This document shows positions 1-64,000 of a DNA stretch of 64,000 nucleotides, piece after piece. The notes beneath the pieces were generated by a model. That model was not told the DNA's origin. It was given only the letters and a program-made list of their open reading frames with translations, and searched no databases. The stretch's first letter is position 1. The number at the start of each line of letters is the position of its first letter. Position numbers and translations under genes: made by a program. The stretch comes from Octopus vulgaris (taxonomy: Eukaryota): assembly GCA_951406725.2 (NCBI GenBank), contig OX597824.1, forward strand, positions 16,616,001-16,680,000, given 5' to 3'.

Positions 1-19
1 ATTAGCACTGCTACGTACA

Positions 20-365
20 GCACACATGTTAGGCGGAGAACTTTCAGTACACTACCTATAACAACAGCAAAGCAGACGACAGCACATATCCACTGCGCAT
101 AGAGTTGGATTCGGAAGTGCAGTGAAAGCAGGTAAACCAAAACAAAATTATTGAATAATGATAATTTCAAAACAACGAAGCAAATCTTAGTATGGTTTTC
201 CTATAGAAACCAAAACAAGAATAGAAAACAACAGACCGGATATTGTAGTCGCTGATATAATAGTATAATAGATATTGGAATCAACGAGTCATGCGCATCT
301 TGCATCAGAGTAAAAAGAAAGGAAAATGAACAAGTAGTTTTAGACCGATTAAATGTATGAAATTC
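20..365 (+). pseudogene. R4/Dong-like non-LTR retrotransposon remnant (restriction-like endonuclease domain)
   Basis: About 190-260 translates to W.FPIETKTRIENNRPDIVVAD, followed after frameshifts by IDIGI and KERKMNK*. This matches the RPD..D..KE..K..KY signature of RLE-type LINEs; multiple stops and frameshifts. Confidence 0.65.
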
Positions 366-509
366 TCATGTACAGGAAAAGAGAACTTTTAACAAGGAAG
401 GCAAGTAAGCATCTGTCGGTGTGTAATATATTTTCATTCCAAATGGTGATCGAACGAACGAATTGACACAAGATACCCTTCAAGTATTCAATTATAGCCC
501 TCTTGTAAA

Positions 510-660
510 CATGGCGGGTGGGGGGATCTATATTTTTCTTCATACTGTCTTATTTGTTCTTATGATGAAGAGCAAATAGTCAGAAACGTGAAACGTTTCT
601 TCTAATTCAGAAACAAACTATTATAGCTTCCTGTTATTCGTTTGTCTTTGTCGTATTAAC
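510..660 (+). mobile_element. Decayed short Penelope-like module with degenerate hammerhead motif
   Basis: ATGATGA-A-GAGC..GTCA-GAAACGTG at ~562-590, then a T-rich tail ending at (AC)n; same layout as the copies at 42327 and 50287. Confidence 0.4.
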
Positions 661-1031
661 ACACACACACACACGCGCACAAACATACATATATAGTGTG
701 CTTGTGCTTGTGCTTGTGTACGTGTGTGTGCGTGTGTGTGCGTGTGTGCCCGTGTGTGACCTTGGGGATAGTGACAAATTATTTGGAAAGTTGAACTTGA
801 TCTGAGAGTGGCTCCACTGCAAAAAAAAAAGGAGAAAAACTGTTATGAGGATAAGCAAGAATTGTGTGGGAAGTCCTTTATGCGTAAGTAAGAACAGATA
901 TCAAAAACAGGAAGTCCCTTTTGTGTAGATGGTATAAAGTTCTCCTCAGCCGAGACTGCGGCTGACGGTTTGAAAGGAAACGTAATTAAATTGGGAGCAG
1001 TCCCCACACCAAGGCAAACGGTTTTGAAAGG

Positions 1032-1210
1032 AAGGGATAAGTCGATACAGCTGACCCCAGTACTTGACAGATAATTTATTTTATTGGCCCCGGAGTGGTA
1101 TGAAAAGCGAGCTTGACCTCGGATTTGAACTCAGAGCGTAAAGAGCCGGAAGAAATAACGCTAAGCATTTCCCTCCGACGCTCTAACGATTCTGCTAGCT
1201 CGTTGCCTTG
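1032..1210 (-). mobile_element. SINE family D, degenerate copy
   Basis: Reverse complement matches the D head CAAGGCAACGAGCTAGCAGAATCGTTAG...CTGAGTTCAAATCCGAGGTCAA seen in other copies. Confidence 0.7.
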
Positions 1211-1278
1211 CAATAATGGCTTCTTATTTCGGCAAAATACTAACGCTTTTAACGTTTTTAATATATGTTCTTACTTAG

Positions 1279-1366
1279 CGTCTGTGTGGTAAGTAGCTTG
1301 CTTACAGACCACATGGTTCCGGGTTCAGTCCCACTGCGTGGCACCTTGGGCAAGTGTCTTCTAGTA
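1279..1366 (+). mobile_element. SINE family A, 5' part (split by mariner insertion)
   Basis: CTGTGTGGTAAGTAGCTTGCTTAC...GGTTCCGGGTTCAGTCCCACTGCGTGGCACCTTGGGCAAGTGTCTTCTA, with tRNA-like A/B boxes; continues at 2608. Confidence 0.85.
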
Positions 1367-2607
1367 TTGGGTTGTCCGGAAAGTTCATGCCGATTTTTAA
1401 AGGAAAGAAAAAGGTCAATAAATAGCTACCATTACAGTTTTAATCAACCAAATATGAACCATTTTGTTGCACAATGCGTCTCTATCTTATCTTTAACTTG
1501 AAAATACACTCTTCCCAGAACTGGCAAAGAATTCATCAAGGTATCTTTTTACGTCATCCAAGGAATTGAAATTTTTACCATTAAGACTATTCTGCAAAGA
1601 CCCGAATAAGTGGAAATCCGAAGGAACAATATCTGGTGAATATGGAGGGTGGGGTAACACATCCCAGCCGAGCTGCCGCAATTTTTGTCTGGTTCCCAAA
1701 GAAACGTGCGTCTTGCATTATCATGTTGGAAAACAACACCCTTCCTGTTGGCCAATTCTGGACGTTTCTCTTGAATTGCTGCTTTTAACTCGCCCAGTTG
1801 TGTGCAGTATTTCTCAGAATTAATTGTCTGCTTACTTGGGAGAAGCTCATAGTACAGAATCCTTTGCAATCCAACCAGACACAAAGACATTTTTAGGGTG
1901 AAGACCCGCTTTTGGGGTGGCTAAGGGTGGCTTATGTTGTTTACTCTAGGATCGTTTTCTCTGAACATTTCGGTAGATAATCCATTTCTCATCACCTGCC
2001 ACAATTTGCTTTAAAAAGGCGCGTTTTCATTCCGTTTATAAAGCGAATCACAGATAGAAATGCGATCCAAAAGGTTCCTCTCACTAAACTCATGTGGTAC
2101 CCAAACATCGTAGCGATTTGTGTACCCAAGATTTGTGTACCCAAGCTCACGAACGACGGATTTTGATAGGCTTTCTGCCTATTCTCGGGTTGTGCAATGT
2201 GGGTTATTCTCAATTAATAACTTGATTTGGTCATTATCTGTAGTGGATGGTCTGCCTGATCGCTCTTTATCAATAAGGGTACAATCTCCAGTTTGGAATC
2301 TTGTGAACCACTTCCATACAGTTCTTTCGGATTAAGAAACATCACCGTAAAATTCGCATATTTCTTTGGTTGCTTGTGAGGCATTTTTCGGTTTACGGAA
2401 AAAGAAAAGCATCAAGTGCCGAAAATGAACTTTCTTATCTTCCATTTTAAAGGGTTACAGAATTAACACAGGTTATAAGAACGTAAACCTTCTTCCACGA
2501 AAAGATAGCTTAAACTGTGCTCTAAATGGAGGTGTAGTCAAATCCTATTTTATGAATTCAACCATGTTCTAAAATCGAAAGGTATGCTACTATAAATCGG
2601 CACCCAA
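1367..2607 (-). mobile_element. Mariner (DD34D-type) DNA transposon, decayed, near full length
   Basis: Left TIR TTGGGTTGTCCGGAAAGTTCATGCCGATTT follows a TA; right TIR AAATCGGCA..CCCAA has an internal deletion; contains a transposase pseudogene. Confidence 0.9.
1440..2445 (-). pseudogene. Mariner transposase pseudogene
   Basis: Starts MEDKKVHFRHLMLF and carries motifs KWFTRF..G, RSGRP, DVWVPHE, GDEKW, HDNAR and HPPYSPDIVPSDFHLF; ends QNGSYLVD*. Several stops and frameshifts, plus a 15-bp tandem duplication at 2115-2144. Confidence 0.92.
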
Positions 2608-2675
2608 CATAACCTCGGACCGTCCAAAGCCTTATGAGTGGATTTAACACACGTAAACTGACAGAAGCTTGTCGT

Positions 2676-2724
<49 letters not shown>

Positions 2725-2933
2725 TGCACGTGTGTTCGTATATTTGTGTGTCTGTGTTTGTCCCCGCACAATCGCTTACAACAGATGCTGGTGTGTTTAC
2801 GTCTCCGTAACTTAGCGGTTCGACAGAATAAGTACTAGGCTTACCAAGAATAAGTCCTGGGGTCGATTTGTTCGAGTAAAGGCGGTGCTCCAGCATGGCC
2901 GCAGTCAAATGCCTGAGACAAATAAATGAATGA
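2608..2933 (+). mobile_element. SINE family A, 3' part
   Basis: Resumes ACCTCGGACCGTCCAAAGCCTTATGAGTGGATTT, has internal (TG)n, and ends GGCGGTGCTCCAGCATGGCCGCAGTCAAATG. Confidence 0.85.
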
Positions 2934-3092
2934 AAGGATGTATAAAGGACTTTTCAGAAAATTCTTGCTCATCCTCAGAACCGCTTATTTTTTTCTTTGC
3001 AATGGCGTCACTCTCAACTTTCCAAATAAAGGTAGATGTAATAAATGGCATCGAATGTCATACTAGACTGGCAATTAATCCATCCGATAAAT

Positions 3093-3209
3093 TACTCTTT
3101 TACTCTATTACTTGCTTCAGTCATTTGACAGCGGCCATGCTGCAGCACCACCTTTAGTCGAATAAAATCGACCCCAGGACTTATTCTTTGTAAGCCTAGT
3201 ACTTATTCT
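3093..3209 (-). mobile_element. SINE family A, 3' fragment
   Basis: CAGTCATTTGACAGCGGCCATGCTG..CCCCAGGACTTATTCTTTGTAAGCCTAGTACTTATTCT is the reverse complement of the A tail. Confidence 0.8.
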
Positions 3210-3216
3210 TATTTCA

Positions 3217-3427
3217 TATTTCTTTATTGCCCACAAGGAGCTAAACATAGAGGGGACAAACAAGGATAGACAAAGGGATTAAGTCGATTACATCGACCCC
3301 AGTGCATAACTGGTACTTAATTTATCGACCCTGAAAGGATGAAAGGCAAAGTCGACCTCGGCGCAATTTGAAATCAGAACGTAACGGCAGCCGAAATACA
3401 GCTACGCACTTCGCCCGGCGTGCTAAC
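3217..3427 (-). mobile_element. SINE family D
   Basis: Contains GAAAGGATGAAAGGCAAAGTCGACCTCGGCG..TTTGAA.TCAGAACGTAAC, the reverse complement of the D core. Confidence 0.85.
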
Positions 3428-3440
3428 CAAGTTTTTTGTT

Positions 3441-4220
3441 TTGAGTTCAAATTCCGCTGAGGTCTCGACTTTACACTTTATTCTTTCGGAGTTGATAAAA
3501 TCAGAACCGGTGTAGCACTGGGGTGGATGTAATCGATTTAGCCCCTCCCCAAGAAATTGTTGTCATTGTGCCAAATATTGGAACGAATATACATAGCTTC
3601 GAAGGCGGTGAACCGGCTGAACAATCCGTATACCGGGCAAAACGCCCAGCGTCATTTCTTCCGACATTACGTACGGAATCGGAATTCATATGCTACCAAC
3701 GTTGACTTTATTTTTCCTCATGTGGAAGCACTCCGTCGGTTACGACGATGAGGGTTCCGGTTGATCCGAATCAACGGAACAGCCTGCTCGTGAAATTAAC
3801 GTGTAAGTGGCTGAGCACTCCACAGACACGTTGCACCCTTAACGTAGTTCTCGGGGATATTCAGCGTGACACAGAGAGTGACAAGGCCGGCCCCTTGAAA
3901 TACAGGTACAACAGAAACAGGAAGTAAGAGTGAGAGAAAGTTGTGGTGAAAGAGTACAGCAGGGATCACCACCATCCCCTGCCGGAGCCTCGAGGAGCTT
4001 TAGGTGTTTTCGCTCAATAAATACTCACAACGCCCAGTCTGGGAATCGAAACCGCGATCCTATGACCGCGAGTCCGCTGCCCTAACCACTGGGCCATTGC
4101 GCCTCCCCTTTCATCATGTAAGGATCGATGGAATAAGTGCTAGTCGAGCACTGACGTCGATGTAATAGATTTAGTCCTTCCCTTTAACAAATTGCTGGTC
4201 TTGCGCTAAAATTTGAAACC
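3441..4220 (+). mobile_element. Old family D fragments (3441-3585; 3601-3720 resuming at 4107-4220) interrupted by a family B SINE
   Basis: The D core ..GTTGACTTT..|CCTTTCATC..GATCGATG..AATAAGT is split exactly around the B copy. Confidence 0.6.
3722..4106 (-). mobile_element. SINE family B (tRNA-Arg-like head; resembles octopus OR-type SINEs), full length, tail type 1
   Basis: Minus strand starts GGAGGCGCAATGGCCCAGTGGTTAGGGCAGCGGACTCGCGG (A box, TCG anticodon), has B box GGTTTCGATTCCC, and ends ..GACGGAGTGCTTCCAC. Confidence 0.88.
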
Positions 4221-4299
4221 GATATTTATAGCTTCGCCATCTTCACCCTCATCCCCGTCGTTGCTCTTCTCGTCGTAGTCGCTATCATCGTCGCATACA

Positions 4300-6360
<2,061 letters not shown>

Positions 6361-7020
6361 CATACGTATTTATATATATCTTTTTTTTTGTCTGAAATAT
6401 ATTCAGATTTAACTCACTGCTTACGGAATTTTAAATTGAACAAAAAAAAAAAAAAAGAAAAAAGAAATGGAAGGAGCAGGCTAGAAGAGAAAAACCGGAA
6501 TTCCTATAAAAGTAAAAATGGTTTTAAAAAATGGTGGTGGTGTGGTGGTGGTGGTGGGGGGGGGGGCATAAAAAAACGCAATAAAAATTCGGAGATTCAA
6601 TTGGGTGGAACAATTTCAAAAATAGATCTCATATTTTGCTTATTTCCTATGTTTGTATGTGTGTTTATATATATATATATATATATATATGATGTATTCA
6701 CACACATATATTCAAATACGCATACACACACACACATACAGATATATATTCTCATATACATACACATATATATCTTTTATTTATTCACACATATAAGAGA
6801 TTTGCGTGATTTATAGGAGATATGGCTGTTGTTCTTTGCACCACTACCGATTACACAGAGACTCACTCGTTTTCTTATTTGTGTGGGCACGAAGAGTGTG
6901 TAAATCAAAATTATTCACCCTCAGTATATTACTGATATTTTCTTTGATATCTTAGTTCTGTGGAAAAATTCAACCCCCTATTCATTTTCGAAGAATTAAC
7001 AAAAAAAAAAAAAATGTTTT

Positions 7021-7165
7021 GTTGCGTCTGGGAAGAGTCATACTGCAATAATAAGTAACACACTCACCGGTTCAATATCCACTCGATTTTCAATTTAATT
7101 GTTTAAAATAAATATTATTTGATAAAAATAATAAATTAGTAGAAATTGAACCGGTGAGTGTGTTA
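7021..7165. repeat. Palindromic repeat element (21-bp inverted arms)
   Basis: TAACACACTCACCGGTTCAAT (7056-7076) and ATTGAACCGGTGAGTGTGTTA (7145-7165); related copy at 61691-61860. Confidence 0.75.
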
Positions 7166-7333
7166 GAGTGAGAGAAAATTGTGGTGAAAGAGTACAGCAG
7201 GGTTCACGACCACGCTCTGCCGGAACCCCGTGGAGGTTTAAGAGTTTTCGCTCAATAAACAGTCACAATGCCCGGTCTGGGAATCGAAACCACGATCCTT
7301 CGACCGCTAGTCCGCTGCCCTAACCACTGAGCC
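7166..7333 (-). mobile_element. SINE family B, partial
   Basis: Matches the B head and body (GGGAATCGAAACC..GCTGCCCTAACCACTG). Confidence 0.8.
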
Positions 7334-8169
7334 TGTTATTGAAATATATAAGCAATAATTGAATATGCGACATATTGAGTGACGTATATAAAAGTTGCTA
7401 TGTTATAACCTCAAGGTAGATAGGAAAAACCAAAGCAAAATTCTTGTGGCTGATGTTGACGATCTTTTGAAGAAATATAGAATTAATATCTTATCTTGTT
7501 TCATTCATTGGAATGCGACCATGCTGTGGCATCGCCCTGAAGTGGTTTAGTGGAACAAAAAATAGACTGCGGTACTCATTTTCTTTAGCCTCCACTGTGT
7601 TAGATATTTAGGCAGCATTAACTCTCCCCAGAGTTAACAAATGTTAAAGGATCTTGCAAACGAGAAACTAAAACGAAACAAAAATGTTATTCTAGTGTAA
7701 AAAAGTCAGCAATATTGTTGACGAAGGTCCTTTGCATATTTGCTTGATTTGCCAGAAATAGCAACCAAATCTTCCTCTTATCTCACGTTAAGTAATTCAG
7801 AGATCAATGACATGTTGGAAATGGAGTTCTCCTCAGACCGGAAAACCCTGTCTGGTAAACAGAATGCATTCAGCATAATGGTACTCTTGTACCACATGTA
7901 GCGTTACACAGAGTGAATGAATACGCTTACACCAAAGACATGTAGTACGAACGGCTTTTGAACTCTGACATGCGGTGCCGATTGTGTCTCACACAATTGC
8001 ACGCATTGGTGTGATTGGCACGGATCATTGAGAATCATGTTAATTGTTTAAATGTTGAGAATGAAACCAGGGATGCTCGACAATAATAATTAGAAACATT
8101 AACAAGTACGATTACAGGAAAAGAAAAAAGGTGCCGCCATTGTATTGTGATCCATAGATTTTAAAAACA

Positions 8170-8408
8170 CCGTATATATATATATATATGTAAATATGCA
8201 TCTGTCCGTGTGTCACACACACACACATACATATGTGTGTATACAGATATAGGTATACGCATATATACATATATATCCAAAGATATACATGTATATATTT
8301 ATATACACACATGCTTGTGTACATGCATATGTATAAACTTATATACACACATATTCATATATAAATCTAACACACACACACACATACATATATATAGAAT
8401 AAATATGT

Positions 8409-8460
<52 letters not shown>

Positions 8461-8866
8461 CTATATATGTATATATATATGTATGTATGTATGTATGTTA
8501 TGTATGCATGCTAAACGATATATATGTATGTTAAAGACAAAGAAATTGTATGGCAAATGAGTGAAGAAGAATTGAAAAGATGAATAAATAGAAATTAAAG
8601 CGAAAATAAATCGAAATAAATTAAATTGTAATTATTCACAGTATGTGGGTTAATATTCCTGAATCTGAATATTGTAATATGTTTTATGAAGAGGAAGGGG
8701 TAGGATGTGGTGGTGGTGGTGGTTGGGGAAATCCATTCCAGTATCAGGCTCTGATGAAGTAGATTCTTTTGTGAAGATTTATACAGTACTTCTGTCCATT
8801 GTTATATAACACTAGGAAATATGGAGAAAGAGCGAGAGAAGAGCAGAGAGATAGAGATAGATAGAT

Positions 8867-8899
<33 letters not shown>

Positions 8900-8954
8900 A
8901 AGGAAGAGAAGCTATATATCTTAGGTCCTTTGTGTACATATAAGTATATATATG

Positions 8955-9026
<72 letters not shown>

Positions 9027-9088
9027 CATATATATATGTATATATTTGTATGTATGTATGTATGTATGTATGTATGTATGTATGTATG

Positions 9089-9127
<39 letters not shown>

Positions 9128-9191
9128 GCATATATACATGTACATATATTATATATACATATACATATATATACTGCATACACACATATAC

Positions 9192-9246
<55 letters not shown>

Positions 9247-9413
9247 CCTACATACACATACGCAAATACATGCATACATAGACGCGTGCGCACACACGTG
9301 CACACAGACGTGTACACACGTGTACACATACATATATGTGCGTGTACAGAGAGAAGGGGAATGAAGAGTAGAATGAGAAAATTTACATTTAGAGACTAGG
9401 GCAGTGAAAGGTA

Positions 9414-9488
<75 letters not shown>

Positions 9489-9680
9489 TGGGGGTGGAGT
9501 AGATGTTAGAGAGGGTGAGATACAAGTACAGCAATACGGAGGAGAATGGGAAGAAATTCTCAAAGACAACAATGGAATACTGGATATTAACCTTTCTGAT
9601 GATTCTGTAATTGTTGCTGTTTGAATTTGTCGAGAATCCATCTCCATGACAACAACAACATCAAACATAACAACAAATAT

Positions 9681-9730
<50 letters not shown>

Positions 9731-9759
9731 GTGTATATATGTATTTATATATATATATG

Positions 9760-9806
<47 letters not shown>

Positions 9807-9945
9807 ATGTATGTATATATACATTTATATGTATATATATATATACATACATAAAAATGTATATATATATATATATATACATACAAATATATATATATAT
9901 ATATATATACACATATTTGTATGTACGTGTATATATATATATATA
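8170..9945. repeat. Microsatellite-rich block (TA)n, (TATG)n, (AG)n
   Basis: Direct inspection; (AG)n at 9417-9482. Confidence 0.9.
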
Positions 9946-10344
9946 TCCAAAACTGCTCCTGGAACCGCAGTGAAACGCAAAGCTACCCCCACCCCAACCT
10001 CCATGACAACCATAGCGACATCTACAATTAGTGTCCCCACTACCACCTCAGCCACAACGGGAGCCACAGTCCCGACACTGGGGTCGTAACTAAGACGTCC
10101 GCCAAAACCTCAACCCGCACCGCAACTATCTATTTCCAATTAAAACCAATTATTATTGGCTACAATGAATAAGGAAATCCACCACAACAAACAATAACAA
10201 CTGCAACATCTTCGTTTTCTACTGCAACCGGAGCCACATCTCGAGGTGAAGCCACAGAAAAGAACATCGAGAAAACTCATTAATTCTTACAGAAATGTAT
10301 ATGCAACTGTTACGACATCTCAAATATATTTTCATCTGACATCA

Positions 10345-11250
10345 CCATCAGCAGCAGCATCAGCAGCAGCATCAGCAGCAGCAGCACATTTAACGATGCC
10401 ACCAGCACCACAACCATCACCACCACCACCATCACCACCACCACCATCACGGGGCCACTACCCCATCACCACCACCATGACCGCCACGATAATCATCACT
10501 ACTACCATCGCCACCACCACCATCACGGGTCCACTACCCCATCACCACCACCACCACCATCACGGGGCCACTACCCCATCACCACCACCATGACCACCAC
10601 GATAATCATCACCACCACCATCGCCACCACTACCATCACGGGGCCACTACCCCATCACCACCACCACCATGACCACCACGATAATCATCACCACCATCAC
10701 CACCACCACCACCATCACGGGGCCACTACCCCATCACCACCACCATGACCACCACGATAATCATCACCACCACCATCGCCACCACTACCATCACGGGGCC
10801 ACTACCCCATCACCACCACCACCATGACCACCACGATAATCATCACTACCACCATCACCACCACCATTATTACCACCACAATAATCACCAACACATCCAC
10901 CGTAACCATTACCCACATCCACCACCATCACCACTACCACCACATCCACCGTAACCACCACCACCATCACCACCATAACGAACACCATCTTCACCATCAC
11001 CACCATCACCACGACAACCACCATTACTGCCACCACCACCACCACCGCCACCATAACGAACACCATCTTCACCATCACCACCACCACCACCACCATCATC
11101 GCCATCACCACCACCGCCATCATCACCACCACCACCACGATCACGACCACGACCACCGTCACCCCGATCACCCGCACCACTGACGTCCAAACCATTGTCA
11201 TCTCCACCGTCATCACAGCTACTGCCCGCACCACTACCATTACCACCATA
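10345..11250. repeat. CAC/CAT-rich low-complexity tract with a ~66-75 bp minisatellite (10440-10860)
   Basis: The unit CCATCACGGGGCCACTACCCCATCACCACCACCATGACCACCACGATAATCATCACC.. is repeated about 6 times. Confidence 0.9.
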
Positions 11251-11490
11251 ACCTTACATTCATTTATTACTATACTACCCTCATCACCATGACAACGTCA
11301 CCACAGCCACCAGCAATTTTCCCGCCAATGGGTTCTTCGTTACATGGTCACTCGATTTGCTAGAAATGGCTGCCAAATCTTTCTTACATCTCACCAGTAT
11401 TGCAAACAACTGTGACATTATCAGCTCCATCACCTTTACTACAAATTGTATCAGTGCACTGCAACGAATAACACCACCACCATTCTCACA

Positions 11491-11750
11491 GTGGAGACGT
11501 ATGGCTTAGTGGTTAGGTTTTTGGACCCCTGATCGTAAAACCGTGGTTTCGATTCCTGGACCGCGCTATGTGTCTTGGTGTTCTTGAGCACAACACTTCA
11601 TTTCACGTTGCTCCAGTTCGTTCAGCTGGCAAAAGTGAGTCATCCTGCGATGAGCCTGCGGCCCGTCCAGTTGGGATAATTTTTGGGCCATGGCAACCAA
11701 AAAAGCGGCCCTTAATAAGTCAGCATGACTCGGAAAGGTAACTTTACCTT
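11491..11750 (+). mobile_element. SINE family C (tRNA head, CORE-like body), older copy
   Basis: TGGCTTAGTGGTTAGG..GGTTTCGATTCCTGGACC..GTTCTTGAGCA.AACACTTCATTTCACGTTGCTCCAGT. Confidence 0.8.
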
Positions 11751-12028
11751 TCTTACTACAGACCGTAACGCCGCCACTGAACTCACTACAAGCAGTAACA
11801 TCATACACCCCACTCTACAAACATTGACACGACCACCAAACTCGCTACAATGTGTAACACAACCAATACTCACATTACACGGTGTATCACCACCATGTGT
11901 ATCACAATAGATTATAGTGCCAACGTCTTTGTCGTTACAAAATGTAACACAGGCATCACAAACTCTGCATGATATAACACCAGCAAAGCCATTACTAAAA
12001 ACGTTAATACTACTATATCTATTGCTAT

Positions 12029-12293
12029 GTGGAGGCGCGTGGCTTAGTGGTTAGGGTATCGGCATCATGATCGTAAGAGTGTGGTTTCGATTCCTGGACC
12101 GGGCGATGCGTTGCGTTCTTGAGCAAAACACTTCATTTCACGTTGCTCCAGTCCACTCGGCTGGCAAAAATGAGTAACGCAGCGATGGACTGGCGTCCTG
12201 TCCAGCTGGGGAACACATACGCCATTGAAAGCGGGAAACTGGGCTCATGAGCCTGGCTAGGCTTTAAAAAAAGGGCGCATTTATTTATTATTT
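12029..12293 (+). mobile_element. SINE family C, full length with 13-bp TSD
   Basis: A and B boxes present; TSD TATCTATTGCTAT at 12016-12028 and 12294-12306. Confidence 0.92.
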
Positions 12294-12387
12294 TATCTAT
12301 TGCTATAAATGGTAACATAGACCTCATTTTCAATAGATAATGTAAATAGCCATCACTATCATTACGAATTATAATTCCACTATCATT

Positions 12388-12640
12388 AAATAAAAGAAAT
12401 GCGCCCTTTTGAAGCCTAGCCAGGCTCATGGTCCCGGTTTCCCGGTTTCTAATGCGTATGTGTTCCCCAGCTGGACGGGACGCCAGTCCATCGCAGCGTT
12501 ACTCATTTTTGCCAGCTAAGTGGACTGGAGCAACGTGAAATGAAGCTCAAGAACACAACGCGTCGCTCGGTCCAGGAATCGAAACCACAATCTTACGATC
12601 ATGATGCTGACACCCTAACCACTAAACCACGCGCCTCCAC
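12388..12640 (-). mobile_element. SINE family C, full length, inverted relative to the 12029 copy
   Basis: Reverse complement begins GTGGAGGCGCGTGGTTTAGTGGTTAGGG and ends AAAAGGGCGCATTT. Confidence 0.9.
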
Positions 12641-12809
12641 CTACAGAATCATAAATAGATAAATAAATAAATCGAAGGTATATTGGATCATGCTTTACAA
12701 CGTTGCATTCAAAAATATGGATAGATTAAGTTTCGAAGGATATTGAAAACACTTCAGATGGATCAAAATAACAAAGCACGTGACATTATTATCTTTCAAT
12801 CTATGGTAT

Positions 12810-12928
12810 TGGCGAGCTGGCGGAATCGTTAGCACGCCGGGCGAAATGCTCAACGGCATTTCGCCCGCCTTTACGTTCTGAGTTCAAATTCTGATGAGGT
12901 TCACTTCGTCTTTCATTCTTTCAGTGTC
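12810..12928 (+). mobile_element. SINE family D, 5' part
   Basis: GGCGAGCTGGCGGAATCGTTAGCACGCCGGGCGAAATGC..CTGAGTTCAAATT. Confidence 0.8.
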
Positions 12929-13560
12929 GGTAACCCAGTACAACCTGTTGCATAGTCAGGCCGTCGGCAACTAAACCGGCAACCCCACCAAGCTTGCTTG
13001 GTGAGGAGGGTGATTATTGCACACTCTGCGGGATGAAAAACAAAACCCGTCAAAGGGCGGAGGAAGTCTTGAGAGTCAATGGCCATCCAATAAATGTGTA
13101 ATTTTTCTTTTCTTAAGCCTTAAGGCTGTATCATGCGCGGGGACATAGAAATAATCGGACTGAATACCCGATCGCACGGTTAAACCATTGGGAGTGAAGA
13201 ACTCCAAGGGCATCCCTCTAGGAGAAGGTAACTCAGGTAACTGGGATAACTCCGACATAAAACCTGCGGCTCAGTGGTTACCGATGAAGTTGACTTGTTC
13301 TTCTTTTCGGATTATGGCTGCTGTTGCTTAGTGAGTGGGATTAACTCAGTGCACAGCCTTTCCTCACTTTATAAAAAAATCTTCTTGCACAGGCATTGCA
13401 CGAAAACAACACTGTTCATGATTGTTGATGGTGCTGTGAATCTCAACTGAATGGCTGGTTGTAGCCTTAAAAAGCAAATAAAAGTCACATTTGATCACAG
13501 CACCAATAACAGTTAAGCTTCGTGCAATGGCCATACGCGATAACGAGGGGGCAGCTATCA
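12929..13560 (+). mobile_element. Probable RTE-clade LINE 5'UTR-derived segment
   Basis: GC-richer non-coding block with GGGCATCCCTCTAGGAGAAGGTAACTC..AAACC, resembling the CTAGGAGAAGGAAAACTC motif recalled from RTE 5'UTRs; truncates a D SINE and ends at (TA)n. Confidence 0.45.
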
Positions 13561-14029
13561 TATATATATATATATCTGTATAAAACAATTTTATATAGAT
13601 AGATAGATAGATATACCTGTTTCTATATTAATACTCAACCTCTATGTTTGTATTCTCGCCATACTTTGCCCATGCTATTCCCGATCCCCCCTCTCTCTCT
13701 CACCCTCTTCCTCTCCCTCTCCGTCTTTCCCTCCCTCTTGCACCGTGTATCTCTCACTTCTCTTCAATCTCATTCCTTTTTCAGTAATTTTTACGTATAT
13801 ATATTTTTCTCTTCCATCTTTAAAAGCTGTATCATTCTGTTAGGTTCTATTCCTCAGTTTTCTGCTACGAAGTCAATATAGACACAACAACATATATATA
13901 TATATAAATGAGAGCAACAACAAAAAAACACACAGACACAGACACACATATACACACGCGCCCACATATGCATGGATACACAGCAGTGACTATGTGAACG
14001 CTTATGTGTGATTTTGTGTATGCGTGTGT

Positions 14030-14294
14030 GGTTTCTGTGACTATATATACACACACACATGTATGTGTGTGTGTGTCTGTGTTTGTATGTGTGTACTTAT
14101 ATATATATACAAATATATGTGTATATATATATATATATATGCATATATATACACATACATATATTATATATATATACACTCACAAAAACAAAAAACGTTT
14201 ACTTTTGAATATAGGCACATTTATATGTATAATCATATATTTTACATATACATCCAGTATATGTGTGTATATATTAGTCTTATATCAATACATG

Positions 14295-14343
<49 letters not shown>

Positions 14344-14385
14344 TCGCACACGCACACACATACACACTTACTCACTCTCACACAC

Positions 14386-14420
<35 letters not shown>

Positions 14421-14421
14421 C

Positions 14422-14476
<55 letters not shown>

Positions 14477-14764
14477 CATATAATTACACTGTTCTTTTGT
14501 GGCTTAATTATCTCAAAAGACCATTGCTTCAGTGAGTTGCCTTATTAGTTTCAGTGTCTTTTCCAAAGCACCATAACGGTGCCTGCATTCTTCCATATAT
14601 ATTCTGCGAATTTCTACAAATGTCATCCAACCACTTTTACTCTTGTTGTTGTTGTTGTTGATGTGGTTGCTTTAACTTTGTTTTGGGGTTTTGTTTTCTT
14701 TAATTTCGTTTTTATTTTCTTTTAATTGTTTCATTGTTTTCCTTCTTTCCTATATAGCCGTTGT

Positions 14765-14861
<97 letters not shown>

Positions 14862-15394
14862 CAGTAGTTTTAGCTTTGACTGTGAATGATAAGTAGTAGT
14901 AGTAGTAGTAGTAGTAGTTGTAGTAGTAGTAGTTGTAGTAGTAGTAGTAGCAGCAGCAGCAACAGCAGCAGCAGTATTAGCAGCAGCAGCAGTAGTAGTG
15001 GTGGTGGTGGTGGTAGTAGTAGTAGTAGCAGTGGTAGTAGTAGTAGTAATAGTAGTAGCAGTGGTAGTAGGAGTAGTAGTAATAGTAGTGGTGGTGGTGG
15101 TGGTGGTGGTGGTAGAAATAGTAGTTAAAGTAGCAGCAGTAAAGAAGGAGGAGGGGAAGAAGAAGAAGAAGAAGAAGAAGAAGAAGAAGAAGAAGAAGAA
15201 GAAGAAGAAGAAGAAGAAGAAGAAGAAGAAGAAGAAGAAGAAGAAGAAGAAGAAGAAGAAGAAGAAGAAGAAGGAGAAGAAGAAGAAGAAGAAGGAGGAG
15301 AAGAAGAAGAAGAAGAAGGAGGAGAAGAAGAAGAAGAAGAAGAAGAAGAAGAAGAAGAAGAAGAAGAAGAAGAAGAAGAAGAAGAAGAAGAAGA
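14030..15394. repeat. Microsatellites (TA)n, (TAG/CAG)n, (AAG)n
   Basis: (AAG)n at 15157-15394; TAG-rich tract at 14892-15125. Confidence 0.95.
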
Positions 15395-15499
15395 ATTATT
15401 ATATGAACCGCACGGGCTTTTGACAGGAGAGATCCCACATGGACGAGTTACAATTTGTGTGAACCTTTCCTTGTAAGCAATGAGAGGAAGGTGGAGTAA

Positions 15500-15757
15500 A
15501 AAAAATAAATGTTCCTTCTCGGCCTGTGCCAGGCTCCTAATGGCTGGTTTTCCGGTTTCAGTGGCGTAGAAATTCCCCACCTGGATGGGACGCAAGTCCG
15601 TCGCAGGGTTACTCATTCTTGCCTGCTGAATGGACTGGAGCAACGTGAAATGAAGTGTTTTGCTCAAGAACACAACGCGTCGCCCGACCCAAGAATCGAA
15701 ACCACAACCTTACGATCATGAGTTCCACACCCTAATCACTAAGCCACGCGCCTCCAC
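15500..15757 (-). mobile_element. SINE family C, full length with 14-bp TSD
   Basis: TSD GGAAGGTGGAGTAA at 15486-15499 and 15758-15771; C head on the minus strand. Confidence 0.92.
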
Positions 15758-15809
15758 GGAAGGTGGAGTAATGTGATATAAAAAAAAAATACACAATATA
15801 AAATATGTG

Positions 15810-16180
15810 AATGCCTGGATGAGATGCAGGAGAGCTTCCTCGAAATGTAGGAGAGCATCCAACAGGGGCTAGTCAACGAAACCCATATATACAGGATCAC
15901 CTTGACTACCAAGGACATGAAGTGTTAACCCAGTTGTTCTTCTCTTTATAGGCGCATGCTTCGAACAATTCCATTCACTCTCACCACTTCTGCAACAGCC
16001 TCCCCCCACTTTTTGTCAAATCCAATTTGAAGGAACACTTCCTTTTCCATCTTGATTTTATTTTCCAGATAGGCTTGTCCGTAGGGTGACATGTTAACCC
16101 TCAGTCATTTCAACCTCATCTACTACACAAACCAACCACTTTCTCCACACTTACCAGACAGAGATAAAAATGCCTGCTCA
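15810..16180 (-). pseudogene. Possible L1/Tx1-like LINE ORF2 C-terminus and 3'UTR remnant
   Basis: Minus-strand fragments KMEKEV.. and FDKKWGEAVAEVVRVNG resemble the 'F..RW' C-terminus of Tx1 ORF2; heavily decayed. Confidence 0.4.
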
Positions 16181-16182
16181 TC

Positions 16183-16752
16183 CAAGGCGGCGAACTGGCA
16201 GAACCATGAGCACGCCGGGCGAAATGCGTAGCTGTATTTCGTCTGCCGTTACGTTCTGAGTTCAAATTCAGGCGAGGTCGACTTTCCCTTTCATCATTTC
16301 GGGGTCGATTAAATAAGTATCAGTTACGCACTGGGGGTCGATATAATCGACTTAATCCGCTTGTCTGTCCATGTTTGTCCTCTCTGTGTTTAGCCCCTTG
16401 TGGGTAGTAAAGAAATAGGTATTTCGTCTGACGCTACGTTCTGAGTTCAAATTCCGCCGAGGTCGACTTTGCCTTTCATCCTTTCGGGGTCAATAAATTA
16501 AGTACCAGTGAATCACTGGGGTCAATGTAATCGACTGGTTCCCTCCCCCCCCACAAGATTTCAGGCCTTGTGCCTTTTGCAGAAAGGATTTCGTCCATCT
16601 TCACGTTCTGAGTTCAAATTCCGCGAGGTCTACTTTGCCTTTCATCCTTTCCGGCTCCATAAAACAAGTACCAGTTGAGTACTGGGGTCGATTAATCGAC
16701 TAGCTCCCTCTCCAAAATTTCCGGCCTTGTACCTATAGTAGAAAATATTATT
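16183..16752 (+). mobile_element. SINE family D, head plus three tandem core units
   Basis: The core CGTTCTGAGTTCAAATTC..GAGGTCGACTTT.CCTTTCATC.TTTCGGGGTC occurs at ~16252, ~16437 and ~16604. Confidence 0.88.
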
Positions 16753-17100
16753 AACACACGCCTTGGTTCATTTCCGTTCCTCTATTGGTTAACTATTCAA
16801 CTAACTAACCGGTTTTCTAATTTGTTTCAACAGTGTTTGCAACCTTTTCAGCGACATATTTACGTATTTACTCATTTATTTAGGATGTAGGGCAAAGATT
16901 CAAGGAAATGTAGCAGTTATTTCTAGCAAGTTGACGGACGAGGGGTGATGTTGTGGATGATCTTTCGCTGGCGAGTTATGGTTTGTATTCTAATAAAGAT
17001 TAAGGAAAACGATGGCTGTTCTCATTGACTACATTCTTTGTCACAACAGGAAATTTCCTTTCTCACCTATACCCTCAATACCTCACACACACACACACAC

Positions 17101-17149
<49 letters not shown>

Positions 17150-17449
17150 CACACACACACACACACACGCTCATTTATTTACAACTATTTCTTCCTCTTA
17201 TTTACTTATTATTATCTCTACTTCATCCCTTTTTGTATTCATCGCTAATTGAATTACGAAATTAATAAACGAAATAAGAAAATCGAAATTAATTGCCTGA
17301 AAATCAAATTGATAAATATAAAGAAAACAGAGAGATATAAAGAGAAGGGGGAAGGCAGAGGAATAAAAAAAAGGTGGGGAGGGGGGCAGAAGACGGTAGA
17401 TAAAGGGAGTAAATAAAGCAATTGAGTGAAATATGAAAACAAAGCAAAA

Positions 17450-17451
17450 AA

Positions 17452-17493
<42 letters not shown>

Positions 17494-17585
17494 CAGCTGG
17501 AGTAGTTTTTGTGGTGGAATAAGAATGGCGCAGCAGAAACACTAAATAGAAGAAAAAGATGAAGAAGAAGAAGAAGAACAACAAC

Positions 17586-17682
<97 letters not shown>

Positions 17683-18029
17683 GTAAGGAGGTGAAATGAA
17701 GATAATACAATAGATGTAGTGTTAGTTGTAGTAACAGTAGCAATAGTAGTAGAAATCGTGGTTGTAGTAGTGGTAGTAGTAGAAGCAGAGGCAATAATCA
17801 TAGTGGTTGTATTAGTAGTGATGGTGGTGGTGGTGGAGGTGGTAGTAGTATTAGTATTATTAGTAGTAGTAGTAGTAGTAGTCGTAGAAGTAGAGGAAGA
17901 CGTAGATGGCGATGTAGAAGATGGAGATGGAGGAGACAGTGGTAATGCTGACGACGACGATTAGATGATGAAGATGATGATGGTGGTGATGGTGGTGGTG
18001 GTGGTGACGACGACAACGATGATGATAGC

Positions 18030-18075
<46 letters not shown>

Positions 18076-18265
18076 GTGATGTGGAAGACGATGAAGGCGA
18101 AGAGAATGATGAGAAAGAAGGTCGTGATGACAACGATTATGGATGGCGGCGAGAGCAACTTCGACGACCACAACGACAACGTCAACAGCGACTGCAACAC
18201 TGACAACGATCATAATAATGATGGCGATGACGACGACGACGACGACGACGATGATGATAATGAGG
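17450..18265. repeat. Trinucleotide block (TAG)n, (AAT)n, (GAT/GAC)n
   Basis: Direct inspection. Confidence 0.92.
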
Positions 18266-18451
18266 ATGAAGTAGAAAAAGAAGAAACAATGAAAAAAGAA
18301 GAAAAAAAAAACGATGAATATAATGAAACGAACGAACGAAACAAAGTGTTAGTAACGGGATGTGAAAAAGACAGAACTAAAATGGCTGCTAATATAAAGT
18401 AATGTGAAAACAAATTACAATCCCTTTGATGTAAAACAGTCGAAATATTGT

Positions 18452-18571
18452 AAAGTATAGAAGCCATCTTATCATGGCTAACCACATTGGGGAGGGGGTG
18501 TTACTGTAGCTTTATAGCCCCAAGAGATCTTCGTCTCAAGCTGGCTTGAGACACAATATCAGTGTCCTTGG
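18452..18571 (-). mobile_element. 5'-truncated retroposed copy of the element carrying the 40390 hammerhead, with 18-bp TSD
   Basis: TGGCTAACC..TACTGTAGCTT..TAGCCCCA.GAG..AGCTGGCT is shared with 40250-40340; flanked by AAAC(A/T)GTCGAAATATTGT at 18434-18451 and 18572-18589. Confidence 0.65.
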
Positions 18572-18795
18572 AAACTGTCGAAATATTGTGTATTGTATTT
18601 TGTTAACTTGGTGGATACAAGTTCTCTTAGTGTCAACTAGACTATAGCATAAAGATGGTCGGATATATAAATGTGTCTGGACCTAGCTTTTTATCTCTTT
18701 CTCTTTCCCTCTCTCGTTTTATTTTTCCTGCTTGTCTATTTGTCTGTCTATCTATATGTCTGTCTATCTCTTTCTCTCTCACACACACTCTCTCA

Positions 18796-18872
<77 letters not shown>

Positions 18873-18957
18873 CTAAGCTTACACACACACACGCACACAT
18901 GCACACGCATACACACACACAAACACAACTGTATATATAATTAATAGACAGATGCAG

Positions 18958-19180
18958 TTTTAATATTAAAACACCGATTTGAAAATCAGCACACATTTTC
19001 AACATTTTCTCTCATAAGACTGACTGAGGTAGTTGAATTTAACCCCAGGCGTTAAGAACCGCTGATGAGTATTAAGATGGTCTACAACAAAGTCCGAAAT
19101 CGCTATCCGGCTATGTACGCTGGGGACTTAACTCCCTTTGTCAGTCATTAATTTTGGTAATTTTGTGGTTTTTGAATTAT
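18958..19180 (+). mobile_element. Penelope-like element 3' end (ORF C-terminal remnant plus pLTR)
   Basis: KHRFENQHTFSTF resembles the KCRHENK..SNF end of PLE ORFs and is followed by a hammerhead motif. Confidence 0.5.
19059..19110 (+). ncRNA. Type I hammerhead ribozyme motif (intact core, eroded stem II)
   Basis: CCG-CTGATGA-G...AAAGTCC-GAAA-T-CGCT-ATC-CGG: stem I CCG/CGG, stem III AT/AT, AUC cleavage triplet. Confidence 0.6.
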
Positions 19181-20044
19181 TTTAATTCTTACCTTTAGCA
19201 AAAGTGGTGTTAGTCAGTACCTTCTGTCATTTGTGTCGCCTCTATTAATTTCGCTTCTAGGTTCTGATTGCTAAAAAGCCACCCTTTCTAATTTGGTCTT
19301 CATCCTTTCTGGTTTTCTCTCCCATCCTTCCTTCTTCTTATCCTCTCCCCCTTTACCGTTCTCTCTCTCTCACTCTTCCTCCTTGACTCTCTCGTCGCTG
19401 ACACGTGACGAAAGGGAATCTATCATTCTACCCATTTCCTTCCTAAAGACAACACGTGCATATACCTGTCTCCTCTCATAAGTTCATCCTCCTAGCGTTC
19501 ATAATAATTTTTCTATCGTCTTGGCTTAATAGTCTTCACCGTTTGTTTTTACTGTCTTGTTCTCACTGTTTTTAGTGTTTTTCATGTTTTTACTGTTTTG
19601 TTCTTACTGTCCTGTTCTTGTTACCACTTTCACCCTCTGCAAAAAATCCGAAATTTTATTTAATTTGATTTGCATGAAGGACTGTTTCAGTGGAGTCGCG
19701 TATTGTCGTTGCCTTCGTTTCGGGGAGTAGATGAAACAGGGACAACTGATGAAAGGGAATATTCTTTATGTTGCATGTCTCATTTCTCTGTTTGTTTTTT
19801 TCGTTGTTCGAAAAAAATTTCATTCTCTATGTTTTTGTTTTTATGTTTTCGATTCTCATTGTATTCAACGTTTTTTGATGTCCTGTATATATATATATAT
19901 ATATATATAAGTATTACATATATGTATGTATATATGCATATATTTATATATTATTTATATTATACATACATACATACATATATATATATATACGTACATA
20001 CATACATACATACATACACATATATATATATATACACTCACACG

Positions 20045-20075
<31 letters not shown>

Positions 20076-20118
20076 GTATATGTTGTGTGGATGGGTGTGT
20101 GGTAAGTATCTTGCTATA

Positions 20119-20281
20119 GGCGCAGGTGTGTCTGTGTAGTAAGTAGCTTGCTTAATAACCACATGGTTCCGGGTTCAGTCCCACTGCGTCGCACTTTGGG
20201 CAAGCGTCGCCTACTATAGCCTCGGCCCGACCAAAGCCTTATGAGTGGATTTGTTAGACGGAATCTAAAAGAAACCCATCG

Positions 20282-20357
<76 letters not shown>

Positions 20358-20390
20358 AGTATATGTTAGTGTGTCTGTGTTTGTCCACCC
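20119..20390 (+). mobile_element. SINE family A, 5' two-thirds
   Basis: A head, body and internal (TA)n. Confidence 0.85.
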
Positions 20391-20710
20391 AGCACACACG
20401 ACGGGATTGTTTGAGATTTCTTTTACCAAATCCATTCACAGGGGTTTGGTAGAGGACCTTTGGTCAAGCACTGAGGACAGAATGATGGGTATGGGAAACA
20501 AATTTCTATTCCTGACCACAGGTATGTAAAAGACAAACAGAAGAAAACAGAGGATTTGTGTGTGTGTGTGTTAGTGTGTGTGTATTTGTATATGTTCATG
20601 TGTGCGTTTTCGAGCGCGCGTATCTGTGTCGTATGTCACATAATTATTTGTTACTATTGGTGACATTTATCATCATCATAATCCTACATCTCCTGTCCCT
20701 TTCTTCTCCC

Positions 20711-20742
20711 ATTATTATTATTGTTATTATTATTATTACTAC

Positions 20743-20781
<39 letters not shown>

Positions 20782-20787
20782 TATTAA

Positions 20788-20818
<31 letters not shown>

Positions 20819-20820
20819 AC

Positions 20821-20874
<54 letters not shown>

Positions 20875-20906
20875 CATTATTATTATTATTATTATTATTG
20901 TTATTA
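20711..20906. repeat. (ATT)n microsatellite
   Basis: Direct inspection. Confidence 0.95.
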
Positions 20907-21421
20907 TATATTTTATCCCTTTGACTGAGAAGATTGTCTTTTATTTTCATTTGTTTCACTTTGCTTCCTCATTCTAATCTATGTCATTCAATCACCTTCT
21001 TCCTTCACCTTCATTATTCGTGACAGACCTTCCAAGACACTATATTTTGTTTTTTTGCTTTTTGCTCCTCTACTATCATTTTGTCTTCAAATTTAATTCA
21101 ATAGTTTTGTCGCCATTTTATATATTGTGTTTAAGTCACAATTTCGGTGAAGGGCAATTCCAAGCCATTCAAGAATGCAAACTTTAATGTATATATATAT
21201 TTCCCACCTATGATTAAATAGATCATTCCATTTCATTATACGAGTTTTAATTTCTTTGAAACCATTATGGATGGGTTTTTTTTTCTCTCTCAAAATGCAA
21301 AGCAAAGGAAAGAGAAAACATTTTAACAAGAGAAAAATTACTTATAACAATGATTAGAAATGAATTATAAATAAATATATTCTTTTAATCTTTCGTACGT
21401 TTCACCCCTAAGGCCATGATG

Positions 21422-21507
<86 letters not shown>

Positions 21508-21593
21508 TGAATAGATATTATATTGAATAATATTATATATATATATACCCCCCACACACATATATATATATATTTTCGCATGTGTGTGTGTGA

Positions 21594-21626
<33 letters not shown>

Positions 21627-21766
21627 TATATATATATATAATATAAAGTAGATGTATACAAGGAACTTGACATCATAATCTAAAGTCGCAACGGTGATAT
21701 TGAGAGCCACAATAGAAAAAAAAAATGAAAGCAGCAGCAATATTAGCAGTAGCACCAGCAGCAATT

Positions 21767-21798
<32 letters not shown>

Positions 21799-22103
21799 GG
21801 TATTATCAAAAGCATCTTCGGCAACGAAATTCATGATATTAAAAACAACGCCATCTCTCCTCCCCCAATAATAATAATAACTGTAATAGAAATGATAACG
21901 AAAGATGGTAATAGTAATGAGAAAGATCTCAATTATTAAATAAGTCGAACTTATGGAAGAGTTGTTTTCGTTTCAACACGCAGTTGGTTATTAATTAAAT
22001 AATAGTAACAATAACAGCGGTATTTGGAACAGCAACAACAACGACACAACTAACACGCCTGTGTGCATGAGTTTATTATACGCCCGTATATCTGTGTAGT
22101 GTG

Positions 22104-22990
22104 AGTGTGTATATATACGTGTTAATGTTTGTATGAACAATTAGATTCAGATTTGTGTTACTAAGCGTATCACAGAGTAAAAACAGAATCTGATCGTTCT
22201 GATGCTTTAATACTGAGTAGTGAGACGGTCATTGTTTTGATATACGACCAACTATCATGGGTTTATAAATGAGATTCGGCTGTAATGTCGTTAGACATGA
22301 ATCACAGTTGGATACGTTGTATACTCTTTTACTTGCTTCAGTCATTTGACTGCCACCATGCTGGAGCACCGCCTTTAGTCGAGCAAATCGAGCCCAGGAC
22401 TTATTCTTTGTAAGCCCAGTACTTATTCTATCGGTCTCTTTTGCCGAAATGCTAAGTGACGGGAACGTAAACACACCAGCATCGGTTGTCAAGCAATGCT
22501 AGGGGGACAAACACAGACACACAAACACACACACACACACATATATATATATACATATATACGACAGTTTCCGTCTACCAAATGCACTCACAAGGCATTA
22601 GTCGGCCCGGGGCTATAGCAGAAGACACTTGCCCAAGATGCCACGCAGTGGGACTGAACCCTCAACCATGTGGTTGGTTAGGAAGCTACTTACCACACAG
22701 CCACTCCTGCGCCTATATAGAATTATATATATGTATATAGAATTTTAAGAGTGTTGTGCCAGTGTGTATATACGTGTTAATATTTGTATGAACAGTTAGA
22801 TTCAGATTTGTGTTACTAAGCGAATCACAGAGTAAAAACAGAATCTGATCATTCAGATGCTTTAATACTGAGTAGTGAGACGGTCATTGTTTTGATATAA
22901 GATCACCTGTCATTGGTTAATAAATGAGATTCGGCTGTAATGTCGTTAGAGATGAATCACAGTGGGATACGTTGTACATAGAATTTTACG
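22104..22990. repeat. Local direct duplication of ~220-240 bp (22104-22321 and 22761-22990)
   Basis: Both copies read ..TTAGATTCAGATTTGTGTTACTAAGCG..GAGATTCGGCTGTAATGTCGTTAGA..GATACGTTGTA, with scattered substitutions. Confidence 0.9.
22322..22713 (-). mobile_element. SINE family A, near full length
   Basis: Reverse complement starts GGCGCAGGAGTGGCTGTGTGGTAAGTAGC and ends with the AAGTAAAAGAG tail. Confidence 0.9.
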
Positions 22991-23857
22991 AATTTTAAAT
23001 TGAGCCATAGTGATTTCCGTGTTTATATGTAATGTCCCATTTTTATTCCAAGCAGTGATATTTTATTAGAAGCCGTTAGTAGGGATGTCTTCATATGGTG
23101 TTACAAATTGTTTATTTCCAACATTCATGTATTCTAATTTTATATTATGGAATAAAGAGTACAAGAGGAGATACGTGGGATGGAGTATAGTTTTTGACTT
23201 TTATATATTGTGCAGTTGAGCGAGTTGACGCAGTAAGGAACATGTTACGAAACATTTTAGAAATCTTAAGCGATAGATTTAATGTTATGCGGTAAATTTG
23301 CTTTTCAATGGCAGGCTTAATCTTCGTTGATAGGCTTAACTTATGACCTCATTTAAAACCATCACTTCGTTCTTGGTAGATAATAAAGGTGGAAAATGCA
23401 ACTCGCAAATTCCTTAACACTGATTCAGGATTCGTTGCATATTCATGTTCGTATTCATGGTAAATGGAGGTGTAGATTCATATTCCATTCATATTTCCAT
23501 AAAAGCAAAACCAAAGAACAAATGTATAGTGGAAATGCTCCATTTGTGACCATGCTGTTTATTTTCCTCCGTATATTAGTTCACTTACGACTATGTTGTC
23601 TAATGTGTACGTATGAATTTTCTAAAGGATGTGATTTGAAGTTTATTTTGATATTATTTCTGTTAGATCAATTAAACATGAATAATCACGAAGAATCATT
23701 AGACCGTATGTGTGTGTGTGTGTGTGTGTGTGTATTTATACGTATATGTATATATATTTTAATATATACGTAACTATATATATGTATATATATTACATAT
23801 AAACACACATAGAAATATGCATATATGTGTGCATGTTTATATCTATATCTATATCTA

Positions 23858-23918
<61 letters not shown>

Positions 23919-23977
23919 CTCTCTCTCTCTCTCTATATCTATATATATATATATGCACACACATATATATATATTTA

Positions 23978-24148
23978 TTCTTTTATTATTTTACTTGTTT
24001 CAGTCTTTTAGTCGAACACACCGACCCCAGGGCTTATTCTTTGTAAACCTAGTACTTATTCTATCGCTTTTTTTGCCGAACTGCCAGGTTACACGGACAT
24101 GAACACACTAACATCGGTTGTCAAGCGATGGTGGGGGGACAAACACAG

Positions 24149-24202
<54 letters not shown>

Positions 24203-24305
24203 CTATATATATATATATATATATATATACGATAGGCGTCTTTCAGTTTCCGTCTCTCAAATCCACTCACAAGGCTATAGCAGAAGACACTTGCCCAAGG
24301 TGCCA
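23978..24305 (-). mobile_element. SINE family A, partial
   Basis: A body and tail with internal (CA)n(TA)n; head missing. Confidence 0.8.
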
Positions 24306-24639
24306 AAGAGAGTAAAGAAATAAAAATTTCTTACGGAAATTCACGAACAATCATATGATCCCATGTGATCTAGTTTGACAACTATACTGTTTGTAACGAA
24401 AGAATACCTCCTGCATAAAGGTTTAAAGTTCGTACATGTACATATTAGACATTGGAAAAGGTTACAGGCGATGTCATGCACCTTACATGAGCCTAGCTAA
24501 CTTAATTTCTCTTGCAAAAGTGAGGGTGGCATTTTCTCTCTTTTCAATATTTAATTACAAGGGAGAATATGTTGTTACCAAAAGTGTTAAAATTTTACTA
24601 ATTTGATCGATCTGTCACTGAACCAGGATTTTAATTTCA

Positions 24640-25550
24640 TTTGATACACACTTTGCAATCAATGATATGGAGAATTGCAACAGCAACACAAGCTGCCCTG
24701 TGGTGAGATGGTACCAACTTTCAATGATCTCAAAATGCACACGTTTCACAAAACTTTAGCACAAGACTTTAGCAACAGTCAACGGCGATGTGAGCGAGCC
24801 ATCTTAGCTTCACGTAATGATGCAGTCAACAAAATACTGAGCGGTATTTCTTCCGGCTCTCTGCATTCTGCGGCTGTTGCCAGGTCAAGAACAGTTTTTC
24901 AAATCCATCGACACTGTCATTGACCAGGACCAAGCAGTAGTTTTTCCAACTGAGTTCCTTAACTCTCAACAGCCATCTGGGATGCCACCACACAACTTCA
25001 CACTTAGAAACGGAGCCCCAATCATGTTGCTCAGGAATGTAGATCCACCTCGCCTGGTGGTAAAAGCGATGTAAGCCCATGTCCTACAAGCAGCAATTAT
25101 CACAGGGAAATATAAGGATGAGGATGTCTTCATTCCACAGATCACGTTAATCCAACCTGGCTCCCCATTTCAATTTAAACGGCTCCAGTTCCCAGTGAAA
25201 TTAACTTTTGCTATCTCGATAAACAAATATCAAGGACAGTCTCTCAAGGTAGTTGAACTTAACCTTGCTTCTCCTTGCTTCTCTCATGCGCAATTATATG
25301 TAGGATATTTGCAAGATGGAAGTTCCAATCCCTTTTATTTGTACCCCAATTAAATGACACACTGAAAGCATCGTATATTTAGAAGTTCTACAAAATTAAA
25401 CTATCATTGATTTCAGGATTTGTTTTAATTATTGTTTATACTTATGTCATCTGATAGAATTTTTCTGAAAATATATATTCTATCAGAATAAATATATTTA
25501 TGTCCTTTAACATTCTTTAAACTTCCGAGCAAAACCGGATACTTAGGCCC
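24640..25550 (+). mobile_element. Helitron remnant: Pif1-like helicase C-terminus plus degenerate 3' hairpin
   Basis: ERAILASRNDAV; FPTEFLNS..PSGMPPHNFTLRNGAPIMLLRN; VFIPQI; FKRLQFPVKLTFAISINKYQGQSL; PCFSHAQLYV; IVYLEVL* (stop ~25399). CCGAGCAAAACCGG at 25525 resembles the subterminal hairpin. Confidence 0.9.
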
Positions 25551-25759
25551 CTCCAATATAAAAAGCGCAACTAAATCACATGTCAACTGTCATACTACCC
25601 AAAGGTACATAAAAAAGATCGTCTGGTGCGATTTTCTACAACCAAGTTGAATCCTTCTTAAAAAAGGAGTTTTACTTTCATGGAGGAAAACTGTTTGTTA
25701 TGCATATATGTATTTATATAAATATTCGTGTATACGAGTATACACCAACATATACAGCT

Positions 25760-30440
<4,681 letters not shown>

Positions 30441-30687
30441 GTACTTGCATATGTAGGTATGTGTAAGTATATTCACATCCAGAAACGCTCAAGCTCACAC
30501 GCGTTTCATTAAAAACACAACTGCGTTCGAATGTGATCACGATGTATTTTTTTTTATTTTCATTTTAGGTTATTTCATATATTTGTATCAGATTTTATTT
30601 TTGCTGTTAGTTTGGAACAATAAAATTTCTAAATGCATATTCGATGTTTCCAGAGCTTCACCGTATTATTTTCCTCATTTTCAAAGA

Positions 30688-31423
30688 TCTACTATAATAA
30701 TACTCTTGTGTTTTTCTCCGACACAACATATGAATGAGAAAGGTAGGGGTGACAGATGAAAAAGGAAGGAAGGGGTGATCGCAAACTTGGTAGTGGGATG
30801 ATGGAAGGTGTACGGTGATAAAAAAAATCAAGCAGCATTTCAACTCGGCGTGAGTAAATATGTGTGTGTGTGTGTGTGTAAAAGGGGGTCATGTGAATGT
30901 TTGTTTATGTGTAATGTAAGTGGGATGGTAAACATTCAACGCTGAAAATAAAAATCAAACAGCGTTTCAACTCTGTGTGAGTATATGTGTGAGAATGTCA
31001 AAGGGAGTCGCGTGAATGCTTGTGTGTATGTGTTTGTGTGTGTGTGTGTGTGCAATGGAAGTGGGATGGTGAAGAGTCAAGGCCGAAAAGAAATATCAAA
31101 CAACGTTCCAACTCTGCACGCACGCGCGCGCGTGTATGTGTGTTTGTGTGTGTGTGTGTGTGTTTGTGTGTGCATCTACAAGAGAAGTATGAGAAGGTTT
31201 TATATGTGTGATTATTACGTACCATATTTTGTACCTTATTTATACATAAAATACTACAATCTACTATAAAAATACTCCTGTGTTTTTCTCCGTCACAACA
31301 TATGAATGAAAAAAGATTGGGTGATAGATGAATAAGGTAGGAAGGTTTGATGACGAACTGATGATGGGATGATGAAATTCTACGGTGAAAACGAAAATCA
31401 AACAGCGTTTCAGATCTGTGTGA

Positions 31424-31467
<44 letters not shown>

Positions 31468-31520
31468 GTGTACAAAGGAAGTTTGTGAATATTTGTACTT
31501 GTGATTATTATGTACCTTAT
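30688..31520. repeat. Diverged higher-order tandem repeat
   Basis: A block starting CTACTATAA.AATACTC.TGTGTTTTTCTCCG recurs at 30689 and 31261; the subunit GGGATG.T..AAATCAAACAGCGTTTCAACTC recurs 4 times. Confidence 0.8.
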
Positions 31521-32426
31521 TTATATATACAATTCTACAGCTTGTCGCCATTTTTGACGGCACGGGACCAGCTAGTTCAATATACTTAGCGTTTGTGTTA
31601 GATACATATGATGTATTCCGTATCAAGTTCCTGCAACCTTTAAGGCTTTCGTCAGTAACCACTTGTTAATTCTTCGATGTGTGTTGTGCCTTTATTCTTT
31701 CATTGAATGTCGATATGGAATGCTTAATCGTATAATAAATAGTGCCAAAATAAACAGGCAGAAGATACAAAAATTTTAAAAATAAAGACGGGGTTATTGA
31801 TATAAAATTCTAACGGTCAAAATCTTCTACACTATTGCTGACATATAACGCATACGATTAAATATTCTTAGTAAGGAAAGTCTGCATCAATTCAACTAGT
31901 ATACAAAAGAAACAAGGCAGACATCTAATTTATAAATTCTTCGAAATGAGACTGACGATTTGGAAACGACGAATTTCAAGGTAAGAACTTTATTATTCGA
32001 AATTATCTGTAATATAATCGGGGAAAATTATCGCAAGGTACGTCCGATCCTCTAGCAATTTCTGTAATATCATTCGACTGGAAAGATATTATATTTTATC
32101 GACTCCTTCAACATAAAAATAGAATAAAATAAAGTTGACCTCGCCAGAATTTAAACTCAAAAAGCAGAGAGCCGGAAGAAATATCACAGAAGCTCTACAA
32201 AATTGCTCAGAATTCTTTTAAAATGATCGCATTATCCTAGATTTCAAAGACATACAAGTAACACGCCTGAGGATGCTAAAACGTTGCTTATACACCAAGT
32301 CAGTCAATTCGCTATTGTTTTGCGAATATACGTTTCATGTTTTCTTCTAACGTAGCTTCGCTCTTTTGCTCTCTCTCTCTCTCTCTCTCTCACTCTCTCT
32401 TTCTAATGGATGAGCAGCAATACTAA

Positions 32427-32804
32427 GTGGAGGCGCAATGGCCAAGTGATTAGGGCAGCTGACTCGCGGTCGGAGGATCGCGGTTTCGATTCCCAGACCG
32501 GGCGTTGTGTGTGTGTTTATTGAGCGAAAACACCTATAGCTCCAACGTTCTCCAGCAGGGGGGTGGGGTGGCGATCCCTGCTGTACTCTTTCGCCCCAAC
32601 ATTCGCTCACTCTTTCTTCCTGTTTCTTGTCCTCGACTTCCTACGCAACCGCTGAGCCTGGATGCGCATTCATCCATCCGTCGATGCTCTCGGTGTCGGG
32701 GGTTGACCTGCTTTCTCTTCTGCGGGTCTTACGAATAGCAAAGGACCACGTTTCGGACTTCTCCTACTAATGGGACGAAGACCGCTTCGCTCAACAAACA
32801 AACA
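32427..32804 (+). mobile_element. SINE family B, full length, tail type 2 ending (CAAA)n, 13-bp TSD
   Basis: B head GGAGGCGCAATGGCC..GACTCGCGG; TSD AGCA(G/A)CAATACTA at 32413-32425 and 32805-32817. Confidence 0.88.
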
Positions 32805-33164
32805 AGCAACAATACTACGTGGCTGAGAGTGATTCTGTCGGGTGGCACCGAGTTGATGTGAGGCTTTGTGAAAGCCATATAGCATGTGTATGTACGTGCG
32901 TATATATGATAAATTTAATACCTAAAATAAATTTAAATATATTTAATATATCATTAATGCATTAAAAACATTTAATATAACATGCATATCTATCTTTCTC
33001 TCCGTCTATCTACACACGCACATGCGCAAACGCACATACACGCACGAACACACACAAAATACAAATATAATATATAGAAGACGGAAAATGTAAGTTCGCA
33101 TACAGTATCCAAAGAGGTGTCGCTAAACTGTGTGTGGTAGAAAAACTTTACGTCTGTACCACAT

Positions 33165-33420
33165 CCTCATTGTTCGACCGTGGTCGAGACAATGGAATTT
33201 ACTGTGTTACACCAGACCTCACGGTCTATCATAGCATTACGGAGCTCCTGTTGCTGGATGCCTGTATCACTGGAGATTACATCAGTGTAGGAAAGTGTGC
33301 GCCCTCTGGTATCGCGAGCAGATGGCTTCCAGAGGAGAAGAGTAGAAATTACCTCGTTTTCAGCTCTACAACAATGTCCAGCAAACTGAACTCTTCTACC
33401 TTTCACAAAAGATGATACAG
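33165..33420 (-). pseudogene. RTE-clade LINE, 5'-truncated 3' end of ORF
   Basis: PVSSFVKGRRVQFAGHCCRAENEVISTLLLWKP..RGRTLSYTDVISSDTG..ELRNAMIDREVW matches the RR..FAGH..R, RGR and A.DR..W C-terminal signature of RTE elements. Confidence 0.85.
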
Positions 33421-33569
33421 GTGTTATCATATCCACAATTGCAACTGTCGAAATTTGAAGTTTTAACCTGACAAAATTTCACATACAAGCGCCCTGTCAG
33501 ATGAGCATAAAAAAAAAATTAAAAAGCCAGCAATTTTTGCAGGGATAAGTTGATTACATCCACCCCAGA

Positions 33570-33928
33570 GGCGCAGAAGTGGCTGTGTGGTAAGTAGCTT
33601 GCTTACCAACCACATGGTTCCGGGTTCAGGCCAAATGCGTGGCACCTTGGGCAAGTGTCTTCCACTATAGCCTCGGGCAGAGAAAAGCCTTGTGAGTGGA
33701 TTTGGTAGATGGAAACTAAAAGAAGCCCGTCGTATATATGTATGTGTGTATATATATATGTCTGTGTGTTTGTGTGTCTGTGTTTGTCCCACCAACATCG
33801 CTTGACAACCGATACTGGTGTGTTTACGTACCCATCACTTAGCAGTTCGGCAAAAGGGAGCGATAGAATAAGTACTAGGCTTCCAAAGAATAAGTCTTGG
33901 GGTCGATTTGCTCGACTAAAGGCAGTGC
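33570..33928 (+). mobile_element. SINE family A, lacking the extreme 3' end
   Basis: A head through CTCGACTAAAGGC. Confidence 0.9.
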
Positions 33929-34078
33929 TTTCAGTTTCCGTCTACCAAATCCACTCATAAGGCTTTGGTCGGTCCGAGGTTATAGTAGAAGACACCTGCC
34001 CAAGGTGCCACGCAGTGGGACTGAACCCGGAACCATGTGGTTCTTAAGCAAGCTACTTACCACATAGCCACTCCTACG
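33929..34078 (-). mobile_element. SINE family A head, inverted and fused to the preceding copy
   Basis: TTCAGTTTCCGTCTACCAAATCC..CTACTTACCACATAGCCACTCC. Confidence 0.88.
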
Positions 34079-34227
34079 TCTTGCAAGAGACAGTGAGCAA
34101 CACAAGTAGAGAAGGCGATAAATAATTATAAGAAAAAGGAAGGATAAAATCAGTACGAAAGAGAAATATAGAGAGAGAAAAATGGTAAACGTAAACGACT
34201 GGGGAATCCAGCATCACTTTTCTTTCA

Positions 34228-34643
34228 ACTCTCTTTTACTCTTTTACGTGTTTCAGTCATTTGACTGCGGCCATGCTGGAGCACCGCCTTTAGTCGAGAA
34301 AATCGACACCGGGACTTATCCTTTGTAAGCCCAGTACTTATTCTATCGGTGTCTTTTGCCGAACCGCTAAGTGACGGGGACGTAAACACGCCAGCATCGG
34401 TTGTCAAGCAATGCTAGGGGGGAGAAACACAGACACACAAACATACACAAACACACACACATATATATATATACATATGTACGACAGGCTTCTTTCGGTT
34501 TCCGTCTACCAAATCCACTCACAAGGCTTTGGTTGGCCCGAGGCTATAGTAGAAGACACTTGCCCAAGGTCCTACGCAGTGGGACTGAACCCAGAACCAT
34601 GTGGTTGGTAGACAGGCTACTTACCACACAACCACTCCTGCGC
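34228..34643 (-). mobile_element. SINE family A, full length
   Basis: Complete reverse-complement match from head to AAAAGAG tail. Confidence 0.9.
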
Positions 34644-34745
34644 ACAATTTCAATATAATTTAGCCGAAAATGTGCAATATCTTTTCATTCCATATAGTTT
34701 CTAATGGACTCGGGCTGACTGTATTTATGACGTTGCTTCGCTGGA

Positions 34746-34808
<63 letters not shown>

Positions 34809-34852
34809 CATCCTACACATTTGCACACAAATTCAAAAACATAAATACACGC

Positions 34853-34925
<73 letters not shown>

Positions 34926-35099
34926 TATCCATATAAAGATATAGACGTGTGGGCAAAGCAGATTTGGTCGTCGTTACTGACGTATCTGATTCAGGTTCAC
35001 AATAATATCAAACGTTTTAACCTATATATTACTTTTTACACGTTTTAATATATTTTTTTTTAAAGAAATATGCATCAAACTGATTTCCTTTTATTGCTG

Positions 35100-35101
35100 A
35101 T

Positions 35102-35136
<35 letters not shown>

Positions 35137-35207
35137 TATTATTATTATTATTATTGTTATTATTATTATTATTATTATTATTGTTGTTTTTGTTGCTGTT
35201 GTTGTTG

Positions 35208-35260
<53 letters not shown>

Positions 35261-35530
35261 GTCAGAAGAGGTGGTGATTTTAGGAATAAACAAATAAATA
35301 AATAAATAAATAAATAAATACGAACAAAAAATATAATATTGTGAAGTATTGTAACAACAAACAATGGCGTAGATGTTCCGAAATTCTATAGGCATTCATC
35401 GGCATTGTTGCTTTTGTTGTACCGTATGTGATATGACCCTACGCTGCGGCACTTTACATTTTTGTAAACCACACACACACACACATACAGACAACCATAC
35501 ACATGTACATATATATATATATATATAACA

Positions 35531-35598
<68 letters not shown>

Positions 35599-35736
35599 AT
35601 GCTATATATGCTCAATATGGTTTTCTACCTTCCCTTTGCGCTTTCAGTAATTTTCTCGCTTAGTTTTGTCTCTTTCATTCAATTGAAAATTGATAAGGAT
35701 CGTTTTAATGACGAAAAATGAATAGGAATGCGAGTG

Positions 35737-35780
<44 letters not shown>

Positions 35781-36234
35781 TTGGGAGAGAGAGAGAGAGA
35801 GGTAATATAATTTAATGTTCGTAAAAATCCCTTTAAAATATATTTGGCAAAACTTCTCACTCTAGCCGCCGCAATCACCTTCATCTTTATCATTATCATC
35901 ATCATTATCATCACCGTCCTCCCTGCTCCGCTTCCTTCTCCTCCTCCTCATCATTAACATCATCCGTATCGGCGTCATCGCTGTCGCCATCATCATTATC
36001 ATCATGGTCGTGGTCGACATCGACGTCATCGTCTTTATCATCATCGTCGTCGTCGTTATCATCATCATCCACTATCCCACCTTCTTGGTATCCTCCCTTT
36101 CCTTCCCGTGTCCCATCCTCCTCCTCCTCTCCCTCATTATCATTATCATCATCCTCATCGTATTCACCGCCATGTCTGTCATTGTCAAGATGATGATGAT
36201 GATGATGATGGTCATGATAATGATGACGATGATT

Positions 36235-36275
<41 letters not shown>

Positions 36276-36328
36276 AATGGTGATGATGATGGTGATGAAA
36301 AATGACGACATTGACGATGATGTTGATG

Positions 36329-36360
<32 letters not shown>

Positions 36361-36631
36361 GAAGACCATCATTATCATTTTCATCACCATTTTCATTGAC
36401 ATCATCATCATTATCACCAACACCAGTACAACAACGATCACCGGGAGCACCTGCAGCAGCACCAGCACCATAAATCGACATCCCTCCCTCCTCCGCATCT
36501 CCCTCTTCCTCCTACTCATCGACATCATCATCACAAATACATTATTAACATTGTTACTATAGTGGCTGTCGCCAACATCGTCGTTGTTGTTCTTGTTATT
36601 GCGGCTGTGAATGTTAATAGTTTAATGTAAA

Positions 36632-36681
<50 letters not shown>

Positions 36682-36744
36682 TAATAATAATAATAATGAT
36701 AATAATGATAATAATAATAATAATAATAAATAATAATAATAATA

Positions 36745-36801
<57 letters not shown>

Positions 36802-36818
36802 TTAATAATAATAATAAT

Positions 36819-36917
<99 letters not shown>

Positions 36918-36925
36918 TAATAATA
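35100..36925. repeat. Trinucleotide blocks (ATC/GAT)n, (ATT/AAT)n
   Basis: (AAT)n at 36632-36925 and others. Confidence 0.92.
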
Positions 36926-37438
36926 AAAAGACAGGTTATTGAAACTCTAACTAGATATAATGATTTGTGATAAGTCTTATCTCAAATTTCACTTTCAGCC
37001 CATTTGAAGTATTTTTCAACTCATCTTAGTGAAGAGTTTTGCCTTTCTCTATTATTTTTATTTTTTTAAAACTTTTGTTTTATGTATTTTTTCTTTGTCT
37101 CTCTCTCTCTTCATTTCTTTTTTCCTCTCTCTCTCTCTCTCTCTCGTCCAATTGTAAACGTGTTTGAAAATTTTTTCAAAGCTTAACAATTCACAGAACC
37201 TTTTCACAACAGTTCCTCTTTTATTCATCTTGGCAAACACACACTTAACACTTACGAAACATATGAGTACTCGGAACTACACAAAAAAAAAAAAAAACAC
37301 AGATAGCATATATGCAAGCAAAAACACACGCACACACATGGACACACACATTCACAAAATTTTCACTCAAACATCCATATTCTCATTTACTATAGTAATA
37401 TAGCTCCTTACTGTCTTTCAATATATACAGATATATAC

Positions 37439-37498
<60 letters not shown>

Positions 37499-38109
37499 AT
37501 ATATATGTATATATATATAATACACACACATATATATATGTATATATATATATACATTTATATATAACATTATATATAAGTGTATCTATATATATATATA
37601 GAACATTATATATACGTATACATATATGTATATATAGGCATATATATATCTATATATAACATTATATATAAGTGTATATATATATATAGAACATTATATA
37701 TACGTATATATATATGTATATATAGGCATATATATATATCTATATATGACATCATATATACGTTTAAAATATAGCATTAAATATACATACATATGCGTAC
37801 ATACATATATATATACATGTGTGTATATGTATGCGTTTATATATGTATATATATTCATTCACACATTAGAAGATGCATACATCCAGATGTACACACGTAC
37901 ATGTATACGCATTTATCCCAGTGATTGCAATCTTTGAACTCTGCCTATGGCTGAGAAAAAACATTCGTGCGAGTTTGATCGATCATATCAGGTTCCACTG
38001 CGGAATCGATCCCTACTTATTGAATGATGTTAATTTGCCATTCTGGTCTAGAAGGGACGTAACTGTATGTAGCTGGTTGCCTATATTCCCCCAGAAATTT
38101 AGTTCGATA

Positions 38110-38285
38110 AATACCTATTTCTTTACTACCCACAAGGGGCTAAACACAGAGCAGACAAACAAGGACAGACAAACGGATTAAGTCGATTTTATCGACCCCA
38201 GTGCGTAAATGGTACTTAATTTATCGACCCCGAAAGGATGAAAGGCAAAGTCGACCTCGGCGGAATTCGAACTCAGAACGTAACG
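38110..38285 (-). mobile_element. SINE family D unit
   Basis: Reverse complement of the D core and tail. Confidence 0.85.
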
Positions 38286-38557
38286 ATATTTACACCCATA
38301 TACGGTGATGCATTCTGACATACACATATACACGTGCACACACACACACACATGCTCACACACACACATATATATATACTCTTTTACTCTTTTACTTGTT
38401 TCAGTAGTTTGCTGGGGCACCGCCTTTAGTCGAGCAAATCGACTAAAGAGCAAAAGAAAACTTAAACTCCTACATTTACTTCCTACACAGGTTTCTGTTG
38501 TTCTTCGTTGATGATGTTGTCTCAGTCTGAGTATATATGTATATATACACAACGGGT

Positions 38558-38963
38558 ATTCTTTTACTTGTTACAGTCATTTGACTGCGGCCATACTGGA
38601 GCACCGCCTTTAGTCGAGCAAATCGACCCCAGGACTTATTCCTTGGAAGCCTAGTACTTATTCTATCAGTCAATATTGCCGAACCGCTAAGTTACGGGGA
38701 CGTAAACACACCAGCAATTTTGGAGGTACAAACAGACACAACCCTCCCCCACACACACACACATACACACACACATATACATATATGTCCATATATATAT
38801 ATATATACGATGGGCTTCTTTCAGTTTCCGTCTACCAAATCCCTCACAAGGCTTTGGTCGGCCCGAGGCTATAGCAGAAGGCACTTGCCCAAGGTCCCAC
38901 GCAGTGGGACTGAACCCAGAACTATGTGGTTGGGAAGTAAGCTACTTACCACACAGCCACTCC
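38558..38963 (-). mobile_element. SINE family A, near full length
   Basis: Reverse-complement match from head to tail; a small A tail fragment also lies at 38376-38445. Confidence 0.88.
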
Positions 38964-38967
38964 AATT

Positions 38968-39078
38968 TTTCGACTCCGAAAGGATGAAAGGCAAAGTTGA
39001 CTTCAGCGGAATTTGAACTCAGAACGTAGCTAAGCATATCGCTCAGCGTGCTGACTTTTCTGTGAGCTCGCTGCCTTT
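38968..39078 (-). mobile_element. SINE family D, 5' part
   Basis: GAAAGGATGAAAGGCAAAGTTGAC..AATTTGAACTCAGAACG..GAGCTCGCTGCCTT. Confidence 0.75.
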
Positions 39079-39107
39079 AAGCGAGTTAACAATAATAATA
39101 TCAACAA

Positions 39108-39184
<77 letters not shown>

Positions 39185-40059
39185 TATGCGTTTTCCAGTG
39201 TATGTATTTGTGTGTGCGTCTGGATACCCACTCGCGCGTGCACACGTAGGGAGCGGTGTGTAGTTGGTTTATGTATAAGTGTGTCGGGGCGTGTACAAAA
39301 TATCTGTCAGCGAGTAAACCAAAAAACTCTACATGCACTCTTACGAACTAATGGAAATTAGAGACAATTCTCTTATACCTCGCTCACCGACTCACACAGA
39401 AGTGTTCCTAAGAGAGAATGAAATCTTTAAAATGCAGGAAGAACAGACGATCTCTGATGGAATGCATCTGGTTCTAAGTCTTCTCAGCAAGTGTTAATAT
39501 CGGATTAAGAACTCGGACAACAACCATGACTTGAGTTCTTTGACAGCTATCAAACAAAATGTCGCCTTGGATATTTACCTATTCCTTACTTTTTTCTTCA
39601 TTGATATCCCTATACATATCAGCTTCTCTTTTTTGCTCCGTTGATATGTTTTTTTAATTTCGTATTTATGAATTTGTTTTACAAAGATTGCTGATGTGAA
39701 ATCCTGTGTTAAAAAACAGATATTGTTACATATGGGCGATGATCATTCTGTTTCTTGCCAAACAGACTCACGCAATAATGATGATTGTTTTTCTTTGGCA
39801 AGAAAAGGAAAAACGTAACCATCCCTTTATAAAATAATACGTTCTTCCCTTTCCTCGTTGCTCCTTGACTTCACCTGTATCTGTGTATATTTGTACTTGT
39901 ATACTTACAGCTAGCAATATCTAACCATATGTCTATATATGCATATACATATATGTATATATATATGTATATATATATATATATATATATACGTATATAT
40001 ATAAATATGCATATATATATGTATATATATATAACTATATATATATGTATATATATATG

Positions 40060-40110
<51 letters not shown>

Positions 40111-40122
40111 TATATGTATATA

Positions 40123-40178
<56 letters not shown>

Positions 40179-40244
40179 CAATAATAAATCTCTGGGCGAG
40201 GTATAAATAGTAGCTGCACGACATCGTGTAGTATATTTGTTACT

Positions 40245-40545
40245 TAAATGTGGCTAACCCGTAAGGGTGGATGCTACTGTAGCTTGTAGCCCCAGGAGGA
40301 CAACTCCTCCAGCTGGCTATTCATACACTTTCTGTGCCCTATCAGTATTTGCAAAGGGAAGTCATTCTTCTCGTCTTCAACCTATGATACACGCGGACTC
40401 GAGTTTCTGGGTATTGACCCGTCATCAGCACGTGACAATCACAAGTTGTCGATGTAAAGTAGGCCTCTCTTTGCAAATATATTCCCTTTTTCCAGGGACA
40501 AAAAGTCACTGATATGGAAAAAGTGTAAACCACCAATAACAAATG
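40245..40545 (-). mobile_element. Hammerhead-bearing short retroelement (Penelope pLTR or retrozyme-like)
   Basis: Contains the canonical hammerhead below; its downstream part has a sibling with TSD at 18452-18571. Boundaries are approximate. Confidence 0.6.
40390..40434 (-). ncRNA. Type I hammerhead ribozyme, canonical core
   Basis: Minus strand: CACGUG-CUGAUGA-C-GGGU-caau-ACCC-A-GAAA-C-ucga-GUC-CGCGUG. It has a 6-bp stem I, 4-bp stem II, palindromic stem III (ACUCGAGU) and GUC cleavage triplet. Confidence 0.85.
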
Positions 40546-40559
40546 TCTGTTTTCCCTTT

Positions 40560-40620
40560 GCAGTGGGACTGAACCCGGAACCATGTGGCTTGTAAGCAAG
40601 CTACTTACCACACACCCACT
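40560..40620 (-). mobile_element. SINE family A head fragment
   Basis: GCAGTGGGACTGAACCCGGAACCATGTGG..AGCAAGCTACTTACCACAC. Confidence 0.8.
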
Positions 40621-41451
40621 GAATAAGTGCCACTGAACTTGCTTCAGAAATGTTTTCGTCTGCCTTTTGATAAGTCACATGACGAAGTACATCTATACCG
40701 AGTAATACTTTACTACCAGTTGTACAAAATCTCACCCTAGAAAGACCTATGCAGGATGAATCGAAACGATCGTAGGGACTGATAAAGTATAACGTGAATT
40801 CCAGTCTTTCTTTCTCTCTTTGTGTGTATAAATGTGTAAGTGTGTAAGTGTGAAGGGGAGTGTGTAGGGGAGGTGTGTGTGTGTGTTTGGGTATTCATAC
40901 GAAGGAAAATATGGATTGAATAAATCTAGTATAGTAATCACCGACAACATTGAAAAAACCCCACTTAGAATGAACGTGAATCGTCAACGATTTCATTTGC
41001 CACATGTGTTTTATATAGACTGACACGTGGCAAATTCAGACATATGTATCTAATCGATCGCTCAAGTGCTCGACTAAAATGCTATGAGAATGATAGGTAC
41101 CGATATTTTGCCATTAATGTATTTTATGAATACCAGGCACTCGAATTATCTCGAAAGGGAATGAAGCACTGGTCAGGGTCCTAAAAGCAAATACAGTTGT
41201 CGGTGATATATCTTCACACGCATACACATATATGTGTTCATATAACACACACACACGCACACACACATAAAATATAAATAGGGCAAAAATTTAGCCATTT
41301 CTCTACAGACTGACACAATGAAGAACATCCTTAATCGATTTTCGAAACTTATTGGGTTCTCATTTGAGGCGTCTACATCATTCTTAGAGATTCCACCCAG
41401 TACTGCTGCTGTATCTCTCCTTTAGATAGATTTAGAAATAATAACATTTAT

Positions 41452-41586
<135 letters not shown>

Positions 41587-41782
41587 ACTAGGCTGGCCAG
41601 ATTGGACCAATCTCCAAGATTAATCAGCCGAAATTGCACGGAAGATCCGGTTCTTGACTGAGGATAAAAGGCTTCGAATGACCCGTCCTTGTATTTTTGT
41701 ATCGTCTATCTGGATATTTTCTTGTCCCTTTTTGTATCACCTAGTTGTCCGGATGTTTTGCGTTCTTGTCCCATTTTGTATC

Positions 41783-41811
<29 letters not shown>

Positions 41812-41813
<2 letters not shown>

Positions 41814-42005
41814 AAGGGAAAGTTTACGAAAGTAAACAAAAGACGAAGGCAGGTGGTGTACAAACAAACAGTTGGATTAGTATAGCGCTCAGGAATAGAA
41901 AAAGTCTTTTACGTTTCGAGCCTACGCTCTTCTACAGAAAGGTACACAGAAAAAACAAGGAGAGAAAAAAATGTGTGTACTAGCTAACGATCTATCATGG
42001 CGTCT
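41812..42005 (-). mobile_element. Short Penelope-like module ending at (TA)n
   Basis: Hammerhead-like motif followed by ..TTCCTGAGCG.. and a T-rich tail, as in the 42327 module. Confidence 0.6.
41906..41941 (-). ncRNA. Minimal hammerhead-like motif with variant core CUGUAGA
   Basis: Minus strand: CUUU-CUGUAGA-A-GAGC-guag-GCUC-GAAA-CGUA-AAAG; stems I and II are perfect. Confidence 0.6.
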
Positions 42006-42264
42006 GGATTTCCTCTCTGTGTTGAGAAATAGATGCTAAATCGTCTCACCACTCAAGAAGTCACAAACGCATGTGCTGAATTCAAAGCAACAAGCCAACG
42101 GAAATTATTAATAAAACAAATAGCCCTGGATTAGCTAATTTCTGGATTTGCCCTTATAATTATAATTATATATATAATTTCACCTAATTGGTTTGTTTTT
42201 GTATGCTGGCCACCGATAAAATTTTAAAAAAATATTTATCCTGCATTATTGTAATTGAAATATA

Positions 42265-42319
<55 letters not shown>

Positions 42320-42326
42320 ATATATT

Positions 42327-42545
42327 CAATATGTGACCGCGTGTGTACCGTTGCCGATTTTTTCTTCCTCCATCTTCCCTTCGTTGGACCTTTCCTTTTC
42401 CTATGATTCTGACGAAGATCTCCTCTCGAAACGTTAAATCCCACTTCTCTCTTTCTTTTCCTGAGCGTCCAATAACACTATACTTGTTCCACGTCCTCGC
42501 GCTGTTGTGTTTTCTCTTTGTGTTTTCGTGTTTGGATTAACTTTA
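42327..42545 (+). mobile_element. Short Penelope-like module between (TA)n tracts
   Basis: About 220 bp flanked by (TA)n on both sides; carries a hammerhead core. Confidence 0.6.
42405..42440 (+). ncRNA. Minimal type I hammerhead motif
   Basis: GAUU-CUGACGA-A-GAUCUCCUCUC-GAAA-CGUUA-AAUC; stem I GAUU/AAUC, palindrome AACGUU, weak stem II. Confidence 0.65.
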
Positions 42546-42819
42546 TATATATATATATATATATATATTTCAATTATATAATACAGGATAAATACAGGAG
42601 CATATCTCCTGAGAATAGAAGACGCATTATGCAGAAGCAATGTCTATACTGGATTCGAGACTTTGTTCGGATGAATGATCGGAGGATCCCATGGAGAGAA
42701 ATATCAGTTTCGAAAGACTCAGTTCAATCTATCACTTGTAGGTGAAACTGGATAGAGACAAACAGTACTGTAGCCCATCAGGTGGGTCGAAACAGTAATA
42801 GAAAAGATACAACATTGTA

Positions 42820-42962
42820 GCACGCACCCTGTCACATTGAATCTGCCTGAAATTTAGGTTACGGGTATATATATATCTAAGGAATTTTCAATCACTCAGA
42901 CATTCATTTGGGAACAGGTAATTCGGTTAGTCGAACAAAGGAATCCTCATCGTCGCATGAGG
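42820..42962 (+). mobile_element. Old stand-alone copy of the family B type-1 tail
   Basis: TGTCACATTGAAT..GTTACGGGTA..GGAATCCTCATCGTCG aligns by eye to the reverse complement of 3735-3885. Confidence 0.55.
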
Positions 42963-43235
42963 GGCACCCACCATTTTTAACTATCTTTTTCCCCTCTGTT
43001 TTTGTGTGTGAGTATATATAAAGGCGTATGATGTATGTAGTTGAGTCTCTATACTTCTCTGATGCTACATAGATTTTCACATCATCATATCTCTTTCCAT
43101 TCCAATAATGGAATGTGATGCGAAAGCAAGAAAACAGCAGCCTAGACTTTTGAAGATTAAAAAATCATTAATTTTATGCTCGTGTGTGTGCGTATAAGTG
43201 TGTTTATTTGTGTGTATGTGTTTAAGGCGCGCACT

Positions 43236-43267
<32 letters not shown>

Positions 43268-43335
43268 TGTATGTATGTATGTATGTATGTATGTATGTAT
43301 GTATGTATGTATGTATCTATCTATCTATCTATCAG

Positions 43336-43397
<62 letters not shown>

Positions 43398-43849
43398 AGT
43401 GTGTTTGTTTGCTTGTATGTGTGTGTGTGTGTGTGTGTCTGTGTTTCTGTGTTTTTGTACCAATGTCTGTTTTACTGCGAGCGTTTGTCAATCTAAGCAA
43501 TATTTAATGTCATGTGTTCGATGTGGGGGCCAGGCAAGGTAAGTTTCAAATTTTTAAGAGTTTGGGATTTGGGCAGAGATAAAATATTATAGAAAACCCA
43601 TTAAGCATGAATGCAAAGGACCGAGGATGTGGTGGTGGTGATGGTAGGGAAAGATGGAATTGTAGTGGTATTGTAATGGTTGTGGTGTAGATGGTGGTGG
43701 CAGTGATGGCCATAACGTAGATGATGGTATTATCATTTGTGGTATTGGTGTTGGTGGTGGTGGTGGTGACATTAATGTTGATGGGGGCGCTATTAGCCGT
43801 GGGTGTACAGTGAGATTAGCGATGTCGATAGTGGTTATAGATGCGTTGA

Positions 43850-43912
43850 TAATGCTGATGATAATGATGATGATGGTAATGACGATGACGACGAGGATGA
43901 TGATGATGATGT

Positions 43913-43962
<50 letters not shown>

Positions 43963-44209
43963 GTGGTGGTAGTGATGATAATGATGACGATGATAATGAT
44001 GACGATGATGATGGTGATGATAATGATGACGATGATGATGGTGATGATGTTGGTGATGATGATGGATGATGATGATGATGATGATGATGGTGGTGATGAT
44101 GATGCTGATGATGATGATGATGGTGATGATGATAGTAATGATGAGGATGAGGATGATAATGGTGATGATGATGATGATGAAGATGATGATGGTGATGATG
44201 GTGATGATT

Positions 44210-44256
<47 letters not shown>

Positions 44257-44686
44257 TATGATAATATATTGGCGGAGGTGATGGTTGTGGCGATAATGAT
44301 TATGCTCTCGGTTATAGAAGGCGTGACAGTGGTTGTTATGGTGATGGTGGCAGTAGGCGCTGTTTGGATTCGTGAAGCTCATATTGATAAACGACATATA
44401 AAAGATATTGTTGGTGATTGTGTTGGTCCCGATTCGTATTGGTAGTGGTGGTGGTGGTGGCAAAGTTGGAGGAATCGGCGGGGTCAGTGGTGTTGACGAT
44501 TAGTAATGATGAAGATGATGCTTTTTCTGAACTGGCCGTAGTGTTGCTGTCTTCTTCTTCTTCTTCTTCTTCTTCTTCTTCTTCTTCTTCTTCTTCTTCT
44601 TCTTCTTCTTCTTCTTCTTCTTCTTCTTCTTCTTCTTCTTCTTCTTCTTCTTCTTCTTCTTCTTCTTCTTCTTCTTCTTCTTCTTC
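43850..44686. repeat. (GAT)n-rich tract and (TTC)n tract
   Basis: (GAT)n at 43850-44255; (TTC)n at 44550-44686. Confidence 0.95.
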
Positions 44687-45170
44687 CAATCAGGACTCAC
44701 GCCATTAGCCACAAAGAATAATCTAATCTCTAATTCGAGCCTACTCTAAGCTACTAAGAATGCGTGTGGAAACTTGGAAGATTCACCCACCACATGCGAT
44801 ACACTGGCTGTTGCACGGGCGCGAAAGCTACGTAGTTATCCTCATTCCGTAAACGGTGGCTGTTAACGGGTGGAAAGCCGAACCATCCTGGGGTACAGAG
44901 GATTCGCAATCTAGATTAGGGTCTGACAGTTTACCACACCATAGTGGGTTACACCATGGTTCCTCTGCTTTGTGGCAGAAGTAGGAAGAAAGAGTGAGAG
45001 AAAGTTGTGGTGAAAGAATACAGCGGGATTCACCCCCACCCCACACCGGAGTCTCGTGGTGCTTAGGTGTTTTTGCTCAATAAACACTCACAATGCCCGG
45101 TCTGGGAATCGAAACCGCGATTCTTACGACCGCGAGTCCGCTGCCCTAACCACTGGGCCATTGCGCCTCC
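44687..45170 (-). mobile_element. SINE family B, tail type 3 running into (GAA)n
   Basis: B head at 45170 and body to ~44980, then ~290 bp of unrelated sequence abutting the (TTC)n tract. Confidence 0.75.
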
Positions 45171-46113
45171 GCTTGGTGCTGCTGTTGCTGTTGTTGTTGT
45201 TGTTGTTGTTGTTAAGCAACAAGACGGGTAAGGGTGATTAGGTGATGGTCTAGGGCTTAGGGGTCAGGAGACCCCAGCCTTGGGAAAACAAAAAAACTTT
45301 GGTCGTCTTGTTGTAGTCAAGGGCTCTTCGTTGAAGCCCGACACCACTAGGAGGTGGCCGTCGAAGTCGCTGGAAATAAAGATCTCCAGGTCCAAATTCT
45401 TGAATGGCTGCTTTTGCTGAGTATGATGGTGGTATTAGTAGTGGTATTGGTAATGTTGTTGTAGCACCTTTTGTGGTGGTGAGGCTGTGGGTGACCACGT
45501 TGTCCAGTGTGGTGTTCTTGAAATTTTGTACCTAGTTTTTGTTGTGGTGTTTTGGAATGGTGTCGGGAGATGTCATTGTTAATGGTAGAATTGTCTTGGA
45601 TGATATTAGAAATAATGCTATTCTTGTTGTTGTCGTTGTTATTGTTGTTGCTGTTGTTGGTGGTGGCGTTGGTCGTGCTGTGATGATGATGCTTGTTGTG
45701 TTGAGAATTTTGGAAAGTAAGGGATTATAATGATGAACTAAAACGAAATGACCTTCTATATTTATATTTAAATAGCATATTATTTCACTAAAAAAATAGG
45801 GATCAAAAAGAAAAACAAAAAGAAAGAAAAATATATTATAAGAAATCTAAGAAAAGGAACACTAAACACAACAACAACAATAACAAAGCCGATTATCAAT
45901 AAAAAATAAATAAAAAATAACTACAACTACAACTTTTACAGCCACATAAGCGGCAGAAATATGACCGGCAATTATGAGAATGCTAAAAAACAATAAATGC
46001 ATATTTATAAACTAAACCTGAACAACCCTCACCCCACCCCAAAAAAATATCATTATTAAGAAAATATAGATAATAATATAAACAATGATAAAACTACAGC
46101 ATCAATATTAACA

Positions 46114-48145
<2,032 letters not shown>

Positions 48146-48905
48146 ATGCACGCCATTTCGTCTATAAACAATTGGATTTTAAATGAATATATTATTAGCA
48201 TTAGTTTAAAAAGAGGCAAATCCTGAACCAAGAAGCTTAACTGTAAATTCTCGCGGGCAATTACATTGCGATAAGTGTTTCTCCAGTAATTTCATCGTTT
48301 GGTAATTTCATAGCAAGGTAATTACCTGGTGAGCCAACATGTATACGTAAATTCCTTATCACAGGAAATATGTCGTCACTAGTAGAAGAGTCAGTCTTTT
48401 CATTTGCGGGTAATATACATCGCTAAATATTACGTGAAGGTTTTATTCGAAGACTTATTTGGTGAAAAATGAAGCGAAAGATTTACGGTGTAATGTAAGT
48501 ACACAGGTAAACATTATTTAGATTCTTTATTCGCAGAGAATCACAACCGTCAATGTTGCAGCGTTTTATCCGTAAAGTAAATACGTTATTAAACGTTATA
48601 TGATTGGACTGAAGGATTATTCAAACAATCAATGAGTTAATTGGTTGAATGATTAAGAAATTTACTAATAATGAATTAAAGAAGTGAAATGGAACCTGTT
48701 CAGTTGTGTATTGTTGGCATAATGACCAACAAAATCTACTTTAACTCATGAATCCATGTCGTGAATCTTTACATACCAAATGAAAGAACAAAGCATTATC
48801 TTATGATTTTGTTTATAAGTTCGCGGAAAAATTTATTTAAAATTGTTATGCATATAATAAACATTTATACATACATCGCTAAATATTATTTAAAGATTTT
48901 AAAGA

Positions 48906-49028
48906 TGCAGGAGTGGCTGTGTGGTAAGTAGTTTGCTTACCAACCACATGGTTCCGAGTTCATTCCCACTGCGTGGCACCTGAAGCAGATGTCTTCTACT
49001 ATAGCCTCAGTCCGACCAAAACCTTGTG
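48906..49028 (+). mobile_element. SINE family A head fused to a family D element
   Basis: The A sequence ends ..ACCTTGTGAG and continues CTGGCAGAATC (D). Confidence 0.85.
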
Positions 49029-49388
49029 AGCTGGCAGAATCATTAGCACGTGGGCTCAGCAGTATCTCGCCCGTCGCTACGTTCTGAGTTCAAATTCCGC
49101 CGAGGTCGACTTTGCCTTTCATCCTTTCAGGACCGATCAAATAAGTACTAGTTACGTACTGGGATCGATCTAATCGACTTAATCCGTTTGTCTGTCCTTG
49201 TTTGTCCCCCTCCGTGTTTAGCCCCTTGTGGGTAGTAAAGAAATAGGTATTTCGACCGTCGCTCCAATCTGAGTTCAGATTCTTTCGGGGTCAACTTTGC
49301 CTTTCATCCTTTCGGTGAAACACTGGGGTCGATGTAATCGACTAGTCCCCCCGCTCCTATTTAAGGTCCTGTGCCTATAGTAGGAACG

Positions 49389-49450
<62 letters not shown>

Positions 49451-49668
49451 GGCGATAAGCTGGCAGAATCGTTAGCATGCCGGTAGAAAAGCTTAGCGGC
49501 ATTTCGTCCGTCTTTACGTTCTGAGTTCAAATTCCGCCGAAGACATCTTTGCCTTTCATCCTTTCGAGGTTGATAAAATAAATACCAGTTGAACATTGGG
49601 GGTCGATGTTATCGACTTACCCCCACCCCACCCCCAATTGCTGGCCTTGTGGCAAAATTTGAAACCAT
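49029..49668 (+). mobile_element. SINE family D dimer (49029-49390), (ATT)n tail, second D monomer (49449-49668)
   Basis: Repeated D cores; second head AAGGCGATAAGCTGGCAGAATCGTTAGC. Confidence 0.87.
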
Positions 49669-50247
49669 TATATATAGGAATGTCATTTCGCTTCTGATAA
49701 TTTGTTACAAATTTCTCCTTACATCTTTGAAATTAATTTTGGATTAATTTTTTATTTATTTTACTTCTTTCACACGTTAGGGGTTGTTGCCATTCTTGAG
49801 CAACGCCATGTAGGGATTTTGTTGATATTCTCATACCCAGAACATTTTTTTGCTGAGTATGTTACTTAATCTGTCGGTCTCTTATTGACAACGCGTTATA
49901 GACGTGGACGTAAAAAGACCAACAACGGTTGCCAAGTGGCGACGCACGAACACGAAATGGCACATATACAAACAGTTGTATTAACATCAAACGACTGAAA
50001 AGTCAGTATTATTCTATATATTAGGGAAAATTGGGATTTGGTTGGTGTTCGGCAAAAGACAGCGGCCTCTGTGGAAGCGCAGTAGGGTAAAATTACGTGA
50101 CCTGGATGTTCCAGTGCCCACGTCATAAGTTACCCCTCTGCTAAAAATTAATGCGTACGTGATCTTAGTAATCTGTGTCTATATGTAAAGATCTTTCAAG
50201 GCGAAACCTCAGTATCTGACGTTCTAATTATATATCCACGTTAAGTA

Positions 50248-50286
<39 letters not shown>

Positions 50287-50288
<2 letters not shown>

Positions 50289-50500
50289 AACAGATGGACG
50301 ATTGGCGATTTTTCTTTTCTTTCTGTGGAGTTTTCAATTTCTCATGTGTGACTAAGAGCCATGCTCGAAACGTTAAAAACCCTCTCCTGTAACCGAGTGT
50401 AAAACTAATGCTATTCTCATGTTCGATTTTTTGCCTCTTCTTTTTTCTTTTCGTTTTTTTTTTTGTTTCTGTTCTTCGTTTTTAATTCAATTTTTCAATT
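50287..50500 (+). mobile_element. Short Penelope-like module after (TA)n with degenerate hammerhead
   Basis: GTGACTA-A-GAGC-cat-GCTC-GAAACGTTA at 50348-50375, then a T-rich tail. Confidence 0.5.
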
Positions 50501-51456
50501 GTTTGTTCATTGACTTCACTACACACACACACATACACACAAAAACACTCACACACATATGTATGTATATATATATATTATATGTATATTATATGCAGCA
50601 CGGATTTTTGTCAGTGAACAGGTCGCGACGAAAATATTTTGACAAATCAAACTTAAATGTTGAAGTGAATCGAACGGCTTTTGTGTGTTTCTTAAATGGC
50701 TTACAAATACCTTCCACGCTGCAATTGTTTTCGTTTCAGCACACGATCTCAGATCAAGTCACTTGCTATGGAAGTACATCTACGTAATATGTATATATAT
50801 CTATACATGTATGTATGTGTATATATATATCTATACGTTCACACACACACACATGCGCGCGTATATATATATATGTACAATATCCTACAATATAGTTTCC
50901 CCTCTATAAAATGTTGTTTCCATCACCAAACGACAAAGATGGAAACCTATTCTCACAACTTCCTTCTAAAATGTACCTTCAAATTGTTAAAATCAGTCGA
51001 CGTCAACTTCTGCACAACCTCTGCGCAAAGAGGATCTTGTCTGACCAAAAAGGGAAAAAAAAAATGTTATACCAAACATCGGTCACTTCTGAATCGCCTT
51101 TCATCATAAATCTTCTCCATCAATGCTTCCCTTTGATTGAATTACAAAATAGGCTTCAACTACATATAATGCTCTCTCTCATACACATATAGATTCCAGA
51201 TATGAAAAAATAGGTAGATATGTATTCTGTAGTACGTGATGATTCACAAATTCACAGAACTTCTCAATCCGCCATTAAGGTTGTCTTCGTAAATGTTGTT
51301 CTAAAAAAAAAAACAATGGCGGTTTTTGGTCATTAATCTTAATTTTGCCTGGTTACATTTTTGTCCTTTAGAATTTCTTTGTAAATATCAATTACTTTAG
51401 CTCAAATAAATGGCAGGAGAGGGATTTCTCGTAAGGAAAAATTATACTATGCGCGC

Positions 51457-51502
<46 letters not shown>

Positions 51503-51788
51503 TTATATAACTATATATATATATACACACACACACACACATACATATATATACATATATATATATATCTGTACGTATCTATGTAGATATACAACATATA
51601 TGTATGTATATATACACATATATATATGTATATATATATATATATGTATGTATATATCTATATATATACATATATGTATGTGTGTATATATATATACATA
51701 TATATAAGTATATATATACATATATACATACATATATGTATGTATATATCTATCTATCTATATATATATATATGTGTGTATATATATA

Positions 51789-51836
<48 letters not shown>

Positions 51837-51910
51837 GAGAGAAAGAAAGTAATAAGAAGAGACAGAGAAAGAGACAGAAGCACAGCTAGAAGCAGAACAC
51901 GAGAAATGGA

Positions 51911-52025
<115 letters not shown>

Positions 52026-52302
52026 TTAATGAGAGATGTGTAAATAAATATATACGTTACAACTACATACAAAATTCAGTAGAATTATCGGACGTGGGTA
52101 GATACAGGGACGCGGACAGCAAAAATACTTCTGGAATCAGAAATTGAAATAGATTAGGTTGGCCAATAACAAATGTTTCTGTAGTAGTTATACTAGATGT
52201 ATACAATATTCGTATAAAAGTACATACGCACATTCAAAAGCGCTTACATACTAACAGAAATACGTAACGTGAATATATGGGTGCATATATATATGTATCT
52301 AT

Positions 52303-52375
<73 letters not shown>

Positions 52376-52692
52376 AAATGCACAAATTTACACTCGAAAG
52401 CAAATTTTCCATCAACATACAGACGCACACATATTCCTGCGCAAATGTGAGCACACATACATATACACACGCTCAAATGTTCGGATTACAAACGGGAGCG
52501 AATGAACTATGTACCTACACATTAAAATATATAAATCCTTTTAATGGGCCTCAGATACTACAGGAGTTCCTAGAATTTTGCTCAAGAGCCTGTTTAACAT
52601 TTAATAAATGCCAAAAATAAGGCTGTAACAATATGTACATATGTATATATGCACGCACGAAGGAATGTATATATGTATGTATGTTCAAAACG

Positions 52693-52756
<64 letters not shown>

Positions 52757-52860
52757 TTACATACTCTCACACACACACATATATATATACATATATAAAA
52801 GTATATATATAATATATATCTGGGGAAATAAATGAAGGGCTTACATCGTACATGTATATA

Positions 52861-53688
52861 CAGGGTGCGGTGAATATACTGTCGTCTTGGCATCTTATTT
52901 TAACTGATATATTTACCAAAATTATATAAAGATATCTTGAAATACTAAAGAGTAAATTTACTCAATAAAATTACCATTGCTTTCAACTACAAACTCCAGA
53001 CGACTTCAGAATCTTCTACGACTCTTCTGGGCGGTCTCCTTGTTTAAGCTGGAGAATGCTTCCATAACCCTTGTCTTCAGTTCATCTTTGGTGTTACAAG
53101 AGGTTTTGCTGGTGTTTCGCTCTATTGTGCCCTACACATAATAATGATTGGGGTTGCAGTCTGGGAAGTTATGTGGTCAGTTGTTCGGATCATGTGGAGG
53201 AAGAAATTGTCTGACAACCCTGACCGGGTTCTTCTGCTCGTGTGGCATGGTGCAGAGTCTTGTTGCCAGACATGGTCTCTCAGCAGCTACACTGTTTGGC
53301 CAGTGCAGCCCTAACTCCACCAAGCGCTTGATGCAGGCCTCCGTGTTGAGTCTGAGTTTGTGTAAGATGAATGGAGGCATGACGTCGCCACTCCAAACAC
53401 CAAGATGTTGACTGGTTGTTTGATCTTTATCCCTCTCGGTGCATGTCTTCAGATTGGCACCCAAATACTCTGAAATATACGTATTTGAACTTCCGGCGGG
53501 AATGCCAAGCAGTACAGCATGTCGTTTCCAAATGTCTGTCGGAGTGAATTGCGTCATTGTGCTGTATTTCTCACTGACGGTGCCCAACTACCCCTACTAT
53601 ACTGTGTAGTCGAAAAAATCAAACACAAACAATGCACATGCGTAAAATTAAAAATAAAACATGGCGACAATTTACCCATCATACCATG
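52861..53688 (-). mobile_element. Tc1/mariner (maT/DD37D-like) transposon, internally deleted
   Basis: Degenerate TIRs CAGGGTGCGGTGAATATACTGTCGTC and GGCGACAATTTACCCATCATACCATG, flanked by TA. Confidence 0.8.
52958..53557 (-). pseudogene. Transposase pseudogene (maT-like)
   Basis: Reads MTQFTPTDIWKRHAVLLG.., GDVMPPF, WQQDSAPCHTSRRT, NFPDCNP.., YYV*GTIERNT and RLEFVVESNGNFIE*; only ~600 bp, so the middle is deleted. Confidence 0.85.
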
Positions 53689-53719
53689 TATATACGCCAT
53701 GTTGTATGTACTCACACAT

Positions 53720-53846
53720 CACATATATATATATATATATATATGCAGATATATGTACACATATACACAGACGTGTATATATATATATATATATATACAT
53801 ATATAATATATGCAGATACATGTACACATACACACACACGTATCTA

Positions 53847-53917
<71 letters not shown>

Positions 53918-53965
53918 ATAATATATCTGTCATCTATCTATCTATCTATCTATCTGTCTATCTAT

Positions 53966-54025
<60 letters not shown>

Positions 54026-54116
54026 CATATATACAATATATATATATATATGTATATATGTATATATATATATAAAGTGTGAGTGAAAAACTGTTTATAG
54101 TGTGTATGTATATAAT

Positions 54117-54162
<46 letters not shown>

Positions 54163-54617
54163 GTATGTATATACAATTATTTTGCTTGCACTGTCAACGG
54201 AAATTACTAGTTATATACTGATCATATAATGTTTATTACTAGGAAAACTTCTTAATTATCGCTTTTCTGCCTTATTCCATCTGGAATATATCAAAACTGA
54301 AAATGAAACGAAAAGAACAAAATAGGAAAAAAAAATATACCAAGACAAACAAATAAAAAAAAAAACCCAAAGGGAATATATATGTATTAATAAATAAATA
54401 TGTACGTTTAAAATAAGAGAGGAAAAAACAATAGAAATACCAAATGAAGAAAGCAAAGAATACAATAATACTAAGAATAGCCTCAACAATACCCTCCCAC
54501 AATGGTCTTTTTACTCTCACCCTCCTCCCTATTCTCCTCCAACCACTACTACTACTATAACTACTACTACTGCTGCTGCTGCTACTGCTATTAATAATAA
54601 TAATAATAATAATAATG

Positions 54618-54653
<36 letters not shown>

Positions 54654-54689
54654 GTGATAATGATAATAATAATAACAATAATAATAGTA

Positions 54690-54758
<69 letters not shown>

Positions 54759-55349
54759 GTGATGATGATGATAATAATAATAACAATAATAATTAGAAGA
54801 ACAAGAATGAAAATAATGTAGGAAAATATGTCACATCAGGGGTAAGAAAATAGATTTGAAATGCAAATACAACAACAACAAGAACGACAAAACAGCGAAT
54901 AAAAAAACGCATAGAAAGGAAATAAAAAGGGAATAATTGTAAGAAATAAGACAAAATAGTAAAAATTATGACAAGGTAAAAAAACAGGAAAATAAGCAAT
55001 AAAAAACAATCATGATTTCTTAGGTTCTTATCTTGTTGTTACCAATTGAAAGATGGTGGAATAATTTTGTTCCATTTGTTATTTGCTTCTCGTTCGCTTT
55101 TTTTTCTTTTGCCTCGATAATAGCAATAAAAACTATATAACTATAGTAACATTAATGACCAGTTAAACTGCAGAGAATATGGAAGAATATGCAAATGTAC
55201 GCAAACGTAAATATATAGATATTTATATATGTACACATGTACGCAAACACACATCGGGCCTACACTCTTGTACCTCTGCACAGCGATATAAAGTATTTAT
55301 ATATCTATGTATATATGCATGTATGTATGTATGTATGTATGTATGTATG

Positions 55350-55393
<44 letters not shown>

Positions 55394-55505
55394 TAGGTAT
55401 GCATATGTATGTTAACATGCATACAATCTCACAGACGTATACACATATATGTTTCTGCATTTGAATTTGCTCAATTGAAACTAATGCCTATTTGCCTATG
55501 TATGA

Positions 55506-55561
<56 letters not shown>

Positions 55562-55769
55562 GAGAAAGAACATAAACATATACACATACACACACACATA
55601 TTTATAATATAATATATATATGTATATATATATGATTATTCATATATATATATTTATATATATATTTATATACATATATATATACACACATATATACATA
55701 AACATATACATATACACACACACACACATATATAATATAATATATATATATATGTATATATATGATTTA

Positions 55770-55815
<46 letters not shown>

Positions 55816-56044
55816 TAAATTTGTATGTATATATACGTGGACACGAATATACACACATGTATAGACATATAAATCAGGAGATAAAGCGAGAATGAAGAGG
55901 AGGGAGAGAGATGTATAGTTTCTGAATCAGAATGTCGGAATAAGAGTAAAACTCCAAAAGGCATGAATGAAAAAATGGTAAGAACATTTAAACACTTCCT
56001 CTGCAGCCAGTACTACAACTTAAGCAACAACAACAACAACAACA

Positions 56045-56123
<79 letters not shown>

Positions 56124-56538
56124 TTACTGCTTATGTAACTTAGATAAATTTTGGCAATTATTCGATCCAATGTAACATAACATGGCTGCAATAAAAATAA
56201 TGGTGTGTGATTGAGGTACAAGCCTGGAGTTTTGAGTGAAGTCGCTTAGTCGATACCATTCACGCCATTGGTTTTGTCGACCCGGGAGAGATAAACAGTT
56301 AAATTAACTTTTAAAGGATTTGTTTCTGAGAATGTAGAGAAGTCGGAATGAAAAACGTTATGGAATTTATTTCGATGATCAAAATATTCTGCTAACACAC
56401 CACCTAAAAACAACAACAACAACAACAACAACAATATTAACAATGTACGTGTGTATTTTAATATGTATGTATAGATGTACATTTATATATATACGCATAG
56501 ATATATACATATATATGCACACACATACGTATATCTGG

Positions 56539-56580
<42 letters not shown>

Positions 56581-56772
56581 GCATGCATACACATATATAA
56601 ATATATATACATAACCATATATATATATAATATATACGTATATATATATATTAATATACATATACATACATTTACATATATATATATATACGTTCACAGA
56701 CACACATAGATATAGACATATACGTATACATACATATATGATAAACATATGCACGTATACACACACATACGG

Positions 56773-56850
<78 letters not shown>
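53720..56850. repeat. Microsatellite-rich region (TA)n, (TATC)n, (AAT)n, (TAC)n
   Basis: Direct inspection. Confidence 0.88.
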
Positions 56851-56853
<3 letters not shown>

Positions 56854-57816
56854 CGCACATATACTGAAATAATAACACGGACTTCAATAAATGTCGTGAA
56901 AACGACATTATGTTAAAATTTATGACATATACGTATGCAAAACATTGAACAGTACTAGCTGCAGCAAGATCTATTCTTTAAACTTACAGAAATTCTATCA
57001 AAAAGCCAGTGGCCCGGTAGTTCAACCATATTTGGTCTCTTCAGTGACAAGCACACCACACTTTCTTAGCTAAGCAGAAAATATTTGTAAAGAATTTATC
57101 GATTTGTCTGAAAGCTCTCCTTTTAAGAATTACATTACTATATGCATTTAATACAGATTTTTATTAAAATCTCGGTGTGTATAACATTAATAATGTGCTT
57201 GAAAACGTGAAGACCCTTTGATGTGTTTCTCAAAGATACGATGTGAATGCAGTGCGACACTGGATATCGTATTTGTTACCCGTACAGGTGATTTAATCTA
57301 TGCTTCAAAGGCTTACACAAATTCAGTTCTAGTATGGCTAAATCGGTAAGTATAGCATTTACCAAATAGGAACATGTAATACGTACCGTTTTCTATATCG
57401 GATCAAGAATTTGCAATATAGCCTAGAAGATCGAAAGCATTCATCACTGAGGGGAAAAATAAAATGAAAACTGCCTGTCAGATGATTTACTAGCGTTATT
57501 GAGCGTGGCATGTATTTTTGGTACATCGTCATACAGAGGTTTCTCTGGAATATAGAGTTAGAATCATTTCATATTTGTATACAGATTATAATGTTACAAG
57601 CATACGGCATCGTCAAAAGTGCCGACAGTTTTATTAATGATAAATGGCGCATGAAAACAATAGGAGAAACCATTGATAAATATCAGCAGTCGAATAAGGA
57701 AATATATATTTACATATACAAAATGTAACAATCAGATATTGTTATAAAGTTTCGGTCGAAAATATTGACATCCATGCAGCATATATATATATACTTATAT
57801 AAATATATTTATATAA

Positions 57817-57874
<58 letters not shown>

Positions 57875-57975
57875 GTGTGTATATGTATACATATGTATGT
57901 ATTTATATACATGGTGTGGATAATGTCTTTCACTATTGAATTGCTTAAAACAAGTTCTTTCGCTTAATTATATAC

Positions 57976-58026
<51 letters not shown>

Positions 58027-58120
58027 CATGTATATATGTAAATGTATATATATATATATATACATACCTATACATATATATATGTAAACACACACAATAT
58101 ATATATATATATATATATAT

Positions 58121-58270
58121 ACGATGGGCTTCTTTCAATTTCCGCCTACAAAATCCACTTATAAGGCTTTGGTGGACCCGGGGCTATAGCAGAAGACATT
58201 TGCTCGACGTGTCATGCAGTGGGACTGAATCCGGAACTATGATTTCGGGCAGCAAGATTCCCACAACCAC
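58121..58270 (-). mobile_element. SINE family A, 5' half, degenerate
   Basis: ACGATGGGCTTCTTTCA.TTTCCG.CTAC.AAATCCAC..GCAGTGGGACTGAA. Confidence 0.75.
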
Positions 58271-58629
58271 GCACAATTTTCACAATGTGTGTATATATAT
58301 AAATATATATAGATATATATATATAGAGTGTGTATGTATGCGTATATAAATTACACATTCTTGAGGCTGTTGTTAGCCTCTTATTTGATGAATAGACACA
58401 ATATACACAACATCTAGTAGACATAATGTGCAAATGTAGAGCCACAGGATCTGGGAACATCTGTGTGTTAAAAAGGTTGCAGTCTTTATTCTTTCGCAGT
58501 TTATTAAATTAGACAGGTTATGGTTGTTGTTGTTGTTGTAGAGATTGCTGTTGGTTTTATAATTGTGCTGCATATTTTTGTTGTTTTTTGTTATTGTTGT
58601 TACTGTTGTGGTGCTGTTGTATTTGCCGT

Positions 58630-59730
<1,101 letters not shown>

Positions 59731-60000
59731 TAAATAAACGTGAGATTTGTAGTTAATGATAAAATTAGTGGGAAGGAGAGAGAGATAATCAAAGGAAAAA
59801 TCGTGCGATACACACAGACACACACACACACCAGTACGCATACGCACGCACAAACACACACACATATACATATACACATGTATATATATATATATATATA
59901 TATATATGTGCGTGTATGTGTATATTTGTAAATATGTATATATACATATATGTATGTGTATACATATACATATACATATATATATTATACACGCACAAAC

Positions 60001-60045
<45 letters not shown>

Positions 60046-60492
60046 CCTATGTATATAGATAGAGTGTAAAAGAGAGAGTGAGAAAGTGTGTGTGTGTGGA
60101 GAGAGAGAGAGAGAGAGTGACAATGGATAGCTGGAAAGAAAAATTAGATACGTTGAAAAATTAAAAAAAAAACATAAATACTCGTTTAAAGAAATGTGCA
60201 CGGCCTAAAAGTATATTTTCCAATCTGTGACACCATTTCAAAATGAACCAGGTCACGTATAGAATTTCATTTCGTTAGAAATTAGCCTCAGGTTCTCCTA
60301 AGCTCTGATCCATTTAGAATTGCTGCCGTTTATAGCTCTATACATGTTGTAGGGAGTGAGGGTTTTCTTGTTTTGCTTTCTGTATGTGACTGTAAATACT
60401 TGTTTGTATGTATGTGCTCGTTTGTGCACGTATATTACAGCCTGTATGCGCATGCATATACATTTGTGTATGTAGATGTTTATATATGTATG

Positions 60493-60572
<80 letters not shown>

Positions 60573-61032
60573 AATGAAGAGAGGGGAGAGAGAAAGTGTG
60601 TGTGTGTGTGTGAGGGGGTGTCTGTGTGTGCATAGATATACGCGTATGGATGCTTGTTTGATTGTTGATGTGAATAAACGAAACTCTGAGAGTGTATGAG
60701 AATACATACGAGTGTTTTGTTTCTAAGTTGTGCGAATTTCTTATGCGAAACCATGTGTGAAGCCGATACTGTAATAAACTGTTTTAATATCTCTTTAGAA
60801 GTTTTTTGATAAAGCTTGGAAACTAGAGTTGCAGTTATAATGAAAACTATTAAGTTCTTAAGAATTAGGTAAAATATCAAAAAATTATAGCCCAATAATA
60901 ATAAAATAAAAATCAGGTAGAACAGTCACTAAAAACCGGATATTTTGTAGGACAGGAAGTATATACCTATATTTGTCTAGAAAGGTGTAACATCACTGAA
61001 ATTCTATGAAATAAAATAATCTTCCCTATATA

Positions 61033-61459
61033 GACGCAGGAGTGGCAGTGTGGTAAGTAGCTTGCTTACCAGCCACATGGTTTCGTGTTCAGTCCCACTG
61101 CGTGGCACCTTGAGCAAGTGTCTTCTACTATAGCCTCGTGCTGACCAAAGCCTTGTGAGTGGATCTGGTAGACGGAAGCTGAAAAGAAGCCCTTCGTTTA
61201 TATGTATATATATATATATGTATGTGTGTATATGTTTGTGTGTCTGTGTTTGTCCCCCTCCCCACAACATCGCTTGACAACTGATGGAGGTGTGTTTACG
61301 TCCCCGTAACTTAGCCACTCGGCAAAAGAGACCGATAGAATAAGTACTAGGCTTACAAAGAATAATCCTGGGGTCGAGTTGCTCGACTAAAGGCGGTGCT
61401 CCAGCATGACCGCAGTCAAATGACTGAAACAAGTAAAAGAGATTAAAAAGTAAAGAGTA
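61033..61459 (+). mobile_element. SINE family A, full length
   Basis: Complete head, body and tail ending AAGTAAAAGAG. Confidence 0.92.
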
Positions 61460-61690
61460 TTGTGTATAGAGTCGAATTAAGGATGATATATTATTGCGAG
61501 GTGTAGAGAATTAACAGAGACACAGCAGTGTATGTTCTAGAAATGCTCTAAATACTGAAATACTGTCGGTGAAATTAATTCCAATAAAGTTTTATGGAAG
61601 TCTTTTGTAATGCGATTCTTTAGTTCCACCTCAGCTTTCATACAAAAAAAAAAAAAAGAAAGAAACTATGTTCGAAGACGTTGCAGTTGT

Positions 61691-61890
61691 TTTAACACAC
61701 TCACTGGTAAAATTTTTCAATAGAGTAAAAACTATTGAAAAAGTTGCATGACGCAACGAAACTTTTAGAAAAATAAAGAAGGAAATGAGTGGAAATTTTA
61801 CCGGTGAGTGTGTTAAATTATAAGGCACTAAAAGAGAATGACTTTCCCCAGACACAACAGAATATGCTTCAACACACAAACTCATATAAA
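61691..61890. repeat. Nested palindromic repeat element
   Basis: 25-bp arms TTTAACACACTCAC(T/C)GGTAAAATTT at 61691-61715 and 61793-61817; inner hairpins TTTTTCAATAG/CTATTGAAAAA and GTTGC/GCAAC. Confidence 0.78.
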
Positions 61891-62010
61891 TAATCTTGCA
61901 AACCAAATCCCCAAACGAAACATTATTATTATTAGATAGAAAATTTCAGAACATATTTTTATTAAAAAAAACCCAGCTTCCTTTTATGATTAATTATAAG
62001 ATATATAATA

Positions 62011-62415
62011 GGTGCAGAGTGGCTGTGTGGTAAGTAGCTTGTTTACCAACCACATGGTTCCGGGTTCAGTCCCACTGCGTGGCATCTTGGGCAAGTGTCT
62101 TCTACTATAGCCTCGGGCCTACCAGACCCTTGTGAGTAGATTTGGTAGACGGAAACTGAAAGAAGCCTGTCGTATATATGTATATATATATGTATGTGTG
62201 TGTTTGTGTGTATGTGTTTGTCCCCCTGGCATTGCTTGACAACCGATGCTCGTGTGTTTATGTCCCCGTCACTTAGCGGTTCGGCAAAACAGACCAATAG
62301 AATAAGTACTGGGCTTACAAAGAATAAGTGCCGGGGTCGAGTTGCTCGATTAGAGACGGTGCTCCAGCATGGCCACAGTCAAATGACTGAAACAAGTAAA
62401 AGAGTAAAGAGAGTA
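62011..62415 (+). mobile_element. SINE family A, full length
   Basis: Complete head, body and tail. Confidence 0.92.
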
Positions 62416-62516
62416 TATACCAATATAATTGTGACATTGGTGAATATGAATATGGCTAATTTTCCTCTGTTATAAACCCATCTTGTGTACATAAGTTTTG
62501 ATATTATTACGTGTGT

Positions 62517-62700
62517 CCAAGGCTGCAAAATCGATAGCACGTCGGACAAAGCGCATTGCGCGGTTTATTTGCTACTGTTTACGTTCTGTGGTCCTTTTTC
62601 ATTTCAGGGTCGGTAAAATAAGGAACATGTTAGTTACTGGGGTTTACGTAATAGATTTGCCGAACACTTCCCAATTTATTACCATGCGTTTCAATTAGAA
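62517..62700 (+). mobile_element. SINE family D, very degenerate
   Basis: AATCGATAGCACG..TTTACGTTCTG..CAGGGTCGGTAAAATAAG..TACTGGGGT. Confidence 0.55.
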
Positions 62701-63170
62701 ATTAATAATATTAACGGTATCAGCAACATGAAGCCTGAAACGCTGGATGTATTTGCCTCACAATATAGAAATAACCAAATTTTATTTAAGATATTTCTGG
62801 TTACGGGTTTTCTTAGTTTCTGTTGCTGTTTTGTCGAAATATGAATTCTTTATGAAGGCAAGGTACGACTTGTCGAATAATGAATGAAATAAAAAGGACA
62901 GTTCATTCAATTCTCTGATGCAAAGCTGATCATACCTGCCTTCCATCCATCTGCGAGCGTCGACCTTGTGTGCTGTTAAAAAGAATTTTTTTTTAGTTGA
63001 ATGTGGCGGCTGTGATAGAGACTATGCATGACAATTGCGAACTGAGTCAGCCATTTTGGATTCGATTTTGATTTAGAGTAGATTCAGTCACTTTCCCATC
63101 TGGTATCAATTATATATTTTTGCGGAGGAGAGATGATTACAAGAAAACATCAAATAATGTGACTACCTTG

Positions 63171-63174
<4 letters not shown>

Positions 63175-63269
<95 letters not shown>

Positions 63270-63297
63270 ATATACATATATGTATACGTATATATTT

Positions 63298-63337
<40 letters not shown>

Positions 63338-63499
63338 GTATATATACATATATGTTTATGCATGTATATATATATATATATATATATTTATGCTTATGTA
63401 TATATACGTATATATGTATATACATATGAGCACATTTACCTATATACGTATGTATATGAATGTGTACATATATATATATATACATACACACACACACAC

Positions 63500-63533
<34 letters not shown>

Positions 63534-63602
63534 GTATATATGCATATTTATGTGAGTGTCTGTATGTATGTGTATGTGTGTGTATGTGTGTGTGTGTGTG
63601 TA
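63175..63602. repeat. (TA)n/(TG)n microsatellite
   Basis: Direct inspection. Confidence 0.95.
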
Positions 63603-64000
63603 TGCATCTATGTATCCATGACCTTCATACGTAGTCAAAAGAATTCATTCCACTAAGGAATATCGAGTTCAAAATAAGTCAGCTTGTTCCTGTTAATTGA
63701 TGTCATAACCAAAGTGATTGGTTCACCGACTTTCTTCGGTAAAAATAAAAATTAAAAAAACACAAACAAACAAGCAAGAAAAAAAAGCTGCAGATGAAAA
63801 TAACAAAACATGGTGCTGTAAATCCGTTGCAGTAAATGAAAAGCTTCCGGCCTTTTTCAAGAGAGCAAAAATATAAAAGAAATTTTAAAATAAAAATAAA
63901 AATAATAAAAATAATATATATATAGAAAATGAAAAAAAAAAAAACATTTCTAAAAGAAATATCAAAACAAAAAAATAGTTAAAACGAAATAACGGAATGA

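Follow-up and report, generated by a model that had tools for sequence, protein, structure and literature searches.

The locus analysed here raises the question of which enzyme moves animal retrozymes. Penelope-like elements (PLEs) were proposed earlier as retrozyme helpers in the accessible parts of three sources (PMC7229834; PMC7761336; 10.64898/2026.07.22.740005). In its available text, the 2020 review states that animal retrozymes show no helper-indicating motif (PMC7761336), and the available part of the 2026 preprint argues for PLE help from co-occurrence and pLTR similarity (10.64898/2026.07.22.740005). We analysed a hammerhead motif on the minus strand of a 64-kb stretch of octopus DNA (the window, to which all coordinates below refer unless a locus is named) and its relatives in the genome. 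We consider it probable that the motif marks a protein-free 354-nt non-LTR retrozyme with a conserved hammerhead fold, which likely spreads by means of a borrowed PLE enzyme.

The hammerhead motif and the window copy

Analysis of the minus strand from 40434 to 40390 revealed, in order, stem I, CUGAUGA, stem II, GAAA, stem III with the loop UCGA, UC, and the second arm of stem I (Table 1). As the sequence-only reading had described, the CUGAUGA/GAAA/GUC core is present with a palindromic stem III (ACUCGAGU at 40404-40397), and stem I (CACGUG/CGCGUG) pairs at six of six positions, including one U-G. The two helices said to extend it are also present: 40438-40448 pairs with 40378-40388 at 11 of 11 positions (two G-U), and 40464-40479 with 40346-40361 at 15 of 16 (one G-U and one A.C). 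With the CUGANGA, GAAA, and UH core, three helices, and an open stem I, the motif qualifies by its sequence as a type I hammerhead. The type I descriptor gave this single match in the 64 kb, any match in 1 of 200 block shuffles, and a match with a 6/6 stem I in 0 of 200. Another CUGAUGA...GAAA core at 19062-19099 on the plus strand, without a passing stem II, failed the type I descriptor.

The motif had been called canonical, which holds for the core and the three helices but not for the base of stem II, where the C.A mismatch (40421/40408) makes it not fully canonical; this pair (10.1-11.1) is usually G-C in hammerheads. The Rfam hammerhead models gave no match at gathering score in the window and none at E up to 10 in 39500-41500. 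In the predicted ground state of the window rod, GAU pairs with GUC within the core in place of the active junction, and the C.A base together with this mispaired fold may result in slow cleavage. An axolotl motif with U.U at the stem II base is reported to cleave in the available text of PMC7229834.

The 134-nt rod has a folding energy of -46.7 kcal/mol (z -4.93), matched by 0 of 200 shuffles. The rod-like hairpin of ~135 nt reported earlier exists, but it forms only part of a 354-nt unit. The earlier count of four G-U pairs among five deviations from Watson-Crick pairing is correct; as a sign of RNA selection it is weak for the window copy alone, because the opposite strand folds almost equally well (-45.3, z -4.60). 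Only the window copy has the stem I U-G and the A.C; the remaining three G-U pairs agree with the subfamily majority.

Table 1. Features at the window locus; monomer position 1 is the first base past the predicted cut.
Feature	Position	Strand	Basis or remark
Whole insertion, 1.06 units of the ~354-nt monomer, subfamily A	40176..40549	-	345/374 bases equal the subfamily majority
19-nt terminal redundancy	40531..40549, repeated at 40176-40194	-	
(TA)n tract joined to the 3' end, putative target site	39934..40176	.	
Predicted multibranch domain, 8-bp closing stem round short hairpins; contains end site 1	40207..40280	-	Single-sequence folds of A, B, C
Family 3'-end site 1 (monomer 171-174), putative reverse-transcription start; unused by the window copy	40222..40225	-	
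Family 3'-end site 2 (monomer 216-220), putative reverse-transcription start; the window copy ends here	40176..40180	-	
Part of another, unrelated dispersed repeat, immediately 5' of the insertion	40560..40620	-	Matches in L001, L008, L020, L030 outside the monomer
Type I hammerhead	40390..40434	-	Descriptor match and covariation among copies
Stem I arms	40434-40429 pairing 40395-40390	-	
CUGAUGA	40428-40422	-	
GAAA	40407-40404	-	
C17	40396	-	
Stem II GGGU/ACCC, loop CAAU	C.A base at 40421/40408	-	
Stem III, 2 bp	Predicted cut between 40396 and 40395	-	
Self-complementary helix III/loop 3, ACUCGAGU	40397..40404	-	Predicted pairing between two ribozymes (dimer cleavage)
Rod extending stem I (the hairpin of the sequence-only reading)	40346..40479	-	Fold, subfamily comparison, and covariation

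Similarity among copies covers 40549-40176 and ceases at the (TA)n tract. The end of the monomer joins its own start, with the ~354-nt unit closing on itself, and the window copy spans monomer position 202 round to 220. Its 19-nt redundancy at both ends indicates that it slightly exceeds one round of the unit. The window copy is 92% identical to the subfamily A majority, while 36 aligned pieces average 95%. Since it contains a single ribozyme, one cut and no monomer release are predicted, and it is likely an ordinary, partly decayed, inert insertion and a dead end. We take the repeat fragment at 40560..40620 to be SINE-like. Elsewhere in the window, open frames at 1549-1920 and 53177-53587 (both minus strand) resemble transposase fragments, presumably mariner-like and DDE-like, respectively.

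Family size and RNA structure across copies

Searching the genome with a 171-nt query gave 2381 first-look candidates, and the 40 that were scored showed 87-92% identity. Degenerate core patterns gave 781 and 1455 exact matches, with 0 for the reversed controls. Candidate loci number thousands and form at least seven subfamilies (the labels A-G, like PLE-1 to PLE-3 below, were coined in this analysis). Subfamily A, which includes the window copy, is older, and its sister B is young, with 443 exact young cores in the genome, 97-100% identity between units, and tandems of up to 5.11 units. A, D, E, F, and G have C.A at the base of stem II, C has U.U or A-U there, and G-C occurs only in B. Family G is separate: its period is about 350, it matches A and B locally at ~69-72%, and its first-look candidates number 2688. 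A fragment of a more distant member of the retrozyme superfamily lies in the window at 18447-18568 (minus strand), with 69-71% identity to A and B, and covers the region before site 1.

A tandem arrangement, raised as a check by the sequence-only reading, was found: 17 distinct units, measured from cut to cut, are 351-354 nt long, each contains a ribozyme, and no ORF separates them. The units of the family measure 350-355 nt with a GC content of 0.41-0.45, and the longest Met-ORF in four references is 38-46 aa. Tandems, short ORFs, covarying stems, and the lack of a recurrent neighbouring ORF agree with the earlier proposal of a non-coding, hammerhead-bearing, retrozyme-like family. DNA-sized sequencing runs under three organism codes contain more than half of the sampled words of one A copy. 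None of the listed runs is recorded as RNA, and aligning four runs to an A dimer and four to a B trimer yielded no molecule ends. Three contigs of presumed RNA origin cross the predicted B cut without difference, only X7 with at least 31 letters on each side; such contigs cannot show ends or strand, and these results carry no weight either way on expression, cleavage, or circles. Most D/E copies covering the 5' arm of the rod (L133-L143, L149) have ATTTGCAT where A has ATTTGCAA; we take ATTTGCAT to be an octamer motif, which on its sequence is a possible promoter element.

Comparison of 26 copies spanning A-F over 50 pairs revealed covariation, with double changes in 17 of the 50 pairs versus a shuffled mean of 11.7 (3/500), under controls that keep relatedness in and for a structure drawn from the same sequences. 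Double-change cells numbered 80 versus a shuffled mean of 31.8 (0/500), and the slid controls reached at most 7 pairs and 16 cells; further pair types in the 26 copies showed no excess over shuffles (413/500). Both stem I and stem II show covariation. The loop 3 tetraloop is self-complementary in 26 of 26 copies, being UCGA, CCGG, UGCA, or UCGG in most A-F copies, and both of its pairs change on both sides; in family G it is CUAG or CAUG (ACUAGU/ACAUGU), also self-complementary. Loop 3 is the clearest single signal of structure conservation and fits the dimer cleavage of metazoan type I hammerheads described in the accessible text of PMC4209133. None of the catalytic core positions varies among the 26 aligned copies, a result that is partly circular because the copies were largely found by core patterns.

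In circular folds, all four references are highly self-paired (z -3.8 to -8.8 against 40 shuffles per reference), and in each of them the ribozyme strand exceeds the opposite strand in stability. Among the distinct pair types of the seven subfamily majorities, G-U occurs 14 times and A-C 7 times. RNAalifold did not recover the active hammerhead junction, the core being mispaired as in the single folds, nor did it recover the closing stem of the start-site domain at 40207..40280, so that this domain rests on single-sequence folds.

Insertion ends and the Penelope-like elements of the genome

Among 176 outer 3' ends in 130 insertions, 91 lie at site 1 (160-178 from the predicted cut), 61 at site 2 (205-232), and 24 elsewhere, giving 152 of 176 on-site, with lengths and end positions biased by the choice of loci that hold the ribozyme region. 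The two sites are about 43 nt apart, and in subfamily B the ends are sharp, at 171-174 and 216-221. Head-to-head insertions account for 47 of the 130, and 32 of these 47 have one end at each site; the remainder comprise 14 with at least one off-site end, one classed as site 2 twice, and none as site 1 twice. The insertion classed as site 2 twice is L121, which was otherwise mapped as 174/217. Two loci, L092 and L097, have common breakpoints and may be one event. In 40 B loci, which overlap the 130-insertion set, the two arms use different sites, one each, in 20 of 24 head-to-head insertions. The position of site 1 is kept in family G despite the differing sequence at the site.

The ends lie within 20 nt of (TA)n in 31 of 33 cases for B and 13 of 13 for C, and in 50 of 102 for the older A-like copies and 4 of 28 for G. 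Insertions exceeding one unit (16 of 21 in B, 17 of 75 among A-like) run into the previous monomer. The units and both arms within one insertion mostly carry one common variant set, as expected from repeated reading of one RNA, and a tandem transcript of such an insertion would give the same picture. In L121, both arms share a unit-specific pattern, in which 333C>G is absent two units from the end and present in the next; a monomeric circle does not explain this pattern, suggesting that the template may have been multimeric. The accessible text of PMC8557442 lists as PLE traits partial tandems, an inverted arm, and a tail of 30-40 bp on one end, and the available part of PMC11167929 traces the tail to initiation at two internal sites and regards it as unique to PLEs. 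The retrozyme insertions carry this two-site PLE tail signature.

The genome contains at least two young, intact, autonomous PLE families, PLE-1 and PLE-2, with many copies 97-100% identical and both ending in (TA)n. A 781-aa frame is open in all 16 of the PLE-1 copies selected for it, with a GIY-YIG domain above the cut-off and RVT_1 just below it. PLE-2 encodes 775 aa with a period of 4270, and its protein is 47% identical to that of PLE-1. One end per arm was seen in 12 of 12 head-to-head PLE-2 insertions with both ends in view, where an internal (AT)n blurs the second site and gives an end spacing of 26-46 nt; PLE-1 in L158 has an extension of ~40 nt on one arm only. The distance from the cut to site 1 is 174 nt in the retrozyme versus 143 nt in PLE-2. 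Hammerhead-like motifs in these two families are degenerate (UUGAUAA...GAAACAUGUU in PLE-1, CCGAAGA...GAAAGUACUA in PLE-2), with the palindromic loop 3 kept (L157, L158, L205, and other G000 loci). The 3' UTR of PLE-1 (L067:1950-2450 region) contains several GATTGG...TGATGACGTC repeats followed by TATAAAA, which we take to resemble a CCAAT/CRE/TATA promoter.

PLE-3 is older, has (TA)n at two of the four ends inspected, and ends in its own, different minimal hammerhead. A PLE-3 3' end lies in the window at 42324-42482 (plus strand, 85% to L227), about 1.8 kb from the retrozyme copy, with a minimal hammerhead CUGACGA...GAAACGUU starting at 42409. Two retrozyme copies, one A and one G, are fused directly and in the same orientation to PLE-3 mid-ORF fragments (L013:1039-1385 and L220 near 2445, minus strand); these may be template switches, and two cases prove nothing. 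A microhomology at the L013 fusion vanished once PLE-3 copies were aligned. Four further loci considered as PLE-linked copies proved to be neighbours or nested insertions (L127, L254, L275, and, short of a base-level reading, L266).

The monomer had no DNA match at E up to 1e-3 to the PLE-1, PLE-2, and PLE-3 units, nor to the first 1.5 kb behind other GIY-YIG matches. The helper is therefore suggested by the footprint alone, with no specific PLE named. Around the start sites, the retrozyme had no evident fold in common with either PLE-1 or PLE-2.

Mode of spread and relation to known systems

Because the insertions end at paired sites of the PLE type, the family likely spreads when a PLE enzyme copies its self-cut and probably circular RNA. 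Tandem loci would be transcribed, neighbouring hammerheads would pair via the palindromic loop 3 and cut after GUC, and a host ligase would close the monomer into a circle. A PLE RT/GIY-YIG protein would nick (TA)n DNA and start copying at the two internal sites, +171/174 and +216-220, and copying would run round the template for 0.2 to 5 units to produce single or head-to-head insertions; for the window copy, copying would have begun at site 2 and ended 1.06 units later. Circle closure by host ligase is published for the coral, mussel, and axolotl retrozymes in the available text of PMC7229834, and by analogy with the circles known from these animals, a circle would be favoured here.

Cleavage itself is not needed for PLE insertion according to the accessible part of PMC11167929, and one of nine frog dimers tested was cleaved in the available part of the preprint (10.64898/2026.07.22.740005). 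The same family with a PLE helper could instead use as template a linear tandem transcript that stays uncleaved, or else a multimeric circle, the hammerhead being attenuated and dispensable for jumping. This arrangement would account for the L121 arms, the C.A stem II base of A, D, E, F, and G and the U.U of C, and the mispaired predicted ground state, and the accessible text of PMC11167929 gives unprocessed RNA as the main substrate of a PLE. We judge it unlikely, given that the core is invariant in 26 of 26 copies (partly circular, owing to core-pattern sampling), that loop 3 complementarity is kept through double changes, and that the youngest subfamily has a G-C stem II base; moreover, tandems need an origin, for which rolling-circle copying is the simplest. 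The monomer could also be the pLTR, at the 3' end, of an autonomous PLE outside the sample, its copies being 5'-truncated ends. The ends, inversions, and targets are indeed PLE-like, and in the part of the preprint available, Repbase elements, almost always PLEs, are matched by 24 of the 57 retrozyme families of frogs (10.64898/2026.07.22.740005). However, copies that exceed one unit continue into the preceding monomer with no ORF, a single pair among 54 upstream flanks has a common junction sequence, and PLE-3 ends in a hammerhead of its own. PLE protein matches occur in 6 of 164 family loci (some overlapping), all with different junctions; the direct fusions to older PLE ORF fragments in L013 and L220, which favour the pLTR origin, are both mid-ORF. 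No ORF with RT plus GIY-YIG recurs between the repeats in the 164 family loci, where units directly adjoin. Among the 123 PLE loci, no parent of the monomer was found, and the monomer occurs there only as a separate neighbour or in those two fusions. The sequence-only reading had noted that its novelty would vanish if the copies were simply the pLTR of an autonomous PLE, which was not found among the PLE families sampled; with about 150 of several thousand loci read, we consider such an origin very unlikely.

Movement by a LINE or at the DNA level (as a SINE, MITE, or satellite), with the hairpin a DNA palindrome and the hammerhead incidental, would suit the two strands of the window copy, which fold about equally well. 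It is at odds with insertions that lack poly(A), a single constant 3' end, and terminal inverted repeats of the unit, and that show two internal ends, one per arm, as in PLEs. The excess of G-U over A-C pairs (14 versus 7) and the more stable ribozyme strand in four of four circular folds also speak against it, and we regard this alternative as barely credible and already largely refuted. On a broader proposal we are evenly divided: animal retrozymes would be viroid-like circles that hijack PLE enzymes by mimicking the shape, not the sequence, of the two-site start, and this genome would hold a still-active parasite-helper pair alongside graded older subfamilies. If true, this would name the long-suspected mobiliser from a DNA footprint. 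The two-site signature is biochemically tied to PLE reverse transcription, and its positions stay fixed between families that differ by about 30%. In one genome, a very young retrozyme subfamily occurs beside two intact PLE families that are likewise very young, which provides defined RNA positions for an existing in vitro assay.

By its sequence features (a non-coding unit within 150-450 nt, GC below 50%, a type I hammerhead, and tandems), the octopus family is a non-LTR retrozyme, an animal class already known, including in a mollusc. The alignments showed no noticeable LTR, primer-binding site, or polypurine tract. As far as the accessible text of PMC7229834 goes, it resembles the metazoan non-LTR retrozymes of coral, Mytilus, and axolotl (Rtz_353/HHR_Amex2) in its non-coding 350-355-nt units with 40-45% GC, a type I hammerhead with a 2-bp helix III and a tetraloop, a highly paired predicted circle, and the presence of monomers, tandems, and PLEs in the same genome. 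The weak helix II base is U.U in HHR_Amex2, and C.A, U.U, A-U, or G-C here. Unlike those retrozymes, the octopus arrays are short dispersed insertions of up to 5.1 units, and the available part of that report does not mention two fixed internal 3' ends, head-to-head arms, or (TA)n targets. Circular RNA and cleavage are shown there and predicted for the octopus family.

The family shares with EN+ PLEs and their pLTRs, as described in the accessible texts of PMC8557442, PMC11167929, and PMC4209133, the partial tandems, an inverted 5'-truncated arm, a tail of 30-46 nt confined to one end, targets that are AT-rich or (TA)n, and a type I hammerhead upstream of the ends. In contrast to EN+ PLEs, the octopus unit has no ORF and closes on itself; its hammerhead has a stem I prolonged into a rod, those of the sampled PLEs being minimal or degenerate. 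The octopus unit has no DNA similarity to the sampled PLE units of the same genome. The Xenopus retrozymes from PLE pLTRs are likewise non-autonomous hammerhead repeats beside PLEs with many monomers, but the PLE link consists of pLTR similarity and co-occurrence in Xenopus, in the part of the preprint available (10.64898/2026.07.22.740005), and of an integration footprint with no parent pLTR found in the octopus.

In the main texts of the open-access literature, we found no prior description of the octopus family or of a two-site footprint in retrozymes. The class itself is known, and the insertion footprint is the new part, with useful evidence on how retrozymes move. For another cephalopod, the giant squid genome, the available text of PMC6962438 lists 235 Rfam hammerhead loci. 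Among the octopus loci sampled, L064 (minus strand, near 690), L123, L124, and L125 contain hammerhead-like motifs ending in GAAACUCGAGU with no match to the monomer, one of them with a long stem II; these motifs likely represent further families.
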